Shown here: positions 1 to 64,000 of the stretch, one piece after another
Position numbering within the stretch: position 1 is the stretch's first letter
How the letters are laid out: the number at the start of each line of letters is the position of its first letter
Origin: Promethearchaeota archaeon
GTDB lineage: Archaea > Asgardarchaeota > Lokiarchaeia > Sigyniarchaeales > SOKP01
Assembly: GCA_019058245.1 (NCBI GenBank)
Contig: JAHPZJ010000028.1
Coordinates: forward strand, 96,001 to 160,000
Direction: 5' to 3'
Length of the DNA stretch: 64,000 nucleotides
Position numbers and translations under genes: made by a program
Notes under the pieces: model-generated
The model's database searches: none
Told to the model about the DNA's origin: nothing
The model's input: the letters and a program-made list of their open reading frames with translations, nothing else

Positions 1-33
1 ACTTGATACTTATTAAGGGTTTGATAGCAAGTT

Positions 34-357
34 ATGGAAATCACACAAAGTGGTATTTTAGAGGTTAGTTTGCAGAATAAGTCTGAATCTATATCTGTAG
101 ACTCAGATGATCAAATTGAAAAAATAGTTAAAGCCTTATCTTCACGAACTAGACGTAAAATACTTAATCATATCCAAGATGAACCGATGGATGTGTCTAA
201 TATCGCCGCTAATTTAAAGATGACTGAAGCTAATATTTCTGCTCAAATTAAGAAGCTCGAAGAAGCAGGACTAATAATTTGTGATTATGCTTCTGGTGAC
301 CACGGGGTTAGGAAAATTTCGAAGTTAAAATTCAATAGACTTGTAATACAATTTTAA
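34..357 (+). CDS. ArsR-family winged HTH regulator
   Basis: KALSSRTRRKIL...DVSNIAANLKMTEANISAQIKKLEEAGLI pattern. Confidence 0.85.
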   Translation: MEITQSGILEVSLQNKSESISVDSDDQIEKIVKALSSRTRRKILNHIQDEPMDVSNIAANLKMTEANISAQIKKLEEAGLIICDYASGDHGVRKISKLKFNRLVIQF

Positions 358-455
358 GTATTATTTTATAAAAAATTAGGCTTTAATTTAAGGTCCTAGA
401 TCTATTTTTATGCCCTAAATAGTATATATTGTCTTAATTTCATTACTAAGTTGAT

Positions 456-2039
456 TTAGTTAGATATTTTTGCTGATTTTCGTTTCTTTTTAATTAGAGG
501 TATAAGCTCAGTTTCTTTTTCATGAATTTCTGGTTTGTAAATTATAGTGTCTTTTTTAACCTTTCCTTCTGACATCAATTCTTTTAGTTCATCAGAAATT
601 AACGAAAGATTCATTCCCATCGACTGAAGCATTTCTCTTCCGCTTTTTATTACCGTTTTAGCAAAACGAGGTATATTTCGCCCCATCCAGTTGAATTGAC
701 CAAAGGGATTAGTATATCTTTTTATGAGCATTCTTAGCCAACCCTTACTAAGATAATATGCAGAATATGCTTCACCGACTAATTGAAAAAGTTCGTTATT
801 GGTTAATTGTTCTGTACGCATCATTGGATGGAACAAATCATAATGTTTGAAATTATTACTAGTTATCATATTTTTTTCCGACATTTCTTTGTAAAAATCG
901 GTACCTGGAAAGGCAGTAATGGGTGTAAATTGAATACAGGTTAAATTAAGGGATTTTGCGAACTGAATATTTTGTCTTACCATCGTTTTAGTTTCACCTG
1001 GAAAACCAATTATTACCCCTCCAAAAATTGAAATTCCACGATCTTGTAACATAGATACGACTTTTTTTACCATATTAGGAGTTAGATTTTTTTTATTCAT
1101 TGCATCAAGGCTTTGTTGATGCACGGATTCGATACCAAGAAACACTTGTCTCATACCTGCTTTGTGCATTAAATCAATTAAGCTTGGATTCCTATATAAC
1201 GTATCAACTCTAGATTGACAAGAGAAGTACATTTTGTTGGGGATTCCTGAACGTATCATAGTTTCAAGGATTTCTTTTGTTCTTTTTGTTTTAATAGTAA
1301 AGTTGTCTTCACAGAAAAAAATAAAATCATTTTTCCAATCAACGTCATATATTTCTTGCATAATCCTTTTAGTTGATTTTGTACGATAAGTTACAGGATG
1401 ATCTGGATTTCTCCACATTTTTATAATACAACAGAATTTACAATTATGAGGACATCCTCTTGATGTTTCAAGTTGGGCAACCCTAGCACCTAAATAGACA
1501 TATTTTTTATCATCTAATAAATCCCTCCGAGGCATTGGAAAATTATCTAAATTAAGTTCTAATCTACGATCTTTATTATGAATGACTATCCCTTCTTTAT
1601 TTTTATATGAAACACCATCTATTTTACTTAATAGTTTAGTTCCTTTATTTCCATCGATATATTCAACAAGTTCGCGGAAAGTGTGTTCTCCCTCTCCACG
1701 TACAACATAATCTATTGAAGGGTGTTTTGCTACTGATTCTGGGGCTAATGTGGGTTGATATCCCCCAATTATTGTAGTGCATCCGTGCTCTTTTGCCATC
1801 TGCGCAACTTCAAATGCATGAGAGATTTGTGGTGTCATGCTTGTAAGAGCGACTATGTCATTTTGATTTAATAATGAACGAAATCTCTTTTCATTATACT
1901 TATGGACTTTGAAATCAAATAATTTAGCATCATGTTCTGGAACCATTGCAGCAATTGAAATTAAACTTAAGGGAGGTCCTTTGATTATAGCATCAAGTCC
2001 AGAAGTCAATCGAGCAGGATTAACGTATAAAATCTTCAT
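456..2039 (-). CDS. B12-binding domain radical SAM protein
   Basis: N-terminal cobalamin-binding-like region (GGYQPT, VVRGEGE) and CPHNCKFC radical SAM motif. Confidence 0.9.
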   Translation of the reverse strand: MKILYVNPARLTSGLDAIIKGPPLSLISIAAMVPEHDAKLFDFKVHKYNEKRFRSLLNQNDIVALTSMTPQISHAFEVAQMAKEHGCTTIIGGYQPTLAPESVAKHPSIDYVVRGEGEHTFRELVEYIDGNKGTKLLSKIDGVSYKNKEGIVIHNKDRRLELNLDNFPMPRRDLLDDKKYVYLGARVAQLETSRGCPHNCKFCCIIKMWRNPDHPVTYRTKSTKRIMQEIYDVDWKNDFIFFCEDNFTIKTKRTKEILETMIRSGIPNKMYFSCQSRVDTLYRNPSLIDLMHKAGMRQVFLGIESVHQQSLDAMNKKNLTPNMVKKVVSMLQDRGISIFGGVIIGFPGETKTMVRQNIQFAKSLNLTCIQFTPITAFPGTDFYKEMSEKNMITSNNFKHYDLFHPMMRTEQLTNNELFQLVGEAYSAYYLSKGWLRMLIKRYTNPFGQFNWMGRNIPRFAKTVIKSGREMLQSMGMNLSLISDELKELMSEGKVKKDTIIYKPEIHEKETELIPLIKKKRKSAKISN

Positions 2040-2527
2040 CTTTCTAATTCCTTAATTTTTTTTTTTTCATTTTTTTTATCAACGTGCCTAAATTCCACTA
2101 TCTAAAATTAAAACTTAATAATAATAGAGAAGTAGTGGTACAGAGAATTCTATAGAGAGTTCTCTAGACAAATAAACACTTTATAATTATATAGTTAAAC
2201 CATCTATTTAAACTTTTTGTTATATCTACATAGCTGTAAAAAACACAAAGAGGGTTTAAAAATTCAATATAGGAAAATATGGTATTTTTTTATATATGAT
2301 TTCTTATTAATTAAAATATTTTTTTTTCAAGTATATAAAAAATTGAGTCGTAATATTCAACAATTATAAATACCAGCGACGTGGAAAAAGTAATAAGATT
2401 ATATAAAATGGTTAAACAAGATTATTATAAAGGAGCTTGTAACGTTGAGATGAATAATGTTGCGTGTGAGGCCACTTTGAAATTTTATTGTCTAAGAGCA
2501 TAAATTGTTACTGTTAGGTACTACTAA

Positions 2528-3673
2528 TCATTTGAGGGATTCAAAATATTCAATTAAAGTATTTTTTATCAACTCAAAATGACCCAAATGAGTTTTTTTA
2601 AGATCATCAAGAGCTTCTTTTATCCCTAATTTCTCAATCCTTTCAGTTATTGTGTAATATGGTGATTTTTTCAATTCCTTTGCTAACTGTTTATTTTTCT
2701 CAATACCTTCGAAGAGATAATCATTCGGATTGAGATAATGTTTACCTAACATTCCTTGAATTATCGCTATTAACATTATATCAAAGGTAATTCTTAGTAT
2801 TATTTCATGATCAAAATCTGATATTATTGGAAATAAATAAGATTTAAGCATAGTAATTGATTTTTTGAACAAATCAAAAGATTCATTTCCTAATTGTTTA
2901 ATTCTTTCATTATAAGCACGATCTTCAGATACCCTTAAACACAATGCTGAGACTGTTTGATATTCTGCAATAAAATGAATAAATCGTGCTTTAACATTAA
3001 GATAAGTATTTTTTGATTCTTCTTCATCTATCATCGTATCTAAATCATTTAGGGATTTTCTAAAATATTCAGCAATATCATTAAACTTTTTAGCGGAAGC
3101 TTCAAATTCTTTCCTTATTAAGAGATTCAATGCTTTTTTTTCTTCTTGTTCATAAAGCTCATCGAATTTATTAATTTTCATTACTGACTTTAAAATTAAA
3201 CGCTTACCCACATCTTTTTTGATTCTGGATCGTTCAAAAGATTGTCCTGCTTTTAAGAGAAGTATTGAAGATAAACTATTATATTCTTCGGGATCAGTTT
3301 GATATAAATAATCTGAAGCCGTTTCCCACGCTTCTCCAGCAGTCTCCCAGTCATGCATATTAAATGATATATTTCCTAATTGAATCAATAATTTTGCAGA
3401 AACTTCATAAAGTTTAAGTTCTTCAGTTTTTCTGATAATGGATTTTAATCTATAAACCGCTTGAATGTTATTCTTAAATTGTGAGATAATTTGAGCGATT
3501 CTAATGTAAAGTTCATCTAATTTAATGTAACTCCCTAAATCAAGATAAATAGAAGCTGCTTTCTCATATAAATTGATTGATTCCTTTCCTTTTCCACGAT
3601 CAGCAAGTGTTTCTGCTTGATCAATTAATTTTATAGCTTCTAATTCTTTCTCGTCACTATAGCGATTATCCAT
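2528..3673 (-). CDS. alpha-helical repeat (TPR/SNAP-like) protein
   Basis: Repeated AxxxYEKAA / AGEAWETA helical-hairpin patterns. Confidence 0.55.
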   Translation of the reverse strand: MDNRYSDEKELEAIKLIDQAETLADRGKGKESINLYEKAASIYLDLGSYIKLDELYIRIAQIISQFKNNIQAVYRLKSIIRKTEELKLYEVSAKLLIQLGNISFNMHDWETAGEAWETASDYLYQTDPEEYNSLSSILLLKAGQSFERSRIKKDVGKRLILKSVMKINKFDELYEQEEKKALNLLIRKEFEASAKKFNDIAEYFRKSLNDLDTMIDEEESKNTYLNVKARFIHFIAEYQTVSALCLRVSEDRAYNERIKQLGNESFDLFKKSITMLKSYLFPIISDFDHEIILRITFDIMLIAIIQGMLGKHYLNPNDYLFEGIEKNKQLAKELKKSPYYTITERIEKLGIKEALDDLKKTHLGHFELIKNTLIEYFESLK

Positions 3674-3834
3674 GATAAATTGCTCTTAATAATCTGAAAT
3701 TTTAGTAATTAACAGTTTAAATTAAAGTTTCAATCCAAATACATAAGCTTAATTAAGATATTAAAACCTTAGTATTAATAGCTTTTTATATATAATTTAC
3801 TTTTAGATATCTTTGTAAAAGAATAAAAAACAAG

Positions 3835-4725
3835 TTATTTTGAGAATTGGTTAAAGATTTTTATTTTTCCTCTTTTTATAATGTTTTTAAATTCTATTGA
3901 TTGAAACACCGATGCAAAAGATTCCTTAGCGTCTTCAATCGCACCATAGAAAATGAAATTACTATACAATGTCGCGATAGACATGATACTAGCTCTTCTA
4001 TATTTTGTATGATATTTTATATTTAAATGTGGAGAAGAATATGGAAAGAGAAATAGATTAGGTGCTGTGCCCACAGGAAGTTTTAATGAGGTGCTAATTA
4101 ATTGTTGTGTTTCAAGTATATGAGCTAAGCTCTCTAAATTTACAACACCACCATCTACCCAGAGTTTTTCGACACCAATTTCTTTTAATCCATTAATTAT
4201 GCTTACATTACCAGGTTGATTTTTTTCTGTAATATAAGCATATCTTTGAGTCGAAGTCATATTTCCTGAACCAAGAATTAATATAACTACTGATTTGATT
4301 TTATATTTACGTAGTAGTTCTACTTCTTTCTTGTTTTTTAAATTTGAAATTGTATTATATATATATTGATCTGGATTTATATCATGCTCTGCAAGATATT
4401 CAATTCCGACGACTCTTGATTCAAAATCTCCCCCTAAAACGAAGGGAGGTTCAAAATTATCTAAATAAAATTCTAAATATTTTATCATTGATTTAGGTGT
4501 ATTAGCTGATATTTCTACTAAATGAGGGATTTTATATCTTTCTGATAAAGCTTGTTGTGTTTTAATCCGTTTAATCGCTTTTTGATGATTAAAAATTTCT
4601 GGATTTTTTCGATCAACAATAGTTTCATTCTTATAAAAGATTGTTCCAATTAATAGGGGTGGTAAATTAAATTCTCCTCTTTCTAATTTTATATCCCCAT
4701 AAGAAAAAAATTCAGAATCATCCAT
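3835..4725 (-). CDS. MtrH-like pterin-binding methyltransferase
   Basis: GEFNLPPLLIGTIFY, YNTIS, LPVGTAP, YGAIE resemble MtrH motifs; no other mtr genes adjacent. Confidence 0.7.
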   Translation of the reverse strand: MDDSEFFSYGDIKLERGEFNLPPLLIGTIFYKNETIVDRKNPEIFNHQKAIKRIKTQQALSERYKIPHLVEISANTPKSMIKYLEFYLDNFEPPFVLGGDFESRVVGIEYLAEHDINPDQYIYNTISNLKNKKEVELLRKYKIKSVVILILGSGNMTSTQRYAYITEKNQPGNVSIINGLKEIGVEKLWVDGGVVNLESLAHILETQQLISTSLKLPVGTAPNLFLFPYSSPHLNIKYHTKYRRASIMSIATLYSNFIFYGAIEDAKESFASVFQSIEFKNIIKRGKIKIFNQFSK

Positions 4726-4908
4726 TTTTAAATCATTTATCTAATATAATACTTAAATATGAATTATATGCTATTTAATCTGCTTACTTTTTCAAAGTCA
4801 AGATAATTTTATATTATCCTAGAAACTTGGAATTAAAAATTATGAAGACTATTATTTAATTAAGAATTAAAAAAACTTAATAAAAAAAATTTTTAGTATT
4901 ATAATAAA

Positions 4909-5151
4909 ATGAATGGTGACGAAGTCTCACAAGTTAATGTAGCAGCATATTATCTCGCACAAAAAGGCTATACTTATGATAAACTATGTTGGATGTTAGC
5001 GGAAAGACAGCTATTCCTTCAAAGAGACCCAAATTATAAAAATGAAAGCAAGATAAAGGAAAAAGCAGCTGAAATTTTCTTTTCTGGTCCTACATACGAC
5101 GTGCTATGTTATTTAATCTCAGAAGTTGATATTAAGATGAAATTACAATAA
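4909..5151 (+). CDS. small hypothetical protein with an internal two-fold repeat
   Basis: AAYYLAQKGYTYDKLCWMLAE and AAEIFFSGPTYDVLCYLISE are similar halves. Confidence 0.65.
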   Translation: MNGDEVSQVNVAAYYLAQKGYTYDKLCWMLAERQLFLQRDPNYKNESKIKEKAAEIFFSGPTYDVLCYLISEVDIKMKLQ

Positions 5152-5249
5152 AAGAAGTGACATAATAAATCTAAAGTATTTTGAGAAGAAAATTTATAAG
5201 AGTGAATTAAAAAAGATTTAATTATATATATTATGCATCTAAATCGATT

Positions 5250-6455
5250 TTAATACAAATGCAATCGAAAATCACAGTTGCGACAATGTCCTTCTTTTAG
5301 TTTTTTGAAACATTCTTCATGATAAAGAGTATTACACTGAAGATTTCCGCATTGAACTGCAGATTGACCTTTTTCAAAAATTAAATGACATACAGGACAT
5401 GCGATAAAAAGAGCCTCTTCCCCCAATAAAGCAATATCTTTTACATATTTAGCTGGTATAATATCAGGTTTCTGTGTGGTTTCTTCTTTCAATCCTCTGG
5501 TAAGGACTTGTAATTTTTGAATTTGAGTAACTTCCATTGGTATTTTTAAAAGATAAAAGCAATGTGGACATCTTGCAGTGCCAGATTTCTTTACTTGATG
5601 ATTTTTTTGAGAATCTGCCCATGCGGCTAAACAATGTATATGAAAAGGTGTGGTACAATTTGGGCAATATCTTCCAGTTACATAGAAAGACCCTTTTGTA
5701 TACGGATTTTGATCAGAGAAGCAAATAGAGCATTTTTTAAAATCAACTTCTCCTCTAATTTGTTTTGCTCGTTGTTCTTGATCTTTTGTTAAATCTTGAA
5801 CTCTTAGTAGATCAGCTGCAATCTTTCTAAGAAAAGCAGGATTTTCTATAAGAGTTTCTTTTCTTGATCCATATGTTTTATAGTTATCATCAGCAATTTC
5901 TTTAGCGGAATTAATCAATGATTCAAGATCATTATTGTAAAAATTTCGACCACCTGTAATATCACTTATTTTCTTAAGTATATTTTGTTTTCTTGTATTT
6001 CCTAAACTTAAAGTGTCTATTCGAATATTTAGTCCTTGGGCTAAACGTGCCATTTTGATTGGATCTACAGCAGTTTTCATAGAATTTCCATCAGAAATCA
6101 AAATTATTCGAGGTGTTTTGGCTCCAATTTTACGTAACTCTCCAATTAAAGTTTTTATCGATAAAGCTAATGCATCCCCTATAGCGGAGTAACCACCACA
6201 TTTTAGAGAATCCAAAGCTTCAATGAGATTATGTTCAAAACTTGAAGTGCTAAAGTCCACGACTTTTGTAGCAATATTCGCGTATTTTATTAATGCAAAT
6301 GCACTTAAATTATCTATATTGAATCGTTCTTTAATCAATATCTTACTTGCAGAAATACAACAAGCTAATCTGTTTGGAGAAAAATCTTTTCTAAACATTG
6401 ATCTAGAAGTATCTATGCAAATAACTAGATTTTCAGGAATTCGATTCTCAGACAT
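5250..6455 (-). CDS. vWA domain protein with two C-terminal RING/PHD-like zinc fingers
   Basis: MIDAS DTSRS, MFRKDFSPNRL, ISDG; two C4HC3-type Cys/His clusters (CSIC...CPNC...HIHC...CPHC; CPVC...CGNLQC...HEEC...CRNC). Confidence 0.8.
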   Translation of the reverse strand: MSENRIPENLVICIDTSRSMFRKDFSPNRLACCISASKILIKERFNIDNLSAFALIKYANIATKVVDFSTSSFEHNLIEALDSLKCGGYSAIGDALALSIKTLIGELRKIGAKTPRIILISDGNSMKTAVDPIKMARLAQGLNIRIDTLSLGNTRKQNILKKISDITGGRNFYNNDLESLINSAKEIADDNYKTYGSRKETLIENPAFLRKIAADLLRVQDLTKDQEQRAKQIRGEVDFKKCSICFSDQNPYTKGSFYVTGRYCPNCTTPFHIHCLAAWADSQKNHQVKKSGTARCPHCFYLLKIPMEVTQIQKLQVLTRGLKEETTQKPDIIPAKYVKDIALLGEEALFIACPVCHLIFEKGQSAVQCGNLQCNTLYHEECFKKLKEGHCRNCDFRLHLY

Positions 6456-6683
6456 TTTGCCGATAATATAACTAATTCAAGCTTTTATTATTCTAAATAT
6501 AGAAAATAGCTTTATTGATTAATTGATTTTTTATACTTTTATTAATTACTAATTAATTAATACTGCTTCAATTAGATAAAGTTTTTTTTTACAAATATTA
6601 ATATATATTTAATAATACCTTTTTTTACTAGTAAAGATAAAAATATTATCTAAAAGAAAAATAATAATTTAATTTGATGTCTA

Positions 6684-7892
6684 ATGTCTGAAAATAGCAG
6701 TAAGAGTGTAGCTCTTAAAGATTTCTTTAAAAGAAATGTTCTTATTAATCAAATTGAAGAAGTTCTAAGATTTAAACCAGATACGTTAATAGGCGTTGAT
6801 AAAATCAGTTCTGAAAATTTGTCTAATGAAAGTATAAATACTATTGAAGAACTTGCTAATTTATCTGTAGCAAATCTTCCTGAAATAAAAGAAATACTAC
6901 CAAGCATGTTAATGAAATGGGTAAAAATCGCTCAGCTGATACAGAAAACTATAAAGGAACAACTACGGCGTCATAAAAAATTATTAATGATAGGGCTAGA
7001 TAATGGAGGAAAAACTTCTATCCTCGCAGTAGTTCAAGATAAATTCTCGATTATTAAATCTCTTTTACCTACAAGGGGCGTAAAAAGAGAGAAATTAGAT
7101 TTTTTTGGATATCCAATAATAAGTTGGGATTTAGGCGGTCAAGTACAATATAGAGAGAAGCTTTACTTTAATAGACCAGAATTATTTTTCACTGAAGCGG
7201 ATATTATGTTATATGTGGTAGATAGCCAAGATCCTGATAGAATTCCTGAAGCCGCCAATTATTTTCGAGAAGTATTAAAAGTATTACAAGAATTACATGA
7301 ATTACCTTCTGTTATGATTGTTTTAAGCAAAAGTGATCAAGATATACGAAAAGCACTTCAATGGCAACAAAATGTCACAAGCATAAAAAACAAATTTAAC
7401 AGTATTGCTAAGGAATTTGAAGGTTTCTCGGTTGATTATTGTGATACTACTATTTTTCAGAGAGAGACAATAATGCATATGTTCAGTGAGGCGTTAAAGA
7501 AGGTATCTGATACTTCTGAAATAATCGAACATATACTCGAAGAGTTTACACATCAAGTAGAAGCAAAAGCTTCAAGTCTTGTATCAATGGATGGCTTAAT
7601 TTTTGGAAGCTATACTGGATCAGATACAGATGAAATGCTAGTAAATAATACGGCATTATTGCTTCAAACGCTTTCGAACTTCTACAATTCAATTGGCTTA
7701 ATAAGGGAAAAAACGATAAAATTGGAACTACCTCTTAATGGATTTACTATTTGCGGAGAAAAATTATTCGAATATTCCGAATTGCAGATACCTGTATTTT
7801 TGTGGATGCTTTCAGAAAACCCAGAATTATTGGATGGAAGACTTGATTATTTTAGAGAACAATTACTTCCGTTGATTAATCTTTTTCTTTAA
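6684..7892 (+). CDS. Arf/Rag-like small GTPase with N-terminal HhH-like and C-terminal roadblock-like regions
   Basis: GLDNGGKTS, PT, WDLGGQ, SKSD; C-terminal ASSLVSMDGLIFGSY typical of roadblock folds. Confidence 0.8.
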   Translation: MSENSSKSVALKDFFKRNVLINQIEEVLRFKPDTLIGVDKISSENLSNESINTIEELANLSVANLPEIKEILPSMLMKWVKIAQLIQKTIKEQLRRHKKLLMIGLDNGGKTSILAVVQDKFSIIKSLLPTRGVKREKLDFFGYPIISWDLGGQVQYREKLYFNRPELFFTEADIMLYVVDSQDPDRIPEAANYFREVLKVLQELHELPSVMIVLSKSDQDIRKALQWQQNVTSIKNKFNSIAKEFEGFSVDYCDTTIFQRETIMHMFSEALKKVSDTSEIIEHILEEFTHQVEAKASSLVSMDGLIFGSYTGSDTDEMLVNNTALLLQTLSNFYNSIGLIREKTIKLELPLNGFTICGEKLFEYSELQIPVFLWMLSENPELLDGRLDYFREQLLPLINLFL

Positions 7893-7916
7893 ATATCTTT
7901 ATAAAATTCAAAATAT

Positions 7917-8147
7917 TTACTCTAATTCTAATTCCTTATTTGCTAAAATTAAAAACTCATTACATTTATCTAACATTTTAATTGCATTATCTAAGTTTTC
8001 GACTACTGATTCTAAACCTTTTTCTTGAGCAACATTTCTCCATTTTATGAAATTTTCCTTATGTGAATCATTATGATCTGCCCAATGTTTACATAGTTTT
8101 GATAATTTTAAAATATCCTTATCTTGTTTATCCAAAATATTGTTCAT
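7917..8147 (-). CDS. small His-containing helical protein
   Basis: HWADHNDSHKENFIKW motif; function not recognised. Confidence 0.65.
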   Translation of the reverse strand: MNNILDKQDKDILKLSKLCKHWADHNDSHKENFIKWRNVAQEKGLESVVENLDNAIKMLDKCNEFLILANKELELE

Positions 8148-8277
8148 CTCTTATTATTATCCAGTATTATGATGAAAAGATTCTTTATACATTAAGTTTT
8201 AGGTTTTCTATTTGAATACATTTATATAATTATAGACTATTGGTAAATTATTTTTAATAAATTAGAATTGGAATAAT

Positions 8278-8667
8278 ATGCAAGAAATTAAAGATTTTGA
8301 TACTGAAGCAAAAAAACGTATGAAATGGATTACCTACAAAGAAAATGAAATTCTTCTTGATGATTATACAAATATTTATCCTGAACAATTTGCACCCCTC
8401 ATCAAAAGGATTACTGATCTTACATTTCAATCAGGAAAGAAAGATATTTTATTAATAGTTGATGTAACAGGAGCATATGCTAATAAAGAAGCTGTTGATG
8501 CATTTGTTGAAGCAAGTAAGAAATCAAAACCACTCTTAAAAAAAACTGCTGTTGTTGGAATAACGGGTGTAAAAAAAATATTTCTAAATATTGTTAATAA
8601 ATTCTCAGGAGTAAATGCTAAAGCAGTAGCCTCAATGGAAGATGCTAAAGAATGGTTATTAAAATAG
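8278..8667 (+). CDS. STAS/SEC14-like (SpoIIAA-like) small protein
   Basis: LLIVDVT, KTAVVGITG, EDAKEWL C-terminal motif. Confidence 0.65.
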   Translation: MQEIKDFDTEAKKRMKWITYKENEILLDDYTNIYPEQFAPLIKRITDLTFQSGKKDILLIVDVTGAYANKEAVDAFVEASKKSKPLLKKTAVVGITGVKKIFLNIVNKFSGVNAKAVASMEDAKEWLLK

Positions 8668-8778
8668 TTAATTAAAAATAATTCTAATCTAATTTAATAA
8701 ATGTTAATATAATCAAGTAGACTTACTATTTTATAGACTAAAACAAAAAAAAATAGAAAAAAAGTAAGAAAAATTATT

Positions 8779-11190
8779 TTAGGTTCTACAAAGTCTTTTT
8801 AAAAGAGTTGGATCTATTATCTCTTTTGGTTTCCATCCCTTCTCTTTTAGATATGCCATTATCTCATCTTTCATATTAATAGGAATATCCGCTTCCAGAC
8901 GGACAAATTTCTCTAAATCATTAGGAAATTCAACACCCTTATATTTTCTCTCTAAATCGATCCAATGAGATAATTTTATCATTCGTCCTTTAGAATTATC
9001 TGCAGGTCTTAAAGCTAATTTGGCGACTAAACAGATAGCTTGTTCTATACTTTCCGCGGTTGTTAATAGATGTTCAGGTCCAGGTCCCACTAGATGATCG
9101 GCTGTTCCATCTCGAGCATTGAATACTTTCCAAACATCTTCATCATCGGAGCGTCCAATATACATTCTTCTATATTCCGCGGCATGAGGGCCACAAACAG
9201 CTGGTACACCTAAACCATTTGCCATACTTGCAATACTTGCAGCTTTTTGAGACATAGCACCCCATGCAACACCAACTGCTCCAACTCTGTTTAAAACATA
9301 GTCAGCTATTTCTTCAAAATTACCACGTAATGGTCTTCGGGCGAAGATATTAGCAACTTTAATTGCAGCTCCAGTAATATGAGGATTACTTACGCAACTT
9401 CCTACATTTACTAAACCGCCTCTATCAAAATCACCCGGAAATCTATCATATAATGTTTTTCCATCTTCATCCTTTACAAGGCCAATATCCATTGCTCCAC
9501 AGCCTGAAACTACAACTATATAATTTCTTGTTAGAAATTCTTCAGCCATTTTATATAGTTCTTGAATTTCATGAGCATAACTCGCACATCCAATTATTGC
9601 AACAATTCCAGGGATTTCTCCTAAGACAATAGGGGCACCTACATTCCTAATTTCGGTGTCCATAATAGGTCCACGCCCTACTCTACAGTTGAATTTCTCA
9701 TTTCTAATCTGTTCTCTAGCGGCATATTGTAATAAAGTTAAAGGAGATACACCTTTCATACAGTCTCCTTCACATCGTCCACATCCCAAACACTCATCGA
9801 ATGCTCCTGCTAATACTGAGAAATCCCCATCTTTAGCTAATTTTACTCCTTCCACAAGTGGTAAATCATTTGGACAATTTCTTTGACAATTTCCACAGCC
9901 ATTACAATTCATCGCCATATCAATGCAACCTTGTTCATCAGGAACTCCACTTTTTGCTTTTCTAATTGGTTTGACTTTTATTGCAGTTTCAGCTGCTACT
10001 GCACCAGCTTTTATTGGATCTAAAATAAGGACACCGGGTTCCTTTCCACTTACTAAATCATCAACAATTTCATTGATAGGATCAGTGGTTCTATCAGGTA
10101 AACCGCTCATATTCTTTTCATTTGTAGCAATAAATGGAGCTCCAATCAACTGGGCTTGCTCAAATGATCTTAGATTTACACATTGTTCATCAACCATTAC
10201 TACATCTGGAAATCCCGATCGAATCACATGAAGCTGTCTTGACATTGATCCCACAATCTTAGCACCATCATAGTATCTCGTTAAATCATGGGCAGTACAA
10301 CAAATTGCTCCAACATCTACCTTTTCATCTATACCTTTTTCTCTTATATAATCAACTAATTCGACTCCAGGGGCAACGTTATGTCCAATCATCAAAATAA
10401 CTGCCTTACTCGTATCTAATGTTCCCATACCAAGTTCTACAATAGGAACATTAGGATCTCCCATAGGAAATCCGTACGCGGCAATTTGAACAGCATCAGA
10501 AATTTCCATACCTACAGAATCTGCTAATCCTGCTAAAAAGCTTTTTGATTCATAATCTAAATAAGAACTCTCTTGTCCTGTATGTCCCGCCGCTAATAAG
10601 TGTGTTATTGTAAAATGCACCCACTCCATAGCGGTTTCTAAATCTTCTAGGGTTTCAGGTTTCATACCGACAACTAATCTTGTGTGAGGCATCTCAACGG
10701 CTATATTATTCCCAAAATTAATTGGTACATTGCCATACTTTTCTTTTAACCAATGTAATAGATGATCTCCGTGGGCAGAATGGCACGCAGCGCCTATACA
10801 GCAGGCAATCTCTACTATCCGACTCTGTTGTGTCTCCATATTGATCCCGCATGCACCTGTTCGCCCCTTGGAAAGATTACATTTCCCATATGTGCATAAA
10901 CAGCACATATCACATTTGTCGTATATGCACAGATCAATTGTGCATATATATCGGCATGTAAAAAGGTTTGTATCTTTCCATCATTTTGAAAAACCAATTG
11001 CGTAGGGTTGGAATATGGGGCATAGGATTTTACCCTTGAGAAGTCATGCTTCAATCAAGTGAGGTCCCATAGGCTCCCATTCCGTCTCATCTCCGAAAGA
11101 AACTTTACCAGTAGTAAGTTCGAATCCTTTAATCGTTCCGAGAGGACCTTTATATTCATCTATTTTAACTTTAGCTCCTCTTTTTTCCAT
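8779..11190 (-). CDS. cdhA: CO dehydrogenase/acetyl-CoA synthase alpha subunit, three exons: 11190-11061, 11028-10950, 10915-8779 (781 aa spliced)
   Basis: Exon 3 has CCLCTYGKC, HSAH, GHN, CCTAHD, DEQC, two ferredoxin motifs and GSCVSN. Exons 1-2 supply MEKRGAKVKIDEYKGPLGTIKGFELTTGKVSFGDETEWEPMGP-H-PMPHIPTLRNWFFKMMERYKPFYMP-I-CD, matching the conserved CdhA N-terminus (WEPMGPTP...LRxW...RYxPFYxPICDMC). Confidence 0.92.
10916..10949 (-). other. putative BHB-type mRNA intron 2 of cdhA (34 nt)
   Basis: Sense RNA: GCCG-AU^A-UAUAUGCACA auugauc UGUGCAUAUA-CGAC-AA^A-UGU; perfect 10-bp stem; removal gives CCG AUA UGU GAU AUG UGC (PICDMC). Confidence 0.8.
11029..11060 (-). other. putative BHB-type mRNA intron 1 of cdhA (32 nt)
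   Basis: Sense RNA: GACC-UC^A-CUUGA uu GAAG cauga CUUC UCAAG-GGUA-AA^A-UCC; removal gives GGA CCU CAU CCU AUG in frame. Confidence 0.75.
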
Positions 11191-11423
11191 ATATTTTCAC
11201 TCAATTTTATTATTTTAATTTTGATTTCCTTTTTTAATTTTTTATAATTTAAAATAATTTTATTATTATTTGTTATAAATTATCCAATAAAATAAAAGCT
11301 ATTGATTAAGTTTTAAAATCGATATAATAAACTTGTTTATGGATAATTAGTGTGAAATTTCAAACTAAGGTTAAAAATGTCGCTTTTAATTTTAAAAAAA
11401 CAAGGATGAAAAATAAGTTAAAT

Positions 11424-12422
11424 TTAAGAAGAGAGTAAATTAAAAATCTCAGGAATTATATTATCAATATTGAAATTAGTTTTAACAGATGTAAATAAAA
11501 AATTCCACTTTCTGTTTTTTATTTTATTAAAATTGTAGAAATTAAAAAGTTCTTCTTTTAATAGTGTAAGTTGTTCATTATTACCTTTATCTGAATACTT
11601 AACTAAATCAGTTTTATTTCCTATAATAAGTAAGGGTGTTCCATTTAATTCATCCTTGTTCAATACATTCCAAAACTCTTTTCTTGATTCTTCAAACCTT
11701 CTTTGATTAGCTACATCAATCATATAGACGATAATGTTGGAATCTTGAAGTCCTTTTAACCATTTTGATCTAAATGATTTTTGTCCAGGCATATCCCATA
11801 CCGCAAGTAAGCCTTTTTCTTTTACAGGAATATATTCAATGTTGAATTTTCTCGTTGGAACAAAAAAATTATCATTAAATTCACCAGTTTTCAAACGTCT
11901 TACTAAACTGGATTTTCCCACTTCATCAATTCCAAAAAGAAAGATTTTGAAAAATGTTTCAGTCTGATAATAATATTCAATATCAAGAGGTTTCTCGATT
12001 ACTTCGTCACCAAACCTTCTAATATCAATGAACATAGAAATTAGTAAATTTTCAACTTCAATTTCATCATTAAAGGAGTACCCATTATTATCACTCAAAA
12101 TTTCAGTCAGCAATTCCTCTGTTATTTCTTTATAGTCATAAGGATTATCTTCATTGTCAAAAATTAACCCAATTATAATGTTTCCATTAATACAAGAAGA
12201 ATAAATATTCATTTCATTAGTAAATTGAGCAATTGGTTCAGCAATTTTGAATTGATTTATATTCGTTTTTTGGCTGCCTTCTTCCTTTTCATGATTTTTT
12301 ATAATCTCATTTATCAGTAATTTATCATTAATACTGATAATTTCATTTGGGTAACTATAAATATTTAGATCCTCTAAATCCTGAATTTCGTTTCCTTTAA
12401 ATAAAAATATATTAAGTAGCAA
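11424..12422 (-). CDS. Arf-like small GTPase with N-terminal longin-like region
   Basis: GIDEVGKSS, PT, WDMPGQ, GNKTD, TSVK; N-terminal IIIGLIFDNEDNPYDY. Confidence 0.8.
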   Translation of the reverse strand: MLLNIFLFKGNEIQDLEDLNIYSYPNEIISINDKLLINEIIKNHEKEEGSQKTNINQFKIAEPIAQFTNEMNIYSSCINGNIIIGLIFDNEDNPYDYKEITEELLTEILSDNNGYSFNDEIEVENLLISMFIDIRRFGDEVIEKPLDIEYYYQTETFFKIFLFGIDEVGKSSLVRRLKTGEFNDNFFVPTRKFNIEYIPVKEKGLLAVWDMPGQKSFRSKWLKGLQDSNIIVYMIDVANQRRFEESRKEFWNVLNKDELNGTPLLIIGNKTDLVKYSDKGNNEQLTLLKEELFNFYNFNKIKNRKWNFLFTSVKTNFNIDNIIPEIFNLLSS

Positions 12423-12594
12423 TTATACATCTAATTAGCTTAATTGATATATGTTTGAAAATAAAATTAACTTAAAAAAAGTTTGTAATCTTGCTGATAT
12501 CTTTTACTTTTAAAGTCTTTGGATTAAAATGTAAAAGACTTACCCCTCTTTGGCATTTATAAGGGATATTAATAAGCAAAATGTTGAGAAAATA

Positions 12595-13998
12595 TTATTC
12601 TTCTTCTTTTGATTCTTCAATAAAGTTATCAATACCTTCTTCAGAAGTATCTTCTTTAGGTTCTTCAGTATCCTCTTCTTTGGATTCTTCAATAGATTCT
12701 TGTTCCATTTTTTCACCTACGGGAGTGTCGCATACAGGACAACGACTCCATCCAGGTCTTAAACTATAACCACATTTAAGGCATTCCTTCATAGTCTCAT
12801 CTAGTTTCCATTCTGGTATATCCAGCCCACCTTGTCTTTTGCGGGCTAAATCTTGTAATTCATCCTCTGTCCAAACCTCCATTCCTTCAGGTAATCCTGT
12901 TCCCCGTTCAGAAGCAAATTTGGTCAATTCTTCTTCTGTCCATGCAGGCATATCAGGTTGTGAAGCCATTCGTTTTTGAGCTTCTTGAGCTAATTCTTCT
13001 GCAGTCCAAGTTTTTAATTCTTGACTTCCTGGAGTTCTAACACCACCAGTTTGTTGAGGTGCTACTTGAGTAGGAGCACTCGATTGTTGAGAGGGCACAT
13101 TACAACATTCTGCAGAAAATCTTAAAAGAGCTTCAAAACACCTTGAATATTTATTAGGTTCTTTTCCTTCATCGGTAACTAAAACTAGGGTGGTTTTATC
13201 AGCATTTTGAGGAATTGCTATACTATATAATGCAATATCTGAAGATATTCGTTCTGATTCGATACCCGAGCTGACTCGCTCTAAAGAATTCATTAATTCA
13301 TTATTATTCATTAGGAAATCACAAATTGGATCACCATGTCTTTGATAACCTTCATGATATTTTGCAAGATGATTTTTGTTTAGTGTAGAATCAAATGAAT
13401 CAATTATAGCCTTGATATAGGAATAATTTTGAGATTTTGGTTCCTTCTGAGTTTCATCCAGTTTAAAATCTCCTAAATCAATAGTTTCCATTATTGGAGC
13501 AAATAAAGGTTTTTCATTCTTCATTTTCCCAAAAACTATCGGACGTGAAAGAACACACTTTACTTCACCATAATAAGCAATAGCATTATCCAACAACTCT
13601 AATTTTCCATCAAAAACGATACGAGGGACTGTTCGAAATAATACATCCACCCATGGCATTTCTTTTATAGGAATTATTGCTACACATGTTTTTTCAATTA
13701 ACTCTCGTAGTTTTTTAGTATAATTTTTCAATTCCTTCTTGATATCTTCGAATTCTTCATTTTTTAATATATCATCAACCTTTTCTTCAAGTTCTTTAAA
13801 TTTTTCCTCATTTTTTTTTACATTTCCACCAAATGCTTTGAGTTCTCCTATGATATTATCTTTCATAATTATTGTCGCATTTTCGATTACTTTTTTCTGA
13901 AACTCCACGAGTTCTTGTTCTTCACTAGAAACTAAGTACTCCAAGGGATCAAATTCTAATTTGTTCAAGAAAATATTAAAAAGCTTTTGTTCTGACAT
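12595..13998 (-). CDS. hypothetical protein with WTxEEL repeats, zinc ribbon and acidic tail
   Basis: Long ORF; likely start MSEQK at 13998 (the track ORF runs to 14094); CLKC...CPVC; WTAEEL/WTEEEL/WTEDEL. Confidence 0.7.
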   Translation of the reverse strand: MSEQKLFNIFLNKLEFDPLEYLVSSEEQELVEFQKKVIENATIIMKDNIIGELKAFGGNVKKNEEKFKELEEKVDDILKNEEFEDIKKELKNYTKKLRELIEKTCVAIIPIKEMPWVDVLFRTVPRIVFDGKLELLDNAIAYYGEVKCVLSRPIVFGKMKNEKPLFAPIMETIDLGDFKLDETQKEPKSQNYSYIKAIIDSFDSTLNKNHLAKYHEGYQRHGDPICDFLMNNNELMNSLERVSSGIESERISSDIALYSIAIPQNADKTTLVLVTDEGKEPNKYSRCFEALLRFSAECCNVPSQQSSAPTQVAPQQTGGVRTPGSQELKTWTAEELAQEAQKRMASQPDMPAWTEEELTKFASERGTGLPEGMEVWTEDELQDLARKRQGGLDIPEWKLDETMKECLKCGYSLRPGWSRCPVCDTPVGEKMEQESIEESKEEDTEEPKEDTSEEGIDNFIEESKEEE

Positions 13999-14101
13999 TT
14001 CCTTTATTTTTTCTCCTAAATTATTTTGAATGAATAATAGATATTTGTAATTATAACAACCGATTGGATATAAAAATTTATTTGAATTAAGCATAAAATA
14101 T

Positions 14102-14353
14102 TTTCTTGAAGATATTGATGTGTTAATTATTGGAATTCTAGTTACTTCTTCGACAACGAAATTAATAAAAAAAAAGAACTTGAACTTCTAGATACTTAAG
14201 GAATTATAGTAAATGTCAGTAGAGGTGAAATAATTGATGAGGAAAGCTTATTCTATGCTTTAAAAAAAAAGATTATTCAAGTCGCTATTATTGATGTTTG
14301 GTATAATTATTTCCTAGAAATCGATGAGGAAGGTAAGAAATATATATATAATT
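14102..14353 (+). pseudogene. fragment of D-isomer-specific 2-hydroxyacid dehydrogenase
   Basis: FLEDIDVLIIGILVTSSTTKLI / KELELLDT*GIIVNVSRGEIIDEESLFYAL...IIDVWYNY, with a frameshift in an A-run and an internal TAA. Confidence 0.7.
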
Positions 14354-14710
14354 AAATTAAATTATAATTTATAAATTGAAATTTTTTTTTAACTTTATTT
14401 TTATTAATTAAAAAGTTTTTATCCATTTTTTATACTTATCAAAAGTAGTAAAATATCATTAAATTTGAGGAGTATAGAAACGTTTTAAAAATTAACACAT
14501 TAATAAGCAATTTGGAATATGTAAGAAATGACAATTAAGTATCGCTTTAAATATATTAACCAGCTAAAAAAAAACATTTATATAGTAATGTGTGATAAAT
14601 ATTCTTATAAAAAAAATTGTGGTTTAAGGCGGTAATTTTAAAAAAAGGTTAAGTCAATTTGCCGTTTTTTGAATTCGGAAAATTAAAGAAAAGATATAAT
14701 GTGATTAAAT

Positions 14711-15004
14711 ATGAAAATAGTGACTGTCAATATTCCTGAATCATATCTCGATAGTATTGAAAAATTAGTAGGGGAGGGTGGTCTTTATCCCTCCAGATCG
14801 GAATTAATTCGAGTAGCTGTAAGAGATTTCTTACTTCGAGAGCTGAAGATGGCTGATACCATAGCTAAATATAAAGAGACTGAAATTGAAGATGGTTTTG
14901 ATAATGAGAATTTTGTAAGGGTACCAATTGAACGATTAAATAAAGATAAGGAACCAGTAAGAGAGTTTAAAACGTATAAAATCATTAAGCGATTAGAGTA
15001 TTAA
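14711..15004 (+). CDS. ribbon-helix-helix (CopG/Arc-MetJ) regulator
   Basis: IVTVNIPESYLDSIEKLV...YPSRSELIRVAVRDFL. Confidence 0.85.
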   Translation: MKIVTVNIPESYLDSIEKLVGEGGLYPSRSELIRVAVRDFLLRELKMADTIAKYKETEIEDGFDNENFVRVPIERLNKDKEPVREFKTYKIIKRLEY

Positions 15005-15044
15005 AAAATTTAAAATAACAGCTCTTTGTTATTATAGCAAAAGA

Positions 15045-15084
15045 TGATCAGAAAAAGGATCACCTTTTTTTTTCTTTTTTTTTT
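15045..15084 (+). terminator. short hairpin plus long T-tract, possible terminator
   Basis: TGATC-agaaaaag-GATCA followed by about 20 nearly uninterrupted T downstream of the RHH gene. Confidence 0.4.
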
Positions 15085-15184
15085 ATAACCCAACAATACT
15101 TATAATTACAAATGGGAGTATTAAATATAGAGTATTGAAATAATATTTATAATATCTATACTTAAAAAGAAAGAGGTAATTTTT

Positions 15185-16456
15185 ATTTCTGATGAGAAAG
15201 AGATTCCTGATCAGTATATTCCTAAGTTTATGGAGTGGGGTATAATTAACAAGGAAAATTTTAAGGACAAGACCAGTTATGATGTTCCAATTAAGAGATG
15301 GGACCCTTTATCAACAGTTACTATACAATCTAAAGATTTTGGTCTTAGGAAAGAGCGTGTAAGATACTATGGGCATTATTCATACATCAGTCCTATCCGG
15401 AGTGCCCGACCAAAGGGATTTAAGACTGAAGATGATGAAAAAAAATTTATGGATTGCTCAAAAAAATTTGTAGGTGGATTTAAAGATGTATTTAGTTCTA
15501 TTACAGAAGGTAAGATTGTATACGATGATGGGGGGAATCCTCTTAGTGATGGTTATACTATGATTATTACTCAAGACGAAAAGAGAATAGACAGTCCATT
15601 TTCAGAAGTGCCTTATAGAATAGAAAGGATTCCAAAAGCTTGTAGAGCCCTTAGTTTAATAAACAGGTATCCTTCAATGGCAAGAATTATAGATCCAGAT
15701 ATAACTGAGAATATTGTGAAAAAGCTTCCTCCTTATATAAAAATTTCAAGAGGAATTAATTTAGTAACCATCTCTCGAGATTTCTATCCTTCCTTATGTT
15801 TTAACTTAATTCCTACAGATGTATTAACCAGTATTTTTCTTTCTATGAAAGCGGCGATCCTTTATTGCATTGAGGAAGCTATAGAAAGAGATTATTATGA
15901 TATACCTGTAATGCCATTCTTCAATATAGGAACTAAAGTTGGAGGATCTCAACCACGAATTCATAGTCAGGTTTACATTGATCTAACTATGGATGGTCAT
16001 GGAAGTAGATTAGAGGGACATCTTGAAGCTTTTAAAGAAATGGGAGATAAATGTCATTTATGTATAACTTCTCATGGAGGATCTGATCGCATCATATTAG
16101 AAACGGAATTTTGGACCTTCTATACTACTGGGAGCCCTGTAAGAAATTATCACATAAGATTTCATCCAAATGAACATTTACGAAGATTTTCTCAACTAAA
16201 AGTCAATCAAATTGAAGACTTAGCAAGATCACTTAAAATGATTTTTCAAGCATTAGATGACTTAGAGATCGATAAAAACCGAAATATTTTATTTAATTGT
16301 TGCCCATTTGGTTATGATGCTAACTTTCATATGTTTGCTGATATTATCCCACACGAGATAATCGGTGGTGCTGAAATGGCTGATGATATGCGAGTAGCTA
16401 GAAAATTGCCGAATATAGCAGCCAAAGAAATAAGAGATTCATTGAAAATAATATAA
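15185..16456 (+). CDS. GalT/HIT-superfamily nucleotidyltransferase
   Basis: NRYPS, FFNIGTKVGGSQPRIHSQ (HxQ retained), CHLC, HIRFHP; frame open from ATT at 15185 after GAGGT (first ATG at 15230). Confidence 0.7.
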   Translation: MSDEKEIPDQYIPKFMEWGIINKENFKDKTSYDVPIKRWDPLSTVTIQSKDFGLRKERVRYYGHYSYISPIRSARPKGFKTEDDEKKFMDCSKKFVGGFKDVFSSITEGKIVYDDGGNPLSDGYTMIITQDEKRIDSPFSEVPYRIERIPKACRALSLINRYPSMARIIDPDITENIVKKLPPYIKISRGINLVTISRDFYPSLCFNLIPTDVLTSIFLSMKAAILYCIEEAIERDYYDIPVMPFFNIGTKVGGSQPRIHSQVYIDLTMDGHGSRLEGHLEAFKEMGDKCHLCITSHGGSDRIILETEFWTFYTTGSPVRNYHIRFHPNEHLRRFSQLKVNQIEDLARSLKMIFQALDDLEIDKNRNILFNCCPFGYDANFHMFADIIPHEIIGGAEMADDMRVARKLPNIAAKEIRDSLKII

Positions 16457-16646
16457 ATTATATTTTCTATTTTAAAAACATTGTAATTCAAGCATTTTTT
16501 TAATTCAGTATCATAATCTAAATATTTTCTAGCTCCTATAGATACATTTTATAATACTAACAGATAAGTTTTAAATTTCAATTAAAATTATATTTAAATC
16601 TATTGATTTTCTTATATTATTTAAAAATTTTTACGAGATTCAAAAA

Positions 16647-17795
16647 GTGAGAGATTGGTCTGCGATTATTCTGGCTGGGGGAAAAGGTAAAAGATTAATG
16701 CCTTTAACCTCGATAATTCCCAAACCACTTGTTAAGGTTACAAATGTACCTATGGTTGATTATGCGATAGCTCATTTAGTGTATGCTGGAATAAAACACA
16801 TTATATTAGCATTAGCTTATATGGGAAAGGAAATGAAAGAATATATTGAAAAAACTTGGACCCCAGACAGATTGGGGGATGTCGAGTTAGAATGTGAAAT
16901 TCAGCATAGCAAAGGGACTGCCGACGCTTATAGACTTTTAACAGACCAAATAGACTCTGAAAATGTCGCCGTATCAATGGCAGATATCGTGACAAACCTT
17001 CCTATGAAACGATTTATGGATTTTCACATTGAGAAAGGTGGAATATCGACTGTTTCAATGAAAACTGTTGAGAGTCATATTTCTCAATATGGTGTCGTTT
17101 TATTGGATAAAAATAGGAAAATTTATCTTTTTCTCGAAAAACCAGCACCAATGGAATTATATTTAAGTAGTATGGCTCAAAGAGAAGATCTCTTTTTACA
17201 CACCAATATAATTAATACAGGTATCTATTGTTTTAAAAAAGATTTAGGGGAAATCCTTCATGAAACTGGATTAATGGATTTTGGAGGTGAAGTTTTTCCA
17301 TATCTTCTTGAAAACAAATTTGATCTTTATGGTTTTGTAGAAAATTATTATTGGATGGATGCTGGGAATTCCACTACTTATTTATGGGCAAATTGGGATA
17401 TGTTACGTAAATATGCTTGGCCAATCCTACCTAATGGGGTTGAATATGATGGTATTTATATAATGGGAATAATTAACTCAGGGCAAAATATTAGAATTGA
17501 TAAGCCAACGTGTTTCGGAGAATATGTTTCTCTCTCGAATCGAGTTAAGATCAAAGAGTTGACATCTATAGGAAATAATGTCACTATTGGAGAAGACACA
17601 TTGATTGAGAAGAGTGTTATATGGGATGAAATTAAAATTGGAGCTGGTTGTATAATTACAGAAAGTGTAATCTGTAATAATTGTGAAATTGGAGAAAATG
17701 TAGTTTTAGAAAGAGCAATAATTGCACCAAATTGTAGAATTAGTGATAATTCGCAAATCCGTGATCGATCAATAGAACTTGGTCAAGAGATATAA
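16647..17795 (+). CDS. NDP-sugar pyrophosphorylase with left-handed beta-helix
   Basis: LAGGKGKRLMPLT...PKPL, GTADA, FLEKP, NTGIY, WMDAG, hexapeptide repeats. Confidence 0.9.
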   Translation: MRDWSAIILAGGKGKRLMPLTSIIPKPLVKVTNVPMVDYAIAHLVYAGIKHIILALAYMGKEMKEYIEKTWTPDRLGDVELECEIQHSKGTADAYRLLTDQIDSENVAVSMADIVTNLPMKRFMDFHIEKGGISTVSMKTVESHISQYGVVLLDKNRKIYLFLEKPAPMELYLSSMAQREDLFLHTNIINTGIYCFKKDLGEILHETGLMDFGGEVFPYLLENKFDLYGFVENYYWMDAGNSTTYLWANWDMLRKYAWPILPNGVEYDGIYIMGIINSGQNIRIDKPTCFGEYVSLSNRVKIKELTSIGNNVTIGEDTLIEKSVIWDEIKIGAGCIITESVICNNCEIGENVVLERAIIAPNCRISDNSQIRDRSIELGQEI

Positions 17796-17829
17796 GTCAA
17801 TCCAGTTTTTAAATATATTCATTATTTGT

Positions 17830-19038
17830 TTATACAATATCGGTGTCTAATCTCTTTAAAGTATGATAGCACAAATCAATACAACCATTAAGATTTTCAG
17901 GTTTACATTTATCTGGTGTATCTTTTGAACTATGTATAAATCTTGAATCCTCAGATGAATAAAACCAGCAAACCTGTAATTTTCGTTTACTTTTTTTCGC
18001 ATAATCTTGAAAAACTGTGTGGTCTCCCATAAAAGATATTGATTTTATTTCCTTTCTAAGTGGAATTTCTTTTTCTCTCGCGGTATCTTCTAAGATATTA
18101 TTTAAACTTATATTTAGTTTGGCTTTTTTGAATATTCCAGTTTGATCTATTAATCCTATATAAGATCCAACCATATCGACGTTAATAACATAGGATTTAT
18201 CGAGATCATATTCTTTATCCAAATTTTTAAAATTTCTATAACAAAAAGCTTTTGACCCATATAATCCCATTTCTTCCGCCCCTGTCCATAAAAATATTAA
18301 ATCTATATTATTTAGTGGATTAATATGAAATAATTTTGATAATTCTATCAATATAGCTGTACCACTTGCGTCATCAACAGACCCTATTGATTTATTTTTT
18401 GCTCTAATGCTAATAAAGAAGATTAGATATCCAAATAATAAAATTATATTAATTAATTTAAAGATAAATTGTGCATCCATCGTTAAATTTAAGGGGAAAA
18501 AAATAAAAACATATAAGATAAAAATTAAAACCATAGAATTTATGATTCTTTCAGAATAATTGATAGAGATAGAATCATAATGAGCACAAAAAATAATAAC
18601 TGGTTTTCGCTTTCTATAAACATTCGCTTCAATTTTGGTAGTAACATTATGTGATATATGCCCTCTTTGAACGGGTTGTGTTAAATCAAACACTTTATAT
18701 ACTGAAACAGAAAGTATGTAATAAACTAGGAAATAAATTGATATAAAAAGAGTAATATACCCAAAAGCTCTTGCTGCTATTATAAAAAAACTAAGGAAAA
18801 TGATAAATAACATGATAAGAATAAGAATTACAAATAATAAAATATAAAGCCCCCAAATAGAGACCCATAGAAAAGGATCTAATTCTGTTTTTATATATTT
18901 TTTTTTTAATGAATCTCTAATGTAATCCATAGCAATATATTCTTCAGTTGTTCCTGCTTTTCTTCCAAAAGCTAAAGCTTTCACATGATCTATAGCTGAT
19001 TTTTTTTTATATAATGATGAATTTGATATAACTCCCAC
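17830..19038 (-). CDS. membrane-bound M28 family metallopeptidase
   Basis: AHYDS, DDASG, GAEEMGLYGS, NVDMVG, DH, IHSSKD plus TM segments. Confidence 0.85.
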   Translation of the reverse strand: MGVISNSSLYKKKSAIDHVKALAFGRKAGTTEEYIAMDYIRDSLKKKYIKTELDPFLWVSIWGLYILLFVILILIMLFIIFLSFFIIAARAFGYITLFISIYFLVYYILSVSVYKVFDLTQPVQRGHISHNVTTKIEANVYRKRKPVIIFCAHYDSISINYSERIINSMVLIFILYVFIFFPLNLTMDAQFIFKLINIILLFGYLIFFISIRAKNKSIGSVDDASGTAILIELSKLFHINPLNNIDLIFLWTGAEEMGLYGSKAFCYRNFKNLDKEYDLDKSYVINVDMVGSYIGLIDQTGIFKKAKLNISLNNILEDTAREKEIPLRKEIKSISFMGDHTVFQDYAKKSKRKLQVCWFYSSEDSRFIHSSKDTPDKCKPENLNGCIDLCYHTLKRLDTDIV

Positions 19039-19248
19039 CTATATGTTTAATTTTTGATTTTGACATATTACTTTGGATAAGTTTTGAACTTATTAAAGTA
19101 AAAACTATTATATTTATTTTGTAAAAAATTTGGATGAAAATGGTGATTTCTCAATTATAATAGAGTTTAATATATTGTTTAGGAAAAATTACTTTCTAAT
19201 TTATCTTTTACTTTTTTAAAAGATAAGGATTTTAAATTTCTTACTTTT

Positions 19249-20970
19249 CTATTTCTTAGCAAATGGTTCAAGATCTAATGCTTCAAATAAATCATCATTA
19301 GCTTCAATAGTACCAAGAAAATGCCATTCACCTTCTTCAACATTTTGACCATTTGCATATGTCTCAGCCATATTATAAAGTCTGATAAAATTCTCATAAT
19401 GCAGAGCAACCCTATTCTCTGCATAATCTCTTGCGGACCATGTTGTTATTAAAAATTGCCAATCACTACTTTCTAAGAGTAAAAGCTCTCGCGCCATCTG
19501 TTTAAGAATTTTGATTAAATTAGGATCTTGTGAGTTTTTACATTTTGCAATAATTTCTTCGGATTTCGCCTCACATTCATAAATTCTCTCCCATGTCCAT
19601 GTAGTCCACTCATTAAGCCATACCCAATGAGAACTAGCTTGCCCCCATGACCCCTCAATCACTGAAACTACCTTATTAGGAGGATTATTTTCCAAATATA
19701 TTCTAGTATTAGTCAGATCAATCTCAGGATCATCTTCCATCCACCTTAGTATCCTAGCTATCCACCAATTCCCCTCGAACCACCAATGCCCAAACAATTC
19801 TGCATCATAAGGTGCTACGACAATTCCATTATTGTTAAATTTATTTTTATAATCTCTTAATATATCTTTTACTAAATTTATGTAATGGCTTGCATTTTCA
19901 TCTAATTTTCCTGGAACATCGTCAGGCCAATATAACATTTTCTTACCTAAATCTAATTTAGCTTCTGTAACTTTCCAATAGCGTAAACCCCCTGGATAAT
20001 GTTTCTTGTGGAAATCTAAATATTCTGCACAACCAGGATATCCATGTTCTCCGCTCCACACCACAATTCCTGTTTTTTCATCTCTTGTGAAGAACCCTAC
20101 TGGAGCTCCTGTTGATGGAGCAGTAGACACTAAATATGGTTCATATTGAGATTTTTCAAATGAAGTGGGAATTTCTTCATATTGGGATTCAAATTGCTTC
20201 CAGAGTTCTGCTAATAGAGGAAAACGAGCAGCATATACACCTTGAGATTTTCCCCCCAATAATAGCGCGGTATCAATAAAAAAATACTTCAAACCATTTT
20301 TCGCTAGAAAATATTCTACACCTGGGCGTTCATATTCATCACCTGTTAAGGGGTTCTTCCATCGATATCCCGGGCGATAAGCACACTCTGGTAACCAAGC
20401 ACCAGTAGGAGCTCTTCCAAAATGCCTTTTATAATTATCAACTGCAGTTTTAAATTGAGCATTTATTGAAGAATCTTTAGAAAGTAATGGGGCATATCCA
20501 TGAGTAGCTCCGCATGTTATAATATCAATAAGTCCTTTATCTTGAAGGTTTTTAAATGCCCCTACAATGTCTTTATTGTATCTATGTATAAAATTATCTC
20601 TAACTCGTTCATAAAACTCTTGCCACCATTTAGTTAGTTTGATTCTCCCCTCTTCATATTTATTTCTTGTAAAATCTTCATAATCAAATAATGCGGCACT
20701 ATGTTTCTCATCGATATAACCTAAAAATCCATCGATGAATCTTGGATGACGAAGCATCTCACAAAGAACAGGTGTGATCCCTATAGTAAGTTTTGGATGA
20801 TATCCATCATCAACAAGTTTATATAATTCCATTAAAATAGGTATATAGGTTTCAGCTGCTGCTTCATTAACCCAGTCCATACCATGTGGCCATATTCCAT
20901 GACCAATGACCCATGGCAAATGTGAATGTAACACTAAACAATAACTTCCAATCTCAATCATTTTATTCAA
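19249..20970 (-). CDS. GH57 1,4-alpha-glucan branching enzyme (DUF1957)
   Basis: HSHLPWV, WLPECAY, DAELFGHWWFEG, ESSDWQF. Confidence 0.92.
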   Translation of the reverse strand: MNKMIEIGSYCLVLHSHLPWVIGHGIWPHGMDWVNEAAAETYIPILMELYKLVDDGYHPKLTIGITPVLCEMLRHPRFIDGFLGYIDEKHSAALFDYEDFTRNKYEEGRIKLTKWWQEFYERVRDNFIHRYNKDIVGAFKNLQDKGLIDIITCGATHGYAPLLSKDSSINAQFKTAVDNYKRHFGRAPTGAWLPECAYRPGYRWKNPLTGDEYERPGVEYFLAKNGLKYFFIDTALLLGGKSQGVYAARFPLLAELWKQFESQYEEIPTSFEKSQYEPYLVSTAPSTGAPVGFFTRDEKTGIVVWSGEHGYPGCAEYLDFHKKHYPGGLRYWKVTEAKLDLGKKMLYWPDDVPGKLDENASHYINLVKDILRDYKNKFNNNGIVVAPYDAELFGHWWFEGNWWIARILRWMEDDPEIDLTNTRIYLENNPPNKVVSVIEGSWGQASSHWVWLNEWTTWTWERIYECEAKSEEIIAKCKNSQDPNLIKILKQMARELLLLESSDWQFLITTWSARDYAENRVALHYENFIRLYNMAETYANGQNVEEGEWHFLGTIEANDDLFEALDLEPFAKK

Positions 20971-21171
20971 TTTATTATTTTTTTTAAATATAAGAAATAA
21001 GTCTATTTATAATAATTTTAACTTCTCAAAAAGTAAAGAGAAAAAATATTTTAAAACAGATAAAGTTATATACCCTAGATTAGCTTTTTATCATATAGTA
21101 TTTCCAATTGAAACATGAGTAAGAAAAAATAGGTTTTAATAATTCTAAACCCAATTAAAAATCTAAATGAA

Positions 21172-22527
21172 TTGAAAAAAAAAGGGAGAATCATAGGGAA
21201 AGCAAACTATGTTTTCACTCCCGAAATTTCTAGCTCAATTGGCTCAATTCATGGTAGTTTATTAAAACAAGATGAATCTATCGTACTTGGTAGGGATTAC
21301 CATAATGATAGCCGGATGTTGAAAAGAGCATATACATCAGGTTTGATGTCAACTGGTATAAACCTTTTAAACCTTTCAGATTGTACTTTTCCACTCTTAC
21401 AATTCACTATTAGACGTTTTGGGGCAAGTGGAGGGGTTTATTTCTCAGCAGGTCATTTGTATAGTGAAGATGTAGGAATTCGTTTTTTAGATGCTGGAGG
21501 GATTGAATTATCACAATCAGAGATTCAAAAAATAGTTGATTCTTATAATAATTATCCTCAGGGTGTAAGAAGGGTCGATCCTAATGAGATTGGGCAGATA
21601 ACATCTATTCCTCAGACAACAGATGTTTATATCAAGTCTCTTCAGCAATTTGTGAATAAAAAAAAAATAAAACAAGCGAATTTAAAAATAGTAGTGGATT
21701 GTTCTTACGGACCTTCTGGTAAAATCACTCCACTTTTAATGAATGATATTGGAGTTGAGATTATTGCTCTAAATACACATTATCGTGAAAGATCTTCAAG
21801 TCCAGTGCCCAGTATTAATACAATTCGAAATACCGCAGATATAGTCAAAGCTTCCAATAGTCATCTGGGAGTCTGTTTCGATGTTGATGGTTCAAGAATT
21901 CTAGTAATTGATGAAAATGGATTAGAAGTTAATTTTGAAGATTTATTAATGCTTTTTATATCTTATGATAAAAAAATTCAAAGTTCCAAATCCAACACGA
22001 TTATAACGACGCCCTCAATTTCTCCTATTGTAAAAGACTTTATTGTTGATGCTGGATTCCCACTCAAACAAGTGGAAAACTATCCTGGGGAGATATCAAG
22101 ACATATCAGAGAAGAAAGAGCTTGTTTTGCTGCTGCAGACACTTTAAAGTTCTATTTTCCCGAATATGCCCCTTTTAGTGATGGAAATTTCATTTTATTA
22201 AAAATATTAGAGATAATGAATCTTCAAAATGACTTACTTAGCTCCTTGACAAAAGGATTTCCGAAAGGAATGAAAATTAATAAAACTATTCCAATTTCGC
22301 CAGAAAAGATTGAAAATGTTCATAATCGATTAAGAGAATTAGCTGACGAAAAAAAATTAAATTATCATGATATCATAAATGAATTGAAAATAATTAATGA
22401 GGATGCATTTACAATTATTAAATTAGCGTTATACAGAAACGCTATACTTCTTTCTGCGGAAGGAGATGATAGGGAAAAAGCTCAAAAAATGATTTTTGAG
22501 TTAGAAAAATTAATAAAAGAAGTTTAA
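21172..22527 (+). CDS. phosphoglucomutase/phosphomannomutase-like protein, degenerate active site
   Basis: GRD...SRMLK, VVDCSYG, FDVDGSR; SAGHL where TASHNP is expected. Confidence 0.8.
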   Translation: MKKKGRIIGKANYVFTPEISSSIGSIHGSLLKQDESIVLGRDYHNDSRMLKRAYTSGLMSTGINLLNLSDCTFPLLQFTIRRFGASGGVYFSAGHLYSEDVGIRFLDAGGIELSQSEIQKIVDSYNNYPQGVRRVDPNEIGQITSIPQTTDVYIKSLQQFVNKKKIKQANLKIVVDCSYGPSGKITPLLMNDIGVEIIALNTHYRERSSSPVPSINTIRNTADIVKASNSHLGVCFDVDGSRILVIDENGLEVNFEDLLMLFISYDKKIQSSKSNTIITTPSISPIVKDFIVDAGFPLKQVENYPGEISRHIREERACFAAADTLKFYFPEYAPFSDGNFILLKILEIMNLQNDLLSSLTKGFPKGMKINKTIPISPEKIENVHNRLRELADEKKLNYHDIINELKIINEDAFTIIKLALYRNAILLSAEGDDREKAQKMIFELEKLIKEV

Positions 22528-22678
22528 AAAAACGTGAAACATTATTTTAAAAATTATAATTATTTATCAGAGAAATTAATAATTTAATATGAGAAAATGA
22601 ATTAAAAATTTAAAAAAAAAGGAACTAATTATATAATAATATAATTTTAAGTTATAGATTAAAAAAGTTGATTGTATA

Positions 22679-23341
22679 ATGGCTGTGAATGATATTACTT
22701 CAATAATAATAATAGCTACTTTAGGAGTTATTTTTGTAATTTTTTTATTATTTGACTTATTCCAACGTAATGAAAAATATGGATACTTAGCATATGCTGT
22801 TGCTCTATTACCCGTTGATTATTATTGGGGAGTTGGAGGTGATCCTCTTATTGCATATATTATTCTATTTGGTTTATGGATAATTACACTATTACGTGAT
22901 ACAATAGGAATGCAACTTGAAAAGAATAAGGATATAAATGAAATATTGATATATCTTTTTCTAGCAATCATAATTCAATTGATCGTTAGCGCTATCATGC
23001 CAGAAGTCAATGAAGATCTAAAACTTTACACAGAAAAAGTATTGTATTTCTGGTTACCAAATGTACACTCCGCAATTTTTACGAGTTCGATTGCTTTAGC
23101 TTTTAAACTTGTAGCAACATTATTGGTATTTCTTATTATCATTCCATTAATCATTGATATCAAGGATGAGGAGGCTCCTCTGCCCATTATTATAATATTT
23201 GTTGCTATTTTCATTATACCTTTTCTTTACTTAAGCTTTATCTGGGTTCCAAACATGATGGGTGTATTAACTTTCTTATTTTCAGTAATATTATTTATAA
23301 TTTTGCTGATTATAACACGGTCTGGCATGGAGACAAAATAA
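22679..23341 (+). CDS. multi-pass membrane protein
   Basis: About 7 hydrophobic segments. Confidence 0.7.
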   Translation: MAVNDITSIIIIATLGVIFVIFLLFDLFQRNEKYGYLAYAVALLPVDYYWGVGGDPLIAYIILFGLWIITLLRDTIGMQLEKNKDINEILIYLFLAIIIQLIVSAIMPEVNEDLKLYTEKVLYFWLPNVHSAIFTSSIALAFKLVATLLVFLIIIPLIIDIKDEEAPLPIIIIFVAIFIIPFLYLSFIWVPNMMGVLTFLFSVILFIILLIITRSGMETK

Positions 23342-23455
23342 ATCAAATTAAAATTTTTTTATTCTTCTTTTAACTTTTTCTCATTATTTTTATATTTAGT
23401 TCGCTATCAATTTTATAAGGAATTCAAATAAAAAGTAAGTATTTAATATAATATA

Positions 23456-24454
23456 ATGGCAAAAAAAAAAGTACAAACTGATGAGATTCACCAAAAGGAG
23501 AGTTCTGAATCAGGATCTTCTTACACCTTAAAAGATTTACCTGGAGTTGGTGAAGCAACAGTAAAGAAATTACAAGAGGCCGGAATTCTATCCATCCGAA
23601 CTCTCGCTATGTATCCAATGAGTAAATTAATGGATGAGGCAGGTATCGGTGAAAAAACAGCTGAAAAAATAATAAAGGTTGCACAAGATATCGAAAAAAT
23701 GGGCTTCAAGTCTGCTGATATAATTTGGGAAAAACGTAAAACATTAAACAAATTAACAACAGGAAGTCAGAATCTAGATGATCTATTATATGGCGGTATT
23801 GAACCGGGGGCAGTCACAGAAGTTTTCGGTGAATTTAGAACAGGAAAAACACAGTTAGCACATCAATTGTGTGTTAATGTTCAATTATCTTATGAGGAAG
23901 GTGGTCTTGAAGGTAATGCTTTATATATTGATACTGAAGGTACTTTTAGACCTGAAAGAATAATCCAAATGGCAATAGCAAAGGATTTAGATCATAATAT
24001 GATTTTAAAAAATGTAATTGTTGGGAGAGCTTATAACAGTGATCATCAAATTTTATTGATAAAGGAATCTCCTAAAATTATTTCAGAAAAAAATATAAAA
24101 TTAATAGTAGTAGATTCGCTTATTGGCCACTTTCGTAGCGAATATATAGGGCGTGGTACTCTAGCAAATCGTCAACAGCTAATAAATTCTCACATACATG
24201 ATTTACTAAGATTAACAGAAACATATGATGAATTAGCGGTTATATTCACAAATCAGGTATCAGCAAAACCAGATGTATTTTATGGTAATCCAATAACACA
24301 TACCGGTGGACATGTAGTAGCTCATGGCGCTACGATACGTATATTCTTAAGAAAAGGGAAGGGAGAACAGAGAATTGCTAAAGTTGTTGATGCACCACAT
24401 ATTCCAGAAAGTGATTCTGTCTTTTCGATAACTGAAGACGGGATTCAAGATTAA
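23456..24454 (+). CDS. radA: DNA repair and recombination protein RadA
   Basis: N-terminal HhH LPGVG, GEFRTGKTQ, IDTEGTFRPER, RAYNSDHQ, TNQV. Confidence 0.97.
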   Translation: MAKKKVQTDEIHQKESSESGSSYTLKDLPGVGEATVKKLQEAGILSIRTLAMYPMSKLMDEAGIGEKTAEKIIKVAQDIEKMGFKSADIIWEKRKTLNKLTTGSQNLDDLLYGGIEPGAVTEVFGEFRTGKTQLAHQLCVNVQLSYEEGGLEGNALYIDTEGTFRPERIIQMAIAKDLDHNMILKNVIVGRAYNSDHQILLIKESPKIISEKNIKLIVVDSLIGHFRSEYIGRGTLANRQQLINSHIHDLLRLTETYDELAVIFTNQVSAKPDVFYGNPITHTGGHVVAHGATIRIFLRKGKGEQRIAKVVDAPHIPESDSVFSITEDGIQD

Positions 24455-24457
24455 TTC

Positions 24458-24895
24458 TTAATATTTAAGATTAACATTTATTTCTATTCCTTTTTTCAAT
24501 GATTCTGAGATTATACAGTATTGCTCAAATAATTTTTTACATTGATCTATCCTCTTAAGCAATTCTGGATTATCGATTTTTGGCACTATTTCAACGTCAA
24601 TTTTTTTAAGTCTCCAGAAATTTTTACTATTTCTAGCAACTGTAACTTCAGCTCTTCCTTCTAAATCTGACAATGAGATATTTTTTTTTTCTATGCAAAA
24701 TTCAAAACTTGCTGCTAGACAAGACAATATAGATAAACCAAGTAATTTTACAGGAGAGGATCCAATTCGATCATTTCTTCTTTCTGTTCTTAAATCAATA
24801 TATAACTCATCCACTTTTAATTTTCCAAGATTTCCCCTAAAGAGCATCTTTTCTTCTAGCTTTAATTCAACTTTTGACTTTACTTCATTTGACAT
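24458..24895 (-). CDS. OsmC-family protein
   Basis: GSSPVKLL...SCL...YCIISESL two-Cys pattern. Confidence 0.8.
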   Translation of the reverse strand: MSNEVKSKVELKLEEKMLFRGNLGKLKVDELYIDLRTERRNDRIGSSPVKLLGLSILSCLAASFEFCIEKKNISLSDLEGRAEVTVARNSKNFWRLKKIDVEIVPKIDNPELLKRIDQCKKLFEQYCIISESLKKGIEINVNLKY

Positions 24896-24969
24896 TTGAA
24901 TAATCTTTTTATAGTTTAATTAAATTTACAAAAATGAAACTCCACAGTGTTTTAAATAATAAGAAGAAA

Positions 24970-25437
24970 TTATAGATTAATATTTACATTTACCTCAATT
25001 CCAGATCTTACTGATTGTGTTACTATACAATATTGCTCGAAAAAACTAAAACCATCTTTTAGTGGTTTCAAACATTGTTTTGCTCTTTTAAGAGTTTCTG
25101 GATTTTCTATTTTTGGTACTATATCAACTTCTATTTTTTTAATTCTCCAAAAACCTTTCTCATTTCTTAAAATAATAACTTCTGCTTCCGCATTGAAATC
25201 CTCTACTTTAAACTCTCTTTTCTTGAGACAGAAAATAAAACTGGCACTTAAACACCCTAATATTGCAAGTGCTAACATTCTTGAAGGATTTGGTCCAAGC
25301 ATATCCACTTCTTCACGATGTTCTTCATCAATATAACAGTCTTTAACCTTCATAGTTCCTAAGTCGCATTTAAAAATCATTTGAGACTCAAACTCGTCTA
25401 ATTTTAATCCCACTTTAGTTTTCATTTCATCAGAAAT
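24970..25437 (-). CDS. OsmC-family protein
   Basis: GPNPSRML...GCL...YCIVTQSV; probable ATT start at 25437 after GAGGTG (first ATG at 25425). Confidence 0.8.
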   Translation of the reverse strand: MSDEMKTKVGLKLDEFESQMIFKCDLGTMKVKDCYIDEEHREEVDMLGPNPSRMLALAILGCLSASFIFCLKKREFKVEDFNAEAEVIILRNEKGFWRIKKIEVDIVPKIENPETLKRAKQCLKPLKDGFSFFEQYCIVTQSVRSGIEVNVNINL

Positions 25438-25466
25438 AACTCACACCTCATAAATATTAATTAGGT

Positions 25467-25997
25467 TCAATTCAATCTTTTTTTATTATTATCCATATTT
25501 TTAAACAGAGAAAATAACTCTTCTCTTTTTGACTTATCGTTTTTTATTTCTTGTAGTAATTTATTTATTTCATTTAATTTTAGTTTGTAATACTTTAGTT
25601 CTTCCTTAATTTCTGAATGAATTATTGATAAATCTATAGAATCGTCGATTGAGCATGCTTTTTTAACAAATTTGAAGCATTGATTAATCCTTTGAGTTAA
25701 TAAATCATCATCAAATTGTTTATCAATTAAAATATTAATTTGATCAATTAACCACTCATTATTTTCGTTTTTTATAATTTGTAATTGGATTTGAGGAAAA
25801 TCTAATTCCTCTTTATTATTTTTTAAACAATTAACTATACTAGCATTAATACAATTTATATATGTTTTATCAGGTAAAATTGATACTGGATTCGACATCA
25901 AATCTATATTTTTTTCACCTACTTCATCAAGAATACAAGTAAATAAATTATTATCATTTAAATTACATTCAAAAAGCTTTTGATCATTTTCATTCAT
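25467..25997 (-). CDS. degenerate OsmC-like protein
   Basis: NCINASIVNCL and QRINQC...KACSI align with the two neighbouring OsmC genes. Confidence 0.5.
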   Translation of the reverse strand: MNENDQKLFECNLNDNNLFTCILDEVGEKNIDLMSNPVSILPDKTYINCINASIVNCLKNNKEELDFPQIQLQIIKNENNEWLIDQINILIDKQFDDDLLTQRINQCFKFVKKACSIDDSIDLSIIHSEIKEELKYYKLKLNEINKLLQEIKNDKSKREELFSLFKNMDNNKKRLN

Positions 25998-26169
25998 ATG
26001 ATATTTCTCTAAAATTTCCTTATATTAATTAGTTTTATATACAATTAATTTGGTATCTTACAAATAAAATTATTGTTTAAATGTGAATTTTTTATCCTTA
26101 TTACAATAAGGAGTACTTTAAAAAAATAACCATCAAAGCTGTTCAAATTAAATTATATTCAGCTTAATT

Positions 26170-26760
26170 TTAGCTTGTTTCCATTTTCTTTAAATGAAGA
26201 TGTCGAGTTAAATGAAAATAGATAAATGGAATATAGAGAAGAGTAATAAGGATAAATTCAAAAGCATAAATAACTATAAATGTAATCATAAGAATAAAAA
26301 GGCAAACCTCGATACTTAGATAAATTTTATTACTATAATATTTTTCATCAAAGAATGACGCAGGATTGTTATATTTGGATAAATAATCAGAAAGATTTTC
26401 AAATTCCTCTTTTGATATTAAAAACTTTAATCCTACTTGTTTTTTTGTAAAATAGAAAATATTTGTGCCCCAATCTAAAGTATCAATTAAAATATGAATA
26501 AAATAAGAAATTCCACTTAAGATTAAAACTATCCAATTAAAAATAAATCCTAAAATTAGGATAATTAGACTTGGAATAATTGAGTGGGTTATTAACATCC
26601 TATGATTATTATCTTTAGCAAATTTTGAAAAAAATATATCAAAATCACATATGAATGAAAATGACACTATAATAGAGAATTCCATGAGATTAAAATGAAA
26701 AAAGTAATTGAAAATTGAAGCGATGATAACTCCTACTGCAAAATGACTATTTATGTGCAT
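26170..26760 (-). CDS. membrane metal-dependent hydrolase (YdjM-like)
   Basis: SH, DFD, HRMLITHS, HILIDTL. Confidence 0.75.
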   Translation of the reverse strand: MHINSHFAVGVIIASIFNYFFHFNLMEFSIIVSFSFICDFDIFFSKFAKDNNHRMLITHSIIPSLIILILGFIFNWIVLILSGISYFIHILIDTLDWGTNIFYFTKKQVGLKFLISKEEFENLSDYLSKYNNPASFFDEKYYSNKIYLSIEVCLFILMITFIVIYAFEFILITLLYIPFIYFHLTRHLHLKKMETS

Positions 26761-26783
26761 AAATTTTAATTCCTATCGAATAA

Positions 26784-27767
26784 TTAATAAATGTATTTTT
26801 TTTTCTTAATTCTTTTTAAAACTGCCTTTTTTGTTTCAAATCCTGCAGGACCTTTTTTTTCAACAAGAAAAGACGCTGCTGCGGAGGCTAAGTAAGCTGC
26901 CTTTTCAATTGATTTCCAAGATTTATCCGAATGAATAAATTCATATAGAAATATAGAAAAATATACATCTCCAGCACCAGTCTCATCCAATACCCTCTTG
27001 GGTTTAAAGGCGGGAATTTTTAATATGTTTTCATCTCTCCTAGTGAGCATCGAACCTTTTTCTCCTAATGTCATAATGTATATTCCGTTATTTTTGTATT
27101 TATAATAGTGAGTTATAATATCGTTATAATTTACGCATTTTCTTGCAATAAGTTTCATTTCTTCCTCTGAACCTTTCAAGATTAATCTGTCGCCTATTAA
27201 TTCTATAATATTTTCCATATTAGCTATGATTTCTTCATCGTAAACATATTTGACTTTACCATCATTTTCAATTTTTCTTATAAAGCCCTGTAAATCTATA
27301 CCTATGTATGTTTTAGGAAATTTCTTTAAAATTTGAGAAATATATTCATAAGAGATCTCATTACACAATGGTACTAAAACGAAAGCATCAGGAGGATCTC
27401 TAAAAAAATTTGTTGGTATGTCATTAAAATCAAGATTAGGACTTCTAGAGTTAAGTGTTAAACTTCTTTTATGATCAAAATAATCAAGAACAAAATTTGT
27501 ATTTTCTGTTTGAGAGTATTTAATTCCACTTAAATCAATATTCTTATTCTTTATTTTATCTAATAAAGAAATATTGAAATTTAATTTTCCAATATGAGAA
27601 ATTATTCTAATATCAACATTATTAATATATTCACTTAAGGCTAATGAACAAAAAGTTGTACTACCTCCTAAACTAGGCTTGTTAAGTCTTTTAAAACGAA
27701 TGATATGATCAATGGCAAAATGACCAGTAAAAGTTATAGAGGTATTCTTAAGACTTTGTCTATTCAT
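26784..27767 (-). CDS. PfkB-family carbohydrate kinase
   Basis: GGS, TLGEKGS, DETGAGD. Confidence 0.88.
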   Translation of the reverse strand: MNRQSLKNTSITFTGHFAIDHIIRFKRLNKPSLGGSTTFCSLALSEYINNVDIRIISHIGKLNFNISLLDKIKNKNIDLSGIKYSQTENTNFVLDYFDHKRSLTLNSRSPNLDFNDIPTNFFRDPPDAFVLVPLCNEISYEYISQILKKFPKTYIGIDLQGFIRKIENDGKVKYVYDEEIIANMENIIELIGDRLILKGSEEEMKLIARKCVNYNDIITHYYKYKNNGIYIMTLGEKGSMLTRRDENILKIPAFKPKRVLDETGAGDVYFSIFLYEFIHSDKSWKSIEKAAYLASAAASFLVEKKGPAGFETKKAVLKRIKKKKYIY

Positions 27768-27770
27768 TTA

Positions 27771-28895
27771 TTAGGATTTTAATTTTTTAATAATGTTATC
27801 CTTTTCTTCTATTGTTATCTTTAACTTATTAATTTTATTTTGTAAATCGTCAACTAGATATTTCATTGTTGTTTCCTCACTAGCGGGTTGAGCTTGTTGA
27901 TTACTTTTTAGTTCCACAATTAATTTTTCTTTTTCTTCCAATTGTGCTTGGAGATTATTTATCATTTTTTCCTTTTCGTTACTTTCAGCAGTTTTTGTTG
28001 TTTCTTGCTTATTCTTTTGTAAGGATGTTTGTATCTGCGTAAGTTGGTTTTTAAGATCTTCATTTTCTCTCTTAAGATCTCTTAATTCATCCGGTTGTAA
28101 TTGGAATCCTCGACTTTTTATTGTTCGTTCAAGTTCAGATTTTTCACTATTTAATTTTTCAACAATTTGTTTATATTTATTAAGATCTGATTGAAGATCT
28201 TGACATAGTATTTCTAAAGTCGCTGATGAGGATTGGATTGATTTAGATTTTTGTGTAGCTGTTTTTGGTTCTTCCACTGGAACTATATTATCAATAGTTT
28301 GTTTTTTCATACTTTCTTCTAATTGTTGGTTTAATAAATCGTTTTTTTCAATTAATTCATTAATTTTATTTTCTTGTTCATTAATTTGGTTTTTCTTATT
28401 CGATAATTCAGATTGTAAATTATCAATTAAAGCGGTGGTCATTTCAGAATCTTTTTCTGTAGAAGCTTTCTCAATAGGTTTTGATATCTTTGAAGCTGTT
28501 TCTAATTTTATTTTTAATTCGGTAATTTCGTTTTCTTTATTTTTCAAATTGTTTTCTTTTTCAGCTAAATTTTTTTCTAAGACTGTTAACTTACTATTTA
28601 ACACTATATTTTCTTCTTGAATTTCAGTTAATTTTTTATCATCAACCTTTCCAGCTTTTTCTAATTTTTGTTTTAAAATTTTGTTTTCTTCGATTACGTT
28701 CTTAACGATTTCTTCGGTTTTTGTGATTAATTCTACATTTTCTTTAATTTTAGTTTTCAATTCTTCATTCTCATTTTCAATTTCTCTAATTTTGTTAATA
28801 GTATCATCAATTTGATTAGGGTTTTTTATCTCCCCTTCCATTTTTTTTCTCCAGAGACTGATGAAATCCTCTACTTTTTTATTATTTTCCGGCAT
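27771..28895 (-). CDS. long coiled-coil protein
   Basis: Heptad-rich E/K/L/N composition; repeated LxxDLQS/NxL. Confidence 0.7.
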   Translation of the reverse strand: MPENNKKVEDFISLWRKKMEGEIKNPNQIDDTINKIREIENENEELKTKIKENVELITKTEEIVKNVIEENKILKQKLEKAGKVDDKKLTEIQEENIVLNSKLTVLEKNLAEKENNLKNKENEITELKIKLETASKISKPIEKASTEKDSEMTTALIDNLQSELSNKKNQINEQENKINELIEKNDLLNQQLEESMKKQTIDNIVPVEEPKTATQKSKSIQSSSATLEILCQDLQSDLNKYKQIVEKLNSEKSELERTIKSRGFQLQPDELRDLKRENEDLKNQLTQIQTSLQKNKQETTKTAESNEKEKMINNLQAQLEEKEKLIVELKSNQQAQPASEETTMKYLVDDLQNKINKLKITIEEKDNIIKKLKS

Positions 28896-28943
28896 TTTCC
28901 TTCAAAACTTTCTTTTATCCTAATTATTGAATATTTAATTGGT

Positions 28944-29828
28944 TTATTTCATTACGATACCTGAAAAATATCCTACACAATATCCTCTAATATTTCCTGT
29001 TTTTTCTGAACTTGTATAGTACTGTAATAATTTACCCTTACTTGCATTTAAATTTTTAGAAATCATTATAAGGGATGCTATAGTTTGAGGTCCACATACA
29101 GTTGTTTTTGATGCAGCTTCAATTGTTTTTTCAGGATTAAGATCGATAAATCCTTCAATTACTTTTTGATCAATCTGTTTAAGTTTCATCAATTGCTCAG
29201 AATCATGGATTTCTTTATGAGTCATGTCAGAAGAAGCAACAATTACTACGTCTTTATCAAATGAGTTAATAGCTTTAGAAATATCACTTGAGATTTGATT
29301 TAAAGTATTAAAAGCCTTTGTAGAAATTATGATTGGTATAAATTTTACATCTTTTTCTAGGGAACAGTATTTAATAAACGGTAACTGTACTTCGATGTTA
29401 TGTTCTCTTCCAAAAGGATAACCTATAAATGCTGATTCATCATTTTTGATAATATCACTATATTCTAATATTTTCTTGGATAATTCTCCATCAATACGGA
29501 TATTTCCTAAAGGTGTTTCCCATTCGCCCTCATCCATTAACGCAACTTTGCCATAACCAATGTGATCTGTACCTAAGACTATTACAGTATCTGGTATTCT
29601 TTCCTTAAACAAATTAAAAAAGGTAAAAGCCGCGCAACATCCAGAATATATGTATCCAGCATGAGGAGAAACGCCCCCAATTATAGTTCTTTGATCTTGG
29701 TTTAGAGTGGTAGGTTCTTCTCCGGGTCCAAACTCTTTATTTAGAAAAGATTCTTTTAATATAGTAATTAGGTCAGGTTTATAACGTGGATAAAAGCTGC
29801 CAGCAACAGCAGCCTTTCTTATAACCAT
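28944..29828 (-). CDS. MEMO1 family (AmmeMemoRadiSam protein B)
   Basis: RKAAVAGSFYP, PHAGYIYSG, EHNIEVQLPF, ASSDMTH, CG. Confidence 0.92.
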   Translation of the reverse strand: MVIRKAAVAGSFYPRYKPDLITILKESFLNKEFGPGEEPTTLNQDQRTIIGGVSPHAGYIYSGCCAAFTFFNLFKERIPDTVIVLGTDHIGYGKVALMDEGEWETPLGNIRIDGELSKKILEYSDIIKNDESAFIGYPFGREHNIEVQLPFIKYCSLEKDVKFIPIIISTKAFNTLNQISSDISKAINSFDKDVVIVASSDMTHKEIHDSEQLMKLKQIDQKVIEGFIDLNPEKTIEAASKTTVCGPQTIASLIMISKNLNASKGKLLQYYTSSEKTGNIRGYCVGYFSGIVMK

Positions 29829-29949
29829 TTTTTTACCACGAGTTTTTTTTGTTTTGATATTTAAAATATGATTCTTAAGAATTATATATTTTCATCTAAT
29901 ACTAGATAAATTGAAAGATTTATTAAATTATTTTTAATATTTTTTAATA

Positions 29950-30543
29950 ATGAACCAAGTAAACAATGAACAAATCTCTCTTGATAATATTGATTTACCA
30001 GATAAAATCCCAGCAAAATTTATCAATTCAAGAGTTATCGTTTTCAATCCTTTATATGCTTCATATTTATATGTTATTAAAGGTTTTTTTGGTTCTCCTT
30101 TAGGTATAAATAAACCGAGATTAGAATATTTTTCAAAACCAAGTGAATTGTCTCTAATAGAAGCGTATTATTTATTGGAACGTGATGACATTTCTATTTA
30201 TGATATAAAAGAGAATAAGGTTTTAGAACCGAAGGAATTCTATGAGATTGCTAATAAAATTCATCATAAATTTGCAGAGAAATATGTTATTTACAAAGAT
30301 CTAAGGGAAAAAGGATATATACCGAGACCTGGTCTAAAATTTGGAGCGGATTTTGTCGTGTATAAAAAGGGACCTGGTATAGAACATTCACTTTTTATGG
30401 TTCATGTATTACCTCATGATTCTGAAATAACTGCTATTGATATGGTTAGAGCTGGTAGATTAGCAACATCAGTGAGAAAAAAATTTGTTATAGCAAACCC
30501 ACTAACTAAATCATATTATTTCTTTGAATGGTTTAAGCCATAA
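29950..30543 (+). CDS. endA: tRNA-splicing (intron) endonuclease, catalytic subunit
   Basis: LSLIEAYYL, YKDLREKGY, GLKFGADFVVY, GPGIEHS, RLATSVRKK (Tyr/His/Lys triad). Confidence 0.93.
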   Translation: MNQVNNEQISLDNIDLPDKIPAKFINSRVIVFNPLYASYLYVIKGFFGSPLGINKPRLEYFSKPSELSLIEAYYLLERDDISIYDIKENKVLEPKEFYEIANKIHHKFAEKYVIYKDLREKGYIPRPGLKFGADFVVYKKGPGIEHSLFMVHVLPHDSEITAIDMVRAGRLATSVRKKFVIANPLTKSYYFFEWFKP

Positions 30544-30599
30544 AATAAAGAAAAAGTACAGATAAAAAAAATTGATATATTAATTTTCCACTTTATAGA

Positions 30600-32417
30600 T
30601 TATTTCACAAAAACCAATTTTAGAATATCGCTAAGATTTTTATTTTTAAATTGTTCTATTTGGTCAAAATCTGCATTTGGAATGGAATGGGTAATTTTCA
30701 TAATACTATTCAAGACCTCGTCTTCCTTATTCTCATCAAATCTAAGCCCTCTTTTTAACAGAATTTTTCCCTCTTTAAAAAATAATAAAATTATTTTTAT
30801 TAATCCTAATAATTTCTTATGTTCAGTAAAATTGTCAATCTCTACAAATGCATTTTGACCTAAAAAACTATTTTGAATTAATTTTGCCATAAAAAGATCA
30901 AGTTTTTGATCATCAGGCAAATTTTTCTTTCCAATTAACTGTGTTATAAATTTTAACTCATGATCTTTTGATAGTATTTCATCTACTTGTTTTTGACACC
31001 CTATCCAATCTAGATCAATTTCTGACCAATAAATATCGTTATTTCTCCACCATTCTGAAATTTGTACGGGATAATTTGAATAAGATTTCATCCAATTTAT
31101 AGCAGGATATTGTTTTAAGTATGCTAAATTATTATCTAGAGCTAATAATGATTGCACAACTCGTTTAGTAACTGTAGTAACTGGCTCATTAAAATCTCCT
31201 GCAGGAGGTGATATTGATCCTATAATTGTCAAAGACCCAATATTTTGTTTTCCTAAATGATCTCGTCCATTTGTTTGAAAAACACCGGCTCTTTCATAAA
31301 AACTTGAGAGTCTTGTTGGTAAATATGCAGGATATCCTTCTTCGGCTGGCATTTCTTCCAATAATCCACAAATTTCTCTTAAGGATTCTGCCCATCTTGA
31401 TGTACTATCTGCAAGAACGGCAACATCATATCCCATATCTCTATAGTACTCCGCGATAGTTACTCCTGAAAAAAGACTAGCATCACGAGCAGATACAGGC
31501 ATATTTGAAGTATTTGCAATAATAATTGTGCGATCTAATAATGGTCTCCCATTTTTAGCATCATAAATCTCTTTAAATTGTTTTAACACATTAGCAATTT
31601 CATTACCTGGTTCTCCACAACCTATAAAAATAATTATATCTGCCTTACAATACTTTGCAATTGTTTGTAAAATAACTGTTTTCCCTGTTCCAAATCCTCC
31701 TGGAACTGCAGATGTCCCTCCTTTTGCTATTGGAAATAGTAAATCAATTATTCTTGTTCCTGTCAATAATGGTTCATTTGGTTTAATTTTCCTTTCAAAG
31801 GGTCTCCTTTTAGTAATTGGCCACTTTTGTAACATCGAGAATGAGGTTTCTTGTCCATTTTCTGTTAAACAATAAATTGTATCTATTATATTATAATCTC
31901 CCTCTTCTGCAATAAAAGTTATTTTCCCAAACACCGCAGGTGGAATCATAATTTTATGGGTAATTATTTCAGTTTCTTGTACTGTTCCAATAAAGTCTCC
32001 GCTATTTACATTATCACCTTTTTTTCGTAAGGGTACAAAATGCCATTTTTTTTCTCTTGATAAGGGTGAAAAATCGATTCCTTTTTCTAATTTTCCTTCT
32101 TTAAAATGTTCAAAAATTGTTTCTAAAGGCCTTTGAATTCCATCAAAGACATTTGCCATCAATCCAGGGCCTAACTCCATGGATAATGGTTTTTTAAGAT
32201 TAATAACTTTTTCATATAACTTTAAACTATTTGTATCATCATAAGATTGGGCTACAATGTAATTAGAATAAATTTGAATAACTTCACTTAAAATATTATG
32301 GTTAGAAATTTTGACTAAGTCATGAAGTCTTATTTCATTTTCCAATCCTTTTACTTTAATTATTGAACCTTTAATTGATGTAATTACACCATATTTATGA
32401 AGTTCTTCGACTGACAT
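30600..32417 (-). CDS. A/V-type ATPase subunit A, second divergent paralog
   Basis: [33 protein letters not shown]; GCGEPGNE instead of GCGERGNE. Confidence 0.9.
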   Translation of the reverse strand: MSVEELHKYGVITSIKGSIIKVKGLENEIRLHDLVKISNHNILSEVIQIYSNYIVAQSYDDTNSLKLYEKVINLKKPLSMELGPGLMANVFDGIQRPLETIFEHFKEGKLEKGIDFSPLSREKKWHFVPLRKKGDNVNSGDFIGTVQETEIITHKIMIPPAVFGKITFIAEEGDYNIIDTIYCLTENGQETSFSMLQKWPITKRRPFERKIKPNEPLLTGTRIIDLLFPIAKGGTSAVPGGFGTGKTVILQTIAKYCKADIIIFIGCGEPGNEIANVLKQFKEIYDAKNGRPLLDRTIIIANTSNMPVSARDASLFSGVTIAEYYRDMGYDVAVLADSTSRWAESLREICGLLEEMPAEEGYPAYLPTRLSSFYERAGVFQTNGRDHLGKQNIGSLTIIGSISPPAGDFNEPVTTVTKRVVQSLLALDNNLAYLKQYPAINWMKSYSNYPVQISEWWRNNDIYWSEIDLDWIGCQKQVDEILSKDHELKFITQLIGKKNLPDDQKLDLFMAKLIQNSFLGQNAFVEIDNFTEHKKLLGLIKIILLFFKEGKILLKRGLRFDENKEDEVLNSIMKITHSIPNADFDQIEQFKNKNLSDILKLVFVK

Positions 32418-32457
32418 TAATTACTATCCAAATTTTTTATTTATTTTTTTAATTATT

Positions 32458-32877
32458 TTATTTATTTGGGGTACCACAAATGGGACATTTTTTGACATAA
32501 CTTGGAAGTGTCATTCCACATTTCATGCATTTATTAATTAGAGGTTTACGATATTTAAAATTGAGGCTTACATCTGACAATTTTCTTATTTCAGGTTCCC
32601 CTTCTATTTTATACGGTTCTTTTTTCCGATAAAGTTGATCTTTCCTTTTATCTTTATCAGGGAACATTTTTGAATAAAGATTTTTCGTCCGGTTTTTAAA
32701 TATAAGTCCTAGAAAAGTTACAAGTATAAAACCGATAATTAGAATGATAATAAATGCATTTGTTTTAAATTTGATTAAAAAATATATTAGAATTAATAGT
32801 AATATTATCAGAAAAATCATACTGATAGTTTTACGAATAACATCCTTCTGAGAGACCTTTTTGTTATCATTTTCCAT
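32458..32877 (-). CDS. two-TM protein with C-terminal zinc ribbon
   Basis: Two hydrophobic helices; CMKCG...CPICG. Confidence 0.7.
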   Translation of the reverse strand: MENDNKKVSQKDVIRKTISMIFLIILLLILIYFLIKFKTNAFIIILIIGFILVTFLGLIFKNRTKNLYSKMFPDKDKRKDQLYRKKEPYKIEGEPEIRKLSDVSLNFKYRKPLINKCMKCGMTLPSYVKKCPICGTPNK

Positions 32878-32903
32878 AATTCATTAATCAATTAAAATGT
32901 GAG

Positions 32904-35195
32904 TCAAAAATATTTTTTAGAAATTTGTTTTGTAGCTTCAAGAATGTCCTCATGAATTTGCTTAGACTCAATTTCTCGTTCTATTTCTTCAGAAACAATA
33001 TCCTTTTCATCCCTTAATTTAAAGTTTATAATTGAAAAATTATCATCTAAATAAAAGGGATAAAATTTTATCCCAGATCCACTATAAAATTTGAAAAAGA
33101 ATTCATAAAAATTCAACCTCAACGCGTTTAAAAAGACTAATAATCCTTCTATAAGAATTACCACTATGTTGCCGAAAATTAAACCTACAGTTTTTGCAAA
33201 TTCAACCCAAAATCCCGATCCTTCAATTAAACCTGCCATCGCTTGGATGGCAATCATTAGAGCTATATGGGCTAGAGCTAATGCTAATAATCGTATATAA
33301 GAAGCAACATTGCTTATTACGGATAATAATGTTTCAAACGTTTCCATTGACCCTTCACTTACAAGATCTTTATATGATTCAGCTTTCATATACGATACAC
33401 CTAGAATTTTGCCAATAGGTTTTAAAATAAGGAGTAATATGCCTGGAATTAAGGGTAATAATATTGGAAATGGTGGTGATAGCCATGCATTTATGTCAAA
33501 TTTATAAGTTAAAATTAAAATCGTACCACCAATTAATAATAATATCTTAACGAATGAATCTGTAAATGCTAAATATTTTCTCCCTTGTCTCCAATAATTC
33601 AAAAACTGTATTACCCAACCTAAATTAATATGGATCACACCAACTAGTATTGCAAATATTAAAACCGCTGTTACACGCGAAATTGGATCATGTAATGACA
33701 TATTTAATATAGGAATTGTAATTGGATTTAGTTGAAGAAAAACGTGACCTCCAATTTCTATGTTATGCATACCAAAAAATTCACCATATAAAAAACCAAA
33801 TAAAACAGCCCCCAGACCACAATAAAAGATTATCCAACAAAAATTTAAAAAGTCAGTTCCTTTTTTATTTTTAAAAATGACAGCACCAATTAATCCTGCT
33901 ATAATTAAAACTATCCCATGACCAATGTCCCCGAACATCAACCCAAATAAAATAGGAAATATAATTGCTAAAAATGGTGTTGGATCAATTTCAGAATAAG
34001 AAGGAGTACCATACATTCTTGTTAATGTTTCGAAAGGTCTTACAAAAAAATTATTTTTCATAAGTCGTGGTGTTTTTTCTTTTAAATCTTTATCTGTTGC
34101 TATGTTACTCGAGATATCCTCTTTATTCTTAAGTTTATCTTTTGAATATGATTTTTCTTTTAATTTTTCTTCCCGTTCTGTTTCTTTAACTTTTATAATG
34201 GTTTTTTTTGATATTTCCATAGAATGAATATTTATCTTATCTTTGAAAACATCAATTAATCTTTTACGAACTTCCTCCTTTCGGTCCACAGGAATAAAAA
34301 ATTGAAGCTTTGAAGCATTTGATGATATATCTCTGAATTGTTGCTCAGCCCAATTATAATCTTCAATATTTTGAACAATTTCATACATAGCGGCGAATAA
34401 TACTATATTATCATCTTTAAGCCGCTCCAATTCTTTTTCATACTTAATTAAAGTATCTGAAATAAAATTAATTTCACTTTTAATTCTAGGAAAGTTAATC
34501 CCATCAGTAAGTAGATATTTTTTTAAAATGGGCACTTCTTCTACTTGAATAACCCGAAGTTTTTCTTTTAGATCTTCTTCTTTATCTTTAGGATAAATTG
34601 TGAAAAATGCTATTCGATCTTCTGAAATTTTTTGGGTGTCAAAAAAATTTGGAAAATTTGAAAAATCAAAAAGATTTTTTATGAAAACTAAATTTTTTGA
34701 AAAAGTGGTATAAACTCTAAAAGATAGCTGTTTCAATTGTGATAAATTATCTCGAGATACCCCAATATTATTTAGAAAATTATAACTTTCTTCAATAATT
34801 TTCATTTTATCTAGTTCAATATTAACTTTTGCTATATATTTTCCTAATTCCGCTACACGATTATTATAGAAATTAATCTCTTCTGAAATATAGTTTATTA
34901 ATTCAAGGATATCTTTAACAACAAACTCTTTTCTATCTTTTTTTTTAACATTTAACTTTTGTATATCATTATCAGTAATATTAAGCATTTTAAATAATCT
35001 TTCTATCTCAGCTCTTAATTTTTTTATTTTTTCAGAGAAAAGATCTCCTTTTTCGATATTTTCAATTATTTTTTCTTTTGGTCTAATATGAACTACTTTT
35101 ATTTGAGCTAATTCTTGTAACAGAAAATCTTTATAATCATTATGGATAGCTACATCAAATAAGCACATTACCGTCTTGGTTACCATCGCATTCAC
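32904..35195 (-). CDS. atpI: A/V-type ATPase subunit I (a)
   Basis: YGTPSYSEIDPT, FGLMFGDIGHG, SYIRLLAL, LRLNFYEFF. Confidence 0.93.
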   Translation of the reverse strand: MNAMVTKTVMCLFDVAIHNDYKDFLLQELAQIKVVHIRPKEKIIENIEKGDLFSEKIKKLRAEIERLFKMLNITDNDIQKLNVKKKDRKEFVVKDILELINYISEEINFYNNRVAELGKYIAKVNIELDKMKIIEESYNFLNNIGVSRDNLSQLKQLSFRVYTTFSKNLVFIKNLFDFSNFPNFFDTQKISEDRIAFFTIYPKDKEEDLKEKLRVIQVEEVPILKKYLLTDGINFPRIKSEINFISDTLIKYEKELERLKDDNIVLFAAMYEIVQNIEDYNWAEQQFRDISSNASKLQFFIPVDRKEEVRKRLIDVFKDKINIHSMEISKKTIIKVKETEREEKLKEKSYSKDKLKNKEDISSNIATDKDLKEKTPRLMKNNFFVRPFETLTRMYGTPSYSEIDPTPFLAIIFPILFGLMFGDIGHGIVLIIAGLIGAVIFKNKKGTDFLNFCWIIFYCGLGAVLFGFLYGEFFGMHNIEIGGHVFLQLNPITIPILNMSLHDPISRVTAVLIFAILVGVIHINLGWVIQFLNYWRQGRKYLAFTDSFVKILLLIGGTILILTYKFDINAWLSPPFPILLPLIPGILLLILKPIGKILGVSYMKAESYKDLVSEGSMETFETLLSVISNVASYIRLLALALAHIALMIAIQAMAGLIEGSGFWVEFAKTVGLIFGNIVVILIEGLLVFLNALRLNFYEFFFKFYSGSGIKFYPFYLDDNFSIINFKLRDEKDIVSEEIEREIESKQIHEDILEATKQISKKYF

Positions 35196-35842
35196 ATTTT
35201 TATAAACTTTTTTTCATAAATTAGATCTTTTATACTTTTTAATCTTACAAAATTCTCTCGTTGAACTTCTTCTAATATATCTTTTATTTTTTTAATTTCT
35301 TGACTAAGTGAGGGGATAATAATATTATTTAATCCATGGATTCTTCGAGTTATTTTTTTAAAACTTAGCGAATGTTTTAACATTACATCTTCAATTTCTG
35401 CCAAATGAATCATTATATTGAAAAGATTTGTTAATTTTTTTATTAAGTCATCTAGATAATGACTTGTATATTCAAAAGAATAAGCGGGAAGTCTTTCTTT
35501 TCTTATTAGTTCATATTCTATCTCTGGTACTACATTACCAATCTTTTTTACATAGTTAACATTGATTGTTGGTGTGAATTGGATTTTGCTCAAACTGCTA
35601 ATTATTTTAAAATTGTTCTTTCCCATTTCCATATAAGTCTGTTGCAAGCAAATCATGACTTCTATGAATAGATTTAGGTAGTTTTTACGTTGTATTTTAT
35701 AGTCACTCCATAACTTTTTAATTGCAAATATTAATTGTTCTTGTTTAAATTCTAAAAAGCTCTTACCTTTCACAGCAAAGTTTAATCTTTTCTGTAGACT
35801 CATTAAGTTTGTTTTTGTAGGTTTGAATTCTCTAAAACTAAT
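35192..35842 (-). CDS. atpD: A/V-type ATPase subunit D
   Basis: KPTKTNL...AVKGKSFLEFK, TRRIHGL..IIP, ERENFVRLK-like motif; the conserved KPTK lies upstream of the first ATG (35803), so ATT at 35842 is the probable start. Confidence 0.88.
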   Translation of the reverse strand: MSFREFKPTKTNLMSLQKRLNFAVKGKSFLEFKQEQLIFAIKKLWSDYKIQRKNYLNLFIEVMICLQQTYMEMGKNNFKIISSLSKIQFTPTINVNYVKKIGNVVPEIEYELIRKERLPAYSFEYTSHYLDDLIKKLTNLFNIMIHLAEIEDVMLKHSLSFKKITRRIHGLNNIIIPSLSQEIKKIKDILEEVQRENFVRLKSIKDLIYEKKFIKM

Positions 35843-35849
35843 AGTTGTA

Positions 35850-37241
35850 TTACACCTGCTCTTGATAATATTTTTTAATAAATTCTTGATGAATTCTATA
35901 TAATTGATTTTTTGGTAAAGCAGATAAAGCTTTCCAAGCTATTTTAAAAGTTGTTGTAAAATCTCGATTCTCATTTACATCTTGGTTTAAAAATTCTTTT
36001 TCGAAGATTTCTCCAAACTTTAACGTAGATCTTTGATTAAAGTTCAATCCATCTTCACCAACAATTGATATAAGATCTCTAACTTCAAGAGTATTTGAAT
36101 ATGAAGCTAATAATTGGGAACTTATATCCTTGTGATCCTCTCTTGTTGTATTTTCACCAATTGCATCTTTCATAAGTCGAGATATAGAAGCTAAAACTTC
36201 AAACGGTGGATATATACCTCTTTTATGCAAATTCCTATTAAGGACTAATTGCCCCTCAGTAATATATCCTGAGGTGTCTGGAATTGGATGAGAGATATCA
36301 TCATTTGGCATTGTTAGAATAGGTATTTGAGTTATTGTTCCTTTTTTACCTTTTATTTTACCGGTTCGTTCATAAATTGAAGCAAAATCAGTGTATAGAT
36401 ATCCTGGATAACCTTTTCTACTAGGAATCTCTTCTTTTGCTGAGCTAAGTTCTCTTAATGCTTCAGCATAATTAGTCATATCTATTAAAATAACAAGAAC
36501 GTGCATATCTTTATCAAAAGCGAAATATTCTGCAGTAGTTAATGCTACTCTTGGAATTATTAAACGCTCCATTATTGGATCATCTGCAAAATTTATAAAT
36601 GAAATGATGTTTTGGATATTTCCACTTTCTTGAAATCTATTTAAAAAATAAATTGCTTCATCCTGAATAATTCCTATCCCACAAAAAATAATTAGAAAAG
36701 GTTCTTCTGTTAAAACTCTAGATTGTGTTACAATTTGAGCCGCTAGTGCATTATGTGGCATTCCTTGTCCACTAAATATAGGAAGTTTTTGCCCTCTTAT
36801 TAGCGTAAACAGTCCGTCAATAACAGACATACCTGTCTGGATTACCTCGGTTGGGTATTCTCTTGCGAATGGGTTAACTGGTGCTCCATTAATATCTCGT
36901 TCAACTTCTGTTATCAATTCAGATTCTAAAACCTTTTTAGTATTTATATCAATTGGTTTTCCCAGTGAATTGAATGTTCTACCAAACATATCATTTGAGA
37001 TTTTAACTTTAAAAGAAGCCTCTGTAAAAAGAATTTTAGAATTCTCTGAAGATAAACCACTTGTATCTTCAAATACTTCAACAACAATAGTGTCTTCATC
37101 TATTTTTACAACTTGACCAGTACGTTCTATTCCACCATCAGTTAATATTTTAACAATCTCCCCATATTGTGCATCATGTTCATTACTTAAGAATAACAAA
37201 GGTCCTACAATTTGTTCAATTTTTCCATAGATAATACTCAT
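35850..37241 (-). CDS. atpB: A/V-type ATPase subunit B
   Basis: [42 protein letters not shown]. Confidence 0.95.
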
Positions 37242-39088
37242 TTTTCTCTAGAGCCCCCATATGATAATTTTAATGATTCTATTTCATTATTTAACCTTTT
37301 CTTTAATTTTTCTATATCCGAAAAATTATCATTAGAAATCGAATAACTTATTCTTAAAATGTCATTAATTACTTCGAGATTCTTAATATCTTCAATTAAA
37401 TATCCTGAATTTAATAAATCCATTCCTTCTTTATATAAAAGAAGAATTAATTTAATCTGACCAAGTAGTTTTTTAGTATCAGTGAAATTATCAATATCAT
37501 CAAAGGCATTTTGAATTAAAAAACTATTTCTAATTAATTTGGAAATAAAAAGAATTAATTGTTGATCATCAGGTAGATTTTCTTCCCCAATTAGTTGCAT
37601 TATATTTCTTAATTCATTTTCTTGAGAAAGAATGTTATTCACTCGATCTCTACTTTCATACCAATCAAGATTTATCTCAGGCCAAAAGATATCCCTATTA
37701 GACCACCAGTCGACTATATAATCGGGATAATTTGAATAAGAGTTGAGCCAATTTATTGCAGGATAATGCTTAGAGTAGGCTAGACTAGCATCTAATGCCC
37801 AAAAAGCTTGTACAAAACGTTTGGTGGTTGCCGTAACAGGTTCACTAAAGTCTCCAGAAGGTGGGGAGACAGAACCGATTATTGTTAAAGATCCATATCT
37901 TTCTCTATTCGCTGTATCTTCACCTAAAAGGTTTACAACTCCAGCTCTCTCATAAAAACTAGAAATTCTTGATGGTAAATATGCAGGATATCCCTCTTCA
38001 GCTGGCATTTCTTCTAATAACCCTGAGATCTCTCGTAATGATTCTGCCCACCTTGAGGTACTATCAGCTAATACTGCTACATCATATCCCATATCTCGAT
38101 AATACTCTCCAATTGTTACTCCTGAAAAAATACTAGCTTCACGAGCCGAAACTGGCATATTAGATGTATTAGCTATTAAAACTATTCGATTCAACAATGC
38201 CGTTCCACTTTTAGGATCAATTATTTCAATAAACTGTTTTAAAACATCTGCAATTTCATTTCCTCTTTCACCACATCCTACAAAAACAATAACATCAGCA
38301 TTACACCATTTAGCTAATGATTGTTGAATTACTGTTTTACCTGTACCAAAACCTCCAGGTACAGCAACAGTACCTCCTTTTGCTATGGGAAATAATAGGT
38401 CTATTACCCGCATACCCGTGATTAATGGTTCAATAGGAGATTCACGCCTCTTATAAGGTCTATTTTTAATAATTGGCCATTTTTGCAGCATATTAAAAGA
38501 TTTTTCAACTTTTTTTTCTTTCACGCAAAATAATTTGTCTTTAATCGTATAATCTCCCTCTTTAGCTATAAAACTCAATTTTCCCTTGATACCTATTGGA
38601 ACCATTATTCTATGTTCTATTACTAGAGTTTCTTGTACAGTACCAATAATATCACCACTACTTACGATGTCGTTTATATTTTTTTTGGGAACAAAATGCC
38701 ACTTTTTTACTCTTGATAATGATGGTAAATCATTCCCTCTTTCTAAAAAACCTTTATTGGTATTTTCAAAGGTTATATCTAAAGGTCTTTGAATGCCATC
38801 GAAAACATTACCTAATAATCCTGGACCTAACTCCATTGATAATGGTTCTCTTAAATTGGTTACTTTCTCACCCAACTTTAAGTTATTAGTACTCTCGAAA
38901 CATTGAGCAGTGGCGTGATCTGAATAAATTTGAATCACTTCACCTAATATATTTTGTTCAGATACTCTTATTAAGTCGTGAGTACGAACTTGACTTTCAA
39001 ATCCTTTTATTTCAATTAAGGATCCATTTATTGAGGTTATATACCCAAAATTTAACTTCTCATAAGCTTTTTTATTAGAAATTGTCAT
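37238..39088 (-). CDS. atpA: A/V-type ATPase catalytic subunit A
   Basis: [33 protein letters not shown]. Confidence 0.95.
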
Positions 39089-39803
39089 AATCTTGTAAAT
39101 ATTTTTTTATAGCTAATTTTTGATCTTGAATGAATTTTTCATAATTTTCGATTATTTCATTTAGTTCTAAATATGTATCTGAAAAGATTTTTGAGAATTC
39201 AATTTCGATACTTGATCTTTTTTTATTTATTAAATTAACAATAGAAAAATCATAAGAAATGTTCATTTCAGTCTGTAAAATTCTAAATCCTCCAATAAAG
39301 TCATCATGTGTAGGATTTAATGTAACTCTATTGTTGAAAATACTTTGAATTTTATCAAATTTTTCAAGAAAATATTCATAATCTCTAGAATTTAAGTTTA
39401 TAACGACTTGAGGAGGTTTATCTATTAAATATTTGATTTTTTCTAAAGTTGCTAATAGGAATTTTATATAATTTGAATAATTACCTTTTATTTTTTTTTC
39501 CAAAAGTAAATTTAAATCCTTAATTAAAGTTAAAATTAAATCATTTTTAACGCTTAATGTTTCCTGTTTAATTTTTAACAGAGTCGAAGATATAGAATTA
39601 TTTAATTGTTTATTATATGCATCAATAAAATTATTTTTAATTTTTAAAGAACTTTCTGCTATTCGTTCTCTATACCTCTTTTTAACTTCTGCAATTTGAA
39701 ATAATGTTTGTTGATCAAGCTTTTTAATTTCAGTTTTGGCTTTATCAATAAGATATAATCCTAAATTCCCGAATCGTTCTTTTAATACATTAATTTCTGA
39801 TAT
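39075..39803 (-). CDS. atpE: A/V-type ATPase subunit E
   Basis: Operon position, IGGFRI motif; frame open 100 codons upstream of TTG 39503 to ATA 39803, encoding the expected coiled-coil N-terminus. Confidence 0.8.
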   Translation of the reverse strand: MSEINVLKERFGNLGLYLIDKAKTEIKKLDQQTLFQIAEVKKRYRERIAESSLKIKNNFIDAYNKQLNNSISSTLLKIKQETLSVKNDLILTLIKDLNLLLEKKIKGNYSNYIKFLLATLEKIKYLIDKPPQVVINLNSRDYEYFLEKFDKIQSIFNNRVTLNPTHDDFIGGFRILQTEMNISYDFSIVNLINKKRSSIEIEFSKIFSDTYLELNEIIENYEKFIQDQKLAIKKYLQDYDNF

Positions 39804-39815
39804 GATCTACATCTC

Positions 39816-40136
39816 TTAAGTTATAATTTTTTCAATAGATTCAAAAATTTTATTAAAAAATATATCTCGATGCTCAACATCTGGTTGGAAAATATTCGGT
39901 ATAAAAAATATAAATGGACTTTTATTGCTTATTTTAAATTCTAAAATAAAGTCTATAATTTCATCAGATAGATCCATAAATATGATTATCATTCCAATTG
40001 AGGAATCTTTAATCAATGTGTCAAATTTCTTAAGAAATTCTTCACTTTTTTCGATAATAGTACCATCTATACCTAAAAGACCAAATGTTAAAACAAATTC
40101 TTCTTGACCTAATACGTGAATTTTCTGATCTGGCAT
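39816..40136 (-). CDS. atpF: A/V-type ATPase subunit F
   Basis: KIHVLGQEEFVLTFGLLGIDG, IGMIII, P..FFIP. Confidence 0.85.
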   Translation of the reverse strand: MPDQKIHVLGQEEFVLTFGLLGIDGTIIEKSEEFLKKFDTLIKDSSIGMIIIFMDLSDEIIDFILEFKISNKSPFIFFIPNIFQPDVEHRDIFFNKIFESIEKIIT

Positions 40137-40447
40137 TAAAAATCAAAACCGATATCTTTTATAATTAATTCTATTAAGTTTTTTTTATTATCGTCATAAG
40201 CCTTTTTCATTTTATTTTTAAATTCTTTTAATTTCTCGTTTATAAAGATATTTTGATCCTCCAAATTTTTAGTTAAAGTTTTCAATGCTGAGTCAGATGA
40301 ATTTCGAAAATTATCAATGCTTTTTTCCATTAGATTTTCTTGTTCTTCTCTTAAACTTTTTAATTCAGTTAAATTCTCAGATTTAGCTTTTTCAATCAAG
40401 TTTTCATAAACTTTTTCGATCTCTTTAATCCATTCGAAAATTTCCAT
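40136..40447 (-). CDS. A/V-type ATPase subunit H/G (peripheral stalk)
   Basis: About 100-aa charged helix, IKEIEK...IEKAK, operon position. Confidence 0.7.
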   Translation of the reverse strand: MEIFEWIKEIEKVYENLIEKAKSENLTELKSLREEQENLMEKSIDNFRNSSDSALKTLTKNLEDQNIFINEKLKEFKNKMKKAYDDNKKNLIELIIKDIGFDF

Positions 40448-40477
40448 TGTTATAACCTATCATTTTCTATATTTTTA

Positions 40478-41536
40478 TTATTCAATTAAATGTAATTTTT
40501 CAAATTTTTCATGAATTATTTTTACTACTTTTGGAATAATATGAAATCTAATTTCATTTTCTTTTTTTATAATTAATTCTAAGATTCTGAATATTGTAAT
40601 TAAATCAATTTCACCCATACTAATTTTAAATTTTATAAAATAATAATGAAGATATAAGTCTTCAATTGAACCAATTAAATGTTCTCTATCAACTAGTTTC
40701 TGCTCAGAGCCTCTTTTTAATTCCCTAATATTATCAATGTATTCTTCAACTAGAGAGGTTAGAACATTCAGATCCTCAATACTTAATAAATAATTTATCT
40801 TACCTATATCTAAAAATAAATGATAATCAATTAGAAATTGAGACAATAATTCTTTTTCAATACCATTTTTTAAACCTCGAAAAATGATATTTAAATTATA
40901 AATTTCAGTCTTATATTTTACAAATGTCTCTATGATTTTTCTTTCTTGAGCTCTCAAATTATTTAACTGAATTATCATGTTTTCGTAGTAAAATTTATCC
41001 AAAAAAGCTTCTAAAACAAAAATCTCTCTGTATTTTTTAAAATACGAAATACCTTCACTTATAGGTATATTATACCTTGTTTTTTTCATAAAATATTGAA
41101 TTTCATCCAAAGACGAGATTTTAAGTAGATCCTCAATGAACTCTGTGTTATCTAAATACTCTTCTACAATAAAGTTAACCATTTTTTTCTTATCTTTAAT
41201 GTTTAATCCTAAAATTGAACCAATAATAATTTGTTTAATATTTATTATTTCAAATTTTAAGAGATAGAATTTTAGAAAAGTTTTCATATTTGATGGTGAG
41301 TAGAGCATTATTTTACCAACCATCTTAATATAGTTATGATAAAGAGCCATTTCAATATTTCCAATAGTTTTTTCTTTTACAGCCAGATCTGGATAGAAAG
41401 GATTAATAAATTCTAAAAGCGTATCAATATTATTTATTTTGTCAATATTAAGTAAATTATAATCATCAATTATCAGCGATCTTAAAAAACCTATTCTTAT
41501 AAATGTGTAAGAATAGGATGGGACGATTGAACTCGT
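40478..41536 (-). CDS. atpC: A/V-type ATPase subunit C (d)
   Basis: LEAFLDKFYY, EIYNLNIIFRG, KENEIR; frame open upstream of ATG 41350 through PSYSYTFIRIGFLRS; proposed start ACG 41536 after GGTGAT. Confidence 0.8.
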   Translation of the reverse strand, partial: TSSIVPSYSYTFIRIGFLRSLIIDDYNLLNIDKINNIDTLLEFINPFYPDLAVKEKTIGNIEMALYHNYIKMVGKIMLYSPSNMKTFLKFYLLKFEIINIKQIIIGSILGLNIKDKKKMVNFIVEEYLDNTEFIEDLLKISSLDEIQYFMKKTRYNIPISEGISYFKKYREIFVLEAFLDKFYYENMIIQLNNLRAQERKIIETFVKYKTEIYNLNIIFRGLKNGIEKELLSQFLIDYHLFLDIGKINYLLSIEDLNVLTSLVEEYIDNIRELKRGSEQKLVDREHLIGSIEDLYLHYYFIKFKISMGEIDLITIFRILELIIKKENEIRFHIIPKVVKIIHEKFEKLHLIE

Positions 41537-41591
41537 AAATTTATCACCATTATTTGAAAAGGATAAAAAAATTTATATAAGGAAACTGATT

Positions 41592-41960
41592 TTAAGGAAT
41601 ATCAGGAATCTTTGTCCATAAAAGTATAGCAATAATCAATCCATATATCGCTAAAGCCTCACATAAAGCAACAACCAAAAATGCTTTAAAAAATGTTTCT
41701 TCTCTTTCTGATAGAGAAGCAATTGCTGCAGTACCTACAGTTTTTAATGCCATTCCGCTTCCTACTAATGCAGCTCCAACTGAGATTGATGCTCCAATTG
41801 CTAATGCTGCTGCAGTTGTCGTATTATAATAATCAAAAGAATCTGCGGGGGTTTGTGCGGAAACAAATGTAATAATACCATTAACAGAGAAAAATACAAT
41901 AAAAATCAAGATCAATTGAAAAATACCCAGTAATAAGAAAAATTTATGCTTTCCATTCAT
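41592..41960 (-). CDS. atpK: A/V-type ATPase proteolipid subunit K (c), single hairpin with N-terminal extension
   Basis: FFKAFLVVALCEALAIYGLIIAILL; EA rather than ES/ET suggests H+ coupling. Confidence 0.9.
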   Translation of the reverse strand: MNGKHKFFLLLGIFQLILIFIVFFSVNGIITFVSAQTPADSFDYYNTTTAAALAIGASISVGAALVGSGMALKTVGTAAIASLSEREETFFKAFLVVALCEALAIYGLIIAILLWTKIPDIP

Positions 41961-42149
41961 ATTATTCGCATCATAATAAATTTTTAAAAATTAAAATTTT
42001 AAAATATTAAAATCAAATTAAGCGTATAAATTTTCCTATTGTAAATAGAAAGAATAGCTAAAAATGATTTTTTAAGGACATAAACAATTTTAAATATATC
42101 TATAATAGTAAAAAATGCATCCTGTTATGATTAAAAATGAATTTGTATA

Positions 42150-42400
42150 TATTCAATCTATATTAATTGCATTTTATTTAATATTGCTTTTAACAAGGAT
42201 AAAACTCTTTGTCGGTTTAAATGCACGATAAAAGGGCGTTTTTCCTTTAATTAATTTTTGATCTGTTACCAATACTTTTTTGATTCAGTTAACGCAAAAT
42301 TGTAAAAAGCTCGATTTTTCTCCAATAAAATACGGAGAACATGCTCCTGTTCTTTAGAGAGAGAAACCTTATTCTTTTAAGCTAGTTTAAGTTTAAAATA
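42150..42400 (-). mobile_element. decayed IS200/IS605 tnpB remnant
   Basis: Minus strand 42394-42266 reads LKLA*KNKVSLSKEQEHVLRILLEKNRAFYNFALTESKKYW*, like the TnpB N-terminal HTH (EQ...R..YNFAL); KTPFYRAFK and NAINI fragments lie downstream. Confidence 0.6.
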
Positions 42401-42740
42401 ATAGACAAAAACTAGTTTATCAAAAACAACACTAGACAATTTAATGATTTTCCTCTCATACTCTATTCTCAATCCAAAAGAGAGGTTTTAGTAAATTATT
42501 AAAATAAAGAATATAGATAATCGATTTTGATATATTAAAATTAAAGCTACTACAAAAAAACTTAGAGAATTTGAAAGGGGATCCCAAAGAGATAGCAAAA
42601 TAAGAGATTAATAATAATAGATTCAAATATTTCATATGATTATTTAACTTAAATCAAGAATGAAAAAGTAATTATTTCTTTATTTTATTATATCTTTTAA
42701 ATAACTAAAAAAAATTGTCTAAGGTTGGTTTCTTTATAAA

Positions 42741-44216
42741 ATGATATTTCAAGGATTATATAATGTTTTAGATTTATATTTTAATAATATTGAACTGTTC
42801 TATAATCATATAGATGAATATTTCCAGACGCAAATTATTAATTCATTTGGAAATAATAGAATCGAAAAAGGTAATCTTAGAGCCATTTCAGAAAAGATAT
42901 GTTCATTTTTAATAAATTATTTCATAGAATTAGGTTTTAAAAAAACTGAAATTGAGAATAAATTTTTAGATCCAATTTTGGAAATAGAAAATGGGGATGA
43001 AGAGACAATTTCAGTAGTGATTGATTTGTATAAAAAAAAAATTGCTCCTTTAATATATGAAATTCTTTTAGATAAAATTATTGCTTATCTTGTTGACGTT
43101 AATATAGCCCCTCTTCTATTAAAATTTAAGGATGAAGGATTTCTCCCGATTGAATTAATTATGGAAATAAGAAACCTGAGAACACTTTTCGAAAGAGTTC
43201 CAAATAAACTTGAAAATCTAAGAAAATATGTTCATATTCAAGAAAATATAATTTTTAAATTAAGAGAAAATAAGCAAAAAATTGAAAGTCTGGAAGATTT
43301 AGAAGAACCTCAGTATAAACTACAATTAATATATTTGATTTATAGAATCATTGATTTCTTTAATTTACAAAAAACGTTTAATTTTTCTCATATCAAATCT
43401 TATTTGGAAGAAAATATAGATGAATGGTTGATAGATATTCCATTAGTTTCACTAAGAAATCCCGATATTTATTTTTGTGGAATATATTTAGCAAAATATT
43501 TAAATGTAAAACTTGATAATAAAAAAATTTCAGGATTTTTATTACTTTTATATGAAGAAGCGATAAACCGATATGAATCTCCAATAATGGAGGCTACGGA
43601 TGGTTTGTATTATTTCTTTAAATCAACTGAATTAATGAAATTATGGTTAAATCATATGCAAATTAATAACATTATGATTACTTTTCCGAGATTTGTTGAT
43701 ATGAGTTATATAAAAAATCTTGAAACATCACAGTTAGTAGTAATATTAAAATTGTATAGGCAATTAGGAATAAGTGGGAAGGAATCTGAAATTGAAACAA
43801 TTATAGAGGAAATTGATACACGTATTACTCCAGAAGGTGTAAAACAGGAACGAGACGGATTTATTACATCAGAAGCTATATATTATGTTCTTTTTATTAA
43901 TTATATGAGAAATACCCTTGAAAAGTTAAAGGATTACGACTTTTTAAATAGTGTTATACAGCGAATATATAGAAATTTAGCACTTCTTGATTTTTCTGAA
44001 GATACTAATTATGATTTAATAAGTGAATTATTTTACTCTTGTGAAAGTTTAAAATTATTTAATTGTATAGAAACTAAAGAAATGATTATTCATATTGCAA
44101 AATATCTATTTCCAGAACAAATTCTTACCAAAATAACAAACAGCGAAGAAATTGCACGAACTACTGCAAAATTTAGGCATCTTAAAGTAAATAGAATTAC
44201 CGGAGAAACAATATAG
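42741..44216 (+). CDS. hypothetical alpha-helical protein
   Basis: 491-aa ORF; no recognised family. Confidence 0.65.
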   Translation: MIFQGLYNVLDLYFNNIELFYNHIDEYFQTQIINSFGNNRIEKGNLRAISEKICSFLINYFIELGFKKTEIENKFLDPILEIENGDEETISVVIDLYKKKIAPLIYEILLDKIIAYLVDVNIAPLLLKFKDEGFLPIELIMEIRNLRTLFERVPNKLENLRKYVHIQENIIFKLRENKQKIESLEDLEEPQYKLQLIYLIYRIIDFFNLQKTFNFSHIKSYLEENIDEWLIDIPLVSLRNPDIYFCGIYLAKYLNVKLDNKKISGFLLLLYEEAINRYESPIMEATDGLYYFFKSTELMKLWLNHMQINNIMITFPRFVDMSYIKNLETSQLVVILKLYRQLGISGKESEIETIIEEIDTRITPEGVKQERDGFITSEAIYYVLFINYMRNTLEKLKDYDFLNSVIQRIYRNLALLDFSEDTNYDLISELFYSCESLKLFNCIETKEMIIHIAKYLFPEQILTKITNSEEIARTTAKFRHLKVNRITGETI

Positions 44217-44332
44217 AAATATAATTTAAGATTTTTACAATTTTTTCATAATCAAGTATATTTAGTACTAAATAATGTAATACAATTTTAAATAAAAAAT
44301 GGACTAAAATATAATTAATCAGTCAGAAAAGA

Positions 44333-44971
44333 TTATTGATACAGTAATACTCTAATTATATCAGCTATGTCATGGATCCGATCTGCTAACTGCTCCAGTA
44401 GTACAATACTATCTCGTAAACGCAAAAGTACTCTAATATTTAAATTCTCATTTGAATAGATATATTCTAGAAATTCTCTATAAATTGCATCAATTTCATT
44501 TTCAATCTCATGAATTTTTGTAGTATTACTAAACACCACATCTGGTTTATCTCTAAGGCTTTTAATTGTTGATTTAAGAACATTTGCCATTTCAATTGTT
44601 TTATTAATCAATTTTTCAAATCTTTTCTTTAATTCTTGATTGTTTTTTTTATCCACCTTAATTTGTGGTAATATATCTACAAATTCTAATGGGTAGTTAA
44701 TGACATTATCCATTCTTAGGATAAGAGCAATATAATCGCCTAAACCTGCAGTTTCAGCCTCAGAATAATTTTGAATCAACTGAATTTTAATACTATCTGC
44801 ATCCTCTTCTAACATTTGCATTTTACTTTTCTTTTTTTCAAGCGAAGATTTATTTTTCTCATAATTTTCTACCCATCCACTGTAAAAGACGCCCATATCA
44901 CTTAGAACAGAATAAATAATTCGAGAATGCTCAATAAGCATTGATATAATTTCTTCTTTAATCTTACTCAT
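44333..44971 (-). CDS. DUF47/PhoU-like phosphate transport regulator
   Basis: LEEDADSIK, IHEIENEIDAIYR, LEQLADRIHDIAD. Confidence 0.85.
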   Translation of the reverse strand: MSKIKEEIISMLIEHSRIIYSVLSDMGVFYSGWVENYEKNKSSLEKKKSKMQMLEEDADSIKIQLIQNYSEAETAGLGDYIALILRMDNVINYPLEFVDILPQIKVDKKNNQELKKRFEKLINKTIEMANVLKSTIKSLRDKPDVVFSNTTKIHEIENEIDAIYREFLEYIYSNENLNIRVLLRLRDSIVLLEQLADRIHDIADIIRVLLYQ

Positions 44972-45182
44972 GAAAATTCCATTTAAATAGTTATTTTACT
45001 GTTATAAATATAAAAATTTGACTAATAAAAAATATAGTATTTAGAGAAATTTTAATATATTCTAAATTTTAATTTATAAATAAAATCTGAAACATTTTGA
45101 AAAACCTTAAGATTTAAAAAAATAAAGTGTAAATATTACGATTTTTAAAATAACATTTACCTAAAGAAAGGAAAAGAATTAA

Positions 45183-45827
45183 ATGAAAATTAAGGAAAAA
45201 ATCCAACTATGGAAGCAGTATTCAAAAATGTCTGATCTAGCTGAAATTGCTAGACGAAAATTCTTTAATAACTGTTTTGATGGCGCATTAACATGTGCAG
45301 GTATAGTAAGTGGTGTTTTTATTATATTTCTTGCACATTCTTCTAATTTTGCCCCAAAAGATGTTACTATTACTGGATTTGCTACTGCTTTAGCAATTGG
45401 AATTTCTGGTTTATGGGGTGCATTTCTTTCTGAAGAAGCTGAAAGACATAAAAAAATGATAGATATGAATAAAGAAATGGCTATTATAGAAGATGTTGAA
45501 GAAATAAAAAACGAAAAATCTTATAACAAAAAGAAAAAAGAGACACCATTATTAGAAAAAGCTGAAAATTTTGCCACGATTATTGCTTCTTTGGTGGATG
45601 GAGGAGCACCAGTATTAGGAAGTTCTCTTCCTTTAATTCCGTTTTTCTTTGGTATTTCATTATCATTTATTCATTTTATATTCTCTTATATTATACTTGC
45701 TGGTTTATTAATCTATTTAGGTATTTTTCTGGGAAAAATATCAGGTGGTGGGAGAGCTAAATATGCTATTCATTTAGTTACTGCCGGAATCGTAACTCTT
45801 TTAGTCTCAATATTACTTGGTATTTAA
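45183..45827 (+). CDS. VIT1/CCC1-family transporter
   Basis: RRKFFNNCFDGAL, SGLWGAFLSEEAE, PLIPF. Confidence 0.8.
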   Translation: MKIKEKIQLWKQYSKMSDLAEIARRKFFNNCFDGALTCAGIVSGVFIIFLAHSSNFAPKDVTITGFATALAIGISGLWGAFLSEEAERHKKMIDMNKEMAIIEDVEEIKNEKSYNKKKKETPLLEKAENFATIIASLVDGGAPVLGSSLPLIPFFFGISLSFIHFIFSYIILAGLLIYLGIFLGKISGGGRAKYAIHLVTAGIVTLLVSILLGI

Positions 45828-45915
45828 AGTCTTGGAGGATAATTAATTTCAATAAAAATTGTGAAGAAAATAGAATTAGGTTTTTCTTAACAATAATACT
45901 GATATACAATCAAAA

Positions 45916-46626
45916 ATGTTTGAAAGAGCTAAAACATACGCAAAAATTACGAATTTATGGGGAATTGCTAGACGCTATTTTGTAAATAACTTCTATGATG
46001 GTATGCTAACTGTGCTGGGTATACTTTTGGGATTTTTTGTTTTAATTCTTAAAGGAGATCAAAGTTCAATAAATAGTCATCTTGTTATTTTAACAGGTAT
46101 TGGAAGTTCAATATCAATGTTAATATCAGGAATGTCTGGTTCATACCTTTCAGAAAGAGCGGAACAAAAAAAAATGAAAGAAGAATTATATAAGGCTATG
46201 GTCATAGATAAAAACGATGAAGTAGAAGTATTAAAAGATTCTTCTGATGTAGAAGAGATTGAAAAGGCTATGTTAACAAAAATTAAGCATGATGTTAATT
46301 TAAGAGTTAGAAGCAGGTTAAGAAAGAAGAAAAAAAAAATTAAAACCTTACAACAAAAAGCAGAAAATTTTACAAGCATAATTGTCTCGATAATAAATGG
46401 AGGATCTCCCTTTTTAGGAGGTATTGTCCCTTTAATTCCCTTTTTAATTGTTCCTAACGCCGGATTATCAATTTTTATTATATCATTTTTTACTATCCTC
46501 GTTTGTATAGTTTTACTTGGAGTGTTTTTAGGTGTCGTCTCAAAGGAATCTATTCTCAAAAATATTTGTCAAATGGTTTTTGCATTTTTTATAACTCTTC
46601 TAATTTCTATATTTTTGCTCTCGTAA
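45916..46626 (+). CDS. VIT1/CCC1-family transporter
   Basis: RRYFVNNFYDGML, SGMSGSYLSERAE, PLIPF. Confidence 0.8.
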   Translation: MFERAKTYAKITNLWGIARRYFVNNFYDGMLTVLGILLGFFVLILKGDQSSINSHLVILTGIGSSISMLISGMSGSYLSERAEQKKMKEELYKAMVIDKNDEVEVLKDSSDVEEIEKAMLTKIKHDVNLRVRSRLRKKKKKIKTLQQKAENFTSIIVSIINGGSPFLGGIVPLIPFLIVPNAGLSIFIISFFTILVCIVLLGVFLGVVSKESILKNICQMVFAFFITLLISIFLLS

Positions 46627-46679
46627 TTATGATTAAATTTAATTTTTGACATTCATTTTTCTTCATAATAACTAATTTC

Positions 46680-47486
46680 TTGGTATTAAATTTGACAGTA
46701 TTTGTTGGTATTGATATAGGATCACTTGAGACAAAAGTAGTGTTATTAGAAAATTCTGAATTATTAGATTTTCGAGTTAATCGATCCACATTTGATTTCA
46801 AGCGTGTAGGAAACGAGATGTTTAATGATCTTCTGGAAAGAAATAATTTAAAAAAAAGTGATGTCTATGTTATGTCAACAGGATATGGAAGGAATAGCAT
46901 TGATATTGCTGATGATCGTATTACTGAAATAACAGCACATGCACGTGGAGCACAATATTTTTTTCCAGACGTACATTCTGTCATAGATATTGGTGGTCAA
47001 GATAGTAAAGCTATAGTGATTTCAAAGAAAAGCGGGAATGTAATAGATTTTCAGATGAATGATAAGTGTGCCGCTGGAACAGGTCGTTTTATTGAAGTGA
47101 TGGCTGGCGCGTTAGAGGTTCCCATCCAGAACATTGGAGAATTAGCCCTTAATTCTAATAATCCGGCATCAATCAGTTCAACATGTACTGTTTTTGCTGA
47201 ATCTGAAGTAATTTCTCTTTTTGCTAAGGGCACAAAAAAGGAAGATATTGCAGCGGGAATTCATAAATCAATTGCAAGAAGGGTTGGTGGAATGGCCAAA
47301 CGTATAGGAGTTTCTCCTCTTTTAGTTTTTTGTGGTGGTGTTGCAAAAAACATCGCAGTCAAGAAATTTCTAGAGCAAGAATTAGGATTTGAAATTATGT
47401 CTCCCATATCAAACGGACAAAGTAATGCGCAATTAACAGGAGCTATAGGTGCTGCTTTAATAGCTTCTGATCAAAGTAATAGTTAA
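46680..47486 (+). CDS. 2-hydroxyacyl-CoA dehydratase activase (HgdC/BcrAD family)
   Basis: GIDIGS, TGYGR, EITAHARG, DIGGQDSK, MNDKCAAGTG, STCTVFAESE. Confidence 0.95.
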   Translation: MVLNLTVFVGIDIGSLETKVVLLENSELLDFRVNRSTFDFKRVGNEMFNDLLERNNLKKSDVYVMSTGYGRNSIDIADDRITEITAHARGAQYFFPDVHSVIDIGGQDSKAIVISKKSGNVIDFQMNDKCAAGTGRFIEVMAGALEVPIQNIGELALNSNNPASISSTCTVFAESEVISLFAKGTKKEDIAAGIHKSIARRVGGMAKRIGVSPLLVFCGGVAKNIAVKKFLEQELGFEIMSPISNGQSNAQLTGAIGAALIASDQSNS

Positions 47487-47593
47487 TTATTAGCTTTTTT
47501 TATTGAAAATCTATCTTTTAATATAATATGATAAATTTTATGAATAATTCACTCTTTTTTGATTAATAATTCACAGTTGATACTAATAATATA

Positions 47594-48730
47594 ATGGATA
47601 ATTTGGAGCTTTTATCTGAATATACCCTATTCTTAAAAGAAGAAAAACAAAAAGGAAAAAAAGTTGTAGCTTTTATTTCTCACGATAACATCCCAGAAGA
47701 ATTACTAGATGCAGCAGGATTCATTCCTCTAAGATTAATGTTTGCAGGAAATGATGAATTAATGGACGCGAGCCATGATTATTTATCCCCTTCTACTTGC
47801 GCTTTTGCACAGTCATGCATTGGTTTATTTTCAACTAAACCAAATCATTTTAGATTTTTGGATTTAGTAGATTATTTTATTGTATCAAATCATTGTGTAA
47901 GTGATATATGTGCTTCTGAGATTATTTCCAAATATTTCAATATTCCTCGATTGAATTTTTATCTTTCATATACTAAAAATGAGAATAGTTTGAAATACTT
48001 TAAATTCGAATTACTAGATTTTAAAGATCAACTAGAAAAAATAATTGGTATTGAGATTAAAAATGAAGCTTTAATGGATAGCATTAAAAAGTATAATAAT
48101 TTTAAAAAAAAATTATTAGAATTTAACAATTTAAATATTAGAGGTTCAGAAAAATTAAGAATACTTCAAAAAGCAATATTATATGGTCCTATCTTTTTAC
48201 CTGAACTAGAATCTTATACCTTAAAATTCAGCGAAAATCAAATTCAAAATTCGAAAGACTTAAAGGATGTTATAATTACGGGTTGTTCGGTTTTTTTAAA
48301 TGATTACCTAATTGAATTAATCGAAGAAGCAGGGGGAAATGTAATATCTTTTGATACATGGATTGGAAATAATTACTATTATCAAATTTTTGAAGAAACC
48401 GTTATAAATCTCACGAAAAATCCATTTGATTTATTAGTGAGACGTTTTGAGAACAATCTCTATGGAGATCATTCTGTTCCCAATTTTTTAGAGAATAAAG
48501 TATCTCAAATTGAGAAAATTTGCCAAAATTATTTAGAAAAAACTGGAAAAAAATTGAGAATTATAAATCATATAATAAAATTCTGCGATCACATTTCTCT
48601 TATGTCAGCATATTTAAAAGAGCAACTACAAGAAAAAGGATTTCCTGTTTTAAACCTTGAGAGAGATTATTCAAGAGCTAATAGGGGGCAGTTATCTACT
48701 AGAATTGAAGCATTTTTGGAGATGGTATGA
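47594..48730 (+). CDS. 2-hydroxyacyl-CoA dehydratase subunit (HgdB/BcrC-like)
   Basis: PEELLDAAG, CAF, KFCD, GQLSTRIEAFLEM. Confidence 0.88.
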   Translation: MDNLELLSEYTLFLKEEKQKGKKVVAFISHDNIPEELLDAAGFIPLRLMFAGNDELMDASHDYLSPSTCAFAQSCIGLFSTKPNHFRFLDLVDYFIVSNHCVSDICASEIISKYFNIPRLNFYLSYTKNENSLKYFKFELLDFKDQLEKIIGIEIKNEALMDSIKKYNNFKKKLLEFNNLNIRGSEKLRILQKAILYGPIFLPELESYTLKFSENQIQNSKDLKDVIITGCSVFLNDYLIELIEEAGGNVISFDTWIGNNYYYQIFEETVINLTKNPFDLLVRRFENNLYGDHSVPNFLENKVSQIEKICQNYLEKTGKKLRIINHIIKFCDHISLMSAYLKEQLQEKGFPVLNLERDYSRANRGQLSTRIEAFLEMV

Positions 48731-48733
48731 ATA

Positions 48734-50092
48734 ATGAGTCTTATGGCAGATGAAATTGTAAGATTTAGTTCTTTGTTAAGAATTGCTTTTAATCTTTTAA
48801 CTGGAAGAGATTATTTAAAGAGAAAGAAATTTAGAGAAAAAAAAAAGTTAATCTCCGTGGCTTTACCTTTTTCTGATATAGTGTATGGATTTCCAGATTT
48901 AGTGCCTGTTTTTCCAATTCGAACGCATGTTTTTAAAATGCATAAATATCTACAATATTTAGGGTCAGGAGCAAACATTTTTGGTTGGAAAAATGTATCC
49001 AATTTCTTAGGTTTTCTAAAAAACCTTGGTATTGGTGATATAAATAAAATTATTGATGAAATTATAGATAATGTTATAGATGCTGTTAATGAAAAATACA
49101 ATGAAATGTACGATATAGGAATTGAAAATGGAATTCCTTCTGATTTTTGTTATGGAATAAAAAGTCTTTATGGAATGCATGTTTCAAAAGGTAAAAATTA
49201 TGACGCCATTTTAAATTATACAATACGTTGTAGTGCATGGAATAAATATCACGAGTCCTTAAAAACAATTAATAATACTTCAAAACAAATCTGGATAGAT
49301 ATACCCCCTAGAAATGTTGGTGATGCTTTAGAATTATTAGTAAATAACCTCTATGATGGTATAAGTGAACTAGAAAAAATTAGTGGTAATACCTATGATA
49401 GTAATATTCTACGAAACCATTTTAAAGTTGCCAATGAAATTAGAAGATCCTACAAATCTATCCTATATGAGATAAGCACGTCTGATTTTTATCCTTGTAA
49501 TCCTGCCACATTTAGCGAAATATTAGTTATACTAAATAATAGTTTTCAGGATTACAATTCTAATGCAATTCGATATCGAGATAATATGACCGCATTAGTT
49601 CATGAAATAAAAGAGAGAATAAGAAATAAGATTGGTATGGATGTCAGTAATATGCCACGAATATTAATTACTCCTATGTTTGGTGGATGGGAACCAAAAA
49701 CCCATGAAATAATTTATGAACTTGGAGGTAGAGCATTATATGCCGATTGGGATGTTTTATTACTTTTAGAAGATATTCCAATTGAAAAAATATCTGATCC
49801 GGTTGAGGCGTATGCTCATTATTTAATGAATGCAACAACAAACGGAATTGGATGTGATAATAATACACTAACAGATTCATATTTCCGAATTGCAGAAAAA
49901 TTAAATGTTGACGGACTTATATTTATTCAGCTTTTTGGGTGTCATTCAGTATCCAATTGCTACCCAATGTTAAAGGAAAAAATTCGTCGAGAACTTGAAA
50001 TACCTAGTATGGCACTCACATTTAACAAGATAGGGGAAAATGTTGAACAAGTAAAAACTCGTTTAGGAGCTTTTATGGAAATGTTTAGATAG
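48734..50092 (+). CDS. 2-hydroxyacyl-CoA dehydratase subunit (HgdA/BcrB-like)
   Basis: DFCY, RC, DGLIF..FGCHS, QVKTRLGAFMEM. Confidence 0.85.
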   Translation: MSLMADEIVRFSSLLRIAFNLLTGRDYLKRKKFREKKKLISVALPFSDIVYGFPDLVPVFPIRTHVFKMHKYLQYLGSGANIFGWKNVSNFLGFLKNLGIGDINKIIDEIIDNVIDAVNEKYNEMYDIGIENGIPSDFCYGIKSLYGMHVSKGKNYDAILNYTIRCSAWNKYHESLKTINNTSKQIWIDIPPRNVGDALELLVNNLYDGISELEKISGNTYDSNILRNHFKVANEIRRSYKSILYEISTSDFYPCNPATFSEILVILNNSFQDYNSNAIRYRDNMTALVHEIKERIRNKIGMDVSNMPRILITPMFGGWEPKTHEIIYELGGRALYADWDVLLLLEDIPIEKISDPVEAYAHYLMNATTNGIGCDNNTLTDSYFRIAEKLNVDGLIFIQLFGCHSVSNCYPMLKEKIRRELEIPSMALTFNKIGENVEQVKTRLGAFMEMFR

Positions 50093-50201
50093 TTTTATTT
50101 AGCTCTACAGAAGAAAATTTTCCAAATTTAAATTTAATTATTATAATATGATTGTTAGGAGACTTTTTCTTCTAATCATAATTATCAATCGATTAAAAAA
50201 A

Positions 50202-50567
50202 ATGGAAAAAATCAACAGTATAATGGAAAAATGTGATAAACTCTTTGTCTATGGTACATTACAACATGGTCAAAGCAGGAATTACATCCTAAGAGGATTA
50301 AAATTTGAAAAAGCTGCTTTACTGAATTATAAAAAACTAGAACCGCCTTCACTTGGGTTTCCTTTCATCATTAAAGCGGAAAACTCTAATGTAAAAGGAG
50401 AAGTTTATTATGGGGTTAGACAATTTCTTATTAATCAAATTGATATGATAGAAGGAGAAGGAAATTTATATCATAGAATTATAATAAAAATATATTTAGA
50501 AGACGGAAGAGAAATTGAAGCTTATACGTATTACCCATCTAAAATGTTAATTAAGAATTATATGTGA
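50202..50567 (+). CDS. gamma-glutamylcyclotransferase family
   Basis: LFVYGTL, VKGEVY, IDMIEG, Y.R; start codon uncertain (50148-50223). Confidence 0.85.
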   Translation: MEKINSIMEKCDKLFVYGTLQHGQSRNYILRGLKFEKAALLNYKKLEPPSLGFPFIIKAENSNVKGEVYYGVRQFLINQIDMIEGEGNLYHRIIIKIYLEDGREIEAYTYYPSKMLIKNYM

Positions 50568-50584
50568 ATAATTGGAGAATATAA

Positions 50585-50845
50585 ATGAGTAAAGATAATT
50601 TAAGGGATAATGAAAATAAAGATAAAATTCTCCTTGTAAATAATTATTCTCGAGGTTTTCCAACAGATAGAATAACATGTATAGAGAGTATAGTTAATAA
50701 TTGCATTGCAGAAGTAGAGTTTGATACTATCCATTTTACACAAAACTCATAATCCTTATTATTTTCATTCAAGCTTATTTGATGATAGGATTGCGGAAAA
50801 AACAAGGATTACCGGAGAAATAAATTATTGAAAACTTCATATGGA
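50585..50845 (+). pseudogene. possible truncated class I glutamine amidotransferase remnant
   Basis: MSKDNLRDNENKDKILLVNNYSRG...HF* after GGAG, with a later IIENF fragment. Confidence 0.3.
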
Positions 50846-50954
50846 TGTGTTCTTACAAGAAAAAACATTAAATTCATAGTAACTATTGTTCAGAAATTCC
50901 AAAAACTGCACATTTTATTCACGTTATTTGAATTCAACAGACTTTATGAAAAAG

Positions 50955-51452
50955 TTATAATTCTTTATCAATAGTTTTATTTTTGGGAAAAAATAATTTT
51001 CTTCCTGAATGAACTGCTTCAAATGATTCTGTAAATTTTCTGATTTCTTCATGAATTTCTACTAATTCTTCATTTTTCAACATATTTTTAAAAATTCTTT
51101 TTACAGATAAATATAATTTTGGAACAAATGTATCTATTTGAGATAATTGATAAGCTAATTCTAAAACTGAAGAATAATCCATCTTTAAATTGATTTCTTT
51201 TCGTTTTATTTTTTCAATTATTTTTTTCTCAAACCTTCTTCTTGAAATGTTGCTCCATGTTATTTCATATACAAAATAATTTACACTTTGCACCGCTTCT
51301 GTTAAAATGGCAGTTCCGGTAGCAATAGCAATACTCCCTATAAATAAATATGCTGTAAGAAAACCAAGTACTAACGTTATTGACCTATAAATTATGCTTT
51401 TTATTACACTTTCTTTCCATTCAATATTCTGCAATTTTTTTTTGGATTTCAT
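50955..51452 (-). CDS. DUF2061-like membrane protein
   Basis: SVIKSIIYR...YFVYEITW. Confidence 0.7.
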   Translation of the reverse strand: MKSKKKLQNIEWKESVIKSIIYRSITLVLGFLTAYLFIGSIAIATGTAILTEAVQSVNYFVYEITWSNISRRRFEKKIIEKIKRKEINLKMDYSSVLELAYQLSQIDTFVPKLYLSVKRIFKNMLKNEELVEIHEEIRKFTESFEAVHSGRKLFFPKNKTIDKEL

Positions 51453-51898
51453 CTTGATGTACTCATTATTTTAATTTTATAAAAACTTCAATTATTACAT
51501 TTGATGATCTTCTATAATAATTAAAATGATAGAATTATATTTTACAATATAGCTTTTAAAAAAACTATTATTTATAATAGATAATAGAAAATGCTTCAAA
51601 TCTAAATAATCATAGACTCAAAATACTATTATTAACTGGTTTTAAAATTAAAAGCTTCTTTCAATTTTTTTATAAAAATTATTGAAATATCTTTTTATTT
51701 TTGAAAAGATCTGAAGTTTTCTTCTTATATATTAATGCCTATAACTTTAAAAATGAGATTATCTGATCGGACATTAGAATTAAAATTTGAATTAATAAGT
51801 ATCCTGTTTTCAATAGTATTATTATATGATACTTCAAAATAGTGTACTAATTTGGATATATTAATCATAAAACCCTAAAAAATTAAAGTGAAATTCAT

Positions 51899-52519
51899 AT
51901 GGAAAAGATAAATAATCTTAATCTAATAGCCTATGAAAATATAATTATTGCTAAAAAAGAAAAATTGGTAGCCTTAGAATTAAAAAACTTAGCTATTAAT
52001 CTCTTAAAAAAAGCAAAATCAAGAAAGAAATTTGTTGAAAAAGAAATAAAGTTAGCTCAAATAAGAAAGAAATTGGTTGAGAATAATGAAAAATTATTAC
52101 AAAACAAAATTAAATCTAAGGAATTATTAAAATTTCCTGAAGAAGTAATAAGGAATGAAAGAGATTTTATAAATTATCATGAGAAAGTTGCTGAAAATCA
52201 ATTAGAGTTAGCAGAACATCATGAAGAAATAGCAAAGTTTGAAGAAAAGTTAGCTGAACATAAGCTAATATTAGCAAATTCAAAAAGGCATCTAGCAAAA
52301 GTTCGGATTAAATTAGGAAAATTACAATTAAAATATGTAAAAATGATTCAAAAAAAAAAACATGAGAAAGCTCTAATAATAAAATCATTATATAAAAGAA
52401 AACAAAATGAGTTAACTCATCATCTGAAAGATGTAACAGAGAAAGAAAAGGACGTTAAAGATGTTCAAAATACCATAGCAATTTTAACAACAAAATTTTC
52501 TCAGATATTGGTAAAATAG
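51899..52519 (+). CDS. basic coiled-coil protein
   Basis: Lys/Glu/Leu heptads. Confidence 0.6.
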   Translation: MEKINNLNLIAYENIIIAKKEKLVALELKNLAINLLKKAKSRKKFVEKEIKLAQIRKKLVENNEKLLQNKIKSKELLKFPEEVIRNERDFINYHEKVAENQLELAEHHEEIAKFEEKLAEHKLILANSKRHLAKVRIKLGKLQLKYVKMIQKKKHEKALIIKSLYKRKQNELTHHLKDVTEKEKDVKDVQNTIAILTTKFSQILVK

Positions 52520-52701
52520 ATATCATTAATAGATTTTGAAAATTTACCAAATTTTAATACTTCTGCTGTTAAGCATAAACATTGACTAACCAATAAAAAT
52601 TATTTCCAAATGAATTTAATTTTATTTTTTTTTAGTAATTTTCTCTTTTTATTTATAATTTTTAGCCATAAGGTATTTATATATAATTATTTTCATTTGA
52701 G

Positions 52702-53616
52702 TTGATAAAAATGTTATCAGATAATAGAGCAAGTTTAGTTGGTGGAAACGTAATACGAGGAATAGGTTATTTTCTCTTCATTCTAGGGATTATGATATTA
52801 ATTGGTCTCATAGTTGCTTTAAATGTATTTGGAATTCCGCTTAATGTACTGGTATTTATTGGAATTAGCATAATGACTTTTATAGGATTCATTTTTATGG
52901 GTTTATATATTATCCCAGAGTGGATTAAAATACCTACATTATTATTAGGAAAATTTAAAAAAATGCGAGGTCCAGGAGTTATGTGGTTATTTCCATTTAT
53001 TTATCGAATTCCATTTTCTCTCGATATGAGGATAATTACAACCACATTCTCTGCTGAGCAAACATTAACAAAGGATAATGTACCTGTAAATGTTGATGCT
53101 GTGTTGTTTTGGAAAGTTGTAGATGCGTATAAGGCTTCTCTACGTGTTCAAGATTATAGAACTGCAATTGCGTGGGCTGCTCAAACTTCATTACGAGATG
53201 TAATTGGAAAAACAGAGCTGAGTCAGATGCTTGCGGGCAGGGACGAAATATCGCATGACCTTGAAAGAGTAATTGATGAGCGAACTGAAGAATGGGGTGT
53301 TAAATCTATCTCAGTAGAAATACGAGATGTTATAATTCCAACGGCATTACAAGATGCAATGAGCAGACAGGCACAAGCAGAAAGAGAACGCCAAGCGAGG
53401 GTTATATTAGCTGGTTCTGAGGAACAAATTGCGAATAAATTTCTTAATGCCGCTCAAATTTATGAAAGAGATGAAACTGCCTTAAATTTAAGAGCAATGA
53501 ACATTCTTTATGAATCTATGAAAGAAAAAGGAGGATGGATTGTTGTTCCCTCAGATATGGTAAACATATTAGGGGGAAGATTCAAACATCTTGAAGATTC
53601 CAAAACAGATAAATAA
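52702..53616 (+). CDS. SPFH/stomatin (slipin) family protein
   Basis: TKDNVPVNVDAV, AQTSLRDVIG, WGVK..SVEI, QAQAERERQA. Confidence 0.93.
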   Translation: MIKMLSDNRASLVGGNVIRGIGYFLFILGIMILIGLIVALNVFGIPLNVLVFIGISIMTFIGFIFMGLYIIPEWIKIPTLLLGKFKKMRGPGVMWLFPFIYRIPFSLDMRIITTTFSAEQTLTKDNVPVNVDAVLFWKVVDAYKASLRVQDYRTAIAWAAQTSLRDVIGKTELSQMLAGRDEISHDLERVIDERTEEWGVKSISVEIRDVIIPTALQDAMSRQAQAERERQARVILAGSEEQIANKFLNAAQIYERDETALNLRAMNILYESMKEKGGWIVVPSDMVNILGGRFKHLEDSKTDK

Positions 53617-53791
53617 TCTTTTTTTTTAGTTTCATTATGATTTGACAGGACTTCTATACTCCATAAAGTGTATTAAAATTATTTGGAACCAATTCATAGA
53701 AAATCATAGAACATTACTATTAAAAATAATTGAAGATATAGGGAAATAGGGGTAAAATATTACCAAATAATAATTGTTTTAAAAAAGGAAA

Positions 53792-54067
53792 ATGGAAAAA
53801 GATATAAAAAACGCAATTATAAAAAAATGCGAAACTGATCTTTCAAATAAAATCAATGAACTTATCCAAAAAGGGTTTTCAGTTTTTAATGCGATTGATG
53901 AATCTTTTAAAGAATATAAACTTGATGAAGAAATTATATTAAAATATGAATTTGAAATGATAAAAAAAGATAATAATGACAATAAAAATTTAGAGATATC
54001 ACCAGAACAAATTAATAAATTAATGGATGAAGTGAAAAAATTAGTCTATAATAAATTTATTGATTGA
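53792..54067 (+). CDS. hypothetical protein
   Basis: 91-aa ORF with AAGGA upstream. Confidence 0.5.
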   Translation: MEKDIKNAIIKKCETDLSNKINELIQKGFSVFNAIDESFKEYKLDEEIILKYEFEMIKKDNNDNKNLEISPEQINKLMDEVKKLVYNKFID

Positions 54068-54294
54068 ATTAATAACAATATCTTTTAAATTTAACTTAAA
54101 TAATGAAAGGAAAGAGTTTCTGCTTTATTTATATTTTACTTGCATTAAATTCTCAATGTATATAATTTGCAAAACGCTTAAAAAAAGGGGATAATTAAGA
54201 TTGTAAAAAAGTATTTTTCTATATTTTGGTTATAAAATTGATTTGAACATTATCATCTTATTTTCAGAGATCTACGATTTTCATTATTAAACTT

Positions 54295-55218
54295 TCAAAT
54301 TAAACTATTTATTTCTTTTAATCTTGTCCTTAGAGTAATTTCAGAAATATTCGCTATCTTACATATATGTTTTTGTGTTCGAAATTCTCCATTTTTTTTT
54401 GATACATAATACAGAGATGCAGCAGCAATTCCTTTAGGGTCTCTTCCTGATGTTACTAGTCCTTTCATTTTACTCTCCTTAATAATTTTTATAGCATTAT
54501 TCCGACTATTTAGAGATAAATCTAATTCGTCATAAAATTTATCTATATAGTCTTGAGGTGTAAAATTGTGAAGTCTTATATTTAATACTGGAAGAATCTT
54601 GGCAAATAGTATATTATAACAAGAAACAAACATTTTTTTAGAAATTTGAAATGCGGAAACAAGTTCTCCAATTATTATTGGGATTTTGTGCCTTTTTAGC
54701 GCAAAATAAAGAGATGCACACAGTATTCCATTAATTGTTCTTCCTTTTGTTAGTTTTGCTTTAGCAGCAATAATATAGATCCTGAAAGTACTTTCGATAA
54801 TATATTTTGGAAGATTCAAATGAGTTTTGATCTGATCTAATTTCGATATTGCAATCCATAAATTCCTTTCAAGTCCATTTACTAAACCTCTATTTATTTT
54901 AGATAATCTTTTATAATTTCTTAAAGCAATTGGAGTTAAAAAATTTCCTTTCCCATCTGAATTACCCTTAATTATAGTACGAGGGCCAAATGGGGAACGT
55001 ACAGGTTCAAAATTAATAAAATTTTTTTTCTCCCCAAAATACATTTTCCGGTCAGGCTTATTAGAAATTATTCTAGATTGGATTATTCCACAATTTGTAC
55101 AAACTTCGTATCCATTAGAAGAAATTATATTTGGATTTGAACAACATTTTGGTTCTTCTTTTTTTAAAAATGCTCTATTGTAATTGTTTCTGGTTATTAA
55201 CTGTATTATTTTTATCAC
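54295..55218 (-). CDS. tfb: transcription initiation factor IIB paralog
   Basis: Zn ribbon CC...VCTNCG, ERNL, KGR, GRDPKGIAAASLY, RTQ..I...SEITLRTR. Confidence 0.9.
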   Translation of the reverse strand: MIKIIQLITRNNYNRAFLKKEEPKCCSNPNIISSNGYEVCTNCGIIQSRIISNKPDRKMYFGEKKNFINFEPVRSPFGPRTIIKGNSDGKGNFLTPIALRNYKRLSKINRGLVNGLERNLWIAISKLDQIKTHLNLPKYIIESTFRIYIIAAKAKLTKGRTINGILCASLYFALKRHKIPIIIGELVSAFQISKKMFVSCYNILFAKILPVLNIRLHNFTPQDYIDKFYDELDLSLNSRNNAIKIIKESKMKGLVTSGRDPKGIAAASLYYVSKKNGEFRTQKHICKIANISEITLRTRLKEINSLI

Positions 55219-55434
55219 ACCTTATTTTAAAATTCAAATTAATTTACATTAGTTAAAAATATTTTATTTGAAATATCGAATTTGTCCAGAATGATATGGG
55301 GTTTTTCATTAGACTTCTTAGACTTTAATGGAATTTTTAATTCAATTTTAAAATCCTCAATAAAATGATTTATAAAGATTTCTGAGGTCGATTTATCATA
55401 CTCTATAAAAACCTTCAATCTAAAATAGTCTTCT

Positions 55435-55956
55435 TTATAAGTCAATAATCTCATTCTTTTCCACCTTTTTGATACAATTACATGATCTAAAATAAAAGTC
55501 AACCGGGACGACGATTTCATTTATTATATCTGTTATAATATCTGTTTCAATTTCATTTACATTAGGATTATTTCTAAAATGAAAATTAACAATTTTATCT
55601 AAACCTTTCAATGTAGGATAAGCAATAATTATCATAAAATCTGAAATTCCACTTAATCTATATCCCTGGATCATATATGGACAGGATCCAATCATTTTTT
55701 TGATACTATTAGGATCTAATGATTGAAAACTTACCTTTGCTAAATAATAACCTGTGCTTTTTAGATTTAAACCTGCTTGAAATTGTAATATTCCCAATTT
55801 TTCAAGTTTTTTTATTCTCATTCCTACAGTTGGTTGACTCTTATTTATTCTTTGTGCAATTTGTGTATGGGTAGTAGTTGGATCTCTTTGGATAAAATCA
55901 ACAATTTTTTTATCAGTTTCATCTAAAATATATGTTTGGACAACCATAATGTTCAA
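55435..55956 (-). CDS. Lrp/AsnC-family regulator
   Basis: LDETDKKIV...IAQRINKSQPTVGMRIKKLEKLG, YRLSG. Confidence 0.85.
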   Translation of the reverse strand: MNIMVVQTYILDETDKKIVDFIQRDPTTTHTQIAQRINKSQPTVGMRIKKLEKLGILQFQAGLNLKSTGYYLAKVSFQSLDPNSIKKMIGSCPYMIQGYRLSGISDFMIIIAYPTLKGLDKIVNFHFRNNPNVNEIETDIITDIINEIVVPVDFYFRSCNCIKKVEKNEIIDL

Positions 55957-56025
55957 CTCATCTTCTTTTTGTTAGTTTTAAAGATTTTTTTTGTATCCAT
56001 TTTTCTAATCTTATTATAAAATAAT

Positions 56026-56073
56026 AATATTGCGATATTTAAATATTGCGATTTTGAAATATTATGATATTCC
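56026..56073. promoter_or_regulatory. three tandem 16-bp semi-palindromic repeats, probable operator array
   Basis: AATATTGCGATATTTA / AATATTGCGATTTTGA / AATATTATGATATTCC between divergent Lrp and ArsR genes. Confidence 0.6.
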
Positions 56074-56186
56074 AAATTCATTATATTTAAATTTATAAAG
56101 GATCTTATTTATATTGATAATACTCTGTCTATATTTGAGCCTCATTTAAATCATTAAGATAGAGAAAAATTAGTATATGGGGAATA

Positions 56187-56528
56187 ATGGGAATGGATGA
56201 ATTAACAGAAGCTACATCAGAATTTTTAAAAATATTAAGTGATCCTTATAAATTAGAAATTATTAAATTTCTAAAAAATGGAGAAAAAACATCAAAAGAC
56301 ATCGAAGATGTTTTAAACATTAGCCAATCTTACACATCTCAACTATTAAAACAATTAGTAAAAGCAAATATTATATCTCATAAACGAAATAAAAGTATTA
56401 AATACTACTTTATAAAAACAATTAATATTTTCAGAGTAATTTCTGCTGTTAATTCAATTGTTATTGAGTTACATAAAAATAAGTTTCAAAAATTAATTGA
56501 TTCAGATAATATTGAAAAATTAAAATAG
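56187..56528 (+). CDS. ArsR-family regulator
   Basis: LKILSDPYKLEII, ISQSYTSQLLKQL. Confidence 0.85.
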   Translation: MGMDELTEATSEFLKILSDPYKLEIIKFLKNGEKTSKDIEDVLNISQSYTSQLLKQLVKANIISHKRNKSIKYYFIKTINIFRVISAVNSIVIELHKNKFQKLIDSDNIEKLK

Positions 56529-56568
56529 CTAAAAAGGCTTTAAGGTATACAGTTTTTATTATTCGATT

Positions 56569-57111
56569 ATGTCTATAATCAATAAATCAAAAGAGAGGAA
56601 AATTCTAGTATTAGGATTAGAAAAAAGTGGTAAAACTACTATTATCTTAAATTTTATTGGAAAATTTATTTTATCTGATTATATCTCTTTAGAGGAAACA
56701 CATAATCCCAATATTATTAAATTAGAAAAAGATGGTTCAAAATTTACTATTTGGGATTTTAATGGTAAAGAAATTTATCGAAATGAATTTTTAAAGAATT
56801 TTAACGATTATATTACTAATACAAAAGAAATTTTTTACGTTATTGATATACAAGATATGAAGAGTTATGATTTGACATTTAATTTTTTACAACAAATTAT
56901 AGAAAAGCTGGAAAAATTTGCTATTAATGTAGAATTTACATTTTTTCTTCATAAATACGACCATAATTTTTTTAAACGGTTTCCAGACATTAGTAATGAA
57001 AGAATAGAACGTTTTATAGAAAGAATTAAAAACGTCATTCCTCCAGACGTTTTTTATGAAATTTTTAAAACAACAATTTATACAGTTTTAGATAAAACTC
57101 ATGTTTATTAA
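56569..57111 (+). CDS. Arf/Rag-like small GTPase, degenerate
   Basis: GLEKSGKTT, WDFNGK, HKYD, KTTIY. Confidence 0.75.
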   Translation: MSIINKSKERKILVLGLEKSGKTTIILNFIGKFILSDYISLEETHNPNIIKLEKDGSKFTIWDFNGKEIYRNEFLKNFNDYITNTKEIFYVIDIQDMKSYDLTFNFLQQIIEKLEKFAINVEFTFFLHKYDHNFFKRFPDISNERIERFIERIKNVIPPDVFYEIFKTTIYTVLDKTHVY

Positions 57112-57212
57112 AAGGGATAATGATCTTTTAAAGCTAATCGTTAAGGATTGCAATTTTGAAACATATACACCAATTTTTCAGTTTTACGTATTATATTATT
57201 TTTATAAACTTT

Positions 57213-57848
57213 TTATTCGTAATGCAAAATCCTAATGATCTCTGCAATATGATGGATTTTATCAATAAATTGTTCTAATGTAATAACAGTATCTCGAATT
57301 ACCAACAGATTTCTAATGTTTAAATCTTTATCTTTATAAAGATAATTTAAAAATTGATGAAATATTATATCTATTGAGTTAGCAAGCTCATGGATCTTAT
57401 TAATATTGTAATTTACCATATTGGGGTTTACTAAAAGCAATTTAATTGATTCTTTTAATAATTCTACCATTTGCAATATTGTATTAATTGATTTATGATA
57501 CAGTTCTTTCATTTCAGGTGTTACATCATTCAAATCTATGTACATTAATAGATCGACAAACTTTAAAGCTAAGTACGATAGGTTATCCATTTTCAGAATT
57601 AATGTAATAAATTCACCTGAACCTAGATTTGTAACTTCAGAAAAATTCTCTATTGTTTGATTTTTTATTGAATCTGCTTCTTCAATATCAAATTTCAATT
57701 TATTTAACTTTTTTTCTAGTATTTCTTTATTAATTTTTGAATTTTTCGCCCAAGCAATATAAAATACACCCATATCGCTAATAATCGAATAAACAACTCT
57801 TGAGTGATTAACAAGCATTTCGATTATCTCTTTTTTGACTTTTTCCAT
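57213..57848 (-). CDS. DUF47/PhoU-like protein, paralog of 44333-44971
   Basis: MLVNHSRVVYSIISDMGVFY, EEADSIK, LEQFIDKIHHIAE. Confidence 0.8.
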   Translation of the reverse strand: MEKVKKEIIEMLVNHSRVVYSIISDMGVFYIAWAKNSKINKEILEKKLNKLKFDIEEADSIKNQTIENFSEVTNLGSGEFITLILKMDNLSYLALKFVDLLMYIDLNDVTPEMKELYHKSINTILQMVELLKESIKLLLVNPNMVNYNINKIHELANSIDIIFHQFLNYLYKDKDLNIRNLLVIRDTVITLEQFIDKIHHIAEIIRILHYE

Positions 57849-57913
57849 AATATCATTTCATCATTCATATATATTTTTAAAATTCATTTTATCTTTTTAA
57901 TAGAAAAATTGTT

Positions 57914-60010
57914 TTATAAAATTATTAATGCTCCAAAAGCAATGAAGATAGGAGCAAAAGCTATTGAAACCGTATTTATTACTTTGACAAGAATATGTAG
58001 GGATGGACCTGCCGTATCTTTTAAAGGATCACCGAATGTGTCTCCGACAATTGAAGCTTTATGCGCTACGGAACCTTTTCCCCCTAAGATTCCTCCTTCG
58101 ATTGCTTTTTTAGTATTGTCAAGAGCTCCTCCACCGGTATTTAAAACAAATCCTAAAATTATACCTGATATAGTGCCAGATATTATAAATGCAGCTAACG
58201 CGACAGGACCAAATAAAAAACCAAGAATAATAGGAGTTAAAGTAGGTAATAATGCAGGAACTATCATTTGCTTTAAAGCTACTTTAGTACCAGTATCAAT
58301 ACATTTCTCATAATCTGGTAATGATTTATTTTCAAGTATTCCTGGTTCTTCTTCAAATTGTCGTTGGATCTCTTTAATCATTCCATATGCTGCCACCCCT
58401 GCTGACCTAATTGCTAATGCAGAAAAAATAAAAGGAATCACTGCTCCGATTAGTAATGCACATAATATTACAGGATGATAAATATTAACATCAATAGTTT
58501 TAATTTCTTCTAAATAAGCTTCAAATAATATTATAGCAGATAATGCAGCGCAAGTAATACCAAATCCTTTTGCTAATGCTTTGGTTGTATTGCCTACAGC
58601 ATCTAACCTATCTAAGTTATATCGTACTTTTTCTCCTTGATGTGACATTTCTGCTATTCCAGCAGCATTATCAGATACGGGTCCAAAACCATCAAACGCC
58701 AATATTATAGTTGTAATTGATAATAATCCCATTGTTGCGACAGTTATCCCAAATACTCCTCCTAAATATGGATTAAAATTGTTCACTATCCCATATTGTT
58801 CACCAAGAAGAAATGTTATAATAATTGCTATAACAAATGAGATTACTGGAATTGTGGGAGATTCTAAACCTAAAGAAAAACCACTTATTACATTTGTAGC
58901 CGCACCAGTTTCAGAACTTTTTATAACATGTTTTACTGGTCTATATCTTGAGGATGTATAATAATCAACCAGAAAATAAGTTGATAATCCTAATGCTATT
59001 CCTAAAACGGAACAAATGAATAAATATTGCCAACCTGTTTGAAAGCAAATCAGTGTTAATATTAAGAAAATAAGTATATTAAATATTGCTGAAGCAGTAA
59101 GACTTCTTGCAAATGCCGCAATCGGAGATTTATCTTTTTCTTTAATCTTTACAAAATATCCACTTATCATACCAGTAACATTACCTAAAGCTCTTGAGAT
59201 TAAGGAAAAAATAATGAATAACGGATTATTTGTAATTGCACTTAAAGCTGCCCCAATCATCATTGCTGCAATGTTATTTGCTGAAGAAGATTCATAGAGA
59301 TCTGCCCCTCTACCTGCACAATCTCCAACATTATCGCCAACATTGTCGGCTATAGCTGCGGGATTCCTTATATCATCCTCGGGTAATCCATATTCTAATT
59401 TTCCTACTAAATCAGCTCCAATATCTGCTCCTTTTGTATATATCCCACCCCCTAATTGAGCAAAGAGAGCCGAAAAAGATGCTCCAAAAGCAAAACCAAC
59501 AATATTTTGAATATTGAAATTAGACAATAGGTATAAAATGCTAATTCCTAATAAAGAAATAGAAATTACTGAAACTCCAATTACCATTCCAGCATTAAAT
59601 CCTATTTTTAAAGCGCTATTCAGGTCCTTTTTACAAGCTTGTGTTACTTTTACATTTGATAAAGTTGATACAATCATACTGATATAACTTGCTATTAAAG
59701 ATGTTATTGCCCCAATTATAAATGATACCGCTAATGGTATATTAAAAATAAAAAGTAAGCCAGAAATAATTATTAAGACTATACTAATAGTTTTAAATTG
59801 CCTTTTTAGATAAGCATTAGATCCTAATTTGATTAAATCGTGTATTTTTACCATTTCTTCTGTTCCATTTTCTAAATTTGACAACTTTTTCATAAGCCAC
59901 ATTATATAAAATAATCCTAAAATGGACAATATAATTACTAAAACAAAAAATATCCAGTATAATGAAAGAAAATGGAAACTCACATTATTTACATTAAAGT
60001 CTACAGTCAT
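57914..60010 (-). CDS. hppA: membrane H+-translocating pyrophosphatase, K+-independent type
   Basis: GGGIYTKGADIGADLVGKLE, DNVGDNVGD, GNTTKA (Lys signature), GDTFGDPLKDTAGP. Confidence 0.95.
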   Translation of the reverse strand: MTVDFNVNNVSFHFLSLYWIFFVLVIILSILGLFYIMWLMKKLSNLENGTEEMVKIHDLIKLGSNAYLKRQFKTISIVLIIISGLLFIFNIPLAVSFIIGAITSLIASYISMIVSTLSNVKVTQACKKDLNSALKIGFNAGMVIGVSVISISLLGISILYLLSNFNIQNIVGFAFGASFSALFAQLGGGIYTKGADIGADLVGKLEYGLPEDDIRNPAAIADNVGDNVGDCAGRGADLYESSSANNIAAMMIGAALSAITNNPLFIIFSLISRALGNVTGMISGYFVKIKEKDKSPIAAFARSLTASAIFNILIFLILTLICFQTGWQYLFICSVLGIALGLSTYFLVDYYTSSRYRPVKHVIKSSETGAATNVISGFSLGLESPTIPVISFVIAIIITFLLGEQYGIVNNFNPYLGGVFGITVATMGLLSITTIILAFDGFGPVSDNAAGIAEMSHQGEKVRYNLDRLDAVGNTTKALAKGFGITCAALSAIILFEAYLEEIKTIDVNIYHPVILCALLIGAVIPFIFSALAIRSAGVAAYGMIKEIQRQFEEEPGILENKSLPDYEKCIDTGTKVALKQMIVPALLPTLTPIILGFLFGPVALAAFIISGTISGIILGFVLNTGGGALDNTKKAIEGGILGGKGSVAHKASIVGDTFGDPLKDTAGPSLHILVKVINTVSIAFAPIFIAFGALIIL

Positions 60011-60304
60011 CTTTTACAATATTCTCGAATTTAGTTTTATTCTTATTCAGATAATTGCCTTTATAAAGCTATGTATAAAATTTTTAAAATCAAATTACTC
60101 TAATAATTAGTAATATATTTTTGATAGAAAAGTCGTCTTAGAGCATCTAAATGATTAATAGTAAAAAATAAGGTTAAAGACCTAATTTTTAAAATCAGTT
60201 GAATAAAATTTCAAAAAACTAATTTTTTTTAAGGCATATCCTTATAACACTAAAAACAATAATAATCATTATAATTTTAACACTTACCAAGGTGTAATTT
60301 AAAA

Positions 60305-62014
60305 ATGAATGATGATGAAAAAGATCAAGAGATTGCATATTTTTCTATGGAAATTGCTTTAGAGAGTAGTTTCCCTATTTATTCTGGAGGTTTGGGAATT
60401 TTGGCAGGAGATACCCTTCGATCTGCTGCAGATATGGGATTACCTATGATAGCTATCACATTGACATACGATGCAGGATACTTCTATCAACAAATTGGCT
60501 CAAATGGAGAACAAATCGAAAAAGAAATGGAATGGGATTTTAGTAATGATTTTAAAAAAATTGACCAACAAGTAACTCTCGAACTACAAGATAAATTAAT
60601 TAAGGTTGAATCCTGGAGTTATGAAGTTATAGGGAGAAATGGGCATAAAATAACAGTCTTATTATTGGATACTGATCTTAATGAAAATGAACCTTGGCAA
60701 AGAAATTTAACACATATGTTATATGATGCGAATCCATTTCAACGAATAGCTCAAGAGATGATTCTTGGTATTTGTGGGTATAGAATGTTAGAAAAATTAG
60801 GATATGATAACATTAAAACCTATCATCTAAATGAAGGACACGCTGCTTTTTTAATCTTTGAACTTCTAAAAAAGTATAAAAATCTAGAAGAAGTAAAGAG
60901 ACATTGTGTATTTACAACTCATACTCCAGTAAAAGCGGGACTTGAGGAATTTGATTACAATTTGGTAAATGATGTATTTCGAAATCGTATACCAGATCAA
61001 ATCCATGAATTTGGAGGAAAAAACAAACTAAATATGACTATTCTAGCTTTAAATGCCAGTGGTTATATTAATGCTGTTTCAAAAAAACACTCTGAAATCT
61101 CAAAAAAAATGTTTCCAAACTATGAAATTAATCATATTACAAATGGAATTCATGTAGGATATTGGTTATCTCCATATATGAGAGATTTTTTAAATGAAGA
61201 ATTAACTCGAGATTGGCATCATAATATAAAACTTTTTGAGAACGCTTTGAATTTAGATAGCTATGAGTTATGGAGAGTACATAATAAAGCAAAAAGAAAT
61301 CTTATTGAATATGAGAATTCACATTCCTGGATTTTATTTGATAAAAATTTATTGACAATTGGTTTTTGTAGGAGAATTGCTGAATACAAGCGGCCTCTAT
61401 TAATTTTTAATGACCTTGAACGTTTAGCCAAAATTATCAAGAAAAAAGCACAACTAATTTTTGCTGGAAAAGCACATCCAGCAGATCTACAATCTAAAGA
61501 TTATATAAGAAAGATTCATGAATATAGTGATTATTTATGGAATTCATACGGTATAGGTCTTATATTTTTAGAAAATTATGAGATTTCACTAGCAAAATCA
61601 TTAGTGAGTGGAGTTGATTTATGGTTAAATAATCCTAGACGATATTTAGAGGCAAGTGGGACAAGTGGTATGAAAGCATCAATTAATGGTGTACTTAATT
61701 TTTCTACCTTAGACGGATGGTGGATAGAGGGTTATTTTATGTCTGATAAGAAAGCAGGATGGGCAATAGGTCCTGAACCATCTGATCCAAAAGCACAAAT
61801 TGCAGATGATTCTATAGATGTTGAAGATATGTATAATAAATTAGAAAGTGAAATAATACCTCTATTTTATCATAGTAGAGATGAATGGCAAGAAAGAATG
61901 AAATATGCAATTAGGTTGGGTGCATATTTTAATACAAATCGTATGATGGAAGAATATGCTTTGAAATCTTATAATTTGATAAAGCAGCGAATATGGAAAA
62001 GTAAAATTGATTAA
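60305..62014 (+). CDS. glgP: alpha-glucan (glycogen/maltodextrin) phosphorylase
   Basis: YFSME, YSGGLGILAGD, HLNEGH, RR.AEYKR, EASGTSGMKA, DGWW. Confidence 0.95.
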   Translation: MNDDEKDQEIAYFSMEIALESSFPIYSGGLGILAGDTLRSAADMGLPMIAITLTYDAGYFYQQIGSNGEQIEKEMEWDFSNDFKKIDQQVTLELQDKLIKVESWSYEVIGRNGHKITVLLLDTDLNENEPWQRNLTHMLYDANPFQRIAQEMILGICGYRMLEKLGYDNIKTYHLNEGHAAFLIFELLKKYKNLEEVKRHCVFTTHTPVKAGLEEFDYNLVNDVFRNRIPDQIHEFGGKNKLNMTILALNASGYINAVSKKHSEISKKMFPNYEINHITNGIHVGYWLSPYMRDFLNEELTRDWHHNIKLFENALNLDSYELWRVHNKAKRNLIEYENSHSWILFDKNLLTIGFCRRIAEYKRPLLIFNDLERLAKIIKKKAQLIFAGKAHPADLQSKDYIRKIHEYSDYLWNSYGIGLIFLENYEISLAKSLVSGVDLWLNNPRRYLEASGTSGMKASINGVLNFSTLDGWWIEGYFMSDKKAGWAIGPEPSDPKAQIADDSIDVEDMYNKLESEIIPLFYHSRDEWQERMKYAIRLGAYFNTNRMMEEYALKSYNLIKQRIWKSKID

Positions 62015-62207
62015 TTGACTAAAAAAGTAATGGAATTTCTATTAAAAAGAAAAATACGCAGAATCTTAATAGAAGAATTATAGAATCTTTTCAATTAAAT
62101 TTTAATTTATAAAAATAATAGAATATCTTTAAGAATCAGATTTTTTTACTATTTTATAAATTTTATAAATATCTTTTGAAAAAAGATGAACAATTAAAAT
62201 TAATAGA

Positions 62208-64000
62208 ATGAATAACATGACAATGGAAATATTGACTTCTGAAGAAGCAAAAAGTATGAGTATAGATGATATATATTCAAAACTCTCCACAAATGATAGA
62301 GGACTCAGTGAAACTAATGTTAGAAATAGATTAGAAAAATATGGTTATAATGAAATTCCTGAGAAAAAAGTTCGTCCATGGGTTAAATTTCTTAAAAATT
62401 TTTGGGGTCCTATTCCCTGGATGATTGAGGTTGCTGCCATACTTTCTATTATAATACAAGAATGGGATGACTTTGCTATAATTCTTGCGATGCTTTTTAT
62501 TAATAGTATTGTCCGTTTTTGGGAAGAAAATAAAGCAGATAATGCAATAGAATTATTAAAAGAAAAGCTAGCTCTAAAAGCTAAAGTTCTTCGAGATGGA
62601 AAATGGATTGAATTAGAAGCAAAAGAATTAGTTCCAGGAGATATAGTGCATCTGAGGTTGGGAGATATTATACCTGCAGATGTAAAATTGATCGATGGAG
62701 AATATCTCACAGTAGATGAATCTGTTTTAACAGGTGAATCATTGCCAGTTGATAAAAAAATTTCAGATATGGGATATCAAGGGGCGATTATTCAACAAGG
62801 AGAAATGGATGGAGTGGTTATTGGAACAGGATTAAATACTTTTTTTGGAAAAACAACAAAATTAGTTGAAGAGGCAAAAACGGGGAGTCATTTTCAACAA
62901 GCTATTATTAAGATTGGTAATTATCTTATAATTATCGCAGTTATACTTGTAGCAATAGTCTTGGTTGTTGGAATTGTTAGAGCTGAAAGTTTTTTAGTTT
63001 TACTCCAATTTGCACTAGTTTTAGTAGTAGCGGCAATACCTGTAGCTTTACCTGCTGTTATGATGGTCTCAATGGCCGTAGGAGCTATGGAGTTAGCTAA
63101 AAAGAAAGCGATAGTAAGCAAATTGCTTTCAATTGAAGAAGCAGCTAGTGTTGATGTTCTATGCAGCGATAAAACAGGAACTCTTACAAAAAATCAAATA
63201 TCTATAGCTAAAATCATACCATTTAATAATTATTCTGAAAACGATGTAATCCTTTATGGAGGATTAGCATCAAAAGAAGAAAGTAGAGATCCAATTGATG
63301 ACGCATTTTTTGATAAAATAAAGGAGAATATCGGAATTAATTCCATTTTTTCAAATTTTCATTTAATGACCTTCAAACCTTTTAATCCAGTTGAAAAAAG
63401 AACTGAAGCAAAAATTCAAAATAAAAACAATAAAGTAATTCTAGTTTCAAAAGGTGCAATTCAAGTTATTTTATCCTTAGTAAAAGGAGATCAATCCCTT
63501 CAAAACAGAGTTAATAACCTGGGTAAAGATTTTGCATCAGAGGGATATCGAGCACTAGGTGTAGCAATCTCTAAAGATGAAAGTACATGGGAATATATTG
63601 GAATTGTAGCACTTCACGATCCCCCAAGAGAAGATTCATTTGATACTATAAAAACGGCAAGATCATTAGGAATAAATGTTAAAATGGTAACCGGTGATCA
63701 TATAGAAATTGCAAAACAGATAGCAGGAAATTTAGGAATTGGAACCAATATTGTGGTATCTTCAGATATTATAGGTAAAGATGATCCTAAAACAATAAGT
63801 TTGGTTGAGAATGCTGATGGATTTGCAGAAGTATATCCTGAACATAAATATCATATTGTAGAGCTTTTACAAGATAAAGATCATGTTGTTGGAATGACGG
63901 GAGATGGGGTAAATGATGCTCCTGCTTTAAAAAAAGCAGATATTGGTATAGCTGTTTCTAATGCAACAGATGCCGCAAAATCCGCAGCTGATATAGTATT
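62208..64000 (+). CDS. P-type (P3A) plasma-membrane H+-ATPase, runs off the window end
   Basis: Not in the ORF track; read directly: FWGPIPWMIE, LTGESLPV, IPVALPAV, CSDKTGTLT, DPPR, MVTGD, MTGDGVNDAPALKKAD. Confidence 0.92.
   Translation, partial: MNNMTMEILTSEEAKSMSIDDIYSKLSTNDRGLSETNVRNRLEKYGYNEIPEKKVRPWVKFLKNFWGPIPWMIEVAAILSIIIQEWDDFAIILAMLFINSIVRFWEENKADNAIELLKEKLALKAKVLRDGKWIELEAKELVPGDIVHLRLGDIIPADVKLIDGEYLTVDESVLTGESLPVDKKISDMGYQGAIIQQGEMDGVVIGTGLNTFFGKTTKLVEEAKTGSHFQQAIIKIGNYLIIIAVILVAIVLVVGIVRAESFLVLLQFALVLVVAAIPVALPAVMMVSMAVGAMELAKKKAIVSKLLSIEEAASVDVLCSDKTGTLTKNQISIAKIIPFNNYSENDVILYGGLASKEESRDPIDDAFFDKIKENIGINSIFSNFHLMTFKPFNPVEKRTEAKIQNKNNKVILVSKGAIQVILSLVKGDQSLQNRVNNLGKDFASEGYRALGVAISKDESTWEYIGIVALHDPPREDSFDTIKTARSLGINVKMVTGDHIEIAKQIAGNLGIGTNIVVSSDIIGKDDPKTISLVENADGFAEVYPEHKYHIVELLQDKDHVVGMTGDGVNDAPALKKADIGIAVSNATDAAKSAADIV

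What the first reader, a model, noticed from the sequence alone, without database searches (positions are those of the whole stretch)
8779..11190. cdhA appears to be a spliced gene: two tRNA-type (BHB) introns in the mRNA of a Wood-Ljungdahl enzyme in an Asgard archaeon
Seen in sequence: the called ORF starts inside the Fe-S motif (MCCLC) and lacks the first Cys of CDMCC. The missing N-terminus lies upstream in two pieces separated by 32-nt and 34-nt hairpin inserts. Exon 1 (130 nt) + exon 2 (79 nt) + exon 3 give a clean 781-aa CdhA with no other lesion. Both inserts share the layout 4-nt helix / 3-nt bulge / stem-loop / 4-nt helix / AAA. Established knowledge: archaeal EndA cuts BHB motifs after the second nucleotide of each bulge, and mRNA introns in archaea are known mainly from crenarchaeal cbf5. 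Applying that cut rule restores the frame at both sites independently, which is unlikely for random insertions. Inference: this is EndA/RtcB-dependent mRNA splicing of a central carbon-metabolism gene in the archaeal lineage closest to eukaryotes, reminiscent of non-spliceosomal HAC1/XBP1 splicing.
Basis: partly seen in the sequence, partly recalled or inferred. Interest (0 to 1): 0.97.

Follow-up and report, generated by a model that had tools for sequence, protein, structure and literature searches.

The report
Two tRNA-type introns in Asgard cdhA
The CO dehydrogenase gene of an Asgard archaeon is broken by two ~30-base inserts shaped like the introns that archaea cut out of tRNAs; comparison with relatives indicates they are spliced out of the mRNA and move between strains, whereas the papers I could search document such a coding intron for only one archaeal gene (cbf5).

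Summary
Observation confirmed. Removing the 32-nt (11029-11060) and 34-nt (10916-10949) inserts gives a 781-aa CdhA, and intron-free relatives confirm both junctions. The host is a Lokiarchaeia (Promethearchaeota) archaeon. Across its family I found 29 distinct 29-34-nt inserts at 7 cdhA sites, in 18 of 121 genomes with a match plus metagenome contigs. All fit the EndA cut register; stems covary; G-U pairs favour the sense strand; carriers stay under purifying selection. This genome also has such inserts in ahcY, uppS, cobO, mevalonate kinase and a response regulator, and encodes a two-subunit EndA with the broad-specificity loop, plus RtcB. New here: carriers are not monophyletic, and the introns travel with short tracts of flanking exon, so they spread by recombination. 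Corrections: both central helices pair only 3 of 4 (relaxed motifs), and a HAC1/XBP1-like regulatory role is unsupported. Splicing itself was not observed, because no RNA run was listed. Best reading: EndA/RtcB-spliced mRNA introns (0.88). The scan noted this class before on other DNA, including one cdhA intron (unchecked AI notes).

The parts
11061..11190 (-). cdhA exon 1 (130 nt, ends in the GP codons plus 1 nt)
11029..11060 (-). intron 1, 32 nt, relaxed BHB (central helix 3 of 4, inner stem 5+4 bp, UGA inside); site shared with unrelated copies that carry 29-31-nt introns
10950..11028 (-). cdhA exon 2 (79 nt)
10916..10949 (-). intron 2, 34 nt, HBh'-type (10-bp inner stem, central helix 3 of 4), just before the CDMCC Fe-S motif; homologous copies in 7 other distinct sequences
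8779..10915 (-). cdhA exon 3; intact, dN/dS 0.02 against the nearest intron-free copy
29950..30543 (+). EndA catalytic (alpha) subunit with the crenarchaeal-type L1/CSL loop and Tyr, His, Lys residues; the likely trans-acting nuclease (inferred)

Best explanation
The two inserts are bulge-helix-bulge mRNA introns. The cdhA transcript folds locally so that the last 6 nt of the upstream exon pair with the end of the insert. The cell's (alpha-beta)2 tRNA-splicing endonuclease cuts after the second base of each bulge, and RtcB joins the exons, giving the 781-aa CODH alpha subunit. The introns are tolerated, non-coding passengers that sit in conserved motifs and spread or are lost between strains by homologous recombination with short co-converted exon tracts. 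Shown: positions, frame restoration, structure conservation, selection on the protein, presence of the enzymes, patchy and mosaic distribution. Inferred: cleavage by EndA, ligation by RtcB, and the route of spread. How a new intron first arises is not known.
For: (1) Alignment-defined boundaries match the EndA register in all 22 distinct inserts tested: rank 1 of 121 in 16 (one tied), rank 2 in 5, rank 3 in 1. (2) Site at CDS nt 228, 5 sequences: 95% of cells paired, 7 pairs with two-sided change, slid controls 33-60% paired. (3) Over 29 inserts, G-U outnumbers A-C 26:4 in the central helix and 16:3 in the inner stem, which points to structure in the sense RNA; 24 of 29 end in AA. (4) All four in-frame inserts tested contain a stop, yet dN/dS is 0.02-0.07 against intron-free copies and 0.03-0.13 between carriers of the same intron. 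(5) The same genome has such inserts in its only detected ahcY and uppS, and in cobO, mevalonate kinase and a response regulator; five relatives carry the uppS insert with stop codons. (6) EndA alpha best matches crenarchaeal enzymes and has the L1 loop; a paralogue lacking the catalytic His and RtcB are present; Asgard EndA is described as (alpha-beta)2 with L1 in PMC5829648. (7) Spread: monophyly of carriers is rejected for three sites (p-AU 5e-80, 3e-56, 7e-36); exons 1-2 have dS 1.9 but exon 3 dS 0.40 to the nearest intron-free gene; 30 exon nt round intron 2 are identical to a copy that is otherwise 60-92% alike by window; 96%-identical haplotypes differ in intron set, with flanking SNP tracts.
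Against: No spliced transcript, junction peptide or cleavage assay was seen here. Both local motifs have a mismatch in the central helix, and intron 2 lacks the in-register exon helix, so cleavage efficiency is uncertain. The rank test is partly circular: the register was picked by score within a few nt of the aligned gap, though the length is fixed by alignment. Covariation rests on 5 related sequences. No long, endonuclease-bearing parent intron turned up in one pattern scan.
Confidence: 0.88

Rival explanations
1. The inserts are removed at DNA level, by precise excision of a tiny hairpin element (IS200/IS605- or REP-like) in part of the population, so the mRNA is not spliced.
For: Hairpins without target-site duplication, patchy presence and clean empty sites.
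Against: G-U is favoured over A-C on the sense strand. The end of the insert pairs with exon bases in EndA geometry and keeps pairing where the exon differs. The inserts share no conserved target or terminal sequence across the 7 sites. Single-copy housekeeping genes carry them.
Confidence: 0.04
2. cdhA is a pseudogene, killed by palindromic insertions.
For: Either insert truncates the protein (48 or 74 aa). Most relatives lack them. The pathway may be incomplete here.
Against: No other lesion; dN/dS 0.03-0.13 between carriers that share an intron; up to three inserts in one otherwise intact gene; compensatory stem changes; same class in ahcY and uppS.
Confidence: 0.03
3. Ribosomes bypass or frameshift over the hairpins (T4 gene 60-like recoding) without RNA cleavage.
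For: A hairpin plus a stop next to the break resembles recoding signals (own knowledge).
Against: Both junctions fall inside a codon, and no matching take-off and landing codons exist; the codon before the resumed frame at insert 1 is a stop. Inserts of all three length classes mod 3 restore the exact consensus only by deletion.
Confidence: 0.03
4. Assembly artefact.
Against: Near-identical copies of insert 2 occur in independent assemblies; related inserts at site 1 recur across JGI, ENA and Logan samples; a separate Logan contig begins with the last two intron bases (weak).
Confidence: 0.02

Closest known systems
cbf5 pre-mRNA intron of Sulfolobales and Desulfurococcales (Watanabe 2002, Yoshinari 2006 as cited in PMC2738675)
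   Same: Short (16-44 nt there, 29-34 here) intron in a coding region, relaxed BHB, cut by a hetero-oligomeric EndA, placed in a conserved catalytic motif, lost in some lineages.
   Different: cbf5 has one site, inherited from a common ancestor, with cDNA proof. Here there are 7 sites in one gene, up to 3 introns per copy, several other genes in the same genome, a patchy distribution with signs of lateral spread, a different phylum, and no RNA proof.
HVO_1309 5'-UTR BHB intron of Haloferax volcanii (PMC7714728, PMC10485636)
   Same: mRNA cut by EndA at a BHB and rejoined.
   Different: It lies outside the reading frame and uses an alpha2 enzyme; here splicing is required to restore the frame.
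Non-canonical tRNA introns of Asgard archaea and Thermoproteales (preprint 10.64898/2026.10.13.758758)
   Same: BHB geometry, repeated independent gains, unknown route of arrival; this genome's tRNAs carry inserts of similar size.
   Different: Host RNA is tRNA. In that preprint 'mRNA' and 'cbf5' do not occur in the main text, and its focal families are not Lokiarchaeia.
Archaeal rRNA BHB introns with homing endonucleases and their deletion derivatives (PMC2738675)
   Same: EndA-spliced, mobile, strain-variable.
   Different: No ORF-bearing form was found here in one pattern scan; the host is an mRNA.
HAC1/XBP1 non-spliceosomal splicing (PMC13149111; own knowledge)
   Same: Protein nuclease plus tRNA ligase remove a short frame-shifting intron from an mRNA.
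   Different: The nuclease is IRE1, not EndA; the signal is two stem-loops, not a BHB; that splicing is regulated and conserved, while no regulation or conserved site is shown here.

Membership tests
EndA-spliced BHB intron | 4-bp central helix between the exon end and the intron end | tested here: met
   3 of 4 pairs in both window inserts; 4 of 4 in homologues at the same sites (L019, L025); 102 of 116 positions paired over 29 inserts. Relaxed form.
EndA-spliced BHB intron | Cuts after the second nucleotide of each 3-nt bulge give the true junction | tested here: met
   Alignment-defined boundaries rank 1-3 of 121 registers in 22 of 22 inserts; partly circular within a few nt.
EndA-spliced BHB intron | Intron-internal helix h' | tested here: met
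   5 bp and 10 bp in register; compensatory changes in homologues.
EndA-spliced BHB intron (strict hBHBh') | Exon-exon helix h in register | tested here: inconclusive
   Insert 1: 3 of 4 pairs; insert 2: 0 of 4 (HBh' relaxed form); other sites 4 of 4.
EndA-spliced BHB intron | Host encodes an EndA able to cut relaxed motifs, and a ligase | tested here: met
   Alpha subunit with L1/CSL loop, second paralogue without catalytic His, RtcB. Activity not assayed.
EndA-spliced BHB intron | Spliced RNA exists in the cell | not testable with these tools
EndA-spliced BHB intron | Cleavage by EndA in vitro | not testable with these tools
   Needs a bench assay.
Group I / group II intron or other Rfam family | Catalytic RNA core of hundreds of nt; Rfam match | tested here: not met
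   Inserts are 32 and 34 nt; no Rfam match at E up to 1.
MITE / IS footprint | Target-site duplication and repeated copies in the genome | tested here: not met
   At most 2 nt of boundary redundancy; no second copy with up to 9 mismatches in the genome.
Homing-endonuclease intron | Intron-encoded nuclease ORF | tested here: not met
   Too short; no long variant among the 4 cdhA hits of one metagenome pattern scan. This does not exclude a parent elsewhere.
Archaeal CdhA (ACDS alpha subunit) | Full-length similarity to solved CdhA including the N-terminal region and Cys motif | tested here: met
   The intron-free 98%-identical orthologue matches 8RIU_A at E 2.7e-268 over residues 27-765, across both junctions.

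The most novel reading that the evidence does not exclude
In this Lokiarchaeia family, EndA/RtcB splicing is a routine step of mRNA maturation for many unrelated and essential genes, with several introns per gene, and the ORF-less micro-introns are an actively spreading class that invades conserved motifs and moves laterally between strains.
Probability: 0.7. Interest if true: 0.9.

Novelty: new variant of a known kind. Interest (0 to 1): 0.8.

Why it matters
Reviews up to 2023 list two EndA-spliced archaeal mRNAs, cbf5 and a Haloferax 5' UTR (PMC10485636). Multi-intron coding genes in an Asgard lineage would show that the archaeal relatives of eukaryotes already run general, spliceosome-free mRNA splicing. 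Strain pairs with and without a given intron make intron gain, loss and lateral spread directly testable. In practice, many Asgard genes now annotated as fragments or pseudogenes (46-86-aa exon-1 peptides fill public clusters) would be intact, which changes metabolic reconstructions. It says nothing yet about the origin of spliceosomal introns.

Tried and rejected
(1) RNA evidence: no RNA holder was listed for 8779-11400, so read laying could not be used; this blank is no evidence either way. Full-length cluster members that looked like spliced products (P0063, P0064) turned out to be intron-free copies only 83% identical to the carriers. (2) Three motif-only genome scans for further introns showed no enrichment over decoy registers in this 29%-GC genome; one top candidate (C15:110444) lay in an intact ORF. 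No genome-wide count can be given; only homology or conserved protein motifs identified real cases. (3) One search used a structure string that was off by one column; one search is the corrected count. (4) Automatic register picking chose wrong shifts for L137 and L267; corrected by hand. (5) L120 (G022) is a gapped, apparently chimeric scaffold; only its site-209 insert was counted. (6) A homology census of about 1.3 Mb round cdhA in relatives found no other clear BHB insert. (7) Thiolase and AMP-binding families of this genome showed no stops inside matches. (8) Outside the family, the listed cdhA 5' ends of other Asgard genomes were uninterrupted (19 matches were not listed). (9) Seven literature searches found no paper on Asgard mRNA introns; the library lacks most subscription papers.

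Full report
Observation. The gene lies on the minus strand from ATG 11190 to the stop at 8779. Removing 11029-11060 (32 nt) and 10916-10949 (34 nt) gives 781 codons with no internal stop; the ORF finder starts only at MCCLC. Unspliced RNA encodes 48 aa, and with only insert 1 removed 74 aa. Thirty orthologues from the same genus, most of them intact, place both inserts at these positions. The intact 98%-identical orthologue matches solved CdhA across both junctions. The relatives are Promethearchaeota (Lokiarchaeia) MAGs such as Loki_b32. This is the only cdhA found in a 76%-complete genome; cdhC is intact, and CdhD/E gave only partial hits.

Anatomy. In EndA geometry the upstream exon ends with the 4-nt central helix strand plus 2 bulge bases, and the intron ends with the partner strand plus 2 bulge bases. 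Insert 1 has helix GACC/GGUA (3 pairs), a 5-bp inner stem and 3 of 4 outer pairs. Insert 2 has GCCG/CGAC (3 pairs), a 10-bp inner stem and no outer helix in register. Homologous inserts at the same two sites have perfect central helices (L019, L025).

The family. A search of 135 genomes of the family found 121 with cdhA, and 18 of them, in six genera, carry inserts; only genomes broken within the searched 98 aa, or already fetched whole, were examined, so this is a lower bound. With metagenome contigs there are 29 distinct inserts of 29-34 nt at seven sites (CDS nt 130, 208, 209, 216, 228, 343, 510), up to three per gene. In the 22 tested, the true boundary pair ranks first of 121 registers in 16, second in 5 and third in 1. 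The register was chosen by score within a few nt of the aligned gap, so this test is partly circular; the length is not. At nt 228 five sequences keep 95% of pairs, with 7 pairs changed on both sides, against 33-60% for slid controls (few, related sequences). G-U pairs outnumber A-C 26 to 4 and 16 to 3, as expected for a fold of the sense RNA. The four in-frame inserts tested hold stop codons. The listed cdhA 5' ends of other Asgard families were uninterrupted.

Selection. dN/dS is 0.02-0.07 between carriers and their nearest intron-free copy and 0.03-0.13 between carriers of the same intron. No other lesion is present. The genes are in use, so the inserts must be removed.

Other genes in this genome. 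Leads from earlier scan notes were checked. Homology to intact orthologues confirms BHB-shaped inserts in ahcY (C10, 32 nt), uppS (C29, 30 nt, inside the DGNRRW motif; five relatives carry it with stops) and a response regulator (C23, 31 nt). Restoration of a conserved protein motif supports mevalonate kinase (C15, 31 nt) and cobO (C22, 30 nt). ahcY and uppS are the only copies found. Motif-only scans could not count such introns.

Machinery. The EndA at 29950-30543 best matches crenarchaeal alpha subunits and has the L1/CSL loop and the catalytic Tyr, His and Lys. A paralogue on C20 lacks the His, as a structural subunit would. RtcB is on C25. PMC5829648 reports Asgard EndA as (alpha-beta)2 with L1 and links such loops to relaxed motifs. 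The genome's tRNA genes appear to carry non-canonical inserts of about 30 nt (read by eye).

Spread. Carriers of the introns at nt 130, 209 and 228 are scattered over the cdhA tree, and monophyly is rejected for each (partial sequences left out). This alone could also reflect many losses. The mosaic pattern favours transfer: this gene is 92% identical to its intron-free sister in exon 3 (dS 0.40) but has dS 1.9 in exons 1-2, the switch falls at intron 2, and 30 exon nt round intron 2 are identical to a distant carrier. Two 96%-identical haplotypes share intron 130 but differ at 209, 228 and 343, and flanking SNP tracts go with the introns. No target-site duplication, second genomic copy or endonuclease-bearing form was found. 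Recombination between cdhA copies explains spread at a given site; the origin of new sites stays open.

Rivals. Artefact, pseudogene, translational bypass and DNA-level excision are each contradicted as set out above; together I give them about 0.12. The missing piece is RNA: no run was listed. An earlier AI note (e1-5425751) reports another cdhA intron absent from RNA assemblies; I could not check it and do not count it as support.

Comparison and novelty. It works like the cbf5 intron (PMC2738675) and meets every sequence-level feature of a relaxed BHB intron; the two biochemical features could not be tested. Published EndA-spliced mRNAs are cbf5 and HVO_1309 (PMC7714728, PMC10485636), and PMC2738675 mentions unconfirmed predictions for other genes. 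A 2026 preprint covers Asgard tRNA introns only. What differs is the scale and behaviour: many sites, many genes, several introns per gene, strain-level variation with lateral movement. I rate it a new variant of a known kind, interest 0.8. The HAC1/XBP1 likeness holds for chemistry only. The scan has noted this class in other genomes before.

Noticed in passing
G000 C10:121094 (-), C29:64620 (-), C23:13253 (+), C15:8315 (+), C22:46679 (+): BHB-shaped 30-32-nt inserts in ahcY, uppS, a response regulator, mevalonate kinase and cobO of the same genome; the uppS insert is in frame and stop-free here, so it is invisible to ORF calling.
   Followed up: yes
window 10950-11190: The 5' 210 coding nt of cdhA come from a more distant donor than exon 3 (dS 1.9 against 0.40 to the nearest intron-free copy).
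   Followed up: yes
L066:6177: A 35-nt palindromic insert breaks a conserved gene near cdhA but does not fit the canonical cut register; unexplained.
   Followed up: partly
G000 tRNA genes (C3, C9, C10, C19, C25, C27-C30): Many tRNA genes are about 30 nt too long and appear to hold non-canonical introns; ARAGORN miscalls several anticodons.
   Followed up: no
P0011-P0071: Public protein clusters hold many 46-115-aa CdhA fragments that end at the intron sites with different read-through tails (one cluster has 65 members), so more intron variants exist than I aligned.
   Followed up: partly
L044, L045, L051 and others: Records titled Hodarchaeota, Thorarchaeota, Hermodarchaeota or Odinarchaeota hold CdhA 85-90% identical to this one; the labels look wrong or the gene was transferred.
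   Followed up: no
window 6684-7892 and 11424-12422: cdhA stands alone, flanked by Rag/Arf-like small GTPase genes, far from cdhC (C30); CdhD/E gave only partial hits.
   Followed up: partly
window 28944-32417: endA sits between a Memo-family gene and the end of the A-type ATPase operon.
   Followed up: no
L108; G082:C66: Tandem duplicated cdhA genes in some relatives, a possible substrate for gene conversion.
   Followed up: no
L275:1399-3743: A cdhA copy split by a 1-nt deletion at CDS nt 863, with no insert; error or true frameshift.
   Followed up: no
L120 (G022:C22): Gapped scaffold with foreign-looking sequence inside cdhA; probably a chimeric assembly.
   Followed up: partly

What the first reader, a model, noticed from the sequence alone, without database searches (positions are those of the whole stretch)
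10916..10949. Intron 2: perfect 10-bp stem placed directly before the Fe-S cluster Cys motif
UAUAUGCACA/UGUGCAUAUA stem with a 7-nt loop. Central helix GCCG/CGAC has one C-A mismatch; bulges are AUA and AAA; the exon flanks can pair (UACAU/AUGUG). Excision at AU^A and AA^A yields P-I-C-D-M-C-C, the consensus CdhA sequence. There is no target-site duplication, which argues against a MITE footprint.
Basis: partly seen in the sequence, partly recalled or inferred. Interest (0 to 1): 0.85.

Follow-up and report, generated by a model that had tools for sequence, protein, structure and literature searches.

The report
tRNA-type mini-intron in Asgard CO dehydrogenase
The only CO-dehydrogenase alpha gene found in this Loki-type Asgard archaeon is broken next to its iron-sulfur cysteines by a 34-base hairpin shaped like a tRNA intron; comparison with relatives indicates that it is cut out of the messenger RNA, which the papers I could search document inside a coding sequence for only one archaeal gene (cbf5), but no spliced RNA was seen here.

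Summary
The 34-nt insert (10916-10949, minus strand) is the second of two that interrupt cdhA, the only copy found in this Promethearchaeota (Lokiarchaeia) genome (76% complete). Removing both gives a 781-aa protein 98% identical to an uninterrupted orthologue.

The hairpin alone is within chance. The comparative evidence is strong: the same insert sits at the same base in six other intact genes, with compensatory stem changes. Unrelated 29-34-nt inserts occupy five more sites in the first 115 codons. In all 24 scored inserts, the best bulge-helix-bulge register also restores the protein. The genes are under purifying selection, and the genome encodes a relaxed-specificity-type EndA and RtcB.

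Best reading: an EndA/RtcB-spliced mRNA intron with a relaxed motif (0.87).

New here: the intron is scattered across the gene tree, and a recombination breakpoint maps to its codon, so it is gained or lost by allele exchange. No nuclease lies nearby.

This scan has noted such introns before on other DNA, including another cdhA intron.

The parts
10916..10949 (-). Intron 2 ('site B'), 34 nt, phase 2 inside Ile70, one base before the Cys71 codon; carries an in-frame UGA at 10936-10934
10952..10955 (-). Exon strand of the central helix (GCCG; includes Pro69 codon CCG)
   Evidence: CCG in all site-B copies against 2 of 50 copies with no intron at B or B'
10949..10951 (-). 5' bulge AUA; predicted cut between 10950 and 10949
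   Evidence: inferred from BHB geometry
10922..10948 (-). Intron stem-loop (10 bp, 7-nt loop)
10918..10921 (-). Intron strand of the central helix (CGAC; CGGU or CGGA in other copies)
10915..10917 (-). 3' bulge AAA; predicted cut between 10916 and 10915; relaxed site
11029..11060 (-). Intron 1 ('site A'), 32 nt, BHB-shaped, in-frame UGA; unrelated inserts at the same base in L019/L204, L205, L309
11061..11190 (-). cdhA exon 1 (130 nt, start ATG at 11190)
10950..11028 (-). cdhA exon 2 (79 nt)
8779..10915 (-). cdhA exon 3; joined CDS 781 aa, CODH/ACS alpha subunit (TIGR00314)
29950..30543 (+). EndA catalytic subunit, 197 aa: Tyr/His/Lys triad and the L1 (CSL) loop Lys55, aligned to K44 of the best PDB match (3p1z/3ajv, Aeropyrum pernix EndA by my knowledge); acts in trans
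   Evidence: PMC5829648

Best explanation
The insert is an ORF-less intron in the cdhA mRNA, removed by the tRNA-splicing machinery. Shown: it breaks the frame and carries a stop; its exact removal, with intron 1, restores an intact CdhA; it has BHB geometry at exactly the borders the protein requires; EndA (two paralogues, one with triad and L1 loop) and RtcB are encoded. Inferred: the heteromeric EndA cuts after the second base of each bulge, using a relaxed HBh'-type motif, and RtcB joins the exons. Unspliced mRNA would give a 49-residue peptide (stop in intron 1) or a 74-residue one (stop in intron 2), so CODH/ACS synthesis depends on two splicing events. Shown: presence of the intron is patchy and coincides with a recombination breakpoint. 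Inferred: it is gained or lost by allelic replacement of the 5' gene segment or a short tract around the site; whether a nuclease drives this is open.
For: Precise absence in orthologues, nearest 98% identical. Same insert at the same base in G002, G016, G032, L070, L308, L309 and a decayed G022 copy. In a 7-copy alignment 91.8% of cells pair, 3 pairs change on both sides, 1 of 500 shuffles reaches the covariation score (copies are related, so not a P value). At 6 positions, 24 of 24 inserts (21 distinct) have their best BHB register among the 1-3 of 17 registers that restore the protein; 10 more inserts cut at their BHB register also give the conserved peptide. Silent-site coupling: Pro69 is CCG in all B copies, CCA in all B' copies. 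dN/dS 0.02-0.08 for pairs with site-B genes and no other lesion. Close pairs that share introns keep the 5' exons under selection (0 nonsynonymous vs 6 silent; 3.8 vs 9.2). Only cdhA in G000 and in G016 (95% complete); cdhB and cdhC present. EndA and RtcB.
Against: This copy has an internal C-A mismatch in the central helix and no exon helix in canonical register; central-helix probability is about 0.4. Met73 follows the intron, so a truncated protein could be made without splicing. The genome is 76% complete, so an intact second cdhA could be unassembled; G002 has one.
Confidence: 0.87

Rival explanations
1. No splicing: ribosomes re-initiate at Met73 (or at an ATG inside the insert) and make an N-terminally truncated CdhA.
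For: ATG at 10908 directly follows. Three site-B copies (L017, L070, L308) have an ATG inside the insert in the exon-3 frame that would keep Cys71. Some clade-A CODHs lack the D-cluster motif (PMC6344411).
Against: This copy has no canonical start upstream of Cys71 in that frame. Sites D and E lie downstream of Met73, D inside the Cys motif, and cannot be rescued this way. 5' exons stay under selection in close intron-sharing pairs. It does not explain BHB geometry or CCG coupling.
Confidence: 0.04
2. The gene is dead or nearly so: the insert is an inactivating footprint, or an intron that this strain no longer splices well.
For: Central-helix mismatch in this copy; the G022 copy with this insert is decayed; an intact paralogue could be missing from the assembly.
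Against: No further lesion in 781 codons; dN/dS 0.023 against G024. The same mismatch variant occurs in G032. Six other site-B genes show no other lesion over the length available, though the inserts differ by up to 7 of 34 bases.
Confidence: 0.05
3. MITE or transposon footprint.
For: Short near-palindromic insert; a 2-nt AT repeat in this copy.
Against: Single copy in the genome; only at this codon in 54 genomes; none in viral contigs. The stem is set in by 1 base at the 5' end and 6 at the 3' end in nearly all inserts, which is BHB geometry, not terminal inverted repeats. The AT repeat is not conserved.
Confidence: 0.02
4. Translational bypass (T4 gene 60 type) over the hairpin.
For: Hairpin plus in-frame stop inside the insert.
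Against: No matched take-off and landing codons in the restoring registers (AUA vs AAA), and the stop lies five codons in (defining features from my own knowledge). Two hops would be needed in one mRNA.
Confidence: 0.01

Closest known systems
cbf5 pre-mRNA intron of Desulfurococcales and Sulfolobales (Watanabe 2002, Yoshinari 2006, Yokobori 2009; PMC2738675)
   Same: ORF-less, within the 16-44 nt range, splits the codon at or beside a key residue, BHB-like and often relaxed borders, host with a hetero-oligomeric EndA.
   Different: Different phylum and gene. cbf5 has one conserved position; cdhA has at least six positions within about 70 codons, up to two per mRNA, unrelated sequences at one site, and a patchy distribution. 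cbf5 splicing is shown by experiment; this is not.
BHB intron in the 5' UTR of Haloferax HVO_1309 (PMC7714728)
   Same: mRNA substrate of EndA.
   Different: Untranslated region, 46 nt; removal is not needed to restore a reading frame.
Non-canonical tRNA introns of Asgard archaea (bioRxiv 10.64898/2026.10.13.758758)
   Same: Same phylum, BHB borders, repeated independent gains, heteromeric EndA background.
   Different: tRNA hosts; the paper's text does not mention mRNA or cbf5 and found no general route of arrival.
Homing-endonuclease introns of crenarchaeal rRNA and their ORF-less deletion derivatives (as described in PMC2738675); collaborative homing in phages (own knowledge)
   Same: Insertion at a highly conserved motif; exchange of flanking DNA with the intron.
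   Different: No nuclease ORF in the intron or beside cdhA, and no orphan gene start in 164 loci.

Membership tests
BHB pre-mRNA intron (cbf5 type) | Interrupts a coding sequence; precise removal restores the conserved protein | tested here: met
BHB pre-mRNA intron (cbf5 type) | BHB or relaxed BHB at the borders, cuts after the second base of each bulge equal to the exon borders | tested here: met
   (relaxed: 3 of 4 central pairs, no canonical exon helix); 4 of 4 pairs in L025, L070, L308
BHB pre-mRNA intron (cbf5 type) | Short and ORF-less (16-44 nt in cbf5) | tested here: met
   34 nt; range from PMC2738675
BHB pre-mRNA intron (cbf5 type) | Host has heteromeric EndA with the specificity loop, and a ligase | tested here: met
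   by sequence only; PMC5829648
BHB pre-mRNA intron (cbf5 type) | Spliced mRNA or EndA cleavage demonstrated | not testable with these tools
MITE | Multiple dispersed copies | tested here: not met
MITE | Terminal inverted repeats and target-site duplication | tested here: not met
   stem inset 1 and 6 bases; AT repeat not conserved
Translational bypass (gene 60 type) | Matched take-off and landing codons with adjacent stop | tested here: not met
Homing cassette (nuclease plus replacement gene start plus mini-intron) | Nuclease gene beside the host gene | tested here: not met
   upstream genes are peptidase C13, isochorismatase, V4R or unknown; no homologue of the cobO-linked nuclease in 164 cdhA loci
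Homing cassette (nuclease plus replacement gene start plus mini-intron) | Orphaned original gene start | tested here: not met
Homing cassette (nuclease plus replacement gene start plus mini-intron) | Foreign 5' gene segment ending at the intron | tested here: inconclusive
   breakpoint after codon 70 between G000 and G024, P 0.002, but which genome received the segment is not determined and such swaps also occur between intron-less pairs

The most novel reading that the evidence does not exclude
In one family of Lokiarchaeia, tRNA-type splicing is obligatory for multi-intron mRNAs of central carbon metabolism, and ORF-less mini-introns are mobile between species: they cluster at the conserved Fe-S motif of cdhA because they arrive by homing-like allele conversion (nuclease in trans or since lost), and one may have slid by one base (site B to B').
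Probability: 0.4. Interest if true: 0.9.

Novelty: new variant of a known kind. Interest (0 to 1): 0.74.

Why it matters
Protein-dependent splicing inside an archaeal coding sequence is documented, in the papers I could search, only for cbf5 (PMC2738675, PMC7714728). A Wood-Ljungdahl enzyme with two such introns, and at least six intron sites across a family of Asgard archaea, would mean that relatives of the eukaryote ancestor routinely splice mRNAs and gain and lose introns on a short time scale. It gives a direct test (RT-PCR or EndA assay on a 76-nt RNA) and a comparative system for how introns arrive, which the recent Asgard tRNA-intron census calls the central open problem. It also affects annotation: public gene calls truncate these CdhA proteins to 709-723 aa.

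Tried and rejected

Search for a full-length protein identical to a spliced intron-bearing gene, as a sign of an RNA assembly: none among about 250 proteins; the nearest, P0174, came from intron-less DNA contigs identical to L018 over the codons compared.

De novo genome-wide BHB plus ORF-fusion scan: 65 candidates against 88-94 in offset controls, and it missed both cdhA introns, so it is uninformative.

Comparison of 209 kb with G024 found no other discordant BHB-like insert.

A loose pattern in metagenome contigs gave mostly chance hits and one true copy, L070.

Rfam: nothing. Viral contigs: nothing. No copy of the insert elsewhere in the genome, tRNA genes included, within 10 mismatches.

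General enrichment of in-frame stops is weak: 17 of 21 against 12.7 expected, and 15 in another frame; not used as evidence.

One search used a mis-registered structure string and is void; one search returned no answer; the exon-1 row was in the wrong frame and is ignored.

The primary paper on Cys ligands of 3CF4 was not held; ligand roles rest on the motif in PMC6344411 and my own knowledge.

Assembly artefact rejected: independent assemblies carry variant copies.

Full report
Setting. The window is G000:C28:96001-160000 of a 29% GC genome, 76% complete. The ORF 8779-10908 (minus) is CdhA, the CODH/ACS alpha subunit (TIGR00314, 981 bits against a cut-off of 781), but it begins at profile position 65, inside the Cys motif. 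The missing N-terminus lies upstream in two other frames.

Observation. Folding alone proves little: z = -1.44, and four such stems in the window fall within the 0-11 of simulations. Two details need correcting. The exon helix UACAU/AUGUG takes the third base of the 3' bulge, so the 3' site is relaxed. A 2-nt AT repeat exists in this copy but not in four others.

It is a precise insertion. Orthologues lack exactly 32 nt (11029-11060) and 34 nt (10916-10949). Removing both gives 781 aa with no other lesion, 98% identical to G024. The insert splits Ile70, one base before Cys71, the first Cys of the type I D-cluster motif C-X-X-C-C (PMC6344411). This is the only cdhA found in G000 and in the 95% complete G016; cdhB and cdhC are present.

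The same insert in relatives. It occurs at the same base in G002, G016, G032, three metagenome contigs (L070, L308, L309) and a decayed copy in G022. In an alignment of seven copies 91.8% of cells pair, three pairs change on both sides (G-C to A-U, C-G to U-A, U-A to C-G with U-G intermediates in other copies), and 1 of 500 shuffles reaches the covariation score. The copies are related, so that count is not a probability, and part of the signal comes from the decayed copy; with five copies it was not distinguishable from shuffles. The central helix is perfect in L025, L070 and L308. Its exon strand constrains a silent site: Pro69 is CCG in all site-B copies but in 2 of 50 copies without an intron at B or B', and CCA in all six B' copies.

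A hot spot. Of 135 genomes in the family 122 have cdhA, and 18 carry an interrupted copy. The inserts are 29-34 nt and sit at six positions: codon 44 (A), 70 phase 1 (B'), 70 phase 2 (B), 72/73 (C), 76/77 (D) and 115 (E). Site A holds four different sequences. The key test is independent of the hairpin's strength: structure alone picks the excision register, homology alone says which of 17 registers restore the protein. They agree in 24 of 24 inserts, 21 of them distinct, and ten more inserts cut at their BHB register give the conserved peptide. The stem is inset by one base at the 5' end and six at the 3' end, which is BHB geometry and not that of terminal inverted repeats. An insert between Pro69 and Cys71 was found only in this family among 400 Asgard genomes, but that pattern needs the local codons to match, so absence elsewhere is weak.

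The genes are alive. dN/dS is 0.02-0.08 in both the 5' exons and the body for pairs involving site-B genes. Close pairs that share introns keep the 5' exons under selection: 0 nonsynonymous against 6 silent changes, and 3.8 against 9.2. Those pairs carry site D, which lies downstream of Met73 inside the Cys motif, so re-initiation cannot explain them.

Machinery. Two EndA paralogues and RtcB are encoded. The one in the window (29950-30543) aligns best with PDB 3p1z/3ajv and keeps the Tyr, His and Lys of the triad and the loop Lys that falls on K44. The second lacks the His at the aligned place (by eye) and is probably the structural subunit. PMC5829648 states that Asgard archaea have the heteromeric enzyme with the L1 loop and that this loop allows cleavage of relaxed HBh' and hBH motifs. 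That fits the relaxed motif here. Cleavage of this RNA is inferred, not shown.

How it spreads. On the tree of the gene body the site-B copies fall in four separate clades with intron-less neighbours; a single clade is rejected (p-AU 6.6e-131). Yet the inserts are 27-32 of 34 identical while flanking silent sites differ at 60-70%, and G000 and G032 share the CGAC variant although their genes are distant. Against G024, silent divergence is 0.45 in codons 2-69, 0.21 in the body and 0.15-0.32 in neighbouring genes; a MaxChi scan puts the breakpoint after codon 70, the intron site (P = 0.002). Among close pairs, the 5' excess is significant in 8 of 11 pairs that differ in introns and 2 of 11 that do not (pairs are not independent). 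So gain or loss goes with allele exchange, but which genome received the segment is not determined, and 5' swaps also occur without introns; the genes upstream of cdhA differ from genome to genome. The two intron-less copies with CCG lie in or beside site-B clades, which fits precise loss there. I confirmed a LAGLIDADG ORF directly beside the interrupted cobO of this genome, absent at the same place in G024. For cdhA I found no homologue of that nuclease and no orphan gene start in 164 loci, and no nuclease among the upstream genes scanned. Homing in trans, a lost cassette and plain hitchhiking on recombination all remain open.

Comparison with what is known. It works like the cbf5 intron and meets every defining feature that sequence can test; the experimental feature could not be tested. 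PMC7714728 (2020) names cbf5 as the only earlier mRNA case and adds a 5' UTR intron; PMC2738675 notes that introns in other protein genes had been predicted but not confirmed. My searches for Asgard mRNA introns found no paper, within a library that lacks most subscription journals. This scan has recorded many such introns in Lokiarchaeia, including another cdhA intron said to be missing from RNA assemblies; I did not check that claim and do not count it.

Verdict. A real, very probably spliced mRNA intron (0.87); a new variant of a known kind; interest 0.74.

Noticed in passing
L200/L201 site B' insert (33 nt) against window 10916-10949: The B' insert, one base upstream of site B, shares a 10-base hairpin core with intron 2, and several other B' loops share CAAUU; B and B' may be one family that slid by one base.
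   Followed up: partly
L017, L070, L308 site-B inserts: A U-A to U-G or C-G change in the stem creates an ATG in the exon-3 frame inside the intron; gene callers start CdhA there (P0033, P0178). Could allow leaky expression without splicing.
   Followed up: partly
window 11191-11423 and L039, L044, L045, L050-L053: The region upstream of cdhA is variable: the V4R-domain gene found there in many relatives is absent here, and different cargo genes (peptidase C13, isochorismatase, a 178-aa protein without Pfam hit) occupy the slot.
   Followed up: partly
G000:C22:45224-47186 (L320): A 433-aa LAGLIDADG ORF lies divergently before cobO, whose match contains an in-frame TAG in a short insert; G024 has neither at this place.
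   Followed up: partly
L034 (G109:C22), near codon 179 of cdhA: After removal of the site-E insert the frame stops again near codon 179; possibly a second intron or a true lesion.
   Followed up: no
L046 (G022:C22:8325-11010): Decayed cdhA with a site-B insert, lost Cys71, frameshifts, a GC-rich foreign stretch and a scaffold gap.
   Followed up: partly
P0004, P0026, P0033, P0039, P0066, P0099, P0115, P0129: Public gene calls of 709-723 aa for CdhA mark intron-bearing genes; truncated length is a usable flag for finding more.
   Followed up: yes
whole genome G000: ARAGORN gives few tRNAs on many contigs, several with odd anticodons or lengths, as expected for multi-intron tRNA genes.
   Followed up: no
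L278: A contig titled as a Nanopelagicaceae bacterium carries a cdhA 88% identical to the Loki N-terminal query; probably mis-binned.
   Followed up: no
G024:C27, opposite G000:C28:198733: A 42-nt insertion bounded by a direct repeat, i.e. a tandem duplication, not BHB-like.
   Followed up: no

What the first reader, a model, noticed from the sequence alone, without database searches (positions are those of the whole stretch)
11029..11060. Intron 1: relaxed BHB in the conserved WEPMGP-x-P motif, with two possible pairing registers
The stem is CUUGA/UCAAG plus GAAG/CUUC. Register A (helix GACC/GGUA with a terminal G-A mismatch, bulges UCA and AAA) removes 32 nt and restores the frame (GP-H-PMP). 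Register B (ACCU/GGGU, bulges CAC and AAA) would remove 30 nt and leave the message out of frame. Only A is productive. The sequence is unrelated to intron 2 except for the AA^A 3' site and a TTGAT word, suggesting independent gains of the same structural type.
Basis: partly seen in the sequence, partly recalled or inferred. Interest (0 to 1): 0.75.

Follow-up and report, generated by a model that had tools for sequence, protein, structure and literature searches.

The report
Two-register mini-intron in Asgard cdhA
A 32-base hairpin interrupts the only carbon-monoxide-dehydrogenase alpha gene found in this Asgard (Loki-type) archaeon, and comparison with related genes indicates that the tRNA-splicing enzymes cut it out of the messenger RNA, which the papers I could search describe inside a coding region for only one archaeal gene (cbf5); no spliced RNA was seen here.

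Summary
Observation confirmed. 11029-11060 (minus strand) is a 32-nt insert in the His44 codon of cdhA. Removing it in register A, plus a 34-nt second insert, gives a gap-free 781-aa CdhA. Full-length homologs have His 47, Thr 41, Asn 0 at this position. Four other sequence types (29-31 nt) sit at the same site in other lineages. All give GP-H-P in register A, and two pair the helix fully only in A. Register B is a formally canonical helix about 1 kcal/mol weaker, so some mis-splicing is possible. The genome encodes two EndA subunits, one with the broad-specificity loop, and RtcB. The intron-free sister gene is 91% identical, so the gain is recent. Intron 1 is unrelated to intron 2 but resembles an intron family 98 nt downstream in relatives (p 0.001-0.003, post hoc). 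Introns also recur in mosaic combinations, which suggests mobility rather than de novo origin. No RNA evidence was obtained. This scan already reported such cdhA and other mRNA introns in other Asgard genomes; I found no paper on them.

The parts
11061..11190 (-). cdhA exon 1 (130 nt; ATG at 11190; ends after the first base of the His44 codon)
   Evidence: 17 synonymous vs 2 non-synonymous codon differences to the intron-free sister G024
11029..11060 (-). intron 1, 32 nt, register A
11063..11066 (-). exonic strand of the central helix (GACC)
   Evidence: same strand in five of six carrier types, GGCC in L123
11060..11062 (-). 5' bulge UC^A, predicted cut between 11061 and 11060
   Evidence: inferred from BHB geometry
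11035..11059 (-). inner hairpin (5 bp, 2-nt bulge, 4 bp, 5-nt loop) with the in-frame UGA at 11046-11044
11031..11034 (-). intronic strand of the central helix (GGUA; last A faces G)
11028..11030 (-). 3' bulge AA^A, predicted cut between 11029 and 11028
   Evidence: inferred
11011..11082 (-). exon-exon stem that encloses the intron
10950..11028 (-). cdhA exon 2 (79 nt)
10916..10949 (-). intron 2, 34 nt, BHB-like; near-identical copies in G032, G016, G002
8779..10915 (-). cdhA exon 3; the called 709-aa ORF starts inside the Cys motif
   Evidence: (TIGR00314, 980.8 bits)
29950..30543 (+). tRNA-splicing endonuclease catalytic subunit with a Crenarchaea-type loop (K-P-R); candidate enzyme

Best explanation
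The 32-nt insert is a tRNA-type intron in the cdhA messenger RNA. The pre-mRNA folds the inner hairpin, a central helix whose core is ACC/GGU, and an exon-exon stem. The two-subunit EndA cuts after UC in the 5' bulge and after the second A of the 3' bulge. RtcB joins the exons into CCU CAU CCU (Pro-His-Pro). With intron 2 also removed, the mRNA encodes a 781-aa CdhA. Unspliced mRNA stops at a UGA in the hairpin loop. Shown: insert, frame repair, geometry, enzyme genes, recent gain. Inferred: transcription, cutting, ligation, and which enzyme does it.
For: After removing 32 and 34 nt the gene aligns without gaps to an intron-free ortholog over 2,355 nt and gives 781 aa; homologs are 781-785 aa. 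23 of 30 loci from the genus search have no insert in this span. His is the commonest residue at the junction. Five sequence types of 29, 30, 31, 31 and 32 nt occupy this exact site and all restore GP-H-P in register A; in two (L043, L121/L123) the helix is 4/4 in A and 3/4 in B. All 31 distinct cdhA inserts at seven sites place at 3/4 or 4/4 central helices; a first-position mismatch occurs in 9, G.A in 7 of them. The site-237 family shows two-sided covariation in 6 of 9 pairs. Exons around this site fold more strongly in carriers (-9.7 to -17.5 kcal/mol) than in 28 His-bearing non-carriers (median -7.3; sister -4.9). Two EndA subunits and RtcB are intact; the catalytic subunit is closest to A. 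pernix EndA and keeps the K-P-R loop that gives broad specificity (PMC3241643). It is the only cdhA found, and cdhB and cdhC are intact.
Against: The minimum-energy fold leaves the central helix open: probability about 0.09, best register-A fold 1 kcal/mol above it. Register A has a G.A mismatch and a weak strict outer helix. The relaxed class arises often by chance (bioRxiv 10.64898/2026.10.13.758758), and insert boundaries were chosen partly by motif fit within a few bases. Carriers are not independent samples, and L034 was found with this window's own flanks. The assembly is 76% complete, so a second cdhA could be missing; cdhD was not found.
Confidence: 0.87

Rival explanations
1. Both registers are used: besides the productive 32-nt excision, EndA sometimes cuts register B, removes 30 nt and leaves a frameshifted mRNA, making the site a leaky throttle on CdhA output. 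This adds to the best explanation and does not replace it.
For: B has a 4/4 helix plus inner helix (canonical HBh' class by the rule in bioRxiv 10.64898/2026.10.13.758758) and lies about 1 kcal/mol from A in the window, L034 and L073.
Against: The G that B needs pairs with the inner C at probability 0.72 versus 0.03. B has only 3/4 pairs in two other carriers at this site. No sign that the ambiguity is selected for.
Confidence: 0.3
2. No splicing at intron 1: translation restarts at the Met two codons after the insert and makes a CdhA lacking its first 45 residues.
For: An in-frame ATG follows the insert; databases call such truncated products (P0049).
Against: The G028 lineage has Arg at that codon. 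Exon 1 shows 17 synonymous to 2 replacement codon differences, though part of this may predate the insert. WEPMGP is conserved in solved CdhA chains. Intron 2 would still have to be removed. It does not explain why every insert has BHB geometry.
Confidence: 0.05
3. The gene is a recent pseudogene broken by short insertions, or the insert is an assembly artefact.
For: Two frame-breaking inserts; the gain is on a terminal branch.
Against: No other lesion in 2,346 nt; 143 synonymous to 13 replacement differences in exon 3. Inserts recur at the same base in independent assemblies with intact reading frames. No target duplication beyond one base.
Confidence: 0.04
4. Ribosomal frameshifting or bypass reads through the insert.
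For: A hairpin is present; a CCU codon lies on both sides.
Against: All three frames carry a stop inside the insert. Inserts of 29-32 nt at one site would need three different shifts.
Confidence: 0.02

Closest known systems
cbf5 pre-mRNA intron of Desulfurococcales and Sulfolobales (PMC2738675; Watanabe 2002 and Yoshinari 2006 as cited there)
   Same: Short intron inside a coding sequence, splits a codon, BHB-like and often relaxed motif, host has a two-subunit EndA.
   Different: Asgard lineage; a carbon-metabolism enzyme; two introns in one mRNA; at least seven sites and several sequence types per site within one family; recent and patchy rather than one old gain with losses; splicing not yet demonstrated.
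BHB intron in the 5' UTR of Haloferax HVO_1309 (PMC7714728)
   Same: EndA-type intron in an mRNA.
   Different: That one is outside the coding sequence and was tested in vitro; this one breaks the reading frame.
Non-canonical tRNA introns of Asgard archaea (PMC11291895; bioRxiv 10.64898/2026.10.13.758758)
   Same: BHB boundary, repeated gains at the same positions, two-subunit EndA.
   Different: Those are in tRNA genes, and the preprint found almost no intron families shared between positions; here there is a hint of sharing between sites.
tRNA intron transposition in Thermoproteales (Fujishima 2010, as summarised in PMC4090602)
   Same: Similar intron sequences at different positions.
   Different: There between tRNA genes with very similar copies; here within one protein gene, 26 of 33 columns identical, moderate support.

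Membership tests
Archaeal BHB (EndA-type) intron | 4-bp central helix between two 3-nt bulges | tested here: inconclusive
   Register A has 3 of 4 pairs (relaxed class); the strict 4/4 helix exists only in non-productive register B. Two other carriers at this site are 4/4 in A.
Archaeal BHB (EndA-type) intron | Cuts after the second base of each bulge restore the host product | tested here: met
   Gives WEPMGP-H-PMPH and a gap-free 781-aa CdhA
Archaeal BHB (EndA-type) intron | Flanking helices (inner h', outer h) | tested here: met
   Inner 5 contiguous pairs; outer 2 contiguous pairs in strict register plus an extended exon stem
Archaeal BHB (EndA-type) intron | Host encodes EndA and RtcB | tested here: met
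Archaeal BHB (EndA-type) intron | Absent from orthologous genes at exactly the predicted boundary | tested here: met
Archaeal BHB (EndA-type) intron | Excision shown in RNA or by EndA in vitro | not testable with these tools
Group I / group II self-splicing intron | Catalytic RNA core of hundreds of bases | tested here: not met
   32 nt; no Rfam match in the window
MITE / IS remnant | Target-site duplication and dispersed copies | tested here: not met
   No duplication beyond one A; no convincing copies elsewhere in the genome or genus
Site-237 (CCL|C) cdhA intron family | Sequence and structure similarity above hairpin-preserving chance | tested here: inconclusive
   p 0.001-0.003 in a post hoc pairwise test; model built without the window finds it with exact ends but only 16.6 bits, E 0.1 locally and 5.9 genome-wide

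The most novel reading that the evidence does not exclude
These are mobile, ORF-less micro-introns of mRNA. Intron 1 is a copy of the intron family found 98 nt further down the same gene in relatives, re-inserted at a new compatible hairpin; its GGUA strand, which pairs fully with UGYY targets at other sites, is carried over as the G.A mismatch. Intron cassettes also pass between species by gene conversion with short exon flanks. That would be a traceable route of intron gain in protein genes of the archaea closest to eukaryotes.
Probability: 0.4. Interest if true: 0.88.

Novelty: new variant of a known kind. Interest (0 to 1): 0.72.

Why it matters
If spliced, a core Wood-Ljungdahl enzyme in the lineage closest to eukaryotes depends on tRNA-endonuclease splicing of its mRNA, a process documented inside a coding sequence only for cbf5 in the papers searched. 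Public annotations of such genes are truncated (709-736 aa instead of about 782), so metabolic reconstructions are affected. The site offers a clean test of how EndA chooses between a relaxed productive register and a canonical unproductive one. Five insert types at one codon, with intron-free sisters, make the open question of how archaeal intron DNA arrives directly testable.

Tried and rejected
A junction pattern scan of metagenome contigs found no spliced copy, only another intron carrier. No 100%-identical spliced protein is in the collection. P0159 looked like the spliced form of carrier P0151, but its DNA is only 82-91% identical, so it is an intron-free relative and not RNA evidence. 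A de novo genome scan for BHB plus ORF repair gave 719 mostly chance hits and missed the true register-A intron, so it was not used. Covariance-model hits outside cdhA were coding sequence or intergenic palindromes without frame repair. A first energy comparison with a forced outer helix overstated the gap to the minimum-energy fold; free folding corrected it to 1 kcal/mol. The Asn junction is rejected (0 of 90 homologs). A single clade of site-139 carriers is rejected on the whole-gene tree (p-AU 5e-8), which does not exclude local gene conversion. One alignment call used wrong coordinates and was discarded.

Full report
Setting. The window is G000:C28:96001-160000 of a 3.09-Mb, 76%-complete, 29%-GC genome. 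Its CdhA homologs are mostly named Promethearchaeota or Lokiarchaeota in the sources, so it is taken to be a Loki-type Asgard archaeon (inference). The ORF 8779-10908 on the minus strand is CdhA (TIGR00314, 980.8 bits) but matches the model only from position 65. The missing N-terminus lies upstream, from an ATG at 11190, in other frames.

Observation. Of nine candidate cut pairs with at least three helix pairs, only register A (11060 to 11029, 32 nt) restores the conserved motif. All three frames have a stop inside the insert. A shuffled insert matches the motif as well in 0.16% of trials. The fold by itself is only about two standard deviations better than shuffles.

Gene model. Exons of 130, 79 and 2,137 nt give 781 aa without internal stops, collinear with the intron-free gene of G024. 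Codon differences to that sister are mostly synonymous: 17 to 2, 9 to 2 and 143 to 13 in the three exons. The ORF callers' product starts after the first Cys of CDMCC; from my own knowledge of the M. barkeri structure that Cys is a D-cluster ligand. This is the only cdhA found; a CooS-sized paralog, cdhB and cdhC are elsewhere, and cdhD was not found.

Which register. At the junction, 90 full-length homologs have His 47, Thr 41, Ser 1, Gln 1, Asn 0. The same base carries other inserts in other lineages: 30 nt in L034, 31 nt in L073, a different 31 nt in L043/L074/L075, and 29 nt in L121-L128. Register A gives GP-H-P in all. In L043 and L121/L123 its helix is fully paired while B has 3 of 4; in the window, L034 and L073 it has the G.A mismatch and B is 4 of 4. 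B always removes two bases fewer than A, so it is never productive. Among 31 distinct cdhA inserts at seven sites, 17 have four helix pairs and 9 have a mismatch at this same first position, G.A in 7. The mismatch is therefore a tolerated feature. Energy separates A and B by only about 1 kcal/mol, and A lies 1 kcal/mol above the minimum-energy fold, in which the helix is open. Some register-B cutting cannot be excluded.

Exon side. The exons around the site form a stronger stem in carriers (-14.2 here; -9.7 to -17.5 overall) than in 28 His-bearing non-carriers (median -7.3; sister -4.9), through synonymous choices. Selection for the stem or transfer of a short exon tract with the intron could both explain this. 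Carriers are not independent, and L034 was found using this window's flanks.

Machinery. Two EndA paralogs and RtcB are intact. The one in the window (29950-30543) is closest to A. pernix EndA and keeps the K-P-R loop that PMC3241643 showed confers cleavage of relaxed motifs. The other lacks the catalytic His by inspection. Use of these enzymes on this RNA is inferred.

History. On a tree of intron-free coding sequence the gene is sister to G024 (91% identity, 100/100) inside a 13-row clade with no other carrier of this intron. The site needs four changes, and one clade of carriers is rejected (L121-L128 were not in the tree). Intron 1 is unrelated to intron 2 (score 1). Its six best matches are all introns from the CCL|C site 98 nt downstream; the best (L083) has 26 of 33 columns identical. 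Hairpin-preserving nulls give p 0.001-0.003, but the idea was post hoc. A model built from that family alone picks intron 1 as the best hit in the window with exact ends, yet weakly: 16.6 bits against 14.6 for background and 14.1 for another intron. A competing reading is descent from an older intron at this site, since L121 and L073 share a short TTCTCAA word with it. Intron 2 is 32 of 34 identical to the one in G032, whose exons are about 77% identical, and the nearest flanking codons match G032 rather than the sister. One 29-nt intron occurs with different second introns in L121 and L123. Both point to horizontal exchange of intron cassettes (inference).

RNA evidence. None was obtained.

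Comparison. It works like the cbf5 intron (PMC2738675). PMC7714728 lists cbf5 as the only earlier mRNA case and adds a 5'-UTR intron. The 2026 preprint on Asgard introns covers tRNA genes only, warns that relaxed motifs arise often by chance, and calls intron arrival the open problem. Searches found no paper on mRNA introns in Asgard archaea; the library is incomplete. The scan itself has noted such introns in other Asgard genomes and in other genes of this one.

Verdict. A real, very probably spliced, relaxed BHB intron in an Asgard mRNA, productive in register A (0.87). New variant of a known kind; interest 0.72. The mobile-intron reading has probability about 0.4.

Noticed in passing
window 10916-10949 (-): Intron 2 is 32 of 34 identical to the intron in G032 and close to those in G016, G002 and L121, which lie outside the window's clade; nearest flanking codons match G032, not the sister. 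Suggests horizontal transfer with a short exon tract.
   Followed up: partly
L034-L084, L121-L128 (cdhA of relatives): At least seven intron sites in cdhA (reference nt 139, 217, 218, 225, 237, 352, 519), five within the first 240 nt; L121 and L122 appear to carry three introns.
   Followed up: partly
L121 versus L123: The same 29-nt intron is paired with different second introns and different exon-2 haplotypes: a mosaic gene.
   Followed up: partly
window 29950-30543 (+): The catalytic EndA subunit with a Crenarchaea-type K-P-R loop lies 19 kb from cdhA, next to a V-type ATPase A-like gene on the other strand.
   Followed up: partly
P0015, P0021, P0023, P0031, P0034, P0035, P0049, P0120: Public records give truncated CdhA (709-736 aa) for genes whose DNA carries these inserts.
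   Followed up: yes
G000 whole genome: ARAGORN finds only 19 tRNA genes, many with odd intron calls, as expected if tRNA genes are interrupted at non-canonical sites; incompleteness (76%) also contributes.
   Followed up: no
L062:2550-2580, L060: Some site-225 introns also resemble the site-237 family (score 27 between L060 and L038).
   Followed up: no
L097, L102, L104-L106, L109: A recurring palindrome (TTCGTGAAA ... TTTCACGAA), apparently intergenic, in several genomes of the genus; possibly a regulator site.
   Followed up: no
window 8779-11190 and G000:C30:149206-151172: cdhA stands apart from cdhB and cdhC, which are adjacent on another contig; cdhD was not found with TIGR00381.
   Followed up: partly
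L076 (GCA_054390415.1): cdhA has a 28-nt deletion in exon 1, a lesion or assembly error, not an intron.
   Followed up: no
window 5250-6455, 6684-7892, 11424-12422: A vWA protein with a Cys-rich C-terminus and two small-GTPase fusion proteins flank cdhA.
   Followed up: no
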